Positions 1-62,651 of a DNA stretch of 62,651 nt are shown piece by piece. Position numbers and translations under genes: made by a program. The DNA is from Bacillota bacterium (GTDB lineage: Bacteria; Bacillota; Dethiobacteria; DTU022): the NCBI GenBank assembly GCA_012840855.1, contig DUVX01000150.1, positions 1 through 62,651 on the forward strand, in the 5' to 3' direction. The stretch's first letter is position 1; every line of letters begins with the position of its first letter. Under the pieces are notes generated by a model that worked only from the letters and a program-made list of their open reading frames with translations, ran no database searches and was not told the DNA's origin.

Positions 1-636
1 ACGGTGGCGGTGCGCATGCCGGCCCATCCCGTCGCTTTGCGCCTTATCCGCTCCGCCGGGGTCCCCATCGCTGCACCGAGCGCCAATCGCTTCGGGCGGC
101 CCAGCCCCACCCGGTTGCGCCACGTTCTTCAGGAGCTGGCCGGAGAGATCGATGCCGTCATCGATGGGGGGCCCTGCCCCGTGGGTGTGGAGTCGACAGT
201 TTTGGACCTCAGCGGGGCCCGGCCGGCAATTCTACGCCCCGGCGGCATCAGCCGGGAGCAGCTGGAGGGCGCTCTGGGGATAGAGATCGGGGAGGAGAGC
301 ACCGGGGATAGTCCCCGGCTGCCGGGGCTGCACCGTCCTCGCTATGCCCTGCGGACACCGCTAATCCTGCTGATCGGCTCCCGGAAAAGGCGCAGGGCCG
401 CGCTCCGCTCGCTGAGCACGGGGTTGCGGCGCCGGGGGCTGAAGATCGAGCTACTGCTGATTCCTCCGGGTCCCGATGGTGCAGCAATGGCGGCGAGAGA
501 TCTTTTCCCCGAGCTGCGCCGTCTCGACGCGCGGGGCGCCGATCTGATTCTGGCGGAGGGGATATCCCCGGGGGGAATGGGGCGCACAGTCATGAACCGC
601 CTGCGCCGGGCGGCCGGGCGAGTAATTAGAGTCTAG
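1..636 (+). CDS. tsaC: L-threonylcarbamoyladenylate synthase (Sua5/YwlC/TsaC family), 5'-truncated at window edge
   Basis: Frame is open to the window edge. It carries the '...GVPIAAPSANRFGRPSPT...' YrdC/Sua5 signature plus a C-terminal Sua5-type domain. It is followed by ywlE-rpiB-glyA, as in the B. subtilis ywlC locus. Confidence 0.85.
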   Translation, partial: TVAVRMPAHPVALRLIRSAGVPIAAPSANRFGRPSPTRLRHVLQELAGEIDAVIDGGPCPVGVESTVLDLSGARPAILRPGGISREQLEGALGIEIGEESTGDSPRLPGLHRPRYALRTPLILLIGSRKRRRAALRSLSTGLRRRGLKIELLLIPPGPDGAAMAARDLFPELRRLDARGADLILAEGISPGGMGRTVMNRLRRAAGRVIRV

Positions 637-645
637 GTGGTGTGG

Positions 646-1143
646 ATGGCCAAAAAAATCATTCTTTTCGTCTGTACCGGCAATACTTGCCGCAGCCCCA
701 TGGCGGAGGCGCTCTTCCGCCAGGAATGGCAACAGCGTACCGCTTCAGCGCAGCTAGAACCGGCCTCCGCCGGACTGGCAGCGCTGGCGGGTGAGGAGGC
801 TTCCGCCCATGCCCGCACGGTGCTGGAGGAGGCGGGGATAGAGGCGGCTGATCATCGCTCCACCATGCTCGACGAGGAGCTGGCAAGGAGCGCTTTCCTG
901 ATCCTGGTGATGACCCGTCAGCACCGCCGGCAACTGCTGCAGCGTTTCCCGGAGCTGGCAGAGAAGGTCTTTCTGCTAAACGAGCTGGCCGGCCTGGCTG
1001 AAACGCCGGAAGTGGCCGATCCCTACGGCGGCACCCTGGAAGATTATCGCCGGACCTTCGGGGAAATTCGCCGGGCTGTAACGGGTCTGGCGGCGCACCT
1101 GGAAAGGAGCATATCAGATGACAAAAATAGTATTGGGCAGTGA
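646..1143 (+). CDS. ywlE: low-molecular-weight protein (arginine/tyrosine) phosphatase, YwlE-like
   Basis: MAKKIILFVCTGNTCRSPMAEALF is the CX5R(S) P-loop, and there is a DPYG motif near the C-terminus. ATG 646 is preferred over the track's GTG 637. Synteny is sua5-ywlE-rpiB. Confidence 0.85.
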   Translation: MAKKIILFVCTGNTCRSPMAEALFRQEWQQRTASAQLEPASAGLAALAGEEASAHARTVLEEAGIEAADHRSTMLDEELARSAFLILVMTRQHRRQLLQRFPELAEKVFLLNELAGLAETPEVADPYGGTLEDYRRTFGEIRRAVTGLAAHLERSISDDKNSIGQ

Positions 1144-1564
1144 TCACGCCGGTTTTGCTTTAAAAGAGATAATCAGGGAGCACCTGGAGCAGGGAAAATA
1201 CAGCATGGCAGATTTCGGCACATTTTGCGAAAACAGTATCGATTATCCCGATATCGCCCTGCCGCTCGCTAAGGCGGTCCGTGCCGGCGAGTTTGATTTC
1301 GGGATCCTCGTCTGCGGGACCGGCGTGGGCATGGCTATTGCAGCCAACAAGCAGCGGGGGATCAGGGCCGCCCTCTGCGGTGATACCTTTACCGCCCGCT
1401 GCGCCCGCGAGCATAACGATGCCAATGTTTTAACCCTGGGGGCGCGGGTCACCGGTCCCGGCCTGGCGCTGGAGATTGTGGAGGCCTTTCTGCGCAGCTC
1501 CTTCCAGGGGGGACGGCACAGCCGCCGCCTGGATAAAATAGCGTTTATGGAGCAGGGGCGATGA
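1118..1564 (+). CDS. rpiB: ribose-5-phosphate isomerase B
   Basis: [16 protein letters not shown]... and [15 protein letters not shown] motifs. GGAAAGGAG SD upstream. 26-nt overlap with ywlE. Confidence 0.9.
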
Positions 1565-1610
1565 GGCTATTACGGGCAGCCGGGCTTTACCGGCTCAGGG
1601 AGGACGGCTG

Positions 1611-2885
1611 ATGGAAGAGAACAGGCTGGGAGAAGTGCGCCGGGTGGACCCGGAGATCGCTGCAGCGATCGAGGACGAAGAAAAACGACAGCAGGGCAAT
1701 CTCGAGTTGATTGCCTCGGAAAATCTGGCCAGCCGGGCGGTGTTGCAGGCCCAGGGGTCGGTCTTGACAAACAAATATGCCGAGGGTTATCCCGGAGCAC
1801 GTTATTATGGGGGCTGCCGCCATGTCGATCGGGTGGAGCGGCTGGCCCGTGCTCGGGCGAAGCAGCTTTTCGGGGCGGAGCACGCCAATGTGCAGCCCCA
1901 TGCCGGCGCCACCGCCAACCTGGCGGTCTACCTTGCTTTCCTCAAGCCCGGCGATCGCATCCTGGGGATGAGCCTGGCTCATGGGGGCCATCTTACGCAC
2001 GGCAGCTCCGTAAGTATTACCGGCCGCTACTTCGAAGCTCATTCTTACGGGGTTGATCGCAGCAGCGGCCTTCTCGATATGGAGGAGATCCGTCAAAAAG
2101 CGCTGCGCCTCCGGCCGAAACTGCTTATCGCCGGCGCCTCCGCGTATCCACGGCGCATCGATTTCGAGGCCTTCGGGGATATTGCCCGCGAGGCCGGCGC
2201 TGTCCTGGTGGTCGACATAGCCCATATCGCCGGCCTCGTTGTGGCAGGTCTGCATCCAAACCCCGTGCCTCACGCCGATGTGGTCACGACGACGACGCAT
2301 AAAACCCTGCGCGGGCCGCGCGGCGGTATGATCCTCTGCCGTGAGCGCCATGCCCGCCGGATCGACCAGGCTGTTTTTCCCGGGCTGCAGGGGGGGCCGC
2401 TGATGCATGTGATCGCCGCCAAGGCGGTCTCCTTCAGGGAGGCGCAGCTTCCGGAATTTATCGCCTACCAGAAGCGTATTTTGCAGAATATGGAGGCCTT
2501 TGTCGAGGCCCTCCGCGGCTACGGTTTTGATCTTGTGACCGGGGGCAGCGATACACATCTGCTCCTGCTGGACCTGCGCTCCAAGAGTATAACCGGCTTG
2601 GAGGCGGAGAAGCTTCTGGGCGATATCGGCATCACCGCCAACAAAAATGCGATCCCCTTTGATCCACGCGGCCCCCGGGTAACGAGCGGGCTGAGGCTGG
2701 GGACGCCCGCCGTCACCACGCGGGGGATGGGTCCGGAAGAGATCAGGGTGATCGCAGCGCTGATCAACGAAGCATTTACCCATCGTTCCGACAGGAGGGT
2801 GCTGGCGCAGCTGAGAGAGCGGGTCGATGAGCTCTGCCGTGATTTTCCTATCGAGGTTTCCGTTGCCGGAGCAGCAGTGGAATAG
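1611..2885 (+). CDS. glyA: serine hydroxymethyltransferase
   Basis: Full-length SHMT: ...[32 protein letters not shown]..., [14 protein letters not shown] (PLP lysine). AGGGAGG SD upstream. Confidence 0.95.
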
Positions 2886-2901
2886 GGGAGGGGGGCAACT
2901 G

Positions 2902-3369
2902 TTGTCAGAAAGACCGGACTGGAATCGCTATTTTTATGAGATCGCCCGGGTGGTGGCTTCCCGCTCCACCTGCCTGCGCCGCCGCGTGGGCGCGCTGCTG
3001 GTGCTGGATCGGAGAATCCTGGCCACGGGGTACAATGGAGCGCCGGCGGGGCTGAAGCATTGCGCTGAAACCGGTTGCCTCCGTGAAGAGCGCCATGTCC
3101 CTGCAGGCGAAAGGCATGAGCTCTGCCGCGGTCTCCATGCCGAGCAAAATGCCATCATCCAGGCGGCTGTGCATGGGGTGGCCATTAAGGGGGCCTCTCT
3201 GTATTGCACCCATTTTCCCTGTGTAGTCTGTGCGAAGATGCTGATCAATGCCAAGATCGATCGTATATTTGTCGCCGAGCCCTATCCCGATACACTTTCC
3301 CGGGAGCTGCTCGATGAGGCGGGTATTGCGATCTATTTCGAGGATAAAAGGGGCGACGGGGGGCCATAA
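2902..3369 (+). CDS. comEB: dCMP (deoxycytidylate) deaminase, ComEB-like
   Basis: Zn motifs HAEQNAI and PCVVCAKM. The track start at 2827 lies inside glyA. TTG 2902 follows the glyA stop and a GGAGGGGGG SD. Confidence 0.8.
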
Positions 3370-3405
3370 TATCCCATAGTTTCCTTCCTGAGAGGAGGCC
3401 CCCCC

Positions 3406-4074
3406 TTGCTTCAACGAACCCTGTTTCTGTCAGTTTTGTTATTGCTGTTGCTCGGGCCGGCGCTGCACCGGCCGGTATCACCAAAAGATCCCTGGGCGGA
3501 ATTGGAAAAAGGATTAAGGCTTTGCGATGTTGAAATTAGCATCTACGAAAGCTGTTGTTACATCAACGAACAGGAACGGGAGCGGATCGGTCCCGCCCTG
3601 GCCGCCCCGGCGGTAGCAGCTCTGGAAGAGCGGTTCCCCTGCGGTTGGACGCTGCGGGGCGGTTATGAAAAGGGAGAGCATCTGTTTCGGGTTTATGGCA
3701 CCGAGCGGAGCGCCTGCAGCCGCCTCTGGCAGATAGCCGGGATTGCCGGCAGCAGTGGAGCGGAAAGCCGCGTCTGGTCTGTGGAAGGATACTCAGGGGG
3801 TAGTGATGACCCTGTTGTCCTGGGAAAAGAGCTGATCGGGACGCTGGGCGGTCATCTGCAGCAGGTCAGCACTTATCCCCGGATGGTGCAGATGCTGGCC
3901 TATCTGCCCTGGGCGGGAGAGGGGTTCATGCTGGAGCGCCAACCGATCAATCTTGCCCTGGAGCTCAGCGAAGACAGCTACCGGGAAAAAATTAGGATAC
4001 GCCTGGGTATCCCGGTCCTCCTATCGCCTGCAAAGATCAACGAGGAAGGAACGGCCACATGGATCGACTCTTAA
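3406..4074 (+). CDS. secreted hypothetical protein (possibly YwmB/DUF1779-like, by position upstream of murA)
   Basis: TTG start after an AGAGGAGG SD. N-terminal signal-like LFLSVLLLLLLGPAL. 16-nt overlap with murA. The family assignment rests on synteny memory only. Confidence 0.55.
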   Translation: MLQRTLFLSVLLLLLLGPALHRPVSPKDPWAELEKGLRLCDVEISIYESCCYINEQERERIGPALAAPAVAALEERFPCGWTLRGGYEKGEHLFRVYGTERSACSRLWQIAGIAGSSGAESRVWSVEGYSGGSDDPVVLGKELIGTLGGHLQQVSTYPRMVQMLAYLPWAGEGFMLERQPINLALELSEDSYREKIRIRLGIPVLLSPAKINEEGTATWIDS

Positions 4075-5351
4075 TCAGAGGGGGAACCCCTCTGCGGGGA
4101 CGAGTGAAGGTTAACGGTTCCAAGAATGCAGCGCTCCCCATTATCGCTGCAGCGCTGCTCACGGGGGATCGGGTGATCATAGAAGAGGTGCCCGATCTCC
4201 TCGATGTTCGCACCATGATAGCAGTCCTGGAAGGGCTGGGAACTGCCGTGGATTATCACCCGGAGGGGGGGCGCCTGCGGGTTGTCTCCGGCGATCCGCC
4301 CCTGGCGGCGCCGCATGCCCGCCTGGTCAGCCGGATGAGAGCCTCTTTTCTTATCCTCGGCCCTCTGCTGGCCCGGAAAAAGGAGGTCTCCCTGCCCCTG
4401 CCCGGGGGATGCGCCATCGGCACGCGGCCCGTCGATCTGCACCTGAAGGGACTCGCAGCGATGGGGGCGGAGTTTGCCATCGTTAATGGTGCAGTGGTGG
4501 GGCGCACAGCAGGGCTGCGGGGGGCGCAGATCTACCTGGATTTCCCCAGCGTGGGTGCTACAGAAAATATCATGATGGCCGCAACGCTGGCCTGCGGCAC
4601 AACGATCCTCGAGAACGCCGCCACGGAGCCGGAAATAGTGGACCTGGCAAACTTTTTGAACAGCATGGGCGCCAGTGTAGTGGGCGCCGGGACGCCGCGT
4701 ATCCGCATCGAAGGGGTCTCCGCATTGGGCGGAACCCGCTATTCTATCATTCCTGATCGGATCGAGGCGGGGACGCTTCTCCTGGCCGGTATAATCACCG
4801 GGGGGGATCTGATCGTGGAGAACGTATTGCCCGATCACCTTAAAGCCCTGAAAGCCAAACTGATGGAAGCGGGGGCGATCGTGGAAGAGGTCGGCCCGGC
4901 AGCCATGAGGGCCGCTGCCAACGGGCTCACCGCTGCGGTGGATCTGAAAACAGCGCCTTACCCCGGTTTCTCCACCGATCTCCAGCCGCAGTTTATGGCT
5001 CTACTGGCGTTATCCGGCGGCATCGGAACGATCACCGAGACGATTTTTGAGAACAGGTTCCGCCATATCGAGGGTTTGAACAGGATGGGGGCGCAGATCC
5101 AGGTCGAGGGGCGCCGGGCCATTGTTAGGGGGCAGCCCTCCCTGAGCGGTGCTCCCGTGATCGCCCCCGATCTCAGGGGCGCCGCGGCGCTGCTGCTGGC
5201 GGGGCTGGCTGCCGGGGGCGAGACGGAGCTCTGCGGGCTGGAGCACCTCTGGCGCGGCTACGGCCGCCTTGAGGAGAGGTTGGCGTCGCTGGGCGCCAGG
5301 ATTGAGCTGGTTTCGGAAGAATCGGAATGGGCCATGCAGACGGGAGGTTAG
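4059..5351 (+). CDS. murA: UDP-N-acetylglucosamine 1-carboxyvinyltransferase
   Basis: MDRLLIRGGTPLRGRVKVNGSKNAALPI...; active-site loop LPGGCAIGTRPVDLH. Confidence 0.95.
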   Translation: MDRLLIRGGTPLRGRVKVNGSKNAALPIIAAALLTGDRVIIEEVPDLLDVRTMIAVLEGLGTAVDYHPEGGRLRVVSGDPPLAAPHARLVSRMRASFLILGPLLARKKEVSLPLPGGCAIGTRPVDLHLKGLAAMGAEFAIVNGAVVGRTAGLRGAQIYLDFPSVGATENIMMAATLACGTTILENAATEPEIVDLANFLNSMGASVVGAGTPRIRIEGVSALGGTRYSIIPDRIEAGTLLLAGIITGGDLIVENVLPDHLKALKAKLMEAGAIVEEVGPAAMRAAANGLTAAVDLKTAPYPGFSTDLQPQFMALLALSGGIGTITETIFENRFRHIEGLNRMGAQIQVEGRRAIVRGQPSLSGAPVIAPDLRGAAALLLAGLAAGGETELCGLEHLWRGYGRLEERLASLGARIELVSEESEWAMQTGG

Positions 5352-5505
5352 TGAAGCTCTACGCAGGGTTACCTGATCACAGGATCACTTTCAGCCGCGC
5401 CGCTAAGAGTGCGGTTTTTTATTTTACTCCGGGAGCACAGCAGGGCTCATAAGCGCAGGACAGGTTTCATATAGATATGGTGATATCACTACTCCGGAGG
5501 TCCTG

Positions 5506-6516
5506 ATGACCCGTAAAGCGGTATTGTTGATCCTGGCCATCGCTGTGGTTGTGCTCCTTCTGCCCGCTGCCGCCGTCTCGCTGGGCGGCCGCTTCACTTT
5601 TCCCACCCAGGCGGTAACCACCGTTCCCCCGGTGAGGGAAGGTGAAGATAAGCAACCTTTGCAGATCCGCCTTTACCGGAACGATCAAAAAAAGATAGTA
5701 CCGATAGATCTTGAAGAATACCTCCTGGGGGTGCTTCTTGCTGAGATGCCTTCTTCTTTTGAGAAGGAGGCGCTCAAGGCCCAGGCAGTGATCTCCCGCA
5801 CCTATACCTTGCGCCGGCACCGGCTTTACGGTGGGAAGGGCTGCGAGCAGGCTCCCGGGAAGGCGGATATCTGCTCCGACAGCACCCATTGCCAGGCCTG
5901 GCTTGATCCCGAATCGGCAGCGGCCGGCTGGGGAGCCGAAGGCGAGGCCTTCCTCGAACGCGTCAAAGAGGCGGTGGCAGAGACCGCCGGCGAGGTGGCG
6001 TCCTACAGGGGAGAGCCTATCGAAGCGGTCTATCACTCCACCTGTGGAGGTAGGACAGAGGCTTCCTATGCTCTCTGGGACGGCGGCGAGCTGCCGTACC
6101 TACAGAGTGTGAGCTGCCCCTACTGCAAACATTCACCCCATTACCGGAAAAACATAATGATCCCTTACGCAGATCTGGCAAAAGCTTTCTCGCAGGATCT
6201 TCCCCTGCCTGTTGCTTCCGGCGAAGCGCCACCCCTGAAAGTGGCTGCGGAAACCCCCGGTGGACGGGTGGCGGCCCTGAGCATCAACGGCGCCACCGTC
6301 GAGGGGAAAGAGCTGCGGCGCCTGCTGGATCTGCCCTCCACAGCCCTGACCTGGGAGATTAAAGATGAAGGGCTGCTCCTTCATACTCGCGGCCGAGGGC
6401 ATGGAGTCGGCCTCTGCCAGTATGGAGCCGATGGAGCAGCCCGGGAGGGAAAAAACTATCGGCAGATCATCGCTTTTTACTATCCCGGATGCAAGGTAAC
6501 CGGGATCGGTCCTTAA
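5506..6516 (+). CDS. spoIID: stage II sporulation protein D (lytic transglycosylase)
   Basis: N-terminal TM segment. SpoIID/LytB motifs AVISRTYTL, YHSTCGGRTE, GHGVGLCQYGA. Position is murA-spoIID. Confidence 0.9.
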   Translation: MTRKAVLLILAIAVVVLLLPAAAVSLGGRFTFPTQAVTTVPPVREGEDKQPLQIRLYRNDQKKIVPIDLEEYLLGVLLAEMPSSFEKEALKAQAVISRTYTLRRHRLYGGKGCEQAPGKADICSDSTHCQAWLDPESAAAGWGAEGEAFLERVKEAVAETAGEVASYRGEPIEAVYHSTCGGRTEASYALWDGGELPYLQSVSCPYCKHSPHYRKNIMIPYADLAKAFSQDLPLPVASGEAPPLKVAAETPGGRVAALSINGATVEGKELRRLLDLPSTALTWEIKDEGLLLHTRGRGHGVGLCQYGADGAAREGKNYRQIIAFYYPGCKVTGIGP

Positions 6517-6518
6517 TC

Positions 6519-6547
6519 GCATAATCTTACCTCTGATGGAGATAATA
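6519..6547 (+). promoter_or_regulatory. candidate forespore-type (sigma-F/sigma-G class) promoter of the spoIIQ-like gene
   Basis: GCATA (6519-6523), a 17-nt spacer, then GATAATA (6541-6547), about 20 nt before ATG 6567. This resembles GHATR-N17-18-CAHWHTA / GCATA...GGnnAnAnT as I recall them. Confidence 0.35.
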
Positions 6548-6566
6548 TCATCCGAGGTGAGCGCTG

Positions 6567-7376
6567 ATGGCTTCACAAAGAAAAGCAAATAAATGGTCCA
6601 AAGTGCTGAGAGCGAAGTGCGCGGGGACGGCGCGGCTCCTGCTCTATAAGGGGAAACGTTTTTTTTCTATTCTGGCTCTTCCCTTCAGATCGCTTCAGAA
6701 AAAGTACCTGCGCTGGCCGCGGGTGCTGCAGGTCTGTTCCCTCTACCTGCTCGTGCTGATGCTCACGGGCGCTGTCTTCCTCTGGCGCTCGGCCCAGCTG
6801 AAAACAATCAACCCGTATATTGAGAATCTTAAAATGACCGATCTTGAAGATGGCTTTCTGCCGGAAAAGGGCGCCAAGGATGCTGTTCGGGAGCAGGACG
6901 ATGAAGATGAAACAGCGACGACGGGGGCAGGCTCGGGCGGGGAGAAGCCCCAGAAGGACCCCGCCGCCCCGCTGCGGGTAGTCTGGCCGGCGCAGGGGAG
7001 GGTGCTTCGTGAGTTCGGCGATCCGGTAGCGGCTGCCCATATGGATAAGAAAGGGCGCACTTACAGTATGTGCCGCTGGCTGGAGATTGAAACGGAGCCG
7101 GGAGCGGAGATTGTTGCCATCATGAGCGGTACGGTGGAGAAAATTATCAGCAGCGGATATCCGGGGAAGGCTGTAAAGATAAAGCATGAAAATGGCAGGG
7201 TCGTCTATTACGCCGCCCTGGATAAGATCAAGGTTGCTGCAGGGGAAACGGTTGGCTGCGGCCAGGCCATCGCTACGGTGAGGCCGGGGGAGAAAGCCGG
7301 CCCTGCTTATCTCCATCTTGAAATAAAGGAAAAGGGCCGCTCTATTGATCCTCGGAGAGTATTGCCCGCCCCCTAG
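6567..7376 (+). CDS. SpoIIQ-like membrane protein with a degenerate LytM/M23 domain
   Basis: N-terminal TM segment (LQVCSLYLLVLMLTGAVFL) and a C-terminal M23 fold. HxxxD is replaced (RWLEIE) and HLHFE becomes YLHLE. It sits between spoIID and spoIIID, as spoIIQ does in Clostridia. Confidence 0.65.
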   Translation: MASQRKANKWSKVLRAKCAGTARLLLYKGKRFFSILALPFRSLQKKYLRWPRVLQVCSLYLLVLMLTGAVFLWRSAQLKTINPYIENLKMTDLEDGFLPEKGAKDAVREQDDEDETATTGAGSGGEKPQKDPAAPLRVVWPAQGRVLREFGDPVAAAHMDKKGRTYSMCRWLEIETEPGAEIVAIMSGTVEKIISSGYPGKAVKIKHENGRVVYYAALDKIKVAAGETVGCGQAIATVRPGEKAGPAYLHLEIKEKGRSIDPRRVLPAP

Positions 7377-7409
7377 GGCTGCTTTCGGCAGGTAATTTTT
7401 TTGTCTGTC

Positions 7410-7421
7410 CATACATATAAT
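7410..7421 (+). promoter_or_regulatory. -10-like element upstream of spoIIID (CATACATATAAT: sigma-E-like CATACAnT overlapping TATAAT)
   Basis: CATACA lies at 7410-7415 and TATAAT at 7416-7421, 37-48 nt before GTG 7458. I found no convincing -35. Confidence 0.25.
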
Positions 7422-7457
7422 TTATCACCGGAGCAGAAGAAGAAGGGGGCCCACAGG

Positions 7458-7724
7458 GTGCATGATTATATTTATCAACGGGTTTTGGAGATCAGCCATT
7501 ACATGCTTGAGACCAGGGCCACTGTAAGGGAGGCGGCCCGCAACTTCGGTGTGAGCAAAAGCACCGTTCACAAAGATATCACTGAACGATTGCCGCAGAT
7601 CAACAGCCACCTGGGGCGGCAGATTAAAAAAATACTGGAGATCAATAAGGCGGAACGCCATCTGCGCGGTGGTGAAGCTACCCGGCGCAAATACCTTTCC
7701 CTGAAAAGAAAAGAGGGGCAATAA
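7458..7724 (+). CDS. spoIIID: sporulation transcriptional regulator SpoIIID
   Basis: (V)HDYIYQRVLEISHYMLETRATVREAARNFGVSKSTVHKDITERLPQIN...RHLRGGEATRRKY aligns end to end with B. subtilis SpoIIID (MHDYIKER...). GTG 7458 follows a GAAGAAGGGGG SD, so the track start at 7401 is too long. Confidence 0.9.
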   Translation: MHDYIYQRVLEISHYMLETRATVREAARNFGVSKSTVHKDITERLPQINSHLGRQIKKILEINKAERHLRGGEATRRKYLSLKRKEGQ

Positions 7725-7821
7725 GTTCTATTCTTTTAAAAGGAAATAGATAGAACTTGTTGAAGTAATTAACCAAAAGAAGGACGCGCTGATTGCGGTC
7801 ACAGAAGAAAAAGGAGGAAAG

Positions 7822-8850
7822 ATGGCCTTTTCAACGGATATCGGGATCGATCTGGGGACAACAAATATCCTCATCTATATCCGGGGCAGGGGGATGGTTT
7901 TGAATGAACCCGCTGTAGTGGCCGTGGAGCAGAAGATGCAGAAGCTCCTGGCGGTGGGATCAACGGCACAGAAGATGCTTGGGCGGACCCCGGAAAACAT
8001 CGTGGCTCTTCGCCCCCTCAGGGAAGGGGTTATCGCCGAATTTGATTTTGCGGAGATGATGCTGAAGCGCTGTCTGGCCATGGCCCTGAAAAGGAAACAC
8101 CTGCTGCGGCCGCGAATAGTGGTCTGTATCCCCGCTGCGACCACCCCCGTAGAGCAGAAAGCAGTTCTGGAGGCGATCGCCCGCACCGGTGCCCGGGAAA
8201 CTTACCTTATCGAAGAGCCGCGGGCGGCGGCGCTGGGCGCAAATCTGGATGTTTTCGAAGTAGGGGGTAATATGGTTGTCGATATCGGTGGTGGGACAAG
8301 CGATATTGCTGTTCTCTCCATGGGTGAGATCGTCGAAGGCGCCAGCGTCCGCACGGGGGGCGATAAATTCGATCAGGCGATTATCAGGTATATAAAGAAA
8401 GAGCACAATCTGCTCATCGGCGAGCGCACGGCAGAATCTTTAAAGATCGCCGTAGGAGCAGCGCATCCCCGGAGCCGCAATCTGGAAACCGAGGTGCGCG
8501 GCCGCGATCTTCTCACCGGGCTGCCCCGCCCGGTGAAGCTGAACACCGCCCAGCTGGTGCAGGCTCTCGAAGAGCCTCTCGATCTTATTCTGCAGGGGAT
8601 CAAGCAGGTGCTGGAAAGGGTGCCGCCTGAGCTGGCCGGGGATATCATCGGCAAAGGGGTAATCCTCTCAGGCGGAGGCGCCCTTCTGGAAGGCCTTACT
8701 CTGTTCTTGAGCCAGGAGACGGGGATCCCCTTCTACCTTGCGGAGGAGCCGCTGGCCTGCGTAGTCAGGGGGACCGCCTCCGTGCTTGACAATATGGCGC
8801 GCTTCAGGGAACTTCTTCCCTCCAGCCGCAGTCTGGGGGTGGCATTCTAA
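7822..8850 (+). CDS. mbl: rod-shape-determining actin homologue, MreB/Mbl paralogue
   Basis: IGIDLGTTNILIY, VVDIGGGTSDIAVLS, GVILSGGGALL. Position is immediately after spoIIID, as for B. subtilis mbl. Confidence 0.9.
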   Translation: MAFSTDIGIDLGTTNILIYIRGRGMVLNEPAVVAVEQKMQKLLAVGSTAQKMLGRTPENIVALRPLREGVIAEFDFAEMMLKRCLAMALKRKHLLRPRIVVCIPAATTPVEQKAVLEAIARTGARETYLIEEPRAAALGANLDVFEVGGNMVVDIGGGTSDIAVLSMGEIVEGASVRTGGDKFDQAIIRYIKKEHNLLIGERTAESLKIAVGAAHPRSRNLETEVRGRDLLTGLPRPVKLNTAQLVQALEEPLDLILQGIKQVLERVPPELAGDIIGKGVILSGGGALLEGLTLFLSQETGIPFYLAEEPLACVVRGTASVLDNMARFRELLPSSRSLGVAF

Positions 8851-9905
8851 TGTTTACATATCGAGGTAATATCCATATCCACACCCTTTATTCCGACGGC
8901 ACCGGTACGATCGCTGAAGTGGCCGCTCATGCTGCTGCCGCCGGCCTGAGCTATATCATTGTTACCGACCACGAGACGCTGGCGGGTCTGCCCGAGGAGG
9001 GGATCCATGACGGCGTAGTGGTCCTCGTGGGGGCGGAGCTGAATATGGAGAGCCACCACTACCTGGCCTTGGGGCTGGAGCAGATTATCCCCGGCAATGT
9101 GGACAATCCCCAGGAGATGGTCGACCGGGTCCACCGGGCCGGCGCCCTCGGTTTTATAGCCCATCCCTTCGAGAAGGGTTCGCCCTATATCGACGGAGGC
9201 AAGTGCTTCCCCTGGACCCGCTTTCCGGACAGCGGGTTCACCGGCCTGGAGATCTGGAACTACTCTTCGCATTGGCGGGGCCGGGCCACCTCGGTGCTGC
9301 GGACGCTTTACTGGTTTTTCTTTAATCGCAGGGCGGCAATGGACAGGCCTCCTCCGGAGGGGCTGGCGCTGTGGGATCGCTATACCGATAGCGGCCTCAG
9401 GGTAACCGCTATCGGCAGCTCCGACGCCCACGCCACCAGGGTTGGGCCGGGTCCGTTGGCGGTGGAGGTTTTTCCATACCGCTTTCTCTTCCGGGCCATC
9501 AATACGCACCTCTGCTTTAAGGAAAAAATGAGCGGCGATTTCAGCACGGCCAAGGAACAGATCTACAGCGCCTTGGAGGAGGGGCGCTGTTACCTCTCCT
9601 TTGATCAGCTTCATCCCGGTGAGGGGTTTTCCTTTACCGCCGCCGCCGGCGATGGTCCAATAAGGGCGATCATGGGCGAGGAGCTGACCATGGGGGAAGA
9701 TCTTCGCCTCACGGTCACTTCCCCGACGCAGCGCTCGGAGATCCGGCTCATCAAAAACGGGCGTCTCCTCCAACGCCGCAGCGGTACGGAGCTGATCTGC
9801 CCGGTAGCGGAACCCGGTGTTTACCGCGCTGAGGTCTATTACCGTCCCCTGCTGGGAAAACCCAGACCCTGGATCTATGCCAATCCCATCTATATTCGCA
9901 GCTGA
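8850..9905 (+). CDS. PHP-domain metallophosphoesterase (CehA/McbA-like)
   Basis: GNIHIHTLYSDGTGT...IIVTDHE PHP motifs. Its ATG shares one nucleotide with the mbl stop (TAATG). Confidence 0.75.
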   Translation: MFTYRGNIHIHTLYSDGTGTIAEVAAHAAAAGLSYIIVTDHETLAGLPEEGIHDGVVVLVGAELNMESHHYLALGLEQIIPGNVDNPQEMVDRVHRAGALGFIAHPFEKGSPYIDGGKCFPWTRFPDSGFTGLEIWNYSSHWRGRATSVLRTLYWFFFNRRAAMDRPPPEGLALWDRYTDSGLRVTAIGSSDAHATRVGPGPLAVEVFPYRFLFRAINTHLCFKEKMSGDFSTAKEQIYSALEEGRCYLSFDQLHPGEGFSFTAAAGDGPIRAIMGEELTMGEDLRLTVTSPTQRSEIRLIKNGRLLQRRSGTELICPVAEPGVYRAEVYYRPLLGKPRPWIYANPIYIRS

Positions 9906-9923
9906 TCTCGCCACAGGAGGGCT

Positions 9924-10370
9924 TTAACGGCAGAGCATCAGGTAGCCCCCTAGGGCCAGAAGAGCCAGGCCTGACGCTTTCCAGAGGGTGAAGGGCGCTC
10001 TCTCCAGGCCGAAGAGGCCGTAGTGATCGATCACCAGGGCGGTAACGAGCTGGCCGATAATAATCGCAGTGGTGGCGTTGGCCACACCGGCGCGGGGGAT
10101 GCTCAGGACAACGCCAAAGATGATCAGTACTCCCAGCGCCCCCCCTAAGTAGGTGTACCAGGGAGCCGCTTTGATCAGGGCGATGTTACCCGAGCCTAGC
10201 CTGAAAAGATAAAGAGCAGCGAGAATCACGGCGATGCCGACAGCATGGACGATAAAGGTAGCTTCGAGTGTGCCGATAATCTTGCCGAGGGCAGCGTTGA
10301 GCGAACCCTGGAGGGCCATGGCGATGCCGGCCAGGGCGGCGACAATCAAGGCGAAAAAAGGGATCTCCAT
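9924..10370 (-). CDS. DMT-superfamily small membrane transporter (DUF606/YdcZ-like)
   Basis: 148 aa, 4-5 TM segments, ...ALQGSLNAALGK... motif. AGGAGGG SD on the minus strand. Confidence 0.75.
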   Translation of the reverse strand: MEIPFFALIVAALAGIAMALQGSLNAALGKIIGTLEATFIVHAVGIAVILAALYLFRLGSGNIALIKAAPWYTYLGGALGVLIIFGVVLSIPRAGVANATTAIIIGQLVTALVIDHYGLFGLERAPFTLWKASGLALLALGGYLMLCR

Positions 10371-10660
10371 TTGTCAGGCCCTCCTGTCACCCCATATTTT
10401 TGCTTTTTCGCAGTATTATATTCTTTCGCCGCGATCTCATCGCTGAGAAAGCATAGATCTGGTTATCCTAACATATGAATTCGGGGAGATTATGATCGTG
10501 CCGGCAGGAGCCCGGGGCCGAAGGGGTGCTTGCAGATCGTTAAAAAATGTTATACGATAAACTGCGGATATGCCGGATAGCAGATCGGCAGATAGATAGC
10601 CTTCAACAGGCTATTGAACAGTAGCCTTAAAGAATTCACTACATTTGGGAGGGTTACACG

Positions 10661-11650
10661 ATGATCAAAGTAGGAATCAACGGTTTTGGGCGGATCGGCC
10701 GCCTGACTCTGCGCGCCTCGCTGGCGCAGGACAACTTCAAAGTTGTCGCTATCAACGATCTTGTTGACAGCGCCACACTGGCCCATCTGCTGCAGTATGA
10801 TTCGGTCTATGGTAAACTCGATGCCCCGGTTAAGGCGGATGCGGAGGGCCTCATTGTGGGCGAAGATCGCATTCGCGTATTTTCGGAGAGGGAGCCGGCG
10901 CAGATACCCTGGCGGGAGAGCGGGGTAGACCTGGTGGTGGAGTCAACAGGCCGTTTCCGGACCCGTGATACGGCTTCCGCGCACCTGGAAGCAGGGGCCC
11001 GCCGGGTGATCATCACGGCGCCAGCCGAATCCGATGTGATGATCGTGCTCGGGGTGAACGAGGAGCGGTATGATCCCCGGGAGCATTTAATTATCTCCAA
11101 TGCCTCCTGTACCACCAATGCCCTGGCTCCGGTGGTGAAGGTGTTGCACGACAGCTTCGGGCTGCGCAAGGGCCTGATGAATACGACCCATGCCTATACC
11201 AATGATCAGGTGCTCCTGGATCTGCCCCATCCCGATCTGCGGCGTGCCCGGGCGGCGCTTTCGATGATTCCCACAACGACGGGAGCGGCTAAGGCGGTAG
11301 GCCTGGTTATCCCCGAACTGAAGGGTAGGATCGACGGCTTTGCCGTACGGGTGCCCTCGCCGAGCGTCTCCCTCGTCGATCTGGTCAGTGAACTGGAGCA
11401 GGATGTTACCCCGGCGGAAGTGAACGAGGCCTTCAAGAAGGCCGCTGCGGGATCAAAATATTTCGCCTACAGCGATGAGCCGCTGGTATCGATCGATTAC
11501 CGGGGCAACCCTTATTCCTCCACTGTTGACGGCCTATCATCCATGGTAGTAGGCGGCAACCTCCTGCGTGTGGTGGCCTGGTATGACAACGAGTGGGCCT
11601 ATTCTTGCCGGGTGGTGGATCTGCTCTCCCTGATAGCGGAGCGCGAATAG
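10661..11650 (+). CDS. gap: type I glyceraldehyde-3-phosphate dehydrogenase
   Basis: MIKVGINGFGRIGR; active site SNASCTTNALAP; GGGAGGG SD. Confidence 0.95.
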   Translation: MIKVGINGFGRIGRLTLRASLAQDNFKVVAINDLVDSATLAHLLQYDSVYGKLDAPVKADAEGLIVGEDRIRVFSEREPAQIPWRESGVDLVVESTGRFRTRDTASAHLEAGARRVIITAPAESDVMIVLGVNEERYDPREHLIISNASCTTNALAPVVKVLHDSFGLRKGLMNTTHAYTNDQVLLDLPHPDLRRARAALSMIPTTTGAAKAVGLVIPELKGRIDGFAVRVPSPSVSLVDLVSELEQDVTPAEVNEAFKKAAAGSKYFAYSDEPLVSIDYRGNPYSSTVDGLSSMVVGGNLLRVVAWYDNEWAYSCRVVDLLSLIAERE

Positions 11651-11750
11651 GCAGGCAGCAATAACCGGGGCGTGTCATATAGTATTAAAGAAGGGGTCTG
11701 ATCCGACTTACTTCGATCGATCTGGAGCGCCGCGGTTCTGGCGTCTCCGG

Positions 11751-12587
11751 ATGAAAAGGAGCAGAGCTGATGTGATTGATTTACAGAGGCAAAGCGGGCT
11801 GCCGCTGTTGTGGGATCCGCTGACCAGGCAGATCGTCTTTAAAGATGAGGCGGCGGCAAGCGCGCCGCCCCCCCATATACGCCACCGGCAGGATATTTCA
11901 GCGGTGCTTTATGATCGCCAGGCCGGGGAAATAGAAGAACTTTACTATATGTACCGCGATATAGCGCTGGACGAAGATCGCGAGCTAGTCAGGCGTAGCG
12001 GCCTGCGCTACGATATAACTGTCATCGTGCCCGGCAGGTTGGGGGACGAATATGTGAAAACGGCGGGGCACTACCATCCAGAGAAGGCGGGTACGGGGCT
12101 GACCTATCCGGAGGTATACGAGGTGTTACACGGGCGGGCTCATTACCTGCTGCAGCGTCCCCACCCTGGGGAGACCGGGCAGCTCGATTCTGTGATCCTC
12201 ATCGCGGCGAAACCGGGCGATAAGGTGCTGATCCCCCCCCACTTCGGCCATATCACGATCAATCCCGGTGACGACTACCTGGTCATGAGCAACTGGGTGG
12301 CCCGGGAGTTCTCCTCCGTTTACGAGCCCATGCGGGAGAGCGGCGGCGGCGCCTATTTTGAGCTTTATACCGACGAGGGCCCCGAATTTTTGGCCAACCC
12401 GTGCTACCGGGAGCTGCCGCCCCTGCAGCGCTGTCCGGTGACTCCGGTGCCGCAGCTGAATCTGATCACCGGTTATCCGCTCTATCGCCTTTTTCAGGAA
12501 AATCGTGAAGCGCTTGATTTCCTGGTCTCCCCCGAAAATTATGTTGCTATTTTTGAAAACTATCTGCAGCAGATGCTGGCCGGCTGA
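11751..12587 (+). CDS. cupin-type (archaeal-type) glucose-6-phosphate isomerase family protein
   Basis: cPGI signatures T-A-G-H-Y-H-x11-E-V-Y and I-P-P-H-F-G-H-I-T-I-N. An alternative start at GTG 11772 lies 10 nt after AAAGGAG. Confidence 0.8.
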   Translation: MKRSRADVIDLQRQSGLPLLWDPLTRQIVFKDEAAASAPPPHIRHRQDISAVLYDRQAGEIEELYYMYRDIALDEDRELVRRSGLRYDITVIVPGRLGDEYVKTAGHYHPEKAGTGLTYPEVYEVLHGRAHYLLQRPHPGETGQLDSVILIAAKPGDKVLIPPHFGHITINPGDDYLVMSNWVAREFSSVYEPMRESGGGAYFELYTDEGPEFLANPCYRELPPLQRCPVTPVPQLNLITGYPLYRLFQENREALDFLVSPENYVAIFENYLQQMLAG

Positions 12588-12611
12588 AAGGCCTGGACGG
12601 TGCCGGCCCGG

Positions 12612-12646
12612 AGGGGATTGCTCTCACCAGGGGCGATCCCCTTTTT
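12612..12646 (+). terminator. intrinsic terminator after the PGI gene
   Basis: AGGGGAT...ATCCCCT stem followed by TTTTT. Confidence 0.55.
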
Positions 12647-12652
12647 AAAAAA

Positions 12653-12661
12653 TGATATAAT
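12653..12661 (+). promoter_or_regulatory. extended -10 (TGaTATAAT) for the homocysteine cluster
   Basis: TGATATAAT lies 34 nt before ATG 12695. The -35 is weak. Confidence 0.35.
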
Positions 12662-12694
12662 CCAGATATAAAGATCTCGAGGAGGCGGCCCTGC

Positions 12695-13912
12695 ATGGGG
12701 AAAGAGAGAACCTACGAGGAGATTAATCAAAAGATTCGCACCGGCAAGGCGGTGGTCTTAACCGCCGAAGAGGTGCTGGATCTGATAGCGGAAAAAGGGG
12801 TCTCCGGAGCAGCCAAGAGAGTCGATGTGGTAACTACGGGCACTTTCGGCCCGATGTGCTCTTCGGGCCTCTTTCTGAATTTTGGGCATCCCCGGCCGCG
12901 CATCAAGATGAGCGAGGTATATTTAAATGGGGTCCCCGCTTACGCCGGAATAGCGGCGGTGGATGCGTACCTGGGAGCGACGGCCCTACCGCCGGGTGAT
13001 CCGCGGAACCGGGATCATCCCGGTGAATTTATCTACGGAGGCGGCCATGTCATCGAAGATCTGGTGGCGGGCAAGGAGATTCGCCTGGAAGCGCATGGTT
13101 ACGGGACAGACTGTTACCCCTCAAAAAAGGTCGAGACATCTTTCCGGCTTTCCGAAATCAACGAGGCCACGCTGTACAATCCGCGCAATTGCTACCAAAA
13201 TTACAGCGCGGCAGTGAACCTGGGGCAGAAAACGATCTATACCTATATGGGGATTTTAAAGCCGCGGCTGGGAAACGCCTATTACAGCTCCGCCGGCCAG
13301 CTGAGCCCCCTGCTCAATGACCCCCTTTTGAAAACAATCGGCATCGGCACGCGGATTTTCCTCGGTGGCGGCGAGGGTTATATCGCCTGGCATGGCACCC
13401 AGCATAACCCTTCGGCGGCGAGAGGTGAAAACAAGGTGCCGCTGGGCCCGGCGGCGACAATTGCGGTAGTGGGAGACTTGAAGAAGATGCACTGGCGCTG
13501 GCTGAGAGGGCTGAGCTTTCTCGGCTACGGTGCAACTTTAAAGGTGGGTCTGGGCATCCCCATCCCCATACTCAATGAGGAGATTATGTCATACTGCGCG
13601 GTAAGGGATGAAGAGATCTACACCCAGGTGGTCGATTTTGGCCGGGACTACCCTCATGGGGAGAGCAGCGAGCTGGGTCTGGTCAGCTATGCAGAGCTGA
13701 AAAGCGGCACTGTCCGGATCTGCGATCGCGATGTGCCGGCAGCATCGCTCTCCAGTTATGCCGGAGCCAGGGAGATCGCCGGGATATTGAAGGGATGGAT
13801 CCAGGCGGGTGATTTTACACTCACCCCCCCTGCAGCGCCGCTGCCCTCGGCAGAGGCGGGGATCAAGCTGCAGCCGCTGCCCCAGCGTAATCCCTATCCA
13901 GGAGGAATGTAA
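12695..13912 (+). CDS. homocysteine biosynthesis protein, DUF39/COG1900 family (MA1821/MJ0100-like, no CBS domains)
   Basis: The N-terminus ...YEEINQKIRTGKAVVLTAEEVLDLI... is typical of COG1900. It is directly followed by the NIL-ferredoxin partner. Confidence 0.8.
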   Translation: MGKERTYEEINQKIRTGKAVVLTAEEVLDLIAEKGVSGAAKRVDVVTTGTFGPMCSSGLFLNFGHPRPRIKMSEVYLNGVPAYAGIAAVDAYLGATALPPGDPRNRDHPGEFIYGGGHVIEDLVAGKEIRLEAHGYGTDCYPSKKVETSFRLSEINEATLYNPRNCYQNYSAAVNLGQKTIYTYMGILKPRLGNAYYSSAGQLSPLLNDPLLKTIGIGTRIFLGGGEGYIAWHGTQHNPSAARGENKVPLGPAATIAVVGDLKKMHWRWLRGLSFLGYGATLKVGLGIPIPILNEEIMSYCAVRDEEIYTQVVDFGRDYPHGESSELGLVSYAELKSGTVRICDRDVPAASLSSYAGAREIAGILKGWIQAGDFTLTPPAAPLPSAEAGIKLQPLPQRNPYPGGM

Positions 13913-14335
13913 ATGGCTGTTAAGCAGAAGCTGGTCTTTCGGTTCCCCTCCTCCGTGGTGGAGCAACCGATCATCTATCGCCTGGTCAAGGACTTCGATC
14001 TAATGGTAAATATATTGCGGGCCGATATCAACCCGAATAAAGAAGGGCGGCTCATGCTCGAGCTCAGCGGCAGCGAGTCGGACTACCGGCGTGCCATCGA
14101 ATGGCTCCGCAGCGAGGGCCTCAGGATCATGAATCTGAAACAGCAGATTATCTGGAACGAGGACCGCTGCACGCAATGCGGCGCCTGCAGCGTCATCTGC
14201 CCTTCCGGTGCACTCGGTTTGAGGCGCCCGGAGATGAGGGTCAGTTTTGAGGAAGACCGCTGCATTGTCTGCGAACTGTGCCTGAAAGCCTGCCCCGCCC
14301 GGGCGATGGAGAGCCTCATTGAAGATAGGGGATGA
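13913..14335 (+). CDS. NIL-domain 2x[4Fe-4S] ferredoxin (MA1822-like)
   Basis: N-terminal NIL domain, then CTQCGACSVICP and CIVCELCLKACP. Its ATG abuts the upstream TAA. Confidence 0.8.
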   Translation: MAVKQKLVFRFPSSVVEQPIIYRLVKDFDLMVNILRADINPNKEGRLMLELSGSESDYRRAIEWLRSEGLRIMNLKQQIIWNEDRCTQCGACSVICPSGALGLRRPEMRVSFEEDRCIVCELCLKACPARAMESLIEDRG

Positions 14336-15066
14336 GCGCGAGGCGGCTTTACCGGGAAAGCGCCGGCCGAAGAAACTTCAAGGCCTTTACGGTGACGGTC
14401 AAGGAGACGGACCTGTGGATAGCGGTACCTCGGGATGGTTTCACAGAAACGCTGCCCGCCGGGATCGAAGAGCTGGTCTGGCGCACTCGCAGAGAGCTGG
14501 AGTCCTATATCAGCGCTGATCCCGAATTTGCCCGCACCCGGGAGCCCTACCTGGTGCCCGGAAATGCGCCGAAGATCGTCCTCAATATGGTCCGCGCCGG
14601 TAATGCAGCCGGGGTGGGTCCTATGGCCGCGGTGGCCGGAGCGCTGGCGGAAATTGTCGGGAGGAGTCTGCTCCGCCATCGGGACCAGGTTATTGTCGAA
14701 AACGGCGGCGATATTTTCTGGAGCGCTGTCGAACCGCTAAAAGTGGCGATCCTTGCCGGCAGTTCACCTCTAAGTAAAAAGATCGCCCTTCTTGTCGAAC
14801 CCGCCGGTCCTTGCGGGCTGTGTACCTCTTCGGGAACCAGCGGTCATGCCTTTAGCGAGGGGCGGGCTGACGCCGCTGTGATCCTCTCTCCATCCGCCGC
14901 CCTGGCCGATGCAGCGGCAACGGCCGTGGGGAACCGGGTGCGGTGTCCCGCCGATCTGGAGGAAGCGCTCTCTTTTGCACGGCAGATCGACGGTGTCGCC
15001 GGCGCAGCGATTATCTGCGGTGATCAGGTGGCCCTATGGGGTCGGCTTCAGCTTCAGCCCCTTTAA
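14332..15066 (+). CDS. UPF0280 / COG2122 (ApbE-like) protein
   Basis: ...FKAFTVTVKETDLWIAV... is a typical UPF0280 N-terminus. ATGA overlap with the ferredoxin gene. Confidence 0.75.
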   Translation: MSARRLYRESAGRRNFKAFTVTVKETDLWIAVPRDGFTETLPAGIEELVWRTRRELESYISADPEFARTREPYLVPGNAPKIVLNMVRAGNAAGVGPMAAVAGALAEIVGRSLLRHRDQVIVENGGDIFWSAVEPLKVAILAGSSPLSKKIALLVEPAGPCGLCTSSGTSGHAFSEGRADAAVILSPSAALADAAATAVGNRVRCPADLEEALSFARQIDGVAGAAIICGDQVALWGRLQLQPL

Positions 15067-15160
15067 TGGATTCGCAACGAAATGAGGGGAAAGCTCCCTT
15101 CCGGCCCACCGGTATACGCTTGAATGCATCGCTCTTTTCGGTTATAATAATTTTGCAATT

Positions 15161-15236
15161 GCCGGCATAGCTCAATTGGTAGAGCAGCTGAATCGTAATC
15201 AGCATGTTGGGGGTTCGAGTCCTCTTGCCGGCTCCA
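15161..15236 (+). tRNA. tRNA-Thr (anticodon CGU)
   Basis: Folded by hand into a cloverleaf: acceptor GCCGGCA/TGCCGGC, D arm GCTC..GAGC, anticodon stem GCTGA/TCAGC with loop ATCGTAA, T loop TTCGAGT, encoded CCA. Confidence 0.9.
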
Positions 15237-15244
15237 CAGCAGGG

Positions 15245-15273
15245 GCGGCGGCCATCAAGGCCGCCGCTTTTTT
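15245..15273 (+). terminator. intrinsic terminator after tRNA-Thr
   Basis: GCGGCGGCC-atcaa-GGCCGCCGC followed by TTTTTT. Confidence 0.8.
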
Positions 15274-15343
15274 GCCACCGGGAATATTTATGTCGAAATT
15301 GTTCAAAATAAGGGATAACTCTAGGTGAAGGAGGCTGATCCCG

Positions 15344-15511
15344 ATGGCTGACATGCTGGTGACCCTGACGGAGACAAGAGAAAACCTTTTAAGAGAGTAT
15401 GTAATCGCCAGGGGTGCGGAAAAGGCGACAGTGCTGGCCAAGATTCTCGAAGTGGAAGCGGAGATCGAGGATGAAAAGAAAAGGCGACAGGTGGCTGAGA
15501 CGCTGGTTTAA
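15344..15511 (+). CDS. 55-aa hypothetical protein (below the ORF-track length cutoff)
   Basis: ATG lies 9 nt after GGTGAAGGAGG. Translation is MADMLVTLTETRENLLREYVIARGAEKATVLAKILEVEAEIEDEKKRRQVAETLV*. It has its own terminator downstream, and the tRNA terminator lies upstream. Confidence 0.5.
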   Translation: MADMLVTLTETRENLLREYVIARGAEKATVLAKILEVEAEIEDEKKRRQVAETLV

Positions 15512-15535
15512 GAAATTGACAGATAACTTTCTGGC

Positions 15536-15559
15536 GGCGGGCTCGCGCCCGCCATTTTT
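15536..15559 (+). terminator. intrinsic terminator after the 55-aa ORF
   Basis: GGCGGGC-tcgc-GCCCGCC followed by ATTTTT. Confidence 0.7.
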
Positions 15560-15595
15560 CTGTCTGCTCCAGAGCTATTCTCCCGCACTGTATGT

Positions 15596-15624
15596 TTGCC
15601 GCTAAAGAAAAAATATAGTATGAT
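15596..15624 (+). promoter_or_regulatory. candidate sigma-A promoter of the MoxR operon
   Basis: TTGCCG, a 17-nt spacer, then TATGAT. Confidence 0.4.
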
Positions 15625-15632
15625 TAATCGGA

Positions 15633-15647
15633 AAGATCAATGATCTT
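15633..15647. promoter_or_regulatory. 15-bp perfect palindrome (candidate operator) between the promoter and the MoxR SD
   Basis: AAGATCA-A-TGATCTT, 9 nt downstream of the -10 and just upstream of GGGAGG. Confidence 0.3.
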
Positions 15648-15661
15648 AGCGGGAGGTTGCC

Positions 15662-16576
15662 ATGGAAGTGGAACTGGCACAGCTGCGGCGGGGTTTTGAT
15701 GATGTCGGTTATATCTGCGATGAGAGCGCGCTGCTAACAGTATACCTGGCCCTGAGGCTGCAAAAACCTCTGCTCATCGAGGGAGCCCCGGGGGTGGGTA
15801 AGACCGAGCTGGGGAAAACGCTGGCGCAGGTTTTAAGGACGGAATTGATCCGCCTGCAATGTTACGAGGGGCTCGACGAAACAAAGGCGCTCTATGAGTG
15901 GAACTATCAGCGCCAGCTGCTGCGCATCCAGATCGACTGCCTTTTGGAGGGGGATCGTCTTGCCGAGGATGATCTGTTTTCTCTCTCCTACCTGCTGGAA
16001 AGGCCCCTGTTGAAAGCGATCCGCGCCCCGGAGAGGAGGGTTCTGCTCATCGATGAAATTGATAAATGCGATCCCGAATTTGAGGCCTTTTTGCTGGAGG
16101 TGCTCTCCGATTTCCAGATCTCCATCCCCGAACTGGGGACGCTGCATGCAGAGACTATCCCCGCCGTTGTCCTGACCAGCAACAACGAGCGTGAACTCTC
16201 CGACGGCCTGAAACGGCGCTGCCTCTATCTTTACTTCAGCTTTCCCGATGTGCTCCGCGAGTCCCGGATCATCCGCACCCGCGTCCCTGAGGTGGGCGAG
16301 CGCTTTGCTGTGGAGATCGCCAGGGTGATTGCGCATATCCGCAGCCTGGAGGAGCTGCGTAAAAAACCCTCCATCGCCGAGACGCTGGACTGGGCCCGGG
16401 CCCTCGTGGCCCTGGATAAAAAAAGAGTCGACGGAGCGCTGGTCGACGACACTCTCAACCTGCTGCTGAAAAACCGCCAGGATCAGCTCCTTTTTCACCG
16501 GCAGATCGGGAGGGAAGGCGTAGAGCAGCTGTTGCAGCAGCCCGCCGGGCTGGGAGAGGACAGGGAATGCCGCTGA
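15662..16576 (+). CDS. MoxR-family AAA+ ATPase (CoxD-like)
   Basis: Walker A GAPGVGKT, Walker B LLIDEIDK, ...LQCYEGLDETKALYEWNY... It is paired with a CoxE-type VWA gene. Confidence 0.85.
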   Translation: MEVELAQLRRGFDDVGYICDESALLTVYLALRLQKPLLIEGAPGVGKTELGKTLAQVLRTELIRLQCYEGLDETKALYEWNYQRQLLRIQIDCLLEGDRLAEDDLFSLSYLLERPLLKAIRAPERRVLLIDEIDKCDPEFEAFLLEVLSDFQISIPELGTLHAETIPAVVLTSNNERELSDGLKRRCLYLYFSFPDVLRESRIIRTRVPEVGERFAVEIARVIAHIRSLEELRKKPSIAETLDWARALVALDKKRVDGALVDDTLNLLLKNRQDQLLFHRQIGREGVEQLLQQPAGLGEDRECR

Positions 16577-17961
16577 CACCAGGCCGCTACTTTGAAGAAA
16601 ATATGGCCTTATTTGCTGCACTGCTGCGGAGCGAAGGCCTTCTGCTCGGCACGGCGGAGCTTCTCGACGCCCTGCAATCGCTCCGCCACATCGATATTGC
16701 CGATCGCGCTTCCTTCAAGACGGCGTTGCGGGCCACCTTGGTAAAAAATGAGCGGGATCTGGAGATCTTCGATCGCTCTTTTGAGCGTTTTTTTGTCCCC
16801 CAGGCAGCGCAGGAGCGGCAATTTCGCGAGACGACGCGGCTCAGGGAGGAGCGCGAGAGCAGGCTGGCTGAGGCTGCTGAGGAGCTCTCCTTCAAGGGCG
16901 AGCCGCTACCGCTGTCAACGGAGGAGATGCTGCTTTACACCTCCTTAAACGATGATCAGCGACGGAATCTGCAGCGCTTTGTTCAGGAGACGGAGGCTGC
17001 CGAGAGGGAAAGTCAGCCGCTGCGCCCCCTCCTGGAGACGGTGGTTAAAGGGCACCTGCGTTACTGGCACAGCCGCAGGGAGCAGCTGTCCGCGGAAGAG
17101 GGAAACGGCAGGGGCGAGGGCGGGGGCGAGGGCGGGGTTACCCGGAGATCGGCCGATAGGAACAGGCGCCTGCGTGAATCCGATATCCGGATGCTCCGCG
17201 AGCCCGATCTGCCGAAGGCAAGGGCTCTGCTCGACCGACTTTCCCGTCAGCTTCTGCGGCGGCTGGTCTATCAGCGCCAGAGAAGCGCTACCCGCGGCGC
17301 CCTTGATTTTCGCCGCACCATGCGGGCCAATATGCGTTTCGGCGGGCGCCCTTTCCTGTTGAAACACCGCCGCCGCCGTCGTTCGCAACTGCAGCTGCTC
17401 TTGCTGGGCGATCTTTCCGCCTCGATGAAGCGCTACAGCAGCTTCGTTCTACAATTTTTTTACGGCTTGCAGACGGTGGTCACAAATCTGGAGATGTTCT
17501 CTTTTGCCGATACTCTCGAATACCTCACTCCCGCCCTGAGGGAGCAAGGCGGGCTGGATCAGGTTCTAGAGCGGGTGGTTCTACAGGGTCAATCCTGGGG
17601 CGGGGGTACCAATATCGGGGCGGCGCTGACGGAGCTGCGGGAGGGCTACAGCGAAATGCTGACGCACCGGACCGTCGTGATCGTGGTCAGCGATACGCGA
17701 ACGGTTCAGCTTGACCGGGCGCTGCCGGCGCTGCAGAAGCTAAGGGAACGGGTCCGGCGGGTGCTCTGGTTGAATCCGCTGCCGCCGGAGCAGTGGCCTC
17801 TCTACCGCTCGGTACAGGCGTTCGGCGAGATAGCGGAGATGTGGCCCTGCAATACTATCGCCCAGCTGGAGGAAGCGGTGGCAGGGAGACTGTTTGCCGC
17901 TACTACATATCTAGATCAGGAGGTAGAAAAAGATGACCAAACGTATCGCCATCGCCGGTAA
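16567..17961 (+). CDS. VWA-domain protein, CoxE-like
   Basis: CoxE-type N-terminal region, charged/Gly-rich linker, C-terminal VWA with MIDAS GDLSASM. 10-nt overlap with moxR. Confidence 0.8.
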   Translation: MPLTPGRYFEENMALFAALLRSEGLLLGTAELLDALQSLRHIDIADRASFKTALRATLVKNERDLEIFDRSFERFFVPQAAQERQFRETTRLREERESRLAEAAEELSFKGEPLPLSTEEMLLYTSLNDDQRRNLQRFVQETEAAERESQPLRPLLETVVKGHLRYWHSRREQLSAEEGNGRGEGGGEGGVTRRSADRNRRLRESDIRMLREPDLPKARALLDRLSRQLLRRLVYQRQRSATRGALDFRRTMRANMRFGGRPFLLKHRRRRRSQLQLLLLGDLSASMKRYSSFVLQFFYGLQTVVTNLEMFSFADTLEYLTPALREQGGLDQVLERVVLQGQSWGGGTNIGAALTELREGYSEMLTHRTVVIVVSDTRTVQLDRALPALQKLRERVRRVLWLNPLPPEQWPLYRSVQAFGEIAEMWPCNTIAQLEEAVAGRLFAATTYLDQEVEKDDQTYRHRR

Positions 17962-18688
17962 GGGGGGCACGGGTAAAACGACCCTGGCGGCCCTTTTGAT
18001 CCGCCTGCTGCAGGAAAACCATCCCCAGAAAGCTATCCTCGCAGTGGATGCCGATCCCAACGCCAACCTCAACGAGGCTCTCGGCCTCGAAGTTGAGCAG
18101 ACCATGGCCGATGTTCTGGAGGCGATCAAGAGACCGGGAGGGGTCCCTACGGGGATGACCAAGGATATCTTCGTTCAGTACGAGCTTAACCGCTCCCTTG
18201 TCGAGACGGATCACTATGATCTGCTGGTGATGGGTAACCCGCAGGGCCCGGGATGCTACTGCTATCCCAACGATCTGCTCCGCCGTTTCCTGGAGCAGCT
18301 CAGCGCGAATTATGACTATATGCTGATGGACAATGAGGCCGGTCTGGAGCATCTCAGCCGGAGGGTCCTGCCCGAGGCCGAGATCCTGCTGGTCACCAGC
18401 GATGCTACCGCGCGGGGGATCCGCTCTGCGGGAAGGGTTCATGAGATCATCGATCACCTCAAGCTGAAATTTGAACGGATGGGCCTGGTGATCTCGCGCA
18501 GCCGGCCCGATGAACTGGAGCGGCTCGGGGAGGAGATCGCCCGGACGGGGCTGGAGGTGTGGGGGGAGATCCCCTTCGACGATACGATCATGGACTTCGA
18601 TCTCGAGGGGAAGCCGCTCTTTGAACTTCCCGACAGCTCGCCGGCAGTGCAGGCGGTGGCAAAACTGTATCAGGCGTTGGCGCTATAG
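17933..18688 (+). CDS. CooC-like MinD/ParA-class ATPase (Ni-insertion accessory protein family)
   Basis: Deviant Walker A GKGGTGKTT. CxC metal motif in GPGCYCYPN. AGGAGG SD. 29-nt overlap with the VWA gene. Confidence 0.75.
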   Translation: MTKRIAIAGKGGTGKTTLAALLIRLLQENHPQKAILAVDADPNANLNEALGLEVEQTMADVLEAIKRPGGVPTGMTKDIFVQYELNRSLVETDHYDLLVMGNPQGPGCYCYPNDLLRRFLEQLSANYDYMLMDNEAGLEHLSRRVLPEAEILLVTSDATARGIRSAGRVHEIIDHLKLKFERMGLVISRSRPDELERLGEEIARTGLEVWGEIPFDDTIMDFDLEGKPLFELPDSSPAVQAVAKLYQALAL

Positions 18689-18713
18689 AATACGCCGGTG
18701 GGGGGGTTCTGTC

Positions 18714-19355
18714 ATGCTCTTCAGGGATCGCCGGGAGGCCGGCGAACTTCTTGCCGAGAGGCTCGATCAATACACAGGGCGCTCCCCGCTCATACTGGCG
18801 GTGCCGCGGGGGGGCATAGCGGTAGCCCTGCCGATCTGGCAGCGCCTGGGCGGTGAGCTCGATCTGATCGCAGCTCGCAAGATCGGTGCCCCTGATCAGC
18901 CGGAGCTGGCGATCGGGGCCGTTACCGGAGACGGCTCCCTGCTGGTCAATGAGGCCCTGGCAGCCCGGCTGCAGCTGCCGGAGGGATATCTGGAAAGTGC
19001 CGCAGCGAAAGAGCAGGCCGAGATCGGCCGCCGGCTCCGACTTTACCGGGGCGAGCGGCGAGCACCGGAGATAGGTGGGCGGATCGTAATTGTTGTCGAC
19101 GATGGGGTGGCCACCGGTTTCACCCTGCATGCCGCCCTGAAGGGAGTTGGGCGGAGCCGGCCGCAGAGGCTGATCCTGGCGGTTCCTGTCGGACCGCCTG
19201 GAGCCCTCGACCACCTGCGCAGGGAAGTTGACGAGCTCTGTCACCTACAGGCGCCGCCGGATTTCGCCGCTGTGGGACAATTTTATCGCGATTTCAGGCA
19301 GGTGCGCGACAGCGCGGTGATCGCCGCCCTGCGGGAGGCCTGGGACTGCTCCTGA
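18714..19355 (+). CDS. phosphoribosyltransferase-family protein (COG1926-like)
   Basis: MLFRDRREAGELLAERL... and PRPP loop VIVVDDGVATGFT. The track start at 18510 runs through cooC; ATG 18714 follows its stop. Confidence 0.8.
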   Translation: MLFRDRREAGELLAERLDQYTGRSPLILAVPRGGIAVALPIWQRLGGELDLIAARKIGAPDQPELAIGAVTGDGSLLVNEALAARLQLPEGYLESAAAKEQAEIGRRLRLYRGERRAPEIGGRIVIVVDDGVATGFTLHAALKGVGRSRPQRLILAVPVGPPGALDHLRREVDELCHLQAPPDFAAVGQFYRDFRQVRDSAVIAALREAWDCS

Positions 19356-19397
19356 GAGGCCACCGAAGCGCTATTTACAAAAGATCGGGGTGTTCGG

Positions 19398-19426
19398 TTG
19401 ATCTTTATCTAAAAACGGTGTAATTT
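19398..19426 (+). promoter_or_regulatory. candidate sigma-A promoter of the metK leader
   Basis: TTGATC, a 17-nt spacer, then (TG)TAATTT, about 30 nt upstream of riboswitch P1. Confidence 0.4.
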
Positions 19427-19454
19427 ATCTATACCGGCATAAAAAAAAGCCGGG

Positions 19455-19564
19455 CTCTTATCTGGAGTGGAGGAGGGACGGCCCCGATGAATCCCGGCAA
19501 CCGGATTCCCTGTTGAATTGCGGTGCCAATTGCCGCGGAAGAAGGCTCTTCCGGAAGATGAGAG
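19455..19564 (+). promoter_or_regulatory. SAM-I (S-box) riboswitch
   Basis: CTCTTATC..GGAGGGAC.GGCCCCGATGAATCCCGGCAACC...GGTGCCAATTGCC...GATGAGAG. The conserved S-box core is present and a P1 helix closes it. It lies upstream of metK. Confidence 0.9.
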
Positions 19565-19571
19565 GTGGCAC

Positions 19572-19600
19572 AGACCTCTTCATCGAAGAGGTCTTTATTA
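19572..19600 (+). terminator. riboswitch expression-platform terminator
   Basis: AGACCTCTTC-atc-GAAGAGGTCT followed by TTATTAT. Its 5' arm can alternatively pair with the P1 3' strand. Confidence 0.7.
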
Positions 19601-19621
19601 TACTTAAGGAGGAAGATTGAA

Positions 19622-20812
19622 TTGAACTCACAGAACTATCTATTTACTTCAGAATCGGTCACAGAGGGTCATCCGGACAAACTTGCCGACCAGGTCTCCG
19701 ATACGATACTCGATGCGATCATCGCGCTGGATCCATCAGCCCGCGTCGCCGTAGAGACCATGGTGACCACCGGCCTCGTCTTTGTCTGCGGCGAGATTAC
19801 CACAAAATGCTATATCGATATTCCCAGGATCGTCCGGGAAAAAATCAAAGAGATCGGTTACACCAGGGCCAAGTACGGTTTTGATGGCGATACTTGCGCC
19901 GTGGTCACCTCTATCGATGAACAATCCCCTGATATCGCTCTGGGGGTGGATCGGGCCCTGGAGGCCAAAAAAGAGCGCTCCAGTGACCGCTATAATCTGA
20001 TCGGAGCCGGCGATCAGGGTATGGTTGTGGGCTACGCCTGCGATGAGACACCGGAGCTGATGCCGCTGCCGATCTCTTTGGCCCACAGGCTGGCCCGGCG
20101 CCTCGCCGCCGTGCGCAAGGAGGGGCTCATCCCCTACCTGCGCCCCGACGGCAAATCTCAGGTAACTATGGCTTACCGCAACGGCAGGCCCGCCCACCTG
20201 CAGACGGTGGTGGTCTCCGCCCAGCACAGCGAGAAGGTATCGAGGGAGCAGATCGAGAAGGATATCAGTGAGCTGGTGATCAAAGCCACCGTTCCCCCGG
20301 AGTTGCTCACCGCGGAGACCCGTTTACTGGTCAACCCCACCGGGCGTTTCGTCGTGGGCGGTCCCCTGGGCGATGCCGGGCTCACGGGGCGGAAAATCAT
20401 TGTAGATACGTACGGCGGCAGCGCCTTGCACGGCGGCGGCGCCTTTTCGGGAAAGGATCCCACCAAAGTAGATCGCTCGGCAGCCTACGCCGCCCGCCAC
20501 GTGGCCAAAAACATTGTCGCCGCCGGGTTGGCCCGCAGATGCCAGCTACAGATAGCCTACGTTATCGGGGTGGCCAGACCCGTATCCATTGCAGTGGAGA
20601 CATTCGGCACCTCTACCCTGGCGCCGGAGCGGATTGAACGACTCATCGGGGAATGTTTCGACCTTCGCCCGGCGGCCATTATTGATGAGCTCGATCTGCG
20701 CCGCCCTATCTACCAGCAGCTGGCCGCCTACGGCCATTTCGGCCGTCCGGAGCTCGATCTCCCCTGGGAAAGGTTGGACAAAGTGCCCCAGTTAAAAGAA
20801 AAAGCCGGGTAA
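19622..20812 (+). CDS. metK: S-adenosylmethionine synthetase
   Basis: ...[19 protein letters not shown]..., GAGDQGM. TTG 19622 lies 9 nt after AGGAGG. The track start at 19565 lies inside the riboswitch. Confidence 0.95.
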
Positions 20813-20858
20813 ACCGTTTCGATTTTACCGGTTTGAGCCGGCGGATGATGGAGGGATT

Positions 20859-23093
20859 TTGCTGGAGGGCTTGGAAAGTCTTGAAGGGACTCTGGAAAGG
20901 ATTAGATTTTACAACGAAGAGAACGGCTATCTCGTGGGAAGGCTGCGCTGTGTCGGCGGTGATGCCATCACCATCGTCGGCAACTTCCCGCCCATGCAGG
21001 AGGGTGAAAGCCTGCGGATCATCGGCAGATGGCAGGTGCACCACCGTTACGGGCGGCAGGTGGCGGTGGAGCGCTGGCAGCGGGTCCTGCCGGTAACTGT
21101 AAAGGGCCTGAAGCGCTATCTTGCTTCTGGGCTGATCAAGGGGATCGGTCCGGTTACCGCCGGAGCAATCGTGGATCAGTTCGGGCTGGAGGCGCTGCAG
21201 GTGATGGAGGAAGAGCCGGAGCGTCTGCAGGAGGTGCCCGGCATCGGTCCGAAGAGAGGGGCCATGATCCAGGAGAACTTCGGTAAATATCGGGAGATGC
21301 AGGAGGTCCTGGTATTTTTACAGGGTCATGGCATCGGCATCGGCCAGGCGCTGCGCCTTTACCGCCATTATGGACTGCAGGCCGCCGATCGGGTTAGAGA
21401 TAACCCCTATATGCTCGCTGAGGAGGTGGCGGGTATCGGGTTCAAGACTGCGGACCGCATTGCCCGGCAGATGGGCCTTGCCGCCGATGCTCCGGCCCGG
21501 GTCCGCGCAGCGCTTCTTTTTGCCCTCCGCGATGCCGCCGGCAGGGGCGATGTCTGCCTGCCCCGGGAGATCCTTCTGGAGCGGGCGATGGAGCTGCTGG
21601 CGATTCCCGGAGAAATTGCCGCCGCCCCCCCGCTGAAAGATCATCTTCAGAAGCTGGCAGTCGATAAAAAGATCTACTGCGAAGAGAGGGCGGAGGACAG
21701 CATTGTCTATGCCGCGCCCTTCTATCACGCCGAGGTGGGGGTGGCGCAGGGGTTAAAGGCGCTGGCCGACGCCCCGCTGAGCTGGGACCGCCGGGAGAGC
21801 CGGGCTGCCCTGGAGGCTGCGGCGGGGAAAGGGAGCGGTTTAACGGAAGAGCAGCGCCGCGTTATGGAGCAGGCTCTGGAAGAGGGGCTGCTGATCGTCA
21901 CCGGCGGCCCGGGGACAGGCAAAACCACCACCATTAGGGCGCTACTTTCACTCTTTCATTCGCTGAACCAGCGGGTTTTGCTCGCCGCCCCCACGGGGCG
22001 TGCAGCGAAAAGGGTGCAGGAGGCCACCGGAGAAGACGCCTCCACGATCCACCGCCTCCTCGAGTACAGCTACAACGAGGGAGAGGGCTTCCGGTTCATG
22101 CGCCATGAAAAACGTCCTCTCGAGGCTGATGTGCTGATCATCGATGAGGCCTCCATGGTCGACCTGATCCTGATGTACCATCTGGTCAAAGCGATCCCTG
22201 CCGGCTGCCGCCTGATCATGGTGGGCGATGCCGATCAGTTGCCCGCCGTGGGAGCGGGCAATGTCCTGCGCGATCTTCTCGATTCCGGAGCGATCCCCGC
22301 CGTCCGGTTAAACCATATCTTCAGGCAGGCCCGCGAAAGCCTGATCACGGTCAATGCGCACCGGATCAATCATGGTGAGATGCCCCAGCTGAACGTCAAA
22401 AATAAAGACTTTTTCTTTGTCAGCGAGGCGGTCCCCGACCTGGTGGCCCAGAAAGTGGTGCAGCTGTGCCGCGAAAGGATCCCCAATTTCGGCCCTTTTG
22501 ATCCGGTTATGGATGTGCAGGTGATCACGCCGATGCGGCGGACTGCAGCCGGGGTGGAGAAGTTGAACAAGATGCTGCAAAAAGCGCTAAATCCTGCCGA
22601 TAGGCGCAAAAACGAAGTGACCATCCACGGGATCACTTTCCGCAGTGGTGACAAGGTGATGCAGATCCGGAACAATTATCAGAAAGAGGTCTACAATGGC
22701 GATATCGGTCGGATCACCAAGCTCAACCTGGAGGAAGGGGAGCTGATCGTCGCTTATCGCGATGCCGGCATCAGCCGTCCCGTGGTCTACAATTTCAGCG
22801 AGCTTGACGAGCTCACCCTCTCTTACGCCACCTCGGTGCATAAGAGCCAGGGCAGCGAATATCCCGTTATCGTAATGCCGGTGATCACTCAGCACTACCT
22901 GCTGTTGCAGCGCAATCTTCTCTACACCGGAATCACCCGGGCCCGCAAACTTGTGGTTCTGGTGGGGACGAAGAAGGCGCTCGCCATCGCCATACGCAAC
23001 AACCGGGCCGAGGAGCGCTACAGTTTTCTTGACCGCCGCTTAAACCGGGAGGATGGAGAGATTGGCAGAGAGGTGGAGAGCAGGGAAAGCTAG
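20859..23093 (+). CDS. recD2: RecD2-type SF1B ATP-dependent DNA helicase (YrrC-like)
   Basis: N-terminal ...LERIRFYNEENGYLVGRL..., HhH region, Walker A GGPGTGKTT, ...SVHKSQGSEYPVIV. Confidence 0.9.
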   Translation: MLEGLESLEGTLERIRFYNEENGYLVGRLRCVGGDAITIVGNFPPMQEGESLRIIGRWQVHHRYGRQVAVERWQRVLPVTVKGLKRYLASGLIKGIGPVTAGAIVDQFGLEALQVMEEEPERLQEVPGIGPKRGAMIQENFGKYREMQEVLVFLQGHGIGIGQALRLYRHYGLQAADRVRDNPYMLAEEVAGIGFKTADRIARQMGLAADAPARVRAALLFALRDAAGRGDVCLPREILLERAMELLAIPGEIAAAPPLKDHLQKLAVDKKIYCEERAEDSIVYAAPFYHAEVGVAQGLKALADAPLSWDRRESRAALEAAAGKGSGLTEEQRRVMEQALEEGLLIVTGGPGTGKTTTIRALLSLFHSLNQRVLLAAPTGRAAKRVQEATGEDASTIHRLLEYSYNEGEGFRFMRHEKRPLEADVLIIDEASMVDLILMYHLVKAIPAGCRLIMVGDADQLPAVGAGNVLRDLLDSGAIPAVRLNHIFRQARESLITVNAHRINHGEMPQLNVKNKDFFFVSEAVPDLVAQKVVQLCRERIPNFGPFDPVMDVQVITPMRRTAAGVEKLNKMLQKALNPADRRKNEVTIHGITFRSGDKVMQIRNNYQKEVYNGDIGRITKLNLEEGELIVAYRDAGISRPVVYNFSELDELTLSYATSVHKSQGSEYPVIVMPVITQHYLLLQRNLLYTGITRARKLVVLVGTKKALAIAIRNNRAEERYSFLDRRLNREDGEIGREVESRES

Positions 23094-23802
23094 GGGGGGC
23101 GAACGGCGCGGCGGGGAATACCTCTGGAGGCTTATTTTCCCGCCCCGGTGCCTCACCTGCGCAGTGCTGCTGCCAGCGGGGGCGGAAGCGCCCCTGTGCC
23201 GCTCCTGCTTAAGCTCGTTTATCCCGGCGGGCCCGCTCTGCCCGCGTTGCGGGGAGCTGCTTCCCCCCGCCGCCCCCTGCTCCTGCATACCGGAAAGCGC
23301 CCCCCTGCGGGGGCTTTTTGCTCTCTCCTGGTACGAGGGGGCCTGGCGGCAGATGCTGCACCGATTTAAATTCAGGGGAAAGCGGTCTCTGGCCCGGCCT
23401 CTGGGGAGCTGGCTGGGCCGGTTGATCCGGGAGGAGACCTGCTGGGAGCCCGCTTTCGTTATCCCCGTGCCGCTGCACCGCAGAAGGCTGCGGGAGCGCG
23501 GCTACGACCAGGCTCAACTGCTGGCCCGTTTTGCCGCTACGGCGCTGGGTGTTCCCCTGCGCCCCCTGCTTGCCCGGATCAGGCCCACAGCGGCACAGAG
23601 CTCTCTTTCCCACCACCAGCGTCAGGAGAATGTGCGCGGCGTATTCGCCTGCCGGAGAGCGGCGCTGCCGGGGAAAAGAGCGCTGCTGGTGGATGATATC
23701 TACTCCACGGGGGCGACGATGCAGGAGGCGGCGGCGGTGCTACAGAAGCAGGGCCTTGTTGTCTTTGGCGCTGTCGCCGCCTTTACACAGCGCCCCTCCT
23801 GA
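23053..23802 (+). CDS. comFC: ComF-family protein (ComFC-like PRTase fold)
   Basis: N-terminal Cys pairs (CLTC...CRSC, CPRCG) and LLVDDIYSTGATM. The start is uncertain (ATG 23053 or TTG 23062). It overlaps the end of recD2. Confidence 0.8.
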   Translation: MERLAERWRAGKARGGERRGGEYLWRLIFPPRCLTCAVLLPAGAEAPLCRSCLSSFIPAGPLCPRCGELLPPAAPCSCIPESAPLRGLFALSWYEGAWRQMLHRFKFRGKRSLARPLGSWLGRLIREETCWEPAFVIPVPLHRRRLRERGYDQAQLLARFAATALGVPLRPLLARIRPTAAQSSLSHHQRQENVRGVFACRRAALPGKRALLVDDIYSTGATMQEAAAVLQKQGLVVFGAVAAFTQRPS

Positions 23803-23890
23803 ATGCGCACTTCGCGCCGCTGTGCTGAAGGGATTTTCCCCGCCTTGGGGAATAGTAATGGATAAGAGAAGGCAGAAAGGGAGGATCAGG

Positions 23891-24436
23891 ATGGAGATCA
23901 CTGTTCGTGGAAAAAATATTGAAGTAACGGATGCCCTGGTTGATTACGCCAACAAAAAGGTCAATAAATTAACCAAGTACCTCGATCGGCCCAAAGAGGC
24001 CCAGGTAGTGATGAGTGTGATCCGCAATGAACATATCGTCGAGGTTACCGTCATTTTAAACGGTCTTATCTTGCGCGGCGAGGAATCGACGGGGGACATG
24101 TATGCTTCTATAGATATGGTGGTCGATAAGCTGGAGAAGCAGCTGGTCAAGTATAAGACCCGGCTGAGCAGATCGCTGCGACAGCAGGGACTCCGCGCGC
24201 TGGGTGAAAAACTGGCCGCCCCGGAGGCGCGGGAAAAAGAGACCGAAGAGGACCGCGTAGTCAAAACGAAGCGCTTCCCCCTCAAGCCGATGCACCTGGA
24301 AGAGGCGATCATGCAGATGAATCTGCTGGGGCATGACTTTTTTGTTTTTGCCAACGCCGAAACCGAGATTGTGAATGTTCTTTATCGACGCAAAGATGGC
24401 GATTACGGCCTCATCGAACCGGAGTACGGCTCCTAG
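23891..24436 (+). CDS. hpf: ribosome hibernation promoting factor, long form
   Basis: MEITVRGKNIEVTDALVDYANKKV... and the C-terminal dimerisation domain ...FVFANAETEIVNVLYRRKDGDYGLIEP. AAAGGGAGG SD. The track start at 23531 is a spurious extension. Confidence 0.9.
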   Translation: MEITVRGKNIEVTDALVDYANKKVNKLTKYLDRPKEAQVVMSVIRNEHIVEVTVILNGLILRGEESTGDMYASIDMVVDKLEKQLVKYKTRLSRSLRQQGLRALGEKLAAPEAREKETEEDRVVKTKRFPLKPMHLEEAIMQMNLLGHDFFVFANAETEIVNVLYRRKDGDYGLIEPEYGS

Positions 24437-24469
24437 CCGCGGCCGCTATCCGGGGAAGAGGTTTGGGCT

Positions 24470-25594
24470 ATGGATGAAGCTGTCAGTGTCGTAATTTTTG
24501 AAGGGACCGCCTCCGCCAGCCCCGTCGAAGAGATGATCGTGGGGGTGCGGCGGGCGCTGCTCCATGACAACCTGGAAAAACTGAGCCGTGCAGACCGGAT
24601 CGGCCGGATATTGTTGGTATCAAACAACCCCGCCCTGGCCGGGATGGCCCGCACCGCCGGGGCGGAGTTCCTGTTAAACCGGCAGCACCCGCGCTCCTTT
24701 CATTTCGGGCGCGAGCTAAAAAAGCTGGTTCTGGGTCAGGGCTTGAAAAAAGTATTTTACCTCAGCGGAGCGGGATGCCCCCTGATCACCCCCGCTGAGC
24801 TCGACGGGATCTGCAGCAAGCTGTCGAAAAGTTCCAGCCTGCTCTACGCCAACAATGTGCAATCGGCCGATATCGTTGCCTTTACGGTGCCCGATAATTT
24901 TGCGAGCCTGGAGCTGCCGGAGAGGGATAACAGCCTGGCGATGACACTGCGCGATCAGGGCGGCCTGGAGCTGGAGCTGATGCCGCAAACGCTTGGGCTG
25001 CTTTTTGATCTCGATACACCGGCGGATATCCTGGTGCTGGGGGCCGGCCCCTTTGCCGGTCCGCGGGCGCGGGCTCACCTGGACACCTTAGAGCTCGACT
25101 ACGGGCCTCTGGAAAGAGCGAAGGCGGTGCTCGGCGACAGCTACCAGGATGTGGCCCTTATCGGCCGGGTGGGGGCGCCGATCATCGAGCGCCTCAACGC
25201 GCTGCTGAAACTGCGCTTGCGGGTTTTTTCTGAAGAGCGGGGGATGAAAGCGCTGGGACGCCTGGAGAGCGGCGCCGTTGTCTCTCTTCTCGGCTTGCTC
25301 ATCGAGCGGGCCGGGCTGACCTACTTCTTTGAGCACCTCGCCGGGGTCGCCCGCTGTGCTTTTATCGACAGCCGCGTTCTCTTCGCTCACTTCAAATTTG
25401 ACTTTACAGATCGAGAGCGTTTCCTTTCTGATCTCGGTCTTTGGGAGCAGATCGAGCATCCCTGGTTGAAAGAGTTCACTCGCCTGGCCGCCGGGTGCGC
25501 TATCCCCGTGCTCCTGGGGGGGCACTCCCTTGTTTCCGGCAGCCTTTGGGCGCTCACCTGCGAGCTTGCCCCGGAGCTTCAGGCCGCCCCCTGA
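24470..25594 (+). CDS. uncharacterised 374-aa protein (N-terminal half reminiscent of MobA/CofC-like nucleotidyltransferase fold)
   Basis: Clean ORF in the host coding style, 33 nt after hpf. Has ...FYLSGAGCPLITPAELDGI... I recognise no diagnostic family motif. Confidence 0.6.
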   Translation: MDEAVSVVIFEGTASASPVEEMIVGVRRALLHDNLEKLSRADRIGRILLVSNNPALAGMARTAGAEFLLNRQHPRSFHFGRELKKLVLGQGLKKVFYLSGAGCPLITPAELDGICSKLSKSSSLLYANNVQSADIVAFTVPDNFASLELPERDNSLAMTLRDQGGLELELMPQTLGLLFDLDTPADILVLGAGPFAGPRARAHLDTLELDYGPLERAKAVLGDSYQDVALIGRVGAPIIERLNALLKLRLRVFSEERGMKALGRLESGAVVSLLGLLIERAGLTYFFEHLAGVARCAFIDSRVLFAHFKFDFTDRERFLSDLGLWEQIEHPWLKEFTRLAAGCAIPVLLGGHSLVSGSLWALTCELAPELQAAP

Positions 25595-25683
25595 TCGCGT
25601 CCTGCACGGGGCGGCGTCGCCCGGACAGAGGGTCAGGTCTCTTGTTACAGCAGCGGCCGGTGTGGTAAAATAAGAATGCAGCC

Positions 25684-25708
25684 AAGGAACCCGGGGGTTC
25701 CTTTCTCA
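25684..25708 (+). terminator. intrinsic terminator after the unknown gene
   Basis: AAGGAACC-cggg-GGTTCCTT followed by TCTCATT. Confidence 0.5.
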
Positions 25709-25742
25709 TTAGTGTAACCTGAGAAAGCGTGGTGTGGTGCAG

Positions 25743-28736
25743 ATGGCCGGTATTCTGAGCAAGATCTTCGGTAGCGCCAATGAAAGAGAAGTGCGCCGTC
25801 TCGGCGGGATAGTGGAAAAGATCAACAGCTTCGAGGAGAGAATGAAAACGCTGACCCCCGCCGGGTTTCCGGAGACGACCGCCCGGTTGAAGGAGCGCCT
25901 GGCGAAGGGTGAGAGCCTGGAGGAGCTTCTACCGGAAGCTTTTGCCCTCGTGCGGGAGGCGGCCCGCCGCACCGTGGGGATGCGGCCCTACGATGTCCAG
26001 CTTCTCGGCGCTATTGTCCTCCATCAGGGGCGTATTGCGGAGATGAAGACGGGCGAGGGGAAGACGCTGGTGGCGACGATGCCCGCCTACCTTAATTCTT
26101 TAAGCGGCAGGGGGACTCATATCGTCACCGTTAACGACTACCTGGCCCGCCGCGACAGCGAGTGGATGGGGCCGATTTACAAGCTTCTCGGCCTAACGGT
26201 AGGGCTGGTGGTGCATGATCTGACCCCGGCGGAGAGGCGGCAGGCCTACAGTGCCGATATCGTCTACGCCACCAACAATGAGCTGGGCTTCGATTACCTG
26301 CGCGATAATATGGTCCTCTACCGGGAGGAGCTGGTCCAGCGAGAGCTAAATTATGCCATCGTCGACGAGGTTGACAGTATCCTTATCGACGAAGCGCGGA
26401 CGCCGCTGATTATCAGCAGCCGGCTGGAGACGAAGCAGGAGTACAGCCGCTTTCGCCGCGATGTGGAGCAGCTTCTGCGCAAGCAGAACCGCCTCGTGAA
26501 CGATCTTCTCAGCGGCAGCGCTGAAGATATTGATCAGGGCCACAGGGAGGAAGCCGCTGAAAAACTTCTTCTGGCCCGCCGTGGCGCCCCCAAAAATAAG
26601 AAGCTGCTCAAGCTGCTCAAGGAACGGGGTATGGAGAGGGCGGTCGAACGGATCAAACAGATCTTGATGACCGAGAAGAGACTGAACCATTTTGACGAGA
26701 AGCTTTATTACACCATCGATGAGATTACCCGGGCCGTCTCCATCTCCCAGATGGGCTACCGCGAGCTCGTGCGGGGCAACCCCATGCTGGCTCGGCTGCT
26801 CGGCTTCGAAAGCGCTCCGGAGGGCGATGGCGAGGCTGATTCTGCCGATACCCCCGATGAGGAAAGCGGCGCTGGGGAGCAGCTGCACTTCATTCACCAG
26901 CTTCTGAAAGCGTACTCTCTTTACGAAAGAGATGTCGATTATGTCGTTCAGGAGGGTAAAGTGGTGATCGTCGATGAGTTTACCGGCCGCCTCATGTGGG
27001 GCCGGCGTTACTCCGAGGGGCTGCATCAGGCGATCGAGGCGAAGGAGGGGGTAGAGGTACAGGCCGATACCCGCACCGTGGCCTCGATTACCTTCCAGAA
27101 CTATTTTCGGATGTATGAAAAAATCTCCGGGATGACCGGGACGGCGCTTACTGAAGAAGAAGAATTCCGCAAAATTTACGGCATGGATGTGGTGGCCATC
27201 CCCACGAACCGGCCGCTGATTCGGGAAGAGCTGCCGGACAGGGTATACAAGACCGAGCGGGCCAAGTTCAAGGCGGCGGTGGAGGAGATTGCGCAGCGCC
27301 ATGAACGGGGACAGCCGGTCCTGGTGGGGACGATCTCCGTGGAAAAATCAGAGATGCTCAGCCGGATGCTTCAGCGGCAGGGTATCCGCCACGAGGTGCT
27401 CAATGCGGTGAACCACAGCCGCGAGGCGCAGATCATCGCTCAGGCCGGGAGCCGGGGAGCGGTGACGCTATCGACAAATATGGCCGGACGCGGTACCGAT
27501 ATCATCCTCGGGGGGAACCCCGAATACCGGGTCAGGGCGAGGTTGGAGAAAGAATTTGCCGCCAAGGAGCATGAACTCGATCCGGAGCAGCATCTGGCGT
27601 GGGAGAAAAGGCGCCGCGAGCTGATGGAAGAGGCGGAACGCCAGGTGGAGCGGGAGCGCAATGAAGTGATCGCCTTAGGCGGCCTGCATGTGCTCGGCAC
27701 GGAGCGCCATGAGAGCCGGCGCATCGACAATCAGCTGCGCGGCCGCTCGGGCCGCCAGGGCGATCCCGGTTCTTCAGAATTTGTCGTCTCCCTGGAGGAC
27801 GACCTGATGCGCCTTTTTGGCGCTGACAATATCGCTTCGCTGATGGATCGGTTCGGCCTGGAAGAGGATATCCCCATCGATCACCCCCTGGTCAGCCGGG
27901 CCATCGAGCGGGCCCAGAAAAAGGTGGAATCGCGAAATTTCGAGATCCGCCGGCACCTGCTGGACTACGACGATGTTCTGAACAAGCAGCGCGAGCTGAT
28001 CTACAAGCAGCGCCGCCAGGTTCTCGAGGGCGAGGATATGCGCGAGCAGATCACCTATATGGCCGGCGAGGTGATCGCCGCCCTGTTGCAGGAGCACTTT
28101 CGCGAGCACGATTACCTGGAAGAGTCCGAGGCCCGCGCCCTATTGCAGGCGGGGGAGAACTCTTTCTTGCGCCGCGGGCGGATCGCCGTGACGGCGCTGC
28201 TGGAAGCGGATCGGGCGGAGGCGGAGGCGCTGTTTTTAGAAGAATCGGGCGCCTTCTACGAAGAGCGCGAGCGGGAGCTGGGTGCCGAGATCGTGCGGGA
28301 GCTGGAGCGGGTGGTCCTGCTGCGCACTGTAGATCGGCACTGGATGTATTTTATCGATGAGATGCACGAGCTGCGCCAGGAGATCAATCTGCGTGCTTAC
28401 GGGCAGAAAGACCCCCTGGTAGAGTACCGCCTGGAGAGCTATGATATGTTTGAAGGGATGATCCAGACGATTCAGGAGGAGGTCGTCCGCGGGGTTTACC
28501 AGGCCCGGGTGGCGGCGCCGCCGCGGCGCCGCGCTGTAGCCGGGCCGGCGGCGGCGATCAGGCCGCAGCTGCCCCGGGCCGGAGGCGACAGCGCTCCGGC
28601 GGAGCGCAGCGAGGAGCGCAGGGACAGAGCACCGGCGGCGAAGCAGCAACCGATCAAGGTGGGTAAAAAAATAGGCCGTAATGATCCCTGCCCCTGCGGC
28701 AGCGGCAAAAAATACAAAAGGTGCTGCGGCGCCTGA
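25743..28736 (+). CDS. secA: preprotein translocase ATPase SecA
   Basis: MAGILSKIFGSANEREVRRL, MKTGEGKTL, VDEVDSILIDEARTPLIIS, C-terminal Zn site CPCGSGKKYKRCCG. At 997 aa it is long for SecA. Confidence 0.95.
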   Translation: MAGILSKIFGSANEREVRRLGGIVEKINSFEERMKTLTPAGFPETTARLKERLAKGESLEELLPEAFALVREAARRTVGMRPYDVQLLGAIVLHQGRIAEMKTGEGKTLVATMPAYLNSLSGRGTHIVTVNDYLARRDSEWMGPIYKLLGLTVGLVVHDLTPAERRQAYSADIVYATNNELGFDYLRDNMVLYREELVQRELNYAIVDEVDSILIDEARTPLIISSRLETKQEYSRFRRDVEQLLRKQNRLVNDLLSGSAEDIDQGHREEAAEKLLLARRGAPKNKKLLKLLKERGMERAVERIKQILMTEKRLNHFDEKLYYTIDEITRAVSISQMGYRELVRGNPMLARLLGFESAPEGDGEADSADTPDEESGAGEQLHFIHQLLKAYSLYERDVDYVVQEGKVVIVDEFTGRLMWGRRYSEGLHQAIEAKEGVEVQADTRTVASITFQNYFRMYEKISGMTGTALTEEEEFRKIYGMDVVAIPTNRPLIREELPDRVYKTERAKFKAAVEEIAQRHERGQPVLVGTISVEKSEMLSRMLQRQGIRHEVLNAVNHSREAQIIAQAGSRGAVTLSTNMAGRGTDIILGGNPEYRVRARLEKEFAAKEHELDPEQHLAWEKRRRELMEEAERQVERERNEVIALGGLHVLGTERHESRRIDNQLRGRSGRQGDPGSSEFVVSLEDDLMRLFGADNIASLMDRFGLEEDIPIDHPLVSRAIERAQKKVESRNFEIRRHLLDYDDVLNKQRELIYKQRRQVLEGEDMREQITYMAGEVIAALLQEHFREHDYLEESEARALLQAGENSFLRRGRIAVTALLEADRAEAEALFLEESGAFYEERERELGAEIVRELERVVLLRTVDRHWMYFIDEMHELRQEINLRAYGQKDPLVEYRLESYDMFEGMIQTIQEEVVRGVYQARVAAPPRRRAVAGPAAAIRPQLPRAGGDSAPAERSEERRDRAPAAKQQPIKVGKKIGRNDPCPCGSGKKYKRCCGA

Positions 28737-28793
28737 GGTGAAGCGGTGCAACATGAATCAGCCGCTTCACTGCGGGGCGGCAGGAAAGCGAGA

Positions 28794-29946
28794 GTGAGCA
28801 TAGTGTTGAAGGAATATACTGAGGCGCTGGAGCGGCAGCGGCAGCGTTTTCGCGAAATGGGGGCTTCTCTTTGAGTTTGCTCGCAAAGAGGAGCGGCTGA
28901 AAAGGGCGGAGCAGAAGGCCGCCGATCCTGCTCTCTGGGAAGAGGGGGCTCGCGCCCAGGAGCTCATGAAAAAACTGGGGGCCCTTCGCGAAGAGCTGCG
29001 CCCCCTGCGCGAGCTAACCGAACAGCTGGAGGAGATCGAAGTATTGCTGGAGCTGGCCCGGGAGGATCCTGGGGACGGCAGGGAAGCGCTGGGGGAAGCG
29101 GCGGCGGCGCTGGAGGAGAGCGGGCGGCTGCTTGACCGCCTGGAGCTGGCGACTCTTTTTAGCGGCGATTACGATTTCAACGATGCCATCGTTTCGATTC
29201 ACTCGGGGGCCGGCGGGCTGGAATCGCAGGATTGGGCGGAGATGCTGCTGCGGATGTATACCCGCTGGGCCGAGCAGAAGGGCTGGGAGGTGGAGCTCGT
29301 CGATCTGCTGGCAGATGATGAGGCCGGGATCAAGAGCGCTACCCTCATCGTGCGCGGGCATGCGGCGTACGGCCTGTTTCAGGCGGAAAAGGGGGTTCAT
29401 CGTCTCATCCGGATCTCGCCCTTCGATACCGCCCGGCGGCGCCATACCTCCTTTGCCTCCATCGATGTGATCCCTGAGGTGGAGGAAGAGGAGTTCGTCA
29501 TCGACGCCGACGATCTGCGGATCGACACCTTCCGCTCCAGCGGCGCCGGCGGGCAGCATGTCAACAAAACAGATTCCGCGGTGCGGATCACCCATCTCCC
29601 CACGGGGATAGTCGTGACCTGTCAGAATAACCGATCCCAGCACAGCAACCGGGTTCAGGCGATGCGCATTCTCCAGGCACGCCTGGCGGAGATCCAGCGG
29701 CGGGAGCAGGCTGCAGAGCTGTCGGCCCTGCGCGGCTCCCAAAAAGAGATCGCCTGGGGCAGTCAGATCCGTACTTATACCTTTCATCCTTTTACCCTGG
29801 TCAAGGATCATCGTACCGGTGTCGAAAGTGGACGGATCGAGGCGGTGATGGACGGTGCCCTCGATCCCTTTGTGGAGGCCTACCTGCGCTGGCAGGCCCG
29901 CCGGCGCCATGGGGAGCTGGAGACACCGGAGAAAGGCCGCGCTTAA
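28794..29946 (+). CDS. prfB: peptide chain release factor 2, requires programmed +1 frameshift at CTT TGA (28869-28874)
   Basis: Frame 0 reads (GTG 28794) MSIVLKEYTEALERQRQRFREMGASL then TGA. The +1 frame from 28873 continues EFARKEERLKRAEQKAADPALWEE...SPF...GGQHVNKT. A GGGGG SD-like element lies just upstream of the CTT. The track shows only 28966..29946. Confidence 0.9.
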
Positions 29947-30813
29947 ATGAAGACGCTTTACGGTAGATTTAGAGCATCCGGCGGTGCCTTTGCGGCGGTA
30001 ATCGTCGGCTCTCTGCTCATGGCTGCGGGGATGAACTCATTCCTTATCCCCAATCGCCTGGCTGCAGGGGGGTTTAGCGGCTTTGCGGTGATCCTGTTTC
30101 ACCTTTTCAAAATTCCCACCGGTTTAACGATCATCGTACTGAACATACCCCTCTTTGTGGCGGCCTGGCTGCTGCTGGGGTCTGACAAGGTGGGGCGTAA
30201 TCTGCTGGGCTCTTTACTGTTCCCTCTGGCTATTGAGCTCACTGCACCCTACCTGCCCGTCCTGACCTGGGATCCCCTGCTTGCCTCGGTCTACGGCGGG
30301 ATCGTCATGGGCCTGGGCTTGGGGCTGATCTTTCGCTACCAGGGGTCCTCGGGGGGAACCGCCCTGCTTTCCCTCATCCTGAACCGGACCACGGGCCTCA
30401 CAGTGGGGCAGGCTCTTTTAGGGTCTGATCTGGTGGTGATCGGGATGGCTGTCTTTATGCTCGGGGCCGAGGCGGCGATGTACTCGGCGCTCTCCCTTTT
30501 TATCAGCACCAAGGTGATCGATCTCATTCAGGAGGGGATCAACCCGGCGAAGACCGCTTTGATCATCACTACGCGCGGCGAGGAGATCAACCGCGGTCTC
30601 CTCGCCGAGCTGGAGCGCGGGGTAACCAGGATCACCGGGCGGGGCGGCTATACCGGGGAGGAGCGTGAGCTTTTGCTCTGCGTTATTTCCCGCCCCCAGG
30701 TAGCCCGGTTGAAAGCGCTGGTCCACGAGCTCGATCCGACGGCCTTCGTCATTATCGGCAGCGCCGGTGCCGTTCATGGCGAGGGCTTCAAGACGCTCTC
30801 TCACCCTGATTGA
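29947..30813 (+). CDS. YitT-family membrane protein (DUF2179 C-terminal domain)
   Basis: ...FLIPNRLAAGGFSGFAVIL... followed by multiple TM segments. It starts directly after the prfB stop. Confidence 0.8.
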   Translation: MKTLYGRFRASGGAFAAVIVGSLLMAAGMNSFLIPNRLAAGGFSGFAVILFHLFKIPTGLTIIVLNIPLFVAAWLLLGSDKVGRNLLGSLLFPLAIELTAPYLPVLTWDPLLASVYGGIVMGLGLGLIFRYQGSSGGTALLSLILNRTTGLTVGQALLGSDLVVIGMAVFMLGAEAAMYSALSLFISTKVIDLIQEGINPAKTALIITTRGEEINRGLLAELERGVTRITGRGGYTGEERELLLCVISRPQVARLKALVHELDPTAFVIIGSAGAVHGEGFKTLSHPD

Positions 30814-31012
30814 CAAATTTGCAGATCTGGTCGGTCGCCGGTCCGTCATTCTGAGCGCAGCGAAGCATTTCCTGTTAAAAGCCGCTCCTTTATCCAGAGG
30901 GCCCCATCTTGCTAAAAACACCCTCATGTTAAAATATCCCTGGTAAAAGTTATTAAATTAAATTAATAATAAAGCAGGAAATAGTTTATCGGTGTCGAAT
31001 ATTGTTTTCGAC

Positions 31013-31029
31013 TGTTAAGTTTATGTTAA
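31013..31029 (+). promoter_or_regulatory. perfect WalR (YycF)-type direct repeat TGTTAA-N5-TGTTAA
   Basis: TGTTAAgtttaTGTTAA matches TGTWAH-N5-TGTWAH at all 12 specified positions, 26 nt before the ftsE ATG. Confidence 0.4.
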
Positions 31030-31054
31030 GTTATTTTTGGGGGAAGGTTGGACT

Positions 31055-31744
31055 ATGGTTGAAGCTAAAGGGATCTATCATCGCTACGATAAAAAAGGCA
31101 AAGATGTATTAATTGATATCAATTTTATGATCAACCGCGGCGAATTTGTCTTCTTTGTTGGCCCCAGCGGGGCGGGAAAATCGACTCTTTTTAAGATGAT
31201 CATCCGGGAGATTATCCCCCGGGAGGGTTATCTGAAGGTCTTCGGCCATGATCTGTCGGGGATGCGGCAGAGTCGGGTGCCCTACCTGCGGCGCAATATC
31301 GGCATGGTCTTCCAGGATTTCCGGCTCCTCGATGAGCGGACCACCGCTGAAAATATCGCTTTTGCCATGCGCGTTACCGGCGCCTCCCAGCGCGAAATCA
31401 GGCGGCGGGTGCCCTATGTTCTCGAGCTGGTGGGCCTGCGGGAGAAAGCTGCGGCCCGGGTTTGTGATCTTTCCGGCGGCGAGCAGCAGCGGGTGGGACT
31501 GGCCCGGGCCATTATCAACCGCCCTGCCATGATCATCGCCGATGAGCCCACCGGAAATCTTGATCCGGACAATTCTTATGAGATCATGAATATTTTAAGG
31601 ACAATCAATATTCGCGGCACCACCGTCCTGGTGGCGACGCACAACAGTGAAATTGTGGACCGCCTGAAGAAGCGGGTCATTCATCTTAACCAGGGCCGGC
31701 TCACCGTCGACGAAGAGAAGGGGGCTTATGCCAGTGTCCTTTAA
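31055..31744 (+). CDS. ftsE: cell-division ABC ATPase FtsE
   Basis: [37 protein letters not shown] 31055 is preferred over TTG 31037. Confidence 0.9.
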
Positions 31745-32621
31745 CAGCTTTCTTTATGCCTGCGGTGAAGCCTGGAGCAATCTTTACCGGAATAAGTGGA
31801 TGACGATGGCCTCTGTGGGAGTAGTCGTGGTGACTCTGCTGATGCTGGGCGGCTTCATGGTGGTTAATTTGAACCTGAATCAGATCACCTCCGATGTCAG
31901 GGAGCAGGTAGAGATCGTTCTCTATATCGATGAAGAATCGACGGCGGAGGAGCAGGAGCAGCTGCACAGCAAGCTGCTGGCCCACCGTTCCCTTAACGAA
32001 GTCCGCTTTGTTCACCGAGATGAAGCGATGAAACGCCTGAAAGAACAGCTGGGGGATGTAGTGGAGGGATACGAGGGCGCCGCAGACAATCCCCTGCGCG
32101 ACTCTTACGAGCTGCACACCCTTCGCCCTGAGATGGTGGGAGATGTGGCCCGAGAGCTGGAGGGATACCCCGCCGTGGCCGAAGTCTATTATGGGGAGGC
32201 GACGGTGGAGAAGCTCTTCGCGGCCACCCGCGCCGTGCAGCTGGTGGGCCTCGGCCTGATGACGGGGCTGGCCGTTACTGCGGTTTTTTTAATCGCCCAC
32301 ACGATCAGGCTAACTGTTTTTATCCGCCGCCGCGAGATCATGATCATGAAATATGTAGGGGCAACAAACTGGTTTATCCGCTGGCCTTTTGTGCTCGAAG
32401 GGATGTTTATCGGCGCCTTAGGGGCGGCGCTGCCGCTGGGAGCGATCTACTATATCTACCAGGCATCTCTGGAATGGGTCATGGCGAACAACCTCATGTT
32501 TTTGACGCTCGTGCCTGCTTCTTTGATTATGGGCGAGCTGGTGAAGTGCCTCCTTCCCCTGGGAACAGGGCTGGGGATTCTGGGGAGCGCTTTCTCCATG
32601 GGCCGATTTTTACGGGTATGA
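31728..32621 (+). CDS. ftsX: cell-division permease-like protein FtsX
   Basis: FtsX topology: TM1, a large extracytoplasmic loop, then 3 TM segments. 17-nt overlap with ftsE. Confidence 0.9.
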   Translation: MPVSFNSFLYACGEAWSNLYRNKWMTMASVGVVVVTLLMLGGFMVVNLNLNQITSDVREQVEIVLYIDEESTAEEQEQLHSKLLAHRSLNEVRFVHRDEAMKRLKEQLGDVVEGYEGAADNPLRDSYELHTLRPEMVGDVARELEGYPAVAEVYYGEATVEKLFAATRAVQLVGLGLMTGLAVTAVFLIAHTIRLTVFIRRREIMIMKYVGATNWFIRWPFVLEGMFIGALGAALPLGAIYYIYQASLEWVMANNLMFLTLVPASLIMGELVKCLLPLGTGLGILGSAFSMGRFLRV

Positions 32622-32663
32622 TGGCTGGGCTGACTGACAAACCGCTACCGGGGGGGATCGATC

Positions 32664-33830
32664 ATGGGTCGGACTAAAATCTGGGGGTTGCTTGCTCTTG
32701 TGCTAACCCTGCTTATGCTGGCGTCGTCGGTGGCGCCCGTCTTTGCCTCCATGCAGGAGCTTGAGCAGAAGAGAGAAGATATCCATCGAAAACTCGATCA
32801 GGAGCGGAGCAATCTTAAAGAGCAGCGCAGCCGCAAGGCGGATCTTGAGGATGAGTTGGCGCAGCTCGATCGCCGCCTGCGGGAGCTGCAATCTGAGCTG
32901 GCGCAGATCAACGGTGAGATTACTGCTACCGAAACCGAGATCGCCCGGGTAGAAGAAAAGATCGCCGAGACTGAGGCTGAGCTCGCCGAAAAAGAGGCTC
33001 TTTTCAAGCGCCGCCTCAGGGCGATCTATGAACAGGGTTCCCTCTCCTATATCGACATCCTTTTCGGCGCTTCTTCATTTAATGATTTTTTGACCCGCTT
33101 CAATAATCTTAAGCTTATCGCCTCGAATGATCAGGTCCTCATCGACGAGGTGCGGGCTGAAAAGGACCGTATCGAGGCGATGAAGGAGGAGCTGCAGCAG
33201 GAAAAAAACCGCCTCGATGGGCTGCGCCGTCAGATCCTGGCCAGCGAGGAGGAGGTAAAGCGCACAGTTTCCTCCCGTCAGGCGGTGAGGGGAGAGCTTC
33301 AGGCGGAGATCGATCGGGCCAGTAAAAAGATCAGGGAGCTCGAGAAAGCCAGCGCAGAGCTGGAGCGGAAGATGCGGGAACAGAGTACCGGCAGCGGCGG
33401 CAGCGCCCTTTACTGGCCTTCTTCGCCGCGGGGATATATCTCATCGGCCTTCGGCATGCGCTATCACCCCATCTATTACGCATGGCGCCATCATGATGGG
33501 ATCGATATCGCTACCACCGGCTATATCCTTGCAGCCGATAACGGCCGGGTGATTACAGTAAGCTATAATAGCGCTTTTGGCAATTATATCGCCATCGACC
33601 ATCAAAACGGCCTCAGCACGATCTACAAACATATGCGCAGCGGCAGCATGATGGTGAGTGAGGGCCAGCAGGTGACCCGGGGCCAGCGTATCGGCATCGC
33701 CGGCAGTACCGGCGACAGCACCGGCGTCCACCTCCACTTTGAAGTGCTCGATTACAACAAGCCGCCGTACATCCATCCAGACAGGGGCACCCTGGTCTAC
33801 TATCGCGATCCCCTGCTCTATCTAAAATAG
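32664..33830 (+). CDS. coiled-coil M23/LytM peptidoglycan endopeptidase (EnvC/PcsB-analogous FtsEX partner)
   Basis: Signal/TM segment, about 230 aa of heptad-rich coiled coil, then an M23 domain with intact HHDGIDI and GVHLHFEV motifs. Confidence 0.85.
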   Translation: MGRTKIWGLLALVLTLLMLASSVAPVFASMQELEQKREDIHRKLDQERSNLKEQRSRKADLEDELAQLDRRLRELQSELAQINGEITATETEIARVEEKIAETEAELAEKEALFKRRLRAIYEQGSLSYIDILFGASSFNDFLTRFNNLKLIASNDQVLIDEVRAEKDRIEAMKEELQQEKNRLDGLRRQILASEEEVKRTVSSRQAVRGELQAEIDRASKKIRELEKASAELERKMREQSTGSGGSALYWPSSPRGYISSAFGMRYHPIYYAWRHHDGIDIATTGYILAADNGRVITVSYNSAFGNYIAIDHQNGLSTIYKHMRSGSMMVSEGQQVTRGQRIGIAGSTGDSTGVHLHFEVLDYNKPPYIHPDRGTLVYYRDPLLYLK

Positions 33831-34058
33831 TGAGTAACGGGGATGGTTCCTTTTACTCACTCACTGTTTCATTGAATCGTTGAGCCTCACCCCGCCACGG
33901 GGGCTCCCTGCTCCTACAAAAAAGCGACGCACTGTCAGATTATATTTGCTCATTGTAGGGTTATTTTTAAGAGTACGCCGTCCCGCTGGTCTTTTGCGCG
34001 GGGCGGCGTTATAATTGAACCCAGATAGTCTACAGAAGAGAGGAGACAGTAAGCGGCC

Positions 34059-35546
34059 ATGGCCGATCGCGGCAGCTGGTGGAAAGAAAAACGTTCGCAC
34101 CTCATCGCCGTGCTTTTTGTACTGCTACTGGTGGGGTCAAACCTGGGCGTCTATTACCTTACCATGCAGAGGAGTGCTTTGCCTCCCCCGCATGATGAAG
34201 AAGAGTACGATCTGGCGACTCCGGAATCCCTGGGCCGGGAATGGAATATATTTGTAGAGGTGCTGGAGCGGCTTCAGCAAAACTACCTTTACCCGCTGGA
34301 TATGGCACAGGTTATCCGCGGCGCCGTAAAAGGGGCGCTGGAGGCTGTCGACGATCCGCGCACAGCCTTTTATGATGAGAAGGAGCTGGAGAACTTCTTG
34401 ATCGAGGCTACCGGATCCTTCGGCGGGGTCGGTGTCCGCATCATCGAGGTTGATGACGAGATCGTCGTCTTTGAGACCCTTCCCGGCAGCCCGGCGGATT
34501 CCGCCGGTATCTATCCCGGCGATCGCATCAGCCGGGCGGGCGGGCAGAAGCTGGCGGGGCGGGGGGTGGAGAGCGCTGCAGAGATCTTGCGGGGCAAAAA
34601 AGGCAGCAAGATCACCCTTTCGATCAAACGTCCCGGGCGGGAGGATGAGCTCAGCCTCACCCTGGAGCGGGAAGAGATCAGGATGGAGACGGTCTTCTCG
34701 CGCTGGGAAGAGCCGGGGCTGGCTTATATCAGGATTACGAATTTCGACAGCCATACCGGGGAGTCATTTGCGGCACAGCTTTCCCGCCTGGAGAAAAAAG
34801 GGCTGCGGGAAGGGTTGATCCTGGACCTGCGGGATAACCCCGGCGGACTCGTAGAAGAGGCGGTGAAAGTGGCCAAATTGATCGTACCTGAAGGGGAGAT
34901 TACCCGTCTGGTGGGAAGAAAAGGCGCGGTGCGTGACATCTGCTATTCCCGCGCCCCGGAAAAAGAGTATCCCATCGTTGTTCTGGTCAATGAAGAGAGC
35001 GCCAGCGCAGCGGAGATTCTCGCCGGGGCTCTGCAGGATCGCAGCCCCGCCATATTGGTGGGGGTGAAGACCTACGGCAAGGCCACCGTGCAGCATCTGG
35101 AAAACCTTTCGGGTGGCAACGCCCTTCTCCTTACCATAGCCCGTTACCTGACCCCTTCGGGCAGGGATATTGACGGTAAGGGGCTGGAACCTGATGTTAC
35201 CGTGGAGATGCCTCTGCCGCTAAAATATTATCGCTACTTTTTCCCCGGGCCCCTGGGCGGCGGTGATTACGGCGCCGAGGTGAAGCTTCTCCAGGAGATG
35301 CTCGCCGAACTGGGCTATCGTCCGGGCAGCGAGGGGTATTTTGACAGGGCGACGGCGGCGGCGCTGAGCAAATTCCAGAAAAAAGCGGGGCTGGAGGCCA
35401 CCGGTGAATTTGACGATCTGACCTGGGTAGCGCTTCGCGAAGATTTCGAAAAGGCTGCCCGGGAGCGCGATCCGCAGCTGCGCCGGGCAGTGGAGCTGCT
35501 CAAGCAGCCGGGTAGATGGTGGCAGGGGAGGGAAAAAGCCGGTTGA
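34059..35546 (+). CDS. S41 carboxy-terminal processing protease with PDZ and C-terminal peptidoglycan-binding domain
   Basis: ...ILDLRDNPGGL..., ...NEESASAAEILAGAL..., KTYGKAT. C-terminal PG_binding_1-like ...VKLLQEMLAELGY...ATAAALSKFQKKAGL. Confidence 0.9.
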   Translation: MADRGSWWKEKRSHLIAVLFVLLLVGSNLGVYYLTMQRSALPPPHDEEEYDLATPESLGREWNIFVEVLERLQQNYLYPLDMAQVIRGAVKGALEAVDDPRTAFYDEKELENFLIEATGSFGGVGVRIIEVDDEIVVFETLPGSPADSAGIYPGDRISRAGGQKLAGRGVESAAEILRGKKGSKITLSIKRPGREDELSLTLEREEIRMETVFSRWEEPGLAYIRITNFDSHTGESFAAQLSRLEKKGLREGLILDLRDNPGGLVEEAVKVAKLIVPEGEITRLVGRKGAVRDICYSRAPEKEYPIVVLVNEESASAAEILAGALQDRSPAILVGVKTYGKATVQHLENLSGGNALLLTIARYLTPSGRDIDGKGLEPDVTVEMPLPLKYYRYFFPGPLGGGDYGAEVKLLQEMLAELGYRPGSEGYFDRATAAALSKFQKKAGLEATGEFDDLTWVALREDFEKAARERDPQLRRAVELLKQPGRWWQGREKAG

Positions 35547-36916
35547 GCGCTTTGCTTCTCGAACTTGGCAAAATATTGTTGACGACTCTGCTCCGGGTGC
35601 TGCAGATCCCCCTGTTCTGGTTGGTGATTTTGCTTGTCTACCTGCAGTACCGCCGTGTAGCCGGTATGGAGCAGAAATTTTTCGGGAGGATAATCAACCC
35701 CGTGGGGAGGCAGGTGGCGATCTCCACGGGCCTGGGGATCCTGGCGGGGATCCTGGCCAGTGCATTCATGCTGCTGCTGGGCCTTTCTCTTTCGCAGATC
35801 GGGCTGCTCTATATCTGGCCGGTGGCGTTGCTGCTCCTTCTGATTCACCCCCGCTTTCTCTGTTTTTCCTATGCCGGAGGTATTGTCGCCCTCGCTGTGC
35901 TGGCGCTACGCCATCTAGTGGGTCCTCTTTTCCCCGCTTTCGCTGAGATGAAGCTGGTGGCTCCCCTGCTGGAGATCCATATCCCCGCCCTGTTGGCGCT
36001 GATCGGATTGCTGCACCTTATCGAAGCGCTGTTGATCTATCTCAGCGGCCACCGGGGCAGCAGCCCGCTCTATTTCAAACGTGCCGGCGGCGAGGTGGTG
36101 GGCGCCTTCAGCCTGCAAAAATTCTGGCCCATCCCGCTGGTGGCGCTGCTGGCTATGGCGATTCCGGAAGCAGAGGTGCAGGGCGTGAGCATGCCGGAAT
36201 GGTGGCCGCTGCTCAAAAGCACCCTGGAGCTGGGCCCGGGGGAGACCCTGCAGTATATGGCTCTTCCTGTCCTGGCGGCTCTCGGTTATTCCGATATGGC
36301 TTTCTCCTCCAGCCCGCGGCAAAAATCAGCCGGCACCGCCCGTTTTCTCAGCATCTATAGTGTGGCCCTGATCCTGTTGGCCCTGCTGGCAGAATTTTGT
36401 CCTTCGCTGACCCTGGCGGGGGTGCTCTTTGCCCCCCTGGGTCATGAAGCAGTGATCAACCGCGGGAACCGGCTGGAGAGCTCCCGCGAGAGCCTCTATC
36501 GCGCCGGCGCCGCCGGGGTCCCCCTGATGATGGTGCTGCCGGGGAGCGCGGCTGAAAGTGCGGGGTTGCGCTCCGGGGATCTGGTTCAACGGGTTAACGG
36601 TGCCCCGGTGAGCAGCGACCTCGATCTGCTACGGAAGATCGATGAAAGTTACTTCATGGTATTGATCGAGGGTCTACGCGGAGGCGGCGGCCTCTCTGTG
36701 GTCCTTAACAAGCGCCGCCCGGGGGGGCAGGATGCGGCGGACCCCTTTGCCCAGGCCGGGCTCCCGGCCGCTACGGCGGCTCCGCTCTGGCACCGGGGCG
36801 CCGCCCTGGGACTGATCCCGGCGCCATCATCGCAGACCCCCATCTATGCCCGGGAAAGAAGGGCGGCGGGGCACAGCCTGCTGCGCCGGCTGCGAGGGCG
36901 CAGCAGGGGCTCGTGA
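35516..36916 (+). CDS. polytopic membrane protein with C-terminal PDZ domain
   Basis: About 9 TM segments, then ...AAESAGLRSGDLVQRVNGAPVSS... (PDZ). An alternative start at TTG 35543 exists. It overlaps the ctp end. Confidence 0.7.
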   Translation: MVAGEGKSRLSALLLELGKILLTTLLRVLQIPLFWLVILLVYLQYRRVAGMEQKFFGRIINPVGRQVAISTGLGILAGILASAFMLLLGLSLSQIGLLYIWPVALLLLLIHPRFLCFSYAGGIVALAVLALRHLVGPLFPAFAEMKLVAPLLEIHIPALLALIGLLHLIEALLIYLSGHRGSSPLYFKRAGGEVVGAFSLQKFWPIPLVALLAMAIPEAEVQGVSMPEWWPLLKSTLELGPGETLQYMALPVLAALGYSDMAFSSSPRQKSAGTARFLSIYSVALILLALLAEFCPSLTLAGVLFAPLGHEAVINRGNRLESSRESLYRAGAAGVPLMMVLPGSAAESAGLRSGDLVQRVNGAPVSSDLDLLRKIDESYFMVLIEGLRGGGGLSVVLNKRRPGGQDAADPFAQAGLPAATAAPLWHRGAALGLIPAPSSQTPIYARERRAAGHSLLRRLRGRSRGS

Positions 36917-36955
36917 ACGTTTTTCACCGGCATTATGCAAAAAGGCAGGTGAACC

Positions 36956-37525
36956 ATCCTGTTATCGGCCGCTCTCTCCGCCTTTGTCTGTGTTTTTGTA
37001 GCGGAATTTGGTGATAAGACGCAGCTGGTCTCCCTTTCCATGGCTAGCCGCTACCCGCCCCTGCAGGTCCTTGGGGGGGCCATGACGGGGCTGGCCCTGG
37101 TGATGGGGCTCGCTGTCGGGGCCGGCGGGGTGGTCGCCGCCTATGTCCCCCCGCCGGTCATCGCTGTCGCCTCGGGGCTCTTTTTTGTGATCATGGGTCT
37201 TTTCACTTTGTACCAAAAAGAGGAAGAGCAGGGCCCCCAAGCCGGCAAAGGCGGTTTTTACCGCACCGCCACACTTATTTTTGTGGCGGAGCTGGGGGAT
37301 AAAACCCAGATGGCGGCGCTGCTGCTCTGCGCCCACAGCGGCTGCCCCCTTGCCGTGTTCACCGGAGCGATGGCGGGAATGTTTTTGAACCACGCGCTGG
37401 CGGTATTTCTGGGGGGCCGTTATCTTTCCAGGCTCTCTCCATCCCTTTTAAAAAATATCACAGCAGCTCTCTTCATTGTCATCGGGCTGGTCATGCTGCT
37501 CCTTCTGGCTCTGGGGCGAGTATAG
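36956..37525 (+). CDS. UPF0016 / GDT1-TMEM165-family cation (Mn2+/Ca2+) transporter; apparent non-canonical start
   Basis: Two E-x-G-D-K-T repeats: AEFGDKTQL (37001-37027) and AELGDKTQM. The first lies upstream of the track's ATG 37040, in a frame open only back to TGA 36950. The only start candidates there are ATC 36956 and CTG 36959, after AGGTGA. Confidence 0.65.
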
Positions 37526-37631
37526 AGCAGCACCGAAGAGGCTACAATTTATGTCAAGGGCGGCGGTTGTCCTATTCAGAATATTGGATCGGCGTTGGGA
37601 AAAAGTGGGCCTCAATAGCGAGATCGGGCTG

Positions 37632-37640
37632 TGCTATAAT
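37632..37640 (+). promoter_or_regulatory. extended -10 (TGcTATAAT) upstream of uvrB
   Basis: TGCTATAAT lies 32 nt before ATG 37672. The -35 is weak (TCAATA at 17 nt). Confidence 0.35.
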
Positions 37641-37671
37641 GGATGTTGTTATTAGAGCGGAGGAAAGAAAG

Positions 37672-39675
37672 ATGCTCCCGGTAAATAAATTTAAAATAAA
37701 GGCCGATTTTACCCCTTCGGGCGATCAGCCGGAAGCGATTGCGGCCCTGGTAAAGGGGCTGCGCGGGGGGCTCGCTTACCAGACCCTCCTGGGGGCAACC
37801 GGTTCGGGCAAAACCTTTACCGTAGCCCAGGTGATCGAGCAAGTCCAGCTGCCCACGCTGGTGATCGCACCGAACAAGATCCTGGCAGCGCAGCTCTGCA
37901 GCGAGTTCAAAGAATTCTTTCCCGAGAACGCGGTGGAGTACTTCATCAGCTATTACGATTACTACCAGCCCGAAGCCTACCTGCCGCAGAGCGACACTTA
38001 TATCGAAAAAGACTCCTCGATCAACGATGAGATCGACAAGCTGCGCCATTCCGCCACCAGCGCACTTCTAGAGCGGCGCGACGTTATCGTCGTAGCGAGC
38101 GTCTCCTGTATCTACGGCCTCGGTTCGCCTCAGGAGTACCGCCGGCAGGTATTGTCGTTGCGGCCGGGGATGCGCCTGGGACGGGAGGAGCTCATCGCCG
38201 CCCTGGTGGGGATCCATTACGAAAGGAACGAGATCGATCTGCACCGCGGCACCTTCCGGGTCCGCGGCGATGTTGTCGAGATCGTCCCCGCTTCCTTTGC
38301 CGAAGCGAGCCTGCGCGTAGAGCTTTTCGGCGATGAGATCGAGCGCATCCGCGAAGTCGATCTGCTGACGGGAAGAGCGCTGGGGGAGCGCAGCCATGCG
38401 GCGATTTTTCCGGCCACGCACTATGTCACCGCACCGGAGCAGCTAGAGAGGGCGGCGTACTCCATCGAAGCGGAGCTGGAGCAGCGACTGGAGGAATTCC
38501 GGGAGGTGGGGAAATACCTGGAGGCACAGCGGTTGGAGCAGCGCACCCGCTATGATCTGGAGATGATCCGCGAGATCGGTTTCTGCAGCGGCATCGAAAA
38601 CTATTCCCGCCACCTCGACGGGCGACCACCCGGCAGCCGGCCCTGGACCCTGCTCGATTACTATCCTGAGGAATTTATGCTGGTAATCGATGAATCGCAT
38701 ATCACCATCCCCCAGATAAACGGGATGTACCGCGGCGATCTCTCCCGCAAGAGCACCCTCGCCGACCATGGCTTCCGCCTCCCTTCGGCTTTGGACAACC
38801 GGCCGCTGCGATTTGACGAATTTGAGAAGCTCATCAGCCGGGCGATCTTTGTCTCCGCCACCCCCGGCCCCTGGGAGCTGGAGCAGAGCGCCGCCGTGGT
38901 GGAGCAGATTATCCGCCCCACCGGGCTCCTCGATCCCGAGATAGAGGTGCGGCCGGCAACGGGGCAGGTGGATGACCTCTACGGTGAGATCCGAGCCCGC
39001 GCGGAGGTGGGGGAGCGGGTCCTTGTGACCACGATGACAAAGCGGATGGCCGAGGATTTGACCGATTACTATCGCGAGATGGGGCTGCGCGTGCGCTATA
39101 TGCACTCGGATATCGATGCCCTGGAGAGGATGGCGATCATCAGGGGTCTGCGCCTGGGGGAATTTGATGTCTTGATCGGTATAAACCTGCTGCGCGAGGG
39201 GCTGGATCTGCCCGAAGTCTCCCTGGTGGCGATTTTCGATGCCGACAAGGAGGGCTTTCTGCGCTCCGATCGCTCGCTCATCCAGACCATCGGCCGGACC
39301 GCCCGCAATAGTGCCGGGCGGGTGATCATGTATGCCGAGACGGTGACTCCGTCGATGCGGCGGGCCATCGATGAGACGGCGCGCCGCCGCCGGAAGCAGA
39401 TGGCTTACAATCGCAAGCACGGGATCATTCCCCGCACTATTGTCAAACCCGTGCACGGGGTGATCGCGGCGACAACGGTTGCCGAAGATGCCGATGAATA
39501 TGCTGTTGAAAACCTGGTGATGCTCGACCCCGAGAGACGCCGGAAGATGATCCGCGAGCTGCGCAAGAAGATGAAAGAGGCCTCGCGGGAGCTGGCTTTT
39601 GAGGAGGCCGCGGAGCTGCGCGATCTGATTTTTGAGTTGGAACGGGCGCCTGTTTCCACAATTGAAACCGGGTAG
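37672..39675 (+). CDS. uvrB: excinuclease ABC subunit B
   Basis: [32 protein letters not shown]-terminal UVR motif. AGGAAAGAAAG lies before the ATG. The track start at 37567 is too long. Confidence 0.95.
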
Positions 39676-39698
39676 CCCGCCTGGAAATGAGGTAAAAT

Positions 39699-42560
39699 AT
39701 GGCCGAGGGATCAATCATTATTCATGGCGCCAGGGAGCATAATCTAAAAAATATCGACCTGGTCCTGCCCCGTAATCGTTTTATCGTCTTCACCGGCCTG
39801 AGCGGATCGGGGAAATCGTCGCTGGCCTTCGATACGATCTATGCGGAGGGACAGCGGCGCTACGTTGAATCGCTTTCCGCCTATGCGCGCCAGTTTTTGG
39901 GGCAGATGGAGAAACCCGATCTCGATCAGATCGAGGGGCTCTCGCCCGCCATCTCCATCGATCAGAAGACCGCTTCGCGCAACCCCCGCTCCACCGTCGG
40001 GACAGTCACCGAGATCTACGATTATCTGCGGCTGCTCTTCGCCCGGGTCGGGCGTCCTTACTGCCCCCGCTGTCGCCGCCCCATCGATCGGCAGACGGTG
40101 CAGCAGATTGTCGATCAGATCATGGAGCTGCCCGGGGGGGTTCGCCTGCAGGTGCTCGCCCCGCTGGTCCGGGGGCGCAAAGGCGAGTATACACGCCTTT
40201 TCGAGGAGATGCGCCGCCGCGGTTATGTCCGTGTCTGCGTGGATGGCGAGGTGCGCGAGCTGGAAGAGGAGATCGTTCTTGACAAGCAGAAAAAGCATAC
40301 TATCGAGGTGGTCATCGACCGCCTCATTGTGCGCGGCGGCATCGAAGCCCGCCTCGCCGACTCCCTGGAGACGGCGCTCAAACTCAGTGAGGGCCTGGTG
40401 CTGGTCCGGGAGGTTGAAGGAGGCGAGCATCTTTTCAGCGAGCGTTTTGCCTGTCCCCAGTGCGGTTTCAGCTTTGAGGAGATCACCCCTCGCGCCTTCT
40501 CTTTTAACAGCCCCTACGGAGCCTGCCCCGAGTGCAGCGGCCTGGGGGTAAAGGCGGAATTTTCGGCAGAGTTGATCGTCCCTCATCCGGAGCTCTCGAT
40601 CAACGAAGGAGCCATCGATCCCCTTTCGGGATACCGCGGCTATTATCGACAGTTTCTGGAGTCGGCGGCGGAGCACTGGCAGATCGATCTGGAGCGACCC
40701 TTCGCCGATCTGGATCAACAGGAAAAAGAGCTTCTGTTTCACGGCTCCAGCGAGCGGGTTCCCTTCCATTATGTGAACCGATTTGGGCGGGTGCGAAATT
40801 ACCGCCGCCCCTTTCCCGGCGTCCTGAAGCTTCTGCAGAGGCGTTACGATACTACGGAGTCGGAAGAGACGCGGCGGGATCTGGCCGGCTATATGGAGAT
40901 AAAACCCTGCCCCGCCTGCCGCGGGCGGCGCTTGAAGGAATCGAGCCTCTCGGTTCTTATCAACGGGCTCAATATCGCTGAGGTTGCCGCTTTCACGGTA
41001 GCCGAGGCGCGGGATTACTTTACCGGTATTGAACTGACGGAGCGTGAGAGGCGGATCGCCGGGCAGGTGCTCAAAGAGATCCTGGAAAGACTTAATTTTT
41101 TGAATAACGTGGGGCTGCAGTACCTCAGCCTAGACCGCCCCTCGGCCACCCTTTCCGGCGGCGAAGCGCAGCGGATCCGCCTGGCCACCCAGATCGGCTC
41201 GGGCCTGACGGGGGTAATCTATATCCTCGATGAGCCCAGTATCGGCCTGCATCTGCGCGATAATGCCCGGCTCATCGAGACGCTGAAAAGATTGCGCGAT
41301 CTGAGGAATACCGTGATCGTGGTGGAGCATGACGAGGGGACCATCCGTGCCGCTGATCACATCGTCGATATCGGCCCCGGTGCAGGGGTTCACGGCGGCG
41401 AGATCGTTGCCCAGGGCACGCTGAAGGAGATCACCGCTGCAACGGGCTCGATCACCGGCGATTACCTGGCCGGACGCAGATCCATCCCCGTACCGTCTCA
41501 GAGGCGTCAGCCGGGCGAGCGCAGCCTCTGGATCAGAGGCGCCCGCGAGCATAATCTTCAGGATATCGATGTGGAGATCCCCCTGGGGCTCCTTGTCTGT
41601 GTCTCAGGCGTTTCGGGATCGGGCAAGAGCACCCTGGTCAACGAGATCCTCGCCCGGGCGCTGCAGCGGCGGCTGCACCGCTCCCGTCAGCCCGCCGGCG
41701 CGCACCGCGCCCTCGAGGGAGTGGAGCACCTGGATAAGGTGATCGTCGTCGACCAATCGCCTATCGGCAGGACCCCCCGCTCTAATCCGGCCACCTATAC
41801 AGGGCTGTTCGGGGGTATCCGCGAGCTCTTCGCCCAGACTGCGGAGGCGCGCCGGCGCGGTTACCGTCCCGGACGTTTCAGTTTCAATGTCAAAGGCGGC
41901 CGCTGTGAAGCCTGCCGCGGCGACGGGATCCTGCGCATTGAGATGCATTTCCTCCCCGATGTCTACGTCCCCTGTGAAGTATGCCGCGGCAAACGCTACA
42001 ATCGCGAAACGCTGGAGGTGCGCTACAAAGGTAAAAATATTGCCGATGTCCTGGCTATGACCGTCTCCGAGGCTTTCGACTTTTTCAGCGCCATCCCCAG
42101 GCTGCAGCGGCGGCTACAGCTTATCGACGATGTGGGGCTGGGCTATATCCGGCTGGGCCAGCCGGCCACGACCCTTTCCGGCGGTGAGGCCCAGCGAGTG
42201 AAACTGGCCACGGAGCTGTCGAAGCGCAGCAATGGGCGGACCCTCTATATTCTCGATGAGCCCACCACCGGTCTGCATCTTGCCGATATCAGTAAGCTGC
42301 TGCTGATCCTCGATCGGCTCGTTGACAGCGGCAACACCGTGGTGGTGATTGAGCACAATATGGATGTGCTCAAGAGAGCCGATCACCTCATCGATCTCGG
42401 ACCGGAGGGCGGCGCCGGCGGCGGTCGCATCGTCACTGCGGGCACCCCCGAAGAGGTGGCCTCCCGGGAGTATTCCCATACCGGACGATGGCTCCGCCAG
42501 GTCCTCGGAGCACCGGGCAGCGATACTGTTCAGCCGGAATCTGAACGGATCGCCCATTAG
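39699..42560 (+). CDS. uvrA: excinuclease ABC subunit A
   Basis: Two ABC modules ([18 protein letters not shown]; two LSGGEAQR signatures) and Zn-finger Cys pairs. Confidence 0.97.
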
Positions 42561-42581
42561 CAAAGCCAGAGGAGTCTTTTC

Positions 42582-44450
42582 ATGAGCATACTGTCGGAAC
42601 TTGCCGAAAAAGTGCGCCATTTTCCTCGCTCACCCGGTGTTTATCTGATCAAGGATGCCGTGGGGCGGGTGATCTATGTCGGTAAAGCCCGGTCGCTGCG
42701 GCAACGCATCCAGAACTACGTCGCCGACAGCAGCGCTGTTCCGCCGCGGTTGCAGGCGATCCGCTCCCAGATGCGCGATCTCGAATATATGGTCACCGAT
42801 ACCGAAGTGGAAGCGCTGATCCTCGAGTGCAACCTGATCAAGGAGTACCGGCCGCGCTACAATGTTGATCTGAAGGATGACAAGGACTATCCCTGTCTGC
42901 GTCTCACCGGGGGGCCTTACCCGAGGCTGGAGTACCTGCGCCTTTCGCAGAAAGAAGGGCGGCAAAAAAAACGCCTCTTAAGCGAACAGCAGGCCGTCGA
43001 AGAGCGCGAAGCGCTCTATTTTGGACCCTATACCGAAGTGGGGGCGGTGCGCGAGACCATGCGCCTGCTGGGGAAAATATTTCCTCTACGCCGCTGCCGC
43101 CGCCCCCTCGACGGCGAAGCGCTGGCAGAGCGGCCCTGCCTTAATTATCAGATGAAACGCTGCCTTGGCCCCTGCCGGGGCGCTGCCGCAGTATCTCCCG
43201 AAGAATACGGCCGTCTGGTGGAGCAGGTGGTCTCATTTCTCGAGGGAAAGCGCGATACCCTGGAGAGGCAGCTGGAAGAGGGGATGCACCGCGCAGCGGA
43301 AGAGAAACGTTTTGAAGAGGCGGCGCGTCTGCGGGACCAGCTGCAGGCTGTGCGCCGGATCACCGCTCAGGAGCAAAAAGTGCTCGATCTGAAGGGGGGT
43401 GCTGATCGGGATGTTCTGGCGCTGGTGCGCCATGAAGGAGCCGTCGCGGTTCATCTTTTTGTGATCAGAGAAGGAAAGCTGATCCGCCGCGAGCATTTTC
43501 CTCTCGGCCCCGCCGCCGCTGAAGCCGGTGACGGCGAAGCGCTCGGCGCCTTTATCAAATCTTATTACAGCCGGGGGGCGTCCCCCCCGAAAGAGATCGC
43601 CCTCTCCGCTGAGCCTGACGATGGGGATACGCTGGAAAATTGGCTCAAGAAACTGTCCGGGGCAAGGGTGAGGCTTTCGGTGCCGCGGCGCGGTTCCCGT
43701 CGCAAACTCGTGGAGATGGCCCTGCGCAACGGGCTGCTCAGGCTTCAGGATGAGCAGGAGCGAAGGGCGCAGCGGGTGCTGTTGCCCCTGGAGGAGGTGG
43801 GCCGGCTGGCGGGGCTGGGGAAAGCGCCCCGGCGCATCGAAGGCTATGATATCTCCCACCTGCGCGGCGGCGCCGCTGTGGGGGTGATGGTGGTTTTCGA
43901 GCAGGGCCGCCCTTTTAAAGACGGATATCGCCGCTTTCACCTGGGCCGGACACCGCCGGGCGATGACTGCGCCGCCCTGCAGGAAGTTCTGCAGAGGCGG
44001 CTCTCCCATAGTGAATGGCCTACACCTGAGCTGTTGCTGATCGACGGCGGCAGGGCCCAGCTGAACGCAGCCCGGGAGTCCCTGCAGCAGGAAGATGCAG
44101 CAGGGATAGCGCTGCTGGCTCTGGCGGAAAATCCGGACCGGATTTTTTTGGAGGGGGAGAAGACGCCGGTACTTCTGCCGGCGAACAGCACCCTGTTGCA
44201 GCTTCTGCAGAGGATTCGCGATGAAGCACACCGCTTTGCCGTCGACTACCACCGCCGTCTGCGCCGGCAGGGCGCCACCCGTTCCCGGCTCGAAGAGATT
44301 CCCGGAGTGGGGCCGCAGCGCCGGGCCGCGCTGCTGAAGCACTTTGGCAACCTGGAGCGGCTTTATCGTGCCACCACAGAAGAGCTCGCCGCCGTACCCG
44401 GGATCAGCCGCATTCTTGCCGAAAGGATCTACCGGGAACTGCACCTGTGA
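42582..44450 (+). CDS. uvrC: excinuclease ABC subunit C
   Basis: GIY-YIG (GVYLIKDAVGRVIYVGKA), UVR domain, C-terminal (HhH)2. Confidence 0.95.
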   Translation: MSILSELAEKVRHFPRSPGVYLIKDAVGRVIYVGKARSLRQRIQNYVADSSAVPPRLQAIRSQMRDLEYMVTDTEVEALILECNLIKEYRPRYNVDLKDDKDYPCLRLTGGPYPRLEYLRLSQKEGRQKKRLLSEQQAVEEREALYFGPYTEVGAVRETMRLLGKIFPLRRCRRPLDGEALAERPCLNYQMKRCLGPCRGAAAVSPEEYGRLVEQVVSFLEGKRDTLERQLEEGMHRAAEEKRFEEAARLRDQLQAVRRITAQEQKVLDLKGGADRDVLALVRHEGAVAVHLFVIREGKLIRREHFPLGPAAAEAGDGEALGAFIKSYYSRGASPPKEIALSAEPDDGDTLENWLKKLSGARVRLSVPRRGSRRKLVEMALRNGLLRLQDEQERRAQRVLLPLEEVGRLAGLGKAPRRIEGYDISHLRGGAAVGVMVVFEQGRPFKDGYRRFHLGRTPPGDDCAALQEVLQRRLSHSEWPTPELLLIDGGRAQLNAARESLQQEDAAGIALLALAENPDRIFLEGEKTPVLLPANSTLLQLLQRIRDEAHRFAVDYHRRLRRQGATRSRLEEIPGVGPQRRAALLKHFGNLERLYRATTEELAAVPGISRILAERIYRELHL

Positions 44451-44529
44451 GGGGCGCATCTGTGCCGCACCGGATCCCGATGGGTGAGTTATGCTATAAT
44501 AAAGATAAACATTTGCAAAGGAGTTTTTC

Positions 44530-45351
44530 ATGCGTTACCGCCTGTTGGCCATAGACCTGGACGAAACCCTTCTCGATGCTAATTCCAGTATTTCAACGCG
44601 CAGCAGGGAGGCGATCGGGGCGGCGGTAGAACGCGGTGTCTTCGTCATTATCTCTACGGGGCGGATGTACCAGGGCAGTCTCCCCTATGCGAAAGAGCTC
44701 GACCTGCACCCGGCGTGGCCGGTGATCAGCTATCAGGGCGCTTTGATCAAAACTGTGAATACGGGTGAGGTCCTTCTCCATTGCCCCATGACCCTGCCGA
44801 CGGCGGTGGCTGTTGCGGCGGCTGCCGAGGAAAAAAATGAAGAGATCTGCGCTTATATTGATGAGCGCTGTTATATTAACCGGGAGAACCGCTACTCCCA
44901 ATTTTACCGGGAAAGGTACAACACCCCTGTTGAAATAGTGGGGAGACTGGATCGCTTTCTGGAGCGTGATGGCCGCCGCCCCACGAAATTGACCATATTC
45001 AACTGGGACGGAGATTTCGCCGCGCTAAAAAATTTTCTCCGGGAGAGCCATCCGAACGAATTCACCATGCTCAGGCCGTACCCTTTTTTCCTTGAATTTA
45101 CCCACCAAAAAGCGACAAAGGGGCAGGCTCTGCGCTGGCTGGCTGATAAGCTCGATATCCGCCGCGAAGAGATCATCTCCTTCGGGGACAGCCCCAATGA
45201 TCTGGATATGATCCAGTACGCCGGGCTGGGTGTAGCTGTGGCCAACGCCGTGCCGGAGGTGCTGGAGGCGGCGGATCTGGTCACCGCAGCCAACATTGAA
45301 GATGGGGTGGCCCGTTTGATCGAAGAGTATATCTCCTCGGGCCTTCTCTGA
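44530..45351 (+). CDS. Cof-type HAD-IIB phosphatase
   Basis: LLAIDLDETLL (DxD), ...STGR..., GDSPNDLDM. Confidence 0.85.
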   Translation: MRYRLLAIDLDETLLDANSSISTRSREAIGAAVERGVFVIISTGRMYQGSLPYAKELDLHPAWPVISYQGALIKTVNTGEVLLHCPMTLPTAVAVAAAAEEKNEEICAYIDERCYINRENRYSQFYRERYNTPVEIVGRLDRFLERDGRRPTKLTIFNWDGDFAALKNFLRESHPNEFTMLRPYPFFLEFTHQKATKGQALRWLADKLDIRREEIISFGDSPNDLDMIQYAGLGVAVANAVPEVLEAADLVTAANIEDGVARLIEEYISSGLL

Positions 45352-45416
45352 TTTCCCGGCCGGCGCGGTGCCGGGCTCCCCATCATTGATCATGGAGAGG
45401 CGGATAAAGAAGAGCT

Positions 45417-46286
45417 ATGGTCCAAAAAGAGACTATCCAGGTCGTTTTAATTACCGGGCTTTCCGGAGCGGGCAAAAGCGTGGCGATCAACTGCTTCGAA
45501 GATCTCGGCTTCTTCTGCGTGGACAATTTGCCGCCTGTTTTTATCCCTAAATTCGCCGAACTCTGTCTCCAGTCGGGGGGAAAGATCAGCAAGGTCGCCC
45601 TTGTTTGCGACATGCGCGGGGGCGCTTTTTTCAATGACCTTTTCGAGGCGCTTCTCGAGCTCGAGGGAAAAGAGATCAACCACGAGATCCTTTTTCTCGA
45701 GGCGAGCGATGAGATCTTGCTGCGTCGCTTTAAGGAGACCCGTAGGCGCCATCCCCTTTCCGAGACAGGGCTGCTCGAAGCGATCCAGGAAGAAAGAAGC
45801 GCCCTGGGCGAGTTAAAAGGTAAAGCGGACAAAGTGATCGATACCTCTGGGCTGACCCCGCGGGAGCTGAAAAAAAAGATTTTTGAGATCTACGAGCCCG
45901 GACGGCGGGAGAGAGGCATGCCTGTTTTACTGGTCAGCTTTGGATTCAAATACGGAGTGCCCCTCGATGCAGACCTGGTTTTCGATGTCCGTTTTCTGCC
46001 CAACCCGCATTACGTAGAGCATCTTCGCCCCCTGACAGGGGAAGATGCTCCCGTCAAAAAATATCTATGGCAGAAAAAAGTCACCCAGAGGTATTTTCAG
46101 AAGCTGCTCGATCTGCTCAAGTTCACCATACCCCACTATGCCCGTGAGGGTAAAGTACAGCTGGTTGTGGCGATCGGCTGTACCGGGGGAAAACACCGCT
46201 CCGTGGCCCTCGCCAGGGAGCTGGGACGGGTTCTGTCCCGCCGAAACCGGGTTTATATCGAACACCGGGATATTGATAAGGATTAA
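45417..46286 (+). CDS. rapZ: RNase adapter / nucleotide-binding protein RapZ (YvcJ)
   Basis: VLITGLSGAGKS Walker A; C-terminal ...IGCTGGKHRSVA... Confidence 0.9.
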   Translation: MVQKETIQVVLITGLSGAGKSVAINCFEDLGFFCVDNLPPVFIPKFAELCLQSGGKISKVALVCDMRGGAFFNDLFEALLELEGKEINHEILFLEASDEILLRRFKETRRRHPLSETGLLEAIQEERSALGELKGKADKVIDTSGLTPRELKKKIFEIYEPGRRERGMPVLLVSFGFKYGVPLDADLVFDVRFLPNPHYVEHLRPLTGEDAPVKKYLWQKKVTQRYFQKLLDLLKFTIPHYAREGKVQLVVAIGCTGGKHRSVALARELGRVLSRRNRVYIEHRDIDKD

Positions 46287-46342
46287 CGGCAGCAACCAAC
46301 TCATGGCGGCAGGCTTTTTACCGAAGGGGGAGATCGCGTTCA

Positions 46343-47296
46343 ATGTCATTTTCCCAGCAGGTTAAGCTGGAGCTCGTTCGCCAGCCGCAAAAGAACCGCT
46401 GCTGCAGCCGGGCGGAGCTGACCGCCTTCATGCTGTTGCGCGGTTACCTCACCATCAGAAGCCGCGAATATATCCTCAGCGTCGGGGTGGAGCATACAGC
46501 TCTGGCCCGTTACCTGTTCCGCCTGCTCAAGGCCGTCGGTACCGGCTCGCCGGAGGTATCGAAAAAACAGATACAGCGGTTGGGGCTGAGGCGTTACCAG
46601 GTGCAGGTGGCGGGCTGGGGGAAAATCGACGCTCTTCTGCATACTCTGGGTCTGAAAAGCAGCACCCTGCCACGGCGGCTATCCAGGGGCCCCTCCCTGG
46701 TACCGCCACAGCGCTGTTGCCGGCGCGCCTTTATCAGGGGCGCTTTTCTAGCCGGGGGTTCACTGAATACACCCACCGGCTCCGGCTACCACCTGGAGAT
46801 CAATTGCGGCTCGCGCGATGATGCCGCGCTCCTCCAGAGCTGCCTGAAGGAGCTTTCGATCAGCGCTTCTTACCGGTGCCGGCGGGGAAGCTACTATCTC
46901 TACCTGAAAAAAGCAGAAACAATCGCTGATTTTTTGAGGGTAATCGGCGCTGACAGCGCCCTTTTGCAGCTGGAAAGCGTTCGTGTCATCAGGAGCATGC
47001 GCAACCAGGTCAACCGCCTGGTAAACTGCGACACGGCCAATCTGGAAAAGGTAGTGGCATCTGCCCAGCAGCAACTTCTCTTGCTCGAGCGGCTGGAGCG
47101 CTGTTATGGTCTGAAAAACCTGCCGCCCCCGCTGCGGGAGATTGCGATGATGCGGCGCCGCTATCCCGAAGCTTCGCTGAGGGAGCTGGGACGGCTCTGT
47201 GAGCCGCCGCTGAGCAAATCGGCGGTGAACCACCGCTTCAGGAGGTTGGCGGCGCTGGAGCGAGAAGAGCGCCGGGCTACAGGTCAAAATTTATAG
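46343..47296 (+). CDS. whiA: DNA-binding protein WhiA
   Basis: MSFSQQVKLELV..., LAGLIDADG-derived core, C-terminal HTH ...LSKSAVNHRFRRL... Confidence 0.9.
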   Translation: MSFSQQVKLELVRQPQKNRCCSRAELTAFMLLRGYLTIRSREYILSVGVEHTALARYLFRLLKAVGTGSPEVSKKQIQRLGLRRYQVQVAGWGKIDALLHTLGLKSSTLPRRLSRGPSLVPPQRCCRRAFIRGAFLAGGSLNTPTGSGYHLEINCGSRDDAALLQSCLKELSISASYRCRRGSYYLYLKKAETIADFLRVIGADSALLQLESVRVIRSMRNQVNRLVNCDTANLEKVVASAQQQLLLLERLERCYGLKNLPPPLREIAMMRRRYPEASLRELGRLCEPPLSKSAVNHRFRRLAALEREERRATGQNL

Positions 47297-47343
47297 AACG
47301 ACGCATAGACTAACTCAAAGGCCGGCGGAGTTAAGGGGTGGAT

Positions 47344-47414
47344 CTTGTCGAAAGAAGGCTTTTTATGGCGAGGGTAATTTTGTAAAGCAGGGAATTGTCA
47401 AACACTTGTCGAAA
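47344..47414 (+). promoter_or_regulatory. two identical CTTGTCGAAA decamers (perfect Spo0A '0A box' TGTCGAA) plus a TGTCAAA half-match upstream of rpoN
   Basis: Copies at 47344-47353 and 47405-47414, with the variant at 47396-47402. All lie in the 132-141-nt whiA-rpoN spacer. Confidence 0.3.
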
Positions 47415-47437
47415 TTAACCACCGGGAAGTGAGCACC

Positions 47438-48832
47438 ATGCAGCTTGATCAACGGCTTAAAATAGAGCAGACCCAGAAGCTGATTATAACCCCGGAGCTA
47501 AAGCTGGCCATTACCCTGCTGCAGTACTCCAACCTGGAACTGCAGGACTATATCCAGGAGGAACTGCTGAGAAATCCGGTGCTGGAGCTGGGGGAAAGCG
47601 AACCGGCGGGAGAGGAAGAGCCTGCTGAGGAAGAAAGCGAAGACGATTTCCCCTGGGAAGAATATTTTCAGGATCTGGATTTAGGGGGAACCGGGGCTGC
47701 TCCCCTCTCCGGCAACAGGGATTGGAGCGATTTTCCAACGATGGACAGCTACGCCGGCTCCCCGGAGTCGCTGACCGAAGATCTGCTCGGCCAGCTGCGC
47801 CTGTTGCCGCTTTCGCCCCGCCGCTATCGCCTCGCCGCTTATCTGATCGAAAATCTTGATCACAGAGGGTACCTCGGCAGCGATCTGGAGGAGCTGGCCG
47901 CTGCGGTGGGGGCCCCCATGGAAGAGATAGAAGAGGCTCTGTTGACAGTGCAGGGCCTGGAGCCTACGGGTATCGGCTCGCGTAATCTCCAGGAATGCCT
48001 CCTGCTACAGCTCTCCAGCCGGCCAGCCCCGCCGCCGCTCGCTTTTGAGATCGTCAAAGGATATCTCCCGGCCATAGCTGATGGACGTTATCGCCATATC
48101 GCCGCCGCTCTCGATTGCACCATCAGGGAGGTGCAGGAGACGGCCGACTATATCCGCACCCTCAATCCCAAGCCCGGCTCCGCATTCGGCGGCGCCTTGC
48201 AGACTAGATATGTAGTCCCCGATATTCATGTGGAAAAAGTCGAAAACAGGTATGTGGTGCTGTTGAATGACAGCCTCAGTCCCCGGCTGAGGATCAGCTC
48301 CTACTACCAGCAGCTGTTTAAAAGTAGAGCCACCGACGAAGAACTTTCCCTTTATATAAAAAACAACCTCGACAAGGCCTCCTGGCTCCTGCGCAGCATC
48401 GAACAGCGCCGTCTTACCATATATCGGGTCGCCCAGCAGATTGTAGAGATCCAGCAGCCTTTTCTAGATTACGGGATCAGAGAGCTTAAACCGCTCACCC
48501 TGAAGGATGTTGCCGGGGCCATCGGGGTTCACGAATCCACGGTGAGCCGGGCTTCAGCAAACAAATATATGCAAACGCCGCGCGGGCTCTTTCCATTAAA
48601 ATATTTTTTCTCCAGCAGCCTTTCAGGTGAAGATGGTGAAAATTACTCCTCCCATAGCATTAAAAGTTACCTGCAGGAGCTGATCGAGGATGAAGATCCG
48701 CAAGATCCCTTCAGTGATCGGCAGCTGACGGATTTTTTGGTAGAAAAAGGGGTCACCATCTCCCGGCGCACTGTGGCCAAATATCGTGAAGAGCTCTCCA
48801 TCCCCGCATCGCACCGTCGCCGCCGTCACTAG
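47438..48832 (+). CDS. rpoN: RNA polymerase sigma-54 factor
   Basis: Region I MQLDQRLKIEQTQKLIITPELKLAITLLQ, an acidic region II, and RpoN box ...ISRRTVAKYREEL... The start is ATG 47438 or GTG 47429. Confidence 0.9.
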   Translation: MQLDQRLKIEQTQKLIITPELKLAITLLQYSNLELQDYIQEELLRNPVLELGESEPAGEEEPAEEESEDDFPWEEYFQDLDLGGTGAAPLSGNRDWSDFPTMDSYAGSPESLTEDLLGQLRLLPLSPRRYRLAAYLIENLDHRGYLGSDLEELAAAVGAPMEEIEEALLTVQGLEPTGIGSRNLQECLLLQLSSRPAPPPLAFEIVKGYLPAIADGRYRHIAAALDCTIREVQETADYIRTLNPKPGSAFGGALQTRYVVPDIHVEKVENRYVVLLNDSLSPRLRISSYYQQLFKSRATDEELSLYIKNNLDKASWLLRSIEQRRLTIYRVAQQIVEIQQPFLDYGIRELKPLTLKDVAGAIGVHESTVSRASANKYMQTPRGLFPLKYFFSSSLSGEDGENYSSHSIKSYLQELIEDEDPQDPFSDRQLTDFLVEKGVTISRRTVAKYREELSIPASHRRRRH

Positions 48833-49095
48833 CCCCCCGGAGTCTGTCCTGGACCCGGGCGCTGCCGATAACTCCGCAGAGACGTCCGCTCCTCCTATCG
48901 CTGTAAAGAAGCTCCCCTTTCCCATTGTTGCGCCATAACGTTTTTGCAGTTATCTCTGGCGGGGCAAGGCCATTTACATTTCTGCCCGTGGCACTGCGCC
49001 GAGCAGGTGCAAACCCTGCAGGGCGTTTAAAGATTAATTTTGTGGTAGAATAATGAATATCAAAGAAATATAGCCCAAGGGATGGTGAGCGGTGG

Positions 49096-50277
49096 ATGAA
49101 ATTGAGCGTGGCCGACGTTGCGGTAAAGGGGAAAAGAGTGCTTCTGCGGGTTGATTTTAACGTTCCCCTCTCCGGGGAGCGTGTTGTCGACGACACTCGC
49201 ATCCGGGCAGCTTTACCGACCATAACCGATCTGCTTAAAAGAGGGGCCCGCCTGATCTTAGCGACCCATCTGGGGCGGCCCGGTGGCGAGATCAGGCCGG
49301 AGCTACGCCTCGATCCCGTGGCGGCCCGTCTTTCTGAGCTGCTGGGGCGTCCGGTCTGCAAGGTGGATGAGGTTGTAGGCCGGGAGGTGGAGGAAGCGGT
49401 AAGGGGCCTGGCGGAGGGGGAAGTGTTGATGCTGGAAAATATCCGTTTCGAACAGGGCGAAGAGGCTAACGACCCCGATTTTGCCCGTCTGTTGGCGCAA
49501 TTGGCCGATCTATTTGTCAACGATGCCTTCGGAACCGCTCATCGCGCCCATGCTTCCACCGCCGGAGTGGCTGAATATATCCCCGCTGTGGCGGGGTTGT
49601 TAATGATCCGGGAGATAGAGGTCCTTTCCCGCTGCCTGGAGCAGCCGGCACGGCCCCTGGCGGCGATCCTTGGGGGGGCCAAAGTATCCGATAAACTGCA
49701 GGTGCTTCACCGCTTCCTCGAGCTCACCGACACCTTGCTTATCGGTGGCGGCATGGCCAACACCTTTCTCGCCGCCCTCGAATGTCCTCTGGGAGACTCA
49801 TTTTATGAGGAAGATTCCCTGGAAGACGCCAGGGATATTCTCGAGGCCAGCGAGGACAGCAACTGCTGCCTGCAGCTCCCGGTAGACTTGACCGTTACCC
49901 GGGAGCTAAAACCGCACAGCCCCTTTAAAAACGTAGCTGTGGGGGAGGTTGCCGAAGGGTGGAAAGCCGTTGATATCGGCCCCGAGACCGCCTCCCTTTA
50001 TAGCGATATCGTTGCGGAGGCCGGCACGATCCTTTGGAACGGTCCGTTGGGCGTCTTTGAGACCGCTCCATTTCACCGGGGCACTGAAAAGGTTGCCCGC
50101 GCCGTAGCCGGCAGCAGGGCTTTCTCCATCGTCGGCGGTGGAGATATTGTCGCCGCCCTCGAGGGTTTCGGTCTCGCCGATGAGATCGGTTTTATCTCCA
50201 CCGGAGGCGGCGCCACATTGAAACTTTGGGAAGGGGCCGCCCTTCCCGGCATAGAGGTTCTTCAGGATAAAGAGTAA
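49096..50277 (+). CDS. pgk: phosphoglycerate kinase
   Basis: ...KGKRVLLRVDFNVP..., ...GGGDIVAA... Gene order pgk-tpiA-gpmI-eno. Confidence 0.95.
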   Translation: MKLSVADVAVKGKRVLLRVDFNVPLSGERVVDDTRIRAALPTITDLLKRGARLILATHLGRPGGEIRPELRLDPVAARLSELLGRPVCKVDEVVGREVEEAVRGLAEGEVLMLENIRFEQGEEANDPDFARLLAQLADLFVNDAFGTAHRAHASTAGVAEYIPAVAGLLMIREIEVLSRCLEQPARPLAAILGGAKVSDKLQVLHRFLELTDTLLIGGGMANTFLAALECPLGDSFYEEDSLEDARDILEASEDSNCCLQLPVDLTVTRELKPHSPFKNVAVGEVAEGWKAVDIGPETASLYSDIVAEAGTILWNGPLGVFETAPFHRGTEKVARAVAGSRAFSIVGGGDIVAALEGFGLADEIGFISTGGGATLKLWEGAALPGIEVLQDKE

Positions 50278-50307
50278 CAAAAAATATGAGAAGGAGAGGA
50301 TTGGACC

Positions 50308-51068
50308 ATGAAGCTGATCATCGCCGCCAACTGGAAGATGCATAAAACAGCGGCCGAGACTGTCTCTTTCTGCAACAGCTTAAAATTGAGGGAAAAAGAA
50401 TTTAGCGGGGTGGAGGTACTGCTCTGTCCACCCTATACTGCCCTTTCGGCAGCGGCGGCTGCCCTGAAGGGAAGTGCCATCAAGCTGGGAGCGCAAAATA
50501 TGTCCTGGGAGACAGAGGGCGCCTACACTGGAGAGATCGCTGCACCCATGCTCAAGGAATTTGGGGTGACCCATGTGATCCTCGGCCACTCTGAGCGCCG
50601 CCATATCTTCGGCGAAGCGGACAACGTGATCCGGAAGAAACTCGAACAGGCGCTTCGTTTCGGGCTGATCCCCATTCTCTGTGTGGGCGAAACCGGAGAG
50701 CAGCGCAGCGGCGGCGATACCGCTGCCGTCCTGGAGAGCCAGCTGCGGGCGGCTCTGGAGGGCCTTGATCGGGAAAGCATCGCAGAGCTGATCATCGCTT
50801 ACGAACCGGTTTGGGCTATCGGTACGGGGCAGGCGGCTTCACCCACCGATGCCGCCGATGCCGCTTCCCTGGTGCGCTCAGCGGCCGAAAAGTTGTTGGG
50901 CGGTGCCATGGAGGGTGCCCTAAGGGTGCAATATGGCGGCAGCGTCAACGCCGGCAATATTGATGGATTTGTCACCCTTCCCCCGGTAAACGGTGCTCTC
51001 GTGGGCGGAGCCAGCCTGGCGGTAGATACCTTCGCCGATCTGATCAAAGCGGCGGGGGAGGCGGCCGA

Positions 51069-51075
<7 letters not shown>
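50308..51075 (+). CDS. tpiA: triose-phosphate isomerase
   Basis: IAANWKMHK, ILGHSERR, AYEPVWAIGTG. Confidence 0.95.
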
Positions 51076-53898
<2,823 letters not shown>

Positions 53899-53976
53899 CG
53901 GTGGGGACAATTTGCCCGGCCTCTCATTCTGTGTTAAAATGAACGTGGATTTTGTTTATTTGCGGGGGTGGCAACA

Positions 53977-54201
53977 ATGCTGATCAAGGTGCTGACGGCG
54001 CTCTATGTTCTCGTCTGCCTGGGGTTGATCGTTACGGTGCTGCTGCAATCGGGGCGCAGCGCCAGCCTGGGAGTGATCGAGGGCGGTGCCCAGAGCCTTT
54101 TTGGCAAGAAAAAAGGGCTTGATGAAAAGCTGGGCCAGGTGACCACCTATCTGGCGATAGTGTTTATGCTGTTTACAATTGTGCTGACAATTATACGGTA
54201 A
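53977..54201 (+). CDS. secG: preprotein translocase subunit SecG
   Basis: 74-aa protein with two TM segments and ...VLLQSGRSA... Position is directly after eno. ATG 53977 is preferred over GTG 53968. Confidence 0.85.
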   Translation: MLIKVLTALYVLVCLGLIVTVLLQSGRSASLGVIEGGAQSLFGKKKGLDEKLGQVTTYLAIVFMLFTIVLTIIR

Positions 54202-54347
54202 AACCTTTATTCTTTGCGGTGGAGATAAGGGAGCGGGGTACCAACCTGCTCCTTTGTTGTTAATAGACCGCTTTCTTTTACTTTGCCGCCGCCGGGGGTA
54301 TAATGTAAACATGTTCTTAATTAAGTAATATTTTGGAGGAGAGACTT

Positions 54348-54899
54348 ATGAAGCGCGAAGAAGCGTTAAGTTTGGTCAAGGAAGAGGTAAAAAATAAAAA
54401 CCTGCTCAAGCATATGCTGGCCGTTGAAGCGGTGATGCGCCGCCTCGCCGGGGAACTGGGCGAGGACGAGGAGCTCTGGGCTCTTGCCGGGCTCCTGCAT
54501 GATCTCGATTACGATAAGACGGTCGATAATCCCGAGCAGCATGGCCTTCTGGGAGCGCAGATCCTGGAAGAAAGGGGTTTGCCGGAAGCGCTGATCCAGG
54601 CGGTGAAGGCCCACAATCCCGCTCTCGGTGTGGAGAGGCGGACACCGATGGATAAGGCCCTTTACGCCGCCGATCCCGTTACCGGGCTTTTGGTAGCGGC
54701 GGCTCTGGTGCATCCGCAGAAGAAATTGGCTGCCATCGATCTGGAATTTGTGATGAAGCGATTTAAAGAAAAAAGTTTTGCCCGCGGCGCTGACCGGGGG
54801 CAGATCGAGACTTGCCGCGAGTTGAATCTCTCCCTCGAGCAGTTTTTAGCTCTGAGCCTGGAGGCGATGCAGTCCATTGCGGCAGATCTGGGGCTGTAA
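54348..54899 (+). CDS. HD/HDIG-domain phosphohydrolase
   Basis: ...HMLAVEAVMR..., LLHDLDY. ATG 54348 lies after GGAGGAG. Confidence 0.8.
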   Translation: MKREEALSLVKEEVKNKNLLKHMLAVEAVMRRLAGELGEDEELWALAGLLHDLDYDKTVDNPEQHGLLGAQILEERGLPEALIQAVKAHNPALGVERRTPMDKALYAADPVTGLLVAAALVHPQKKLAAIDLEFVMKRFKEKSFARGADRGQIETCRELNLSLEQFLALSLEAMQSIAADLGL

Positions 54900-54907
54900 A
54901 AACAACG

Positions 54908-57064
54908 ATGAGATCTAGAAAAAAGAAACCCAATTCGATACCCGGGCTGCAGGACAGAATCGTGCAGGTACTGTCGGCCCATCGCCGGCGTTCCCTGGCT
55001 CTGCCGCAGCTGCTGAGATCCCTGGGCTTGCGGAAAGAGGAAAGAAATGTGCTTTCAGAGCAGCTGCAACTAATGCAGTCCGCAGGGCTGCTGGTCAAAA
55101 CAGGGCAGGGGCGCTATGGCCTGCCCCGCCGGCTGAAGTGCGTCACCGGAGTTCTTGAGGGAAACCGCAAGGGGTACGCTTTTCTCAGGCCCGATCTTGA
55201 ACAAAACGGGGATGTATTTATCGGCCCGCGCAGCCTCAATGGCGCGGTTCATGGCGACCGTGTTCTGGTGCGCCTGCTCTCACCGGGCGGCCGTCCCAAC
55301 CGCGAGGGTGAAGTAATAAGTGTCCTGGGGCGGGGCTGCCGGCAGCTCATCGGGACCCTAGAGCAGCGGGGTAAAAGATATTTTGTCGTACCCGACGACA
55401 GCCGTCTCGGCCGGACGGTGGAGCTCTCGCGCGGCTTGAAGAAGGCCCGTCCGGGAGAGAAGGTGGTTGTGCGGATAGATTCCTGGCAGAAGGGGAAGCG
55501 CCCTACCTGCGGCCACCTTATCGAGCGGATCGGGAAGGCGGGCACGGCGCAGACAGAGCGGCTCCTTTTTGACCGGCAGCATGAACTGCCCGACAAATTT
55601 CCACCGGCCGCGCTTCGTGAACTGGGCACGCTCCCACCTGCGGAGGCGATCGGCAAGATCGCCGCTGCTGAAAAACGGGCCGATCTGCGTAGCTTGCCAG
55701 CAGTCACTATCGACGGGGCCGGGGCAAAAGATTTTGATGATGCTGTTTCATTGGAAACTTTACCGAAGGGCGGCTACCGGCTGGGGGTGCATATCGCCGA
55801 TGTTTCACATTATGTTTCCGAAGGGAGAGCGATCGACCGGGAAGCGCTGAAAAGAGGAACCAGCACCTATCTGGTGGAGCGGGCTGTGCATATGCTGCCG
55901 CCCCTGCTTTCGGAGGATCTTTGCAGCCTCAGAGCTGGCGAAGATCGCCTCGCCTTGAGCGCGCTCATCGATCTCTCCGCCGCTGGGGAGGTGCAGCGCT
56001 ACCGCTTCTGTTCCTCCCTGGTAAGGGTAGCCCGGCGCCTGACCTATCCGCAGGTGGAGGCTTACCTCACGAAGAGGAGCACACCAGGAAGCGATCGTTC
56101 ATTTCCCGGTGGAATGCTTGATCTGATGGACAGGCTGGCCACGCTGCTGCGGCAAAAGCGTATGCAGCGCGGCACCCTTGATCTCGATATCCCCGAGCCG
56201 CAGTTTATCCTCGATGAACAGGGCAATGTCATCGCCATAGAGCGACGCCGTCAGGGGCGCTCCGAATCGCTCATCGAGGAGTTCATGATCCTGACCAACG
56301 AGGTTGTCGCCGCTTATCTGACCGGCAAGGATCTGCCGTTGATCTACCGGATCCATGCCCAGCCCGCTGAAGAGAAGCTGGCGGCTCTGCGGGAGACGCT
56401 GCTCCTTCTAGGAGATGAAACCGCCGCCGCAGTGCGCCGCTTCAAACCGCATCATCTCAAGACCCTCCTGGAAAGATCCCGCGGCGAGGTCACAGAATCC
56501 CTGGTCCGTCAGCTGGTGCTGCGCTCCTTGCCACAGGCCCGCTACAGCATCGTCAACGAGGGCCACTTCGGGCTGGCTTCGCCCTGTTACTGCCATTTCA
56601 CCGCTCCCATCCGGCGCTATCCCGACCTGGTGGTGCACCGGATCCTGAAAGAGTCGCTACAGCCTGGAGGGCTTGGGAAAAAAAGGTTGGCCCAGCTACA
56701 GGCGCAGTTGCCGGCGACAGCAGATCATGTTTCGGAAAGAGAGCGGGCGGCGATGGAAGCGGAGCGGGCCAGTGAAGATCTTAAAAAGGCGGAGTATATG
56801 GAAAGTAAGGTAGGAGAGGTCTTCCCCGGGGTAATCAACGGCGTCACCGATTTCGGCCTCTTTGTGGAGCTGGAGAATACAGTTGAGGGGATGATTCCCC
56901 TGAGCGAGCTCACCGACGACTACTATATCTACCGGGAACGCTCAGCGGCGGTAGTGGGCGAGCGCACCCGTAAAACTTACCGGCTGGGCGATCCGATCCG
57001 GATCAGGGTAATCCGCGTAGACAGCGCCGCCGGGAAGATCACTTTCGGTCTGAAGGAAGATTGA
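54908..57064 (+). CDS. rnr: ribonuclease R
   Basis: RNB core (...AKDFDDAVS..., ...HFGLASPCYCHFTAPIRRYPD...) and a C-terminal S1 domain (GVINGVTDFGLFVEL). The track start at 54812 overlaps the HD gene; ATG 54908 follows its stop. Confidence 0.92.
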   Translation: MRSRKKKPNSIPGLQDRIVQVLSAHRRRSLALPQLLRSLGLRKEERNVLSEQLQLMQSAGLLVKTGQGRYGLPRRLKCVTGVLEGNRKGYAFLRPDLEQNGDVFIGPRSLNGAVHGDRVLVRLLSPGGRPNREGEVISVLGRGCRQLIGTLEQRGKRYFVVPDDSRLGRTVELSRGLKKARPGEKVVVRIDSWQKGKRPTCGHLIERIGKAGTAQTERLLFDRQHELPDKFPPAALRELGTLPPAEAIGKIAAAEKRADLRSLPAVTIDGAGAKDFDDAVSLETLPKGGYRLGVHIADVSHYVSEGRAIDREALKRGTSTYLVERAVHMLPPLLSEDLCSLRAGEDRLALSALIDLSAAGEVQRYRFCSSLVRVARRLTYPQVEAYLTKRSTPGSDRSFPGGMLDLMDRLATLLRQKRMQRGTLDLDIPEPQFILDEQGNVIAIERRRQGRSESLIEEFMILTNEVVAAYLTGKDLPLIYRIHAQPAEEKLAALRETLLLLGDETAAAVRRFKPHHLKTLLERSRGEVTESLVRQLVLRSLPQARYSIVNEGHFGLASPCYCHFTAPIRRYPDLVVHRILKESLQPGGLGKKRLAQLQAQLPATADHVSERERAAMEAERASEDLKKAEYMESKVGEVFPGVINGVTDFGLFVELENTVEGMIPLSELTDDYYIYRERSAAVVGERTRKTYRLGDPIRIRVIRVDSAAGKITFGLKED

Positions 57065-57121
57065 TCGTTTACTTCTCGCCGGGTTTTGGCTATAGTGGGA
57101 ATAGAAGGAGGGTTCAGAAAT

Positions 57122-57658
57122 ATGGATCTTTACGAAACATTGACCGGCAGGCGCAGTATCCGCAGGTATACGGAAGATCCCGTTTCCGACGAAGCGCTCC
57201 TGAAGGTGTTGGAGGCTGCCCGCATCGCCCCTTCCTGGGAGAACAGGCAGTGCTGGCGCTTTATCATCGTGCGTGAGCGCTCCGTCAAGGAGAAGCTGGC
57301 CGCCTCCCTGCCGGAGAGAAACCCCTGCCGAAGGGCCATCACCGCCGCCCCCATCGTTATCGTTCTCTGCGCCGATCCTGCGGCCTCAGGACAGCCCGAT
57401 GGGAAGGAATACTACCTGCTTGACGCCGGCCTGGCGATGCAGCAGTTGATGCTGGCCGCTCATGCCGAGGGCCTCGGCACCTGCTGGGTAGCCTGGTTCA
57501 AAGAGGCCGTCGCCAGGGAGGCCTGCAATGTGCCCGCCCCTTACCGCGTTGTTGCCCTCACCCCGCTGGGCGTACCCGCCCGCAGGCCCTCCCCCCGCCC
57601 GCGCAAAGCGCTGAGCGAGATCGTCTTTGCCGAGGAATGGGACCGTCCCCTCCCCTAA
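57122..57658 (+). CDS. nitroreductase-family flavoprotein
   Basis: MDLYETLTGRRSIRRY..., ...APSWENRQCWRF... GAAGGAGGG SD. Confidence 0.85.
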   Translation: MDLYETLTGRRSIRRYTEDPVSDEALLKVLEAARIAPSWENRQCWRFIIVRERSVKEKLAASLPERNPCRRAITAAPIVIVLCADPAASGQPDGKEYYLLDAGLAMQQLMLAAHAEGLGTCWVAWFKEAVAREACNVPAPYRVVALTPLGVPARRPSPRPRKALSEIVFAEEWDRPLP

Positions 57659-57721
57659 ATGCAACATTGGGGACGTACTTGTTTGTTGCATCCCAGCCAT
57701 CGCAGTGGAGCAGCGTTGGTG

Positions 57722-60478
57722 CTAGGATGATTCTTCTCCCCTGTTCACGCGCCGCTCATAGAGCCGGTTTGTGATCGCTTTACATATCTCACCAAGCAAG
57801 AGTGGGGTCATCGAAAGGGCAGCGACGTAAAGCCAACCCTCTCTACCGAGCGGGACTGCGTGGAAGATGGCAGCGGCGGGTGGAACCAAAAGGATGGCCA
57901 GCTGCAGCGCGCCGGAGATAAAGACGGCTCCCAGCAGCGGCCGGTTGCCGAAAAGCTGGGGGCCGATCACAGAGCGATGCAGCGAGCGAAAGTTGAAAAC
58001 ATGGACCAGCTGGCATAAAGCGAGGGTGGCGAAGGCCATGGTCCGCCCTTTTTCGACGGATTCGCCGGCGCCAATAGAGAAGGCGGTTAGGGTGATCAGG
58101 CCGATAATGAGGCCGAAAAGGACGATGGTGCCTAGAGAGCGGCGGCTGAAAAGGCCGCTTCCGGGGCTGCGCGGTGGCCGGTGCATTGTATTGCTTTCCT
58201 GTGGATCGACCCCCAGGGCGAGCGCCGGCAGACTGTCGGTGATCAGGTTGATCCAGAGAATCTGCAGCGGCAGCAGCGGCAGCGGCCAACCCAAAAGGAT
58301 CGCAGCGAGGACGGTAAAGATCTCGCCAGCGTTGCAGGAGAGCAAGAAAACTACCGCTTTCTTGATATTTTCATAGATAACCCGCCCCTCTTCGACAGCC
58401 CGTACGATGGTGGCAAAATTATCATCAGCCAGGACCATCTCGGAAGCTTCTTTGGCTACGGCAGTACCGGCCCGGCCCATGGCGATGCCGATATCGGCCC
58501 GCTTCAGGGCGGGAGCATCATTGACCCCGTCGCCTGTCATCGCTGCGCACTCACCTTTTTCTTTCAGTGCCTGAACGATGCGCACTTTCTGCTCCGGTGC
58601 CACACGGGCAAAAACTTTGAGATCTTTGATCCTCCCCGACAGTTCCTTGTCATTGAGCTGCTCGATCTCCCGTCCGCTGATGAGCTCTGCACTATCAGAA
58701 GCCAACCCCAGTTCCCTAGCGATAGCCAACGCCGTCGCCGCATGGTCGCCGGTGATCATCTTCACGGCGATGCCCGCATCGAGGCAGGTTTTGATCGCTG
58801 ACTTGGCTTCTGGACGCGGCGGATCGATCATCCCCATGAAACCGGCAAAGATGAGCCCCTGTTCGTCCTCCTCTGCAGCATGGTTGCTGTCTTCCGGAAG
58901 GGGACGGAAAGCAAAGCCGAGAACTCGCAGAGCGCTGCTCGCCATCTTCTGATGGCGCGAGAGCAGCTCTTCTTTTTTGGAAGCGGTCAGCTCTTGCGGC
59001 CCTGTGGACGTAAGCAGATAGCGGCAGCGCTCCATGATCAGATCGGGAGCTCCCTTTACCAGGAGCCAGCGGCGGTCTCCTTCCAGCTCTGGCCAGGGCA
59101 GATCGAGATCGCCGCGATGGACCGTGCTCATTATCTTGCGTGTTGAATCAAAGGGATGTTCGTCTACCCGCGGCAGTAGCGTCCTGAGTTGCTCGCCGTG
59201 GAGCCCTGCTTTTGCAGCGACGGCGATGAGCGCTCCTTCGGTGGGATCGCCGATCACCCTCAGCCGTCCTTCCTCTTCCGCCAGGCGGCTGTCATTATTC
59301 AAGAGGCCGATCGTGAGAAGAAGGCGCAGGCGCCGATCCTGATGCGGTTTGATATTCCGCTCTTCCTGCAAGAATTCTCCCTGGCCCTTGTAGCCCTCAC
59401 CGGTGACGCTGATTGTACCGCCGCCGTAATCAATCTGCCGTACAGTCATCTCGTTTTGCGTTAATGTTCCCGTCTTATCCGAGCAGATCACCGTGGCAGC
59501 ACCCAGCGTCTCCACCGCCGGCAATTTGCGGATAATGGCCCGCTGCCGGGCCATACGCTGTACCCCCAGGGCCAAAACAATGGTGATAATGGCCGGCAGC
59601 CCTTCGGGGATGGCGGCTACAGCCAGGCTAACCGAGGTAAGAAACATCTGCAAAAGATCATGCCCTCGTAGCACGCCTAGGGCAAAGATAAGGGCGCAGA
59701 GGAAGACAGCGAGCAGCCCCAGCTGGCGGCCGAAGCGGTCGAGATTTTTCTGCAGCGGTGTTTTTTCCAGCGGGGCTGCCTGGATCATCCCGGCAATACG
59801 ACCGATCTCCGTATCCATCCCTATAGCGGTGACCATGGCCCGTCCTCTTCCGCCGGTTATAATTGTCCCCCGGTGAACCATATTGTTACGCTCGGCGGGC
59901 GCCAATGCAGCCGGGGCGGGGTCAGGATTCTTTTCGACAGGAACCGATTCGCCGGTCAGGGCCGATTGATCGACGGTAAGGCAGGCCGCTTCGATCAAGC
60001 GGGCGTCTGCCGGGCTGAAATCACCCGGCTCGAGCAGGATCAGATCGCCCGGTACCAGTTCGCGGGCCGGCATCTCGAAAAAGGCGCCCTCACGGATCAC
60101 CTTCGCTGTGGGTGCGCTCAGGGATTTCAGGGCAAGAAGTGATTTTTCAGCCTTGTATTCCTGGACTACCCCCAGGATAGCATTGAGCAGAACCACGGCC
60201 AGTATAACGACGGCATCGGTTGTCTCACCGATGGCCAGCGATACCGCAGCTGCGGCGATGAGCAAAACAATTAGAAATTCCTTGAACTGCGTCAGAAGCA
60301 GCCCCCAGAGGGTGATCCCTTTCTTTTCCTCCAGTTCATTGGGGCCGTACTGTTTTTGCAACTGCTTCACCTGGACCAGGTTCAGGCCGCTGTTGCGATC
60401 AGAGTTCAGCGCTTCCGCTGTGCGTTCAGCGCTCAGGGTGTGCCATGTATTTTCCAAAGGTTGTCCCCTTCCAGTCAA
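57722..60478 (-). CDS. P-type (type II, 'Ca2+-ATPase-like') cation-transporting ATPase; probably Mn2+/Ca2+ efflux given its leader
   Basis: CSDKTGTLT, PEGLP (TM4), TGDHAATA, MTGDGVNDAPALK. Start is TTG 60478, or TTG 60457 after GGAAGGGGA. Confidence 0.9.
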   Translation of the reverse strand: MTGRGQPLENTWHTLSAERTAEALNSDRNSGLNLVQVKQLQKQYGPNELEEKKGITLWGLLLTQFKEFLIVLLIAAAAVSLAIGETTDAVVILAVVLLNAILGVVQEYKAEKSLLALKSLSAPTAKVIREGAFFEMPARELVPGDLILLEPGDFSPADARLIEAACLTVDQSALTGESVPVEKNPDPAPAALAPAERNNMVHRGTIITGGRGRAMVTAIGMDTEIGRIAGMIQAAPLEKTPLQKNLDRFGRQLGLLAVFLCALIFALGVLRGHDLLQMFLTSVSLAVAAIPEGLPAIITIVLALGVQRMARQRAIIRKLPAVETLGAATVICSDKTGTLTQNEMTVRQIDYGGGTISVTGEGYKGQGEFLQEERNIKPHQDRRLRLLLTIGLLNNDSRLAEEEGRLRVIGDPTEGALIAVAAKAGLHGEQLRTLLPRVDEHPFDSTRKIMSTVHRGDLDLPWPELEGDRRWLLVKGAPDLIMERCRYLLTSTGPQELTASKKEELLSRHQKMASSALRVLGFAFRPLPEDSNHAAEEDEQGLIFAGFMGMIDPPRPEAKSAIKTCLDAGIAVKMITGDHAATALAIARELGLASDSAELISGREIEQLNDKELSGRIKDLKVFARVAPEQKVRIVQALKEKGECAAMTGDGVNDAPALKRADIGIAMGRAGTAVAKEASEMVLADDNFATIVRAVEEGRVIYENIKKAVVFLLSCNAGEIFTVLAAILLGWPLPLLPLQILWINLITDSLPALALGVDPQESNTMHRPPRSPGSGLFSRRSLGTIVLFGLIIGLITLTAFSIGAGESVEKGRTMAFATLALCQLVHVFNFRSLHRSVIGPQLFGNRPLLGAVFISGALQLAILLVPPAAAIFHAVPLGREGWLYVAALSMTPLLLGEICKAITNRLYERRVNRGEESS

Positions 60479-60494
60479 ATTATAACCCCCATGA

Positions 60495-60532
60495 TAAATA
60501 AAAAACCTTTAACATGAACCCATGTTAAAGGT
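60495..60532 (-). terminator. intrinsic terminator forming the riboswitch expression platform
   Basis: On the minus strand, ACCTTTAACATG-ggtt-CATGTTAAAGGT (perfect 12 bp) followed by TTTTTATTTA, ending about 16 nt before the ATPase start. Confidence 0.8.
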
Positions 60533-60624
60533 CTCGCTGCTTGCGGATAGCAAGTGGTGGACCAGGTATTGCTACCGTGATGTTGATCCACCGGACAGGT
60601 AAACCTGCCAGTTACTCCCCTTTG
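60527..60624 (-). promoter_or_regulatory. yybP-ykoY (Mn2+) riboswitch aptamer
   Basis: The minus strand reads CAAAGGGGAGTAAC-[GGCAGGT tt ACCTGTC]-[GGTGGATC...GGTCCACC]-[CTTGC tatcc GCAAG]-CAGCGAGACCTTT. The conserved AAAGGGGAGUA and GAGACCUUU blocks and the four-helix layout match the family as I know it. Confidence 0.8.
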
Positions 60625-60630
60625 GCCCCC

Positions 60631-60659
60631 ATTATAGCTTCCTGCCGCGTTGCAGTCAA
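60631..60659 (-). promoter_or_regulatory. near-consensus sigma-A promoter of the riboswitch-ATPase transcript
   Basis: On the minus strand, TTGACT (60659-60654), a 17-nt spacer, then TATAAT (60636-60631). The predicted TSS is a few nt before the aptamer. Confidence 0.7.
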
Positions 60660-60691
60660 GCAGTTGATAACCTGTTGCACTGGAATGGTAA

Positions 60692-60710
60692 GGGCGAACA
60701 GAGTTCGCCC
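60692..60710 (-). terminator. stem-loop after the yhhN-like gene (weak terminator)
   Basis: GGGCGAAC-tct-GTTCGCCC lies 11 nt after the stop. The tail TTACCATT is only partly U-rich. Confidence 0.4.
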
Positions 60711-60720
60711 GCCATCTGCC

Positions 60721-61401
60721 CTAAAGGTGCGAGCCCAGCCAGGCACCGTAGAGAATTCCCATTTGGGCGGGGATATAGGTCAGCCAGATCCAGAGGTGAG
60801 GCCTGATCATCGCCAGCCCTCCGAAATCGGTGATCCCGATGATCGTGTCGGAGATGAAGAAAAGGAACGCCCCTACTAGGATCATCCACCACCAGCCGGC
60901 CAGCTGCAGGGCGGTGATGAAAGCAAAACAGAGCATCGTTCCCAGCAGTAAAGAATAGATCAGAGCCCCCAAATTCAAAGCCGATTTCTTTTCCGGGTTG
61001 CGTATAAAAAACCACCAACTTATAATTATGGCCAGCCAAAAGGCGGCGAGAATCAAGCCTGCATATAGCGATAGACCTGTCTCTAGCAAGGTATAAAAGG
61101 CGGCGATGTAAAGGATTTGGGCCGGTGCGAAAGCGAGCATCCCGCCGATACGGGGATTTTTAAGCGGAATCACTCCCGCATTAAACAGATCACCTATAAA
61201 AGAAAAGATCATTCCGAGGAGCAGCAGGTTGCCGGTTATGTTGCGCAGCGACAGAGAGATGAGCAATGCAGTTAAAACCAGAGATAAGCTGAGAATAATT
61301 CTGATTATAAGAGGAAGGCGGATTTTTTTAGGATCATCAGAGACTATCTGGCGGCCCTGATTAAGGCCCCACCCCAGTAACAAGAGTTGTCCTAAAGCCA
61401 A
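60721..61401 (-). CDS. YhhN-like (TMEM86/lysoplasmalogenase-family) polytopic membrane protein; true start possibly ATC 61422
   Basis: About 7 TM segments. ...FSFIGDLF... and ...FFISDTIIG... resemble YhhN family motifs (tentative). The AAGGAGG SD lies 29 nt from TTG 61401 but 8 nt from in-frame ATC 61422. Confidence 0.65.
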   Translation of the reverse strand: MALGQLLLLGWGLNQGRQIVSDDPKKIRLPLIIRIILSLSLVLTALLISLSLRNITGNLLLLGMIFSFIGDLFNAGVIPLKNPRIGGMLAFAPAQILYIAAFYTLLETGLSLYAGLILAAFWLAIIISWWFFIRNPEKKSALNLGALIYSLLLGTMLCFAFITALQLAGWWWMILVGAFLFFISDTIIGITDFGGLAMIRPHLWIWLTYIPAQMGILYGAWLGSHL

Positions 61402-61545
61402 AACCGATAATATGACGGGGATAGTAGTGACCTCCTTTTGTGCTGAATAATCTATAATTCAAAGCAATTATATATATAACATACAAAGGGGAAATAAGCC
61501 AACTTTATGGCGAGCAGAGCCATTGCCTTTTTTAACCTTTTAGTC

Positions 61546-61575
61546 TTGACGGTGCACCCGGCCCGGTGCTATGAT
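61546..61575 (+). promoter_or_regulatory. candidate sigma-A promoter of smpB
   Basis: TTGACG, an 18-nt spacer, then (TGc)TATGAT. Confidence 0.5.
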
Positions 61576-61659
61576 TCAGATGCTAAGTAGTGGAATGTAC
61601 TGCTTATAAAGCCTGTTTTGCTTTCCGAGAGCGTTATTTATAAGGAAGGAACCGGGTTC

Positions 61660-62118
61660 ATGGAGAAATTGGTCAGCCGCAATCGCAAGGCTTTTCATGA
61701 TTACCATATTGAGGAGACCTATGAAGCAGGAATTGTGCTTCAGGGAACCGAGGTGAAATCTGTGCGTGGAGCAAGGGTGAACCTCAGGGACAGCTATGCC
61801 CGGGTTGAAGGGGGCGAGCTTTACCTCTTTAATATGCACATCAGCCCTTATGATCCCGGGAATCGCTACAACCACGATCCGCGACGTACCCGGAAGCTAC
61901 TGATGCACAAAGCGGAGATCGGCCGCCTTGCCGGCAAGGTCCAGGAAAAGGGTTATACCCTTATTCCGCTTAAAATATATCTCAAGCGGGGCCTGGTCAA
62001 GGTGGAACTGGGCCTGGCCCGGGGGAAGCGACTTTATGATAAACGGCGCTCAATTGCCGAGCGCGATCAGCGGCGCGAAATGGAACGCGCCCATAAGGAA
62101 AGGCTGCAAAATAGTTAA
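61660..62118 (+). CDS. smpB: SsrA-binding protein SmpB
   Basis: ...[27 protein letters not shown]..., ...RKLLMHK... ATG 61660 lies after AAGGAAGGAA. Confidence 0.92.
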
Positions 62119-62258
62119 ACCATCAGCCGTCGGTCTGCCAACCGGTGAAAGCAGCCGGTTAGTGCGTCTGTGGCGCGCAAAGTTGCAATTATATGGAAAT
62201 AGGGGTTTATCTTTGAGCACCTTTCGGTTATAATATAATGTGAGCCCATTAAATTCGT

Positions 62259-62609
62259 GGGGGCGTAAGGATTCGACGGGGGTTATGGAGACAGGAGCGG
62301 CAGGTTCGGGACCATGGCCCGGTAAAAACATGGAACGGCTATAAACGCCAACGATAATCTAGCCTACGCTGCTTAAATAAGCAGCGCGTCCCTTCCCTTC
62401 CTGACCGGGGGTGGGAGTAGGGGCGTCGACAAACCGGCCTACCGCTGCAAGCGGTCGCTCCACCGCTGCAGGGGGAAATACAACGGAGACGGCAGCACAG
62501 GATCCCGCTCCGGGGAGCCGGTGCTGCGAGAACAAATCCGGAGCTAAGCCTGTAGAAGCCTCTGTAAACTAGCCTTCGGACGCGGGTTCGATTCCCGCCG
62601 CCTCCACCA
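62259..62609 (+). ncRNA. ssrA: tmRNA (SsrA), tag ORF 62347-62376 encoding ANDNLAYAA
   Basis: 5' GGGGGCGTAAGGATTCGACGGGG. 3' tRNA-like end GGACGCGGGTTCGATTCCCGCCGCCTCCACCA. Resume codon GCC follows ...CTATAAAC. The stop TAA sits in the hairpin GCTGCTTA-aa-TAAGCAGC. It lies directly downstream of smpB. Confidence 0.9.
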
Positions 62610-62651
62610 AATCAAATACCATCTTTTGGTAAAAGAAATTTTGTCAGCAGG

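Follow-up and report, generated by a model that had tools for sequence, protein, structure and literature searches.

The leader of a type IIA P-type ATPase gene in the 62.6-kb window (the whole stretch of Bacillota DNA that was analysed, 62,651 nucleotides) contains a near-consensus promoter, an aptamer of the yybP-ykoY (Mn2+ riboswitch) family and an intrinsic terminator that shares a strand with the closing helix of the aptamer. The helices covary, closure of the aptamer and formation of the terminator are mutually exclusive, and the whole unit is conserved in relatives. We read the leader as a transcriptional ON switch for the ATPase, with a probability of about 0.8. By analogy with published systems, Mn2+ would be the ligand, its binding would allow read-through, and the pump would have Mn2+ as its substrate.

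Promoter, aptamer and terminator

The features of the locus are listed below in the order in which they are transcribed.

60631..60659 (-), sigma-70-type promoter: -35 TTGACT at 60659-60654, 17-nt spacer, -10 TATAAT at 60636-60631
60527..60623 (-), yybP-ykoY (Mn2+) riboswitch aptamer with a four-way junction, from covariance model R1, helix drawing and covariation
60623-60619/60531-60527 (-), helix P1.1, 5 bp
60612..60618 (-), loop L1, 5' side, GGAGUAA in AAAGGGGAGUAAC, read directly from the sequence
60611-60609/60539-60537 (-), helix P1.2, CUG/CAG
60608-60604/60599-60595 (-), helix P2, GGCAGG/CCUGUC
60592-60585/60563-60556 (-), helix P3.1, GGUGGAUC/GGUCCACC
60577..60586 (-), loop L3, UCAACAUCAC, bearing a C-A dinucleotide, read directly from the sequence
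60576-60573/60568-60565 (-), helix P3.2, GGUA/UACC with a GCAA loop
60554-60550/60544-60540 (-), helix P4, CUUGC/GCAAG, 5 bp
60532..60536 (-), loop L1, 3' side, CGAGA including the invariant AGA, read directly from the sequence
60495..60532 (-), intrinsic terminator: 12-bp stem 60532-60521/60516-60505, GGUU loop, U tract 60504-60495
60455..60472 (-), ribosome-binding site GGAAGGGG (60472-60465) and likely TTG start codon (60457-60455) of the ATPase gene, read directly from the sequence
57722..60457 (-), type IIA P-type ATPase, the regulated gene, 911 aa: TGES at 168, PEGLP at 284, DKTGT at 327, GDGVNDAP at 642

The promoter that an earlier note on this DNA had proposed (TTGACT, 17 nt, TATAAT) was found on the minus strand at 60659-60631 and agrees with the consensus at 11 of 12 bases. 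Transcription is predicted to start at ∼60624-60623, about 7 nt past TATAAT, which is the 5' edge of the aptamer. The arrangement TTGACC/T-17-TATAAT is unchanged in position in all seven close relatives. The spacer upstream of the ATPase gene, previously given as 240 nt, measures ∼242 nt up to the start in the list of open reading frames (60478) and ∼263 nt up to the TTG at 60457. The TTG is the likelier start because it is preceded by the ribosome-binding site GGAAGGGG and gives the 911-residue length of the NCBI-annotated cluster member (90% cluster). A further site resembling a promoter (TTGACT-18-GAAAAT, 60478-60449) was rejected as a chance match; it agrees with the consensus at only 9 of 12 bases and overlaps the start codon.

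Both sequence blocks by which the aptamer had been recognized are present on the minus strand, AAAGGGGAGUA from 60623 and GAGACCUUU from 60535. All six helices of the four-helix junction, comprising a P1.1/P1.2-P2 leg and a P3.1/P3.2-P4 leg, can be drawn in the window, and these include P1.2 and P3.2, which the earlier note had not described. The three hairpins that it had described are all present and correspond to P2, P3.1 and P4. However, the seventh pair claimed for P2 is unrealistic; it would leave a 2-nt loop, and P2 therefore realistically has 5-6 bp. When the nascent aptamer was folded alone, the minimum-free-energy structure included P1.1, P2, P3 and P4.

The order and register of the family-defining blocks are canonical and match those of the E. 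coli mntP leader: GGGGAGUA lies in L1 at 60620-60613, UCAACAU in L3 at 60586-60580, and the AGA on the 3' side. UCAACAU is the canonical consensus over all 7 nt, and the AGA of L1 is invariant in the family (PMC6649816). As summarized in the same source, the C/A pair of L3 coordinates metal in the L. lactis and S. pneumoniae RNAs, with N7 of A41 binding Mn2+ in L. lactis (PMC6649816); judged by position, the L3 C-A of the window would match this metal-coordinating pair. The base after GGGGAGUA is A where G is usual (GGGGAGUAA, not ...UAG), resulting in an A.C mismatch on top of P1.2. The 62.6-kb window contains a single copy of the composite core GGGGAGTA..TCAACA..AGACC, and none of 100 dinucleotide shuffles contains it.

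This last result bears on whether the region contains a functional RNA or instead encodes a 112-residue protein on the plus strand (60541..60879), with the riboswitch motifs arising by chance. That reading frame does exist in the mechanical list of open reading frames, as the earlier note had pointed out while calling it spurious. However, it has no Pfam match, it overlaps the 3' end of the YhhN gene in antisense orientation as well as the conserved RNA, and in most relatives the antisense open stretches that cross the aptamer are short and in varying frames, with a maximum of 58 codons in L202 (84% identity). Given also that the chance expectation of the composite core motif is zero, the probability of the coding reading is negligible.

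The terminator consists of a perfect 12-bp stem (ACCUUUAACAUG/CAUGUUAAAGGU) followed by UUUUUAUUUA, and the hairpin has a predicted energy of -15.2 kcal/mol. As had been claimed from the sequence, the stem shares the 3' strand of the closing helix. Specifically, the stem begins with six bases, ACCUUU, that overlap P1.1 on its 3' side, and for this reason P1.1 and the terminator cannot form at the same time. Folding of both conformers gave -41.9 kcal/mol for the terminator form and -30.2 kcal/mol for the aptamer with P1.1 closed, energetics that are compatible with a switch that would be OFF by default.

Family membership and conservation in relatives

The window element scores 15.7 bits with the Rfam model RF00080, against a gathering threshold of 45 (E 0.028 in a 451-nt search). 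The earlier note had held that the lack of a significant RF00080 match would speak against the riboswitch, and on that standard the score nominally does so. The standard is, however, invalid with the copy of the model used here. Under the same copy, the mntP riboswitch of E. coli, which has been validated by experiment, scores 41.6 bits and thus also falls below gathering, and in this copy P1 is unpaired and the model ends before the 3' GAGACC block, without the 3' strand of P1. For these reasons the RF00080 cut-off does not discriminate in this case. Since both the window element and the validated mntP element miss gathering with this copy, riboswitches of this kind can escape annotation. Other weak Rfam matches, to mir-722 and mir-451 on the terminator hairpin and to DUF1874 and AaHKsRNA22 on the plus strand, were dismissed as chance, being far below gathering with E > 1.

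The training set of an independent covariance model, R1, comprised 110 canonical yybP-ykoY sequences picked by a pattern that the window fails to match. Among 103 downstream reading frames of the training set that were scanned, 86 match Pfam families of the Mn/cation-exporter type (GDT1, 43; MntP, 27; Na_Ca_ex, 10; TauE, 5; P-type ATPase, 1), and a match to the CDF family 'Cation_efflux' was also recorded for one training member. Because loop lengths vary, RNAalifold did not recover P4 from the MAFFT alignment, and this helix was specified by hand. R1 matches 60628..60522 of the minus strand over its full length (1-114) with a score of 52.1 bits and an E-value of 4e-13 to 1e-12, which is rough owing to a shortened calibration. 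The best background match in the window with filters off reaches 8.3 bits, and the proposed membership of the yybP-ykoY family is upheld by this difference. In 122 kb searched with R1 up to E = 10 there was no match outside the expected upstream position, and in the other ∼580 kb of related loci (E ≤ 1) all matches lie upstream of an ATPase gene or a yjbQ-ATPase pair.

The promoter, the aptamer and the terminator overlapping P1.1 together precede the orthologous ATPase gene in 18 of 19 relatives (54-84% identity), that is, in 7/7 close genomes and in 11/12 sampled homologues at 54-84% identity. The eight closest leaders are 98% paired yet contain just two compensatory events. Covariation was uninformative in this set, which was therefore widened via protein homologues. 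In the resulting set of 21 homologues linked to an ATPase gene, pairing extends to 89.4% of cells, as against 25-46% in slid controls, and compensatory change is seen in 20 of 28 pairs, as against 5-8 in the controls; the observed pairing and compensation values were reached in 0 of 500 shuffles. P2 is badly registered in the model-based alignment (53%), yet its hairpin is visible in every sequence. The L1 element GGGGAGUA is kept in 20 of the 21 members, the exception being AGGGAGUA in L076, and CAACA of L3 is likewise kept in 20. In 20 of the 21 leaders the 3' strand of P1.1 doubles as the 5' arm of a terminator, and the distal stems vary freely. The A.C mismatch on top of P1.2 occurs in 11 of the 21, all within a close clade, and is replaced by a canonical G-C pair in the more distant members.

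These data also address whether the aptamer could be a decayed relic that no longer binds metal, so that the leader would only attenuate or terminate transcription constitutively or act as a leaky barrier behind yhhN, the gene upstream. The Rfam score below gathering and the mismatch on top of P1.2 would fit such decay. Against this, the element scores 52 bits with the independent family model and owns its near-consensus promoter, and across relatives whose ATPases are just 54-84% identical L1 and L3 are strictly conserved and the helices change in a compensatory manner, indicating purifying selection on the fold. Loss of function is accordingly a highly improbable account of the leader.

Proposed switch and ligand

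In the ON switch that we favour, transcription would begin directly at the aptamer, the four-way junction would fold, and the L1 and L3 loops would form the metal pocket. At low Mn2+, the short P1.1 would be displaced and ACCUUU would join the 12-bp terminator and its U tract, so that transcription would stop before the pump gene. Rising cytoplasmic Mn2+ would instead stabilize P1.1 through metal-mediated docking of L1 and L3. P1.1 stabilized in this way would withhold the 5' arm of the terminator, and RNA polymerase would read through into the ATPase gene, the product of which may then export surplus Mn2+ and possibly also Ca2+. The ON-switch wiring put forward in the earlier note holds as a reading.

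The arrangement of promoter, aptamer, terminator and pump gene is already known, having been published for YoaB, MgtA and CD2503. Control of a P-type ATPase gene by a Mn2+ riboswitch through antitermination is established in Lactococcus and Streptococcus and has been predicted in C. difficile. In S. pneumoniae mgtA (SN44) an aptamer of the Mn2+ family lies in the 5' untranslated region of the gene for MgtA, a PII-type ATPase formerly called a Ca2+ pump (PMC6649816). There too, aptamer closure and an intrinsic terminator compete, and Mn2+ activates read-through (PMC6649816); by analogy the switch in the window would also be turned ON by metal. The two RNAs share GGGGAGUA and AGA in L1 and the C-A pocket in L3. 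The mgtA aptamer differs in being a three-way junction with UNAAA in place of P4, whereas the junction in the window is a complete four-way one that includes a P4 of 5 bp, and the A.C mismatch on top of P1.2 belongs to the window alone of the two.

According to summaries of the L. lactis yoaB system, the crystallized yybP-ykoY aptamer is a four-way junction and a transcriptional ON switch of a P-type ATPase gene, as proposed here, and YoaB protects against Mn2+ toxicity (PMC6649816, PMC8632737, PMC11477304). C. difficile CD2503, also from the Bacillota, is similar by its description as a cation-translocating P-type ATPase preceded by a predicted Mn2+ riboswitch (PMC11477304). E. coli mntP has the blocks GGGGAGUAGC .. 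GUCAACAUAC .. GCGAGACC in the same order as the window and the same helices. However, it controls an exporter of the MntP family and is without a terminator of the window's kind, and its riboswitch is described as mechanistically unlike the Gram-positive members (PMC8632737).

It is conceivable that the main signal is not Mn2+ but another transition metal (Co2+, Cd2+, Ni2+ or Fe2+) or alkaline pH. An A.C pair can be sensitive to protonation, and the mismatch on top of P1.2 might be taken in favour of a pH signal. In vitro, yybP-ykoY aptamers are not strictly specific for Mn2+ (PMC6649816, PMC11477304), and alkaline pH raises the transcripts of the E. coli and B. subtilis members (PMC8632737). 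Nevertheless, a physiological Mn2+ response is found in every characterized member (PMC6649816, PMC8632737), and the pocket nucleotides of the window are unchanged. A signal of this other type is therefore very unlikely.

The regulated ATPase

The PEGLP, DKTGT and GDGVNDAP motifs from which the pump had been recognized were verified, and the protein has the Pfam domains Cation_ATPase_N, E1-E2_ATPase, Cation_ATPase, Hydrolase and Cation_ATPase_C. The earlier note expected homology to yield the name Ca2+-ATPase. This is the case in IMG ('Ca2+-transporting ATPase') but not in NCBI, where the same cluster is called 'cation-translocating P-type ATPase'. The protein reaches the cut-off of none of three NCBIfam equivalog models, scoring 722.1 with TIGR01522 (PMR1-type; cut-off 798.3), 665.7 with TIGR01116 (SERCA-type; 703.4) and 500.6 with TIGR01517 (PMCA-type; 507.05). 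It is thus not fileable as a defined Ca2+-ATPase subtype, and the sole model passed is the generic P-type ATPase model TIGR01494.

The ion site has Asn and Glu in M5, Asn, Thr and Asp in M6, and Gln in M8 at the position of SERCA E908. The SERCA ligands E309 (M4), N768 and E771 (M5), and N796, T799 and D800 (M6) are conserved, and E908 alone differs. The nearest solved structures are those of Listeria monocytogenes LMCA1 (PDB 6ZHF; 687 bits) and of human SPCA1, a Ca2+/Mn2+ pump (601 bits). LMCA1 shares with the window pump a Ser after the M6 Asp (DSLPA) but has Ala at the position of SERCA E771 and Arg at that of E908, where the window pump has Glu and Gln. No report of a riboswitch preceding LMCA1 was found in the riboswitch literature cited here. 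Because the ion-site residues are SERCA/LMCA1-like and the nearest solved relative is a Ca2+ pump, Mn2+ transport is not demonstrable from sequence alone. A signature separating Mn2+ from Ca2+ at the ion site was sought, also in a MAFFT alignment of 82 ATPases, and none proved decisive. The window pump has Leu at the position of SPCA Q747, for which Ala has been suggested in MgtA. The TDS/VFN signature follows phylogeny.

These properties of the pump are relevant to the possibility that in this lineage the yybP-ykoY fold senses Ca2+, or Ca2+ and Mn2+ equally, and switches on a true Ca2+ efflux pump. The similarity to LMCA1, the top NCBIfam matches to Ca2+-ATPase equivalogs and the IMG name are in keeping with this, and the clade-specific A.C mismatch adjoining L1 could change selectivity. 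Furthermore, 0.5 mM Ca2+ compacts the S. pneumoniae mgtA aptamer in vitro, and some read-through is seen with Ca2+ (PMC6649816). In that published case, however, Mn2+ is by far the better activator in vitro, and there is no response to Ca2+ in vivo even at 10 mM (PMC6649816). Every metal-pocket nucleotide is canonical in the window, and the mismatch gives way to a regular G-C pair in the more distant members linked to the ATPase. We consider this possibility to be unlikely.

Returning to the Mn2+ switch, the wiring of the gene to a manganese sensor suggests that the physiological role of the pump is probably Mn2+ detoxification, a likely correction of function for a protein called a Ca2+ or generic cation ATPase. 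The same role is probable for many relatives in uncultured anaerobic Bacillota, some of which have been named "SERCA-type". Speculatively, the whole ATPase clade might be dedicated to exporting Mn2+ and not to pumping Ca2+, and the A.C mismatch fixed in the Dethiobacteria/Syntrophomonadaceae sub-clade could retune the switch in its threshold or pH dependence, although we regard this extension as doubtful. The clade (53-100% identity) is marked by TD(S/T)LPA in M6, by ...VFN in M8 and by Gln at the position of SERCA E908, and it is under near-universal control by the Mn riboswitch. A sister clade in Desulfosporosinus and Desulfitobacterium has TDGLPA/...VFD and is without the riboswitch. The public names of proteins within the pump clade are 'Ca2+-transporting' or 'SERCA-type'.

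Organization of the ATPase leader

The yhhN-family gene and the P-type ATPase gene flank a putative regulatory unit, the elements of which are listed here in the order of transcription.

Features of the ATPase locus
60721-61401, minus strand: yhhN-family gene (Pfam YhhN), 3' end at 60721
60659-60631, minus strand: near-consensus promoter TTGACT-17-TATAAT (11/12 matches)
From 60623, minus strand: aptamer 5' block AAAGGGGAGUAAC, beginning only ~7 nt beyond the -10 box
Between the 5' and 3' blocks, minus strand: hairpin P2 (GCAGG/CCUGU)
Between the 5' and 3' blocks, minus strand: hairpin P3.1 (GGUGGAUC/GGUCCACC)
Between the 5' and 3' blocks, minus strand: hairpin P3.2 (GGUA/UACC, GCAA loop)
Between the 5' and 3' blocks, minus strand: hairpin P4 (CUUGC/GCAAG)
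After P4, minus strand: aptamer 3' block CAGCGAGACCUUU
60532-60505, minus strand: terminator hairpin ACCUUUAACAUG-GGUU-CAUGUUAAAGGU, a perfect 12 bp, then UUUUUAUUUA
57722-60457, minus strand: P-type ATPase gene (911 aa), the next gene downstream of yhhN

The most probable start codon of the ATPase is the TTG at 60457, which lies six bases 3' of the ribosome-binding site GGAAGGGG; the resulting length of 911 residues is exactly that annotated by NCBI for another protein in the same 90% cluster. Every item in an earlier note's description of the sequence (promoter, blocks, hairpins, and terminator) was found at the locus. All of the hairpins it named are present, but it missed helices P1.2 (CUG/CAG) and P3.2. 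The window contains a single copy of the composite core GGGGAGTA..TCAACA..AGACC, which was absent from all 100 shuffles.

An ORF at 60541-60879 on the plus strand, present in the mechanical ORF list, is antisense to the 3' end of yhhN and crosses the conserved RNA. It has no match in Pfam, and no conserved counterpart was found, antisense open stretches through the aptamer being short and variable in frame in most relatives, including the closest. The ORF is very probably spurious, as had been proposed from the sequence.

Directly 3' of the yhhN stop is an 8-bp GC-rich hairpin (GGGCGAAC-UCU-GUUCGCCC, 60691-60709, minus strand) with no clear U tract, which may be the end of the yhhN transcript, insulating the riboswitch unit. 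An A/T-rich motif 3' of the terminator and 5' of the ribosome-binding site (60479-60490, minus strand; GGTTATAATTTGA) resembles a -10 box and has no matching -35 element. It is partly conserved at the same position in four related loci (L001, where it reads GGTTAAAATTTGA, L002, L005, and L006).

Assignment to the yybP-ykoY family

At gathering thresholds, an Rfam scan of the window detected only tmRNA, a SAM-I (S-box) riboswitch (19455-19564, plus strand, 78.7 bits versus a gathering score of 44.4), and a tRNA (15161-15233, plus strand). In a permissive local scan RF00080, the Rfam family for the yybP-ykoY riboswitch, matched 60632-60539 with 15.7 bits, compared with a gathering score of 45. 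The earlier note had taken the lack of a significant RF00080 match as grounds for rejection; the match is indeed below threshold, but this is not decisive. The validated riboswitch in the E. coli K-12 mntP leader, used as a positive control, scored 41.6 bits, also below 45, and its match stopped before GCGAGACC (locus L081, 2462-2558). That leader has three blocks identical in kind and order to those of the window element. RF00080 in the Rfam 15 copy used has 177 positions, with an unpaired P1 5' strand and a long insertion in P4, and ends before the 3' GAGACC block. Given the control score and a model lacking P1 pairing and the 3' block, the RF00080 criterion in this copy is unable to refute membership. 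Riboswitches such as the one in the window can escape this copy, and Mn riboswitches may be under-called by it.

An independent covariance model, R1 (114 positions, 28 pairs), was built from metagenome contigs scanned for the canonical-consensus pattern GGGGAGTAG..TCAACATA..GAGACC. The window itself fails this pattern because it carries GGGGAGTAA and TCAACATC. The scan yielded 120 loci of very diverse origin with 110 distinct sequences, and in their alignment (A1) a four-way junction was supported by covariation, 16 of the 22 pairs found by RNAalifold showing compensatory changes. A hand-specified full structure was 86% paired on A1 versus 29-44% with partners slid, and its covariation score of 0.564 (at most 0.185 in controls) was reached by no shuffle. 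The genes 3' of the training riboswitches encode GDT1/UPF0016 (43), MntP (27), Na_Ca_ex (10), TauE (5), CDF (1), and P-type ATPase (1) proteins, showing that the training set is functionally coherent. E. coli mntP scored 97.3 bits against R1, a value to be expected given that the training set includes E. coli-like sequences. The window matched over the full model length at 60628-60522 (minus strand) with 52.1 bits (E ~1e-12); R1 E-values are rough owing to a shortened calibration, whereas the 44-bit gap to the next-best position in the 62.6-kb window (8.3 bits with all filters off) is independent of them. Apart from the Rfam gathering score, the element shows all of the defining features of yybP-ykoY riboswitches that could be tested.

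Riboswitches at related ATPase loci

A genome scan with the ATPase gave 80 loci, the closest of which (66-77% identity) belong to uncultured Syntrophomonadaceae and Bacillota MAGs; the NCBI label for a member of the ATPase cluster is Dethiobacteria, a class of Bacillota. The arrangement of TTGACC/T-17-TATAAT, aptamer, and ACCUUU-sharing terminator is present in all seven close relatives with upstream sequence. Many closer homologues (53-84% identity) were recovered at the protein level, and R1 matched upstream on the coding strand with 33-47 bits in 11 of 12 sampled contigs. R1 had no match at ~65 homologues with 43-52% identity, mostly from Desulfosporosinus and Desulfitobacterium. A Thomasclavelia-type locus (L076) matched with 27.7 bits. 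A similar leader at L075 (~1850-1960; AAAAGGGAGUAAUU...CGAGACUUUU, then a terminator) falls below the R1 reporting threshold and is probably a divergent member.

Across 21 ATPase-linked riboswitches, 89.4% of positions specified as paired could pair versus 25-46% in slid controls, and compensatory changes occurred in 20 of 28 pairs versus 5-8, a result reached in 0 of 500 shuffles. This alignment was fitted to the model and so is biased toward the structure, a concern reduced by the independent A1 result and by the slid controls, which used the same alignment. The eight closest leaders keep the helices (98% aptamer, 97% terminator), with too little variation to inform. The window departs from the canonical consensus at the top of P1.2, where an A.C mismatch (60612 and 60536, minus strand) adjoins the L1 metal-pocket loop. 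The mismatch is fixed in the close clade of the window (11 of the 21), whereas the 10 more distant members have the canonical G-C.

In two more distant relatives, L211 (390-495) and L212 (306-412), the riboswitch lies 5' of yjbQ (UPF0047), which directly abuts the ATPase gene and by its position appears to be co-regulated with it. A yjbQ-ATPase pair at L207 has no riboswitch match within 1 kb upstream. In the window, the ATPase locus lies between an RNase R gene (54812-57064, plus strand) and a tmRNA gene (62259-62609, plus strand, 182.8 bits). tmRNA or SmpB adjoins the orthologous ATPase in five relatives (L002, L004, L008, L203, and L213) and RNase R does so in L202, so the neighborhood is syntenic.

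Proposed switch mechanism and the ion transported

The 3' strand of P1.1 (CCUUU, 60531-60527) sits within the terminator 5' arm (60532-60521), so the two pairings, as read from the sequence, are mutually exclusive. By nearest-neighbor energies the terminator conformer comes to -41.9 kcal/mol and the P1.1-closed aptamer to -30.2 kcal/mol; for a transcript truncated at the P1.1 3' strand, the minimum-free-energy fold contained P1.1, P2, P3, and P4. Such a combination typifies a default-OFF switch that operates under kinetic control. Stabilization of P1.1 by ligand would block the terminator and allow polymerase to read through. The terminator design is conserved, as 20 of the 21 ATPase-linked leaders have a hairpin of -11 to -23 kcal/mol from (A)GACCUUU to the U tract, with freely varying distal stem and loop. 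The exception, L182 (12056-12156, minus strand), is a canonical-pattern riboswitch 5' of a P-type ATPase of 859 aa; a terminator is lacking there, and the P1.1 3' strand CCUUU pairs instead with the ribosome-binding site AAAGGAGG, a translational ON version of the same logic.

A P-type ATPase controlled by a Mn2+ riboswitch through antitermination is a published arrangement in L. lactis and S. pneumoniae, and one has been predicted in C. difficile (PMC6649816, PMC11477304, PMC8632737). The kind of system is thus already known, and the window adds a member. The mgtA riboswitch uses the same mechanism: sub-millimolar Mn2+ drives read-through in vitro, Ca2+ far less so, and only Mn2+ acts in vivo (PMC6649816). 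The window element differs from the three-way junction of pneumococcal mgtA in keeping the P4 helix and hence a four-way junction (PMC6649816). Family membership and the intact pocket nucleotides (L1 GGGGAGUA and AGA, L3 C-A) point to Mn2+ as the ligand. We consider it likely, at roughly four chances in five, that the element works as an ON riboswitch of the Mn2+ family for the pump.

The pump is a type II P-type ATPase by Pfam and catalytic motifs. Its best NCBIfam matches were Ca2+-ATPase equivalogs (PMR1-type 722 bits, SERCA-type 666, PMCA-type 501), none of which reached its curated cut-off; the generic P-type model was the only one to pass. The expectation that homology would name it a Ca2+-ATPase held for the IMG cluster name ('Ca2+-transporting ATPase') but not for that of NCBI ('cation-translocating P-type ATPase'). 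Among solved structures, the closest to the pump are Listeria LMCA1 (687 bits), human SPCA1 (601 bits), which is a Ca2+/Mn2+ pump, and SERCA2 (566 bits). M5 retains N and E (SERCA N768/E771), the latter being replaced by Ala in LMCA1; M6 retains N, T, and D; and the M8 E908 position is Gln, compared with Arg in LMCA1. The pump sequence does not settle Ca2+ versus Mn2+, and the wiring and the precedents of YoaB, MgtA, and CD2503, all P-type ATPases linked to known or predicted Mn2+ riboswitches (PMC6649816, PMC11477304, PMC8632737), argue for Mn2+ export.

Among L001-L080 and the homologues P0016-P0134, riboswitch-linked ATPases have TD(S/T/A)LPA in M6 and ...FN in M8, and TDGLPA and ...VFD occur in the riboswitch-free clade (the ~65 homologues mostly from Desulfosporosinus and Desulfitobacterium). 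This signature may be a selectivity marker or reflect phylogeny alone; it follows the phylogeny, and we treat it as a lead and no more. In uncultured anaerobic Bacillota, the linkage allows better functional annotation of a broad clade of pumps labeled 'Ca2+/SERCA-type'. The ATPase of one of the 11 R1-positive contigs (P0072 at L210) is named by NCBI 'calcium-translocating P-type ATPase, SERCA-type'.
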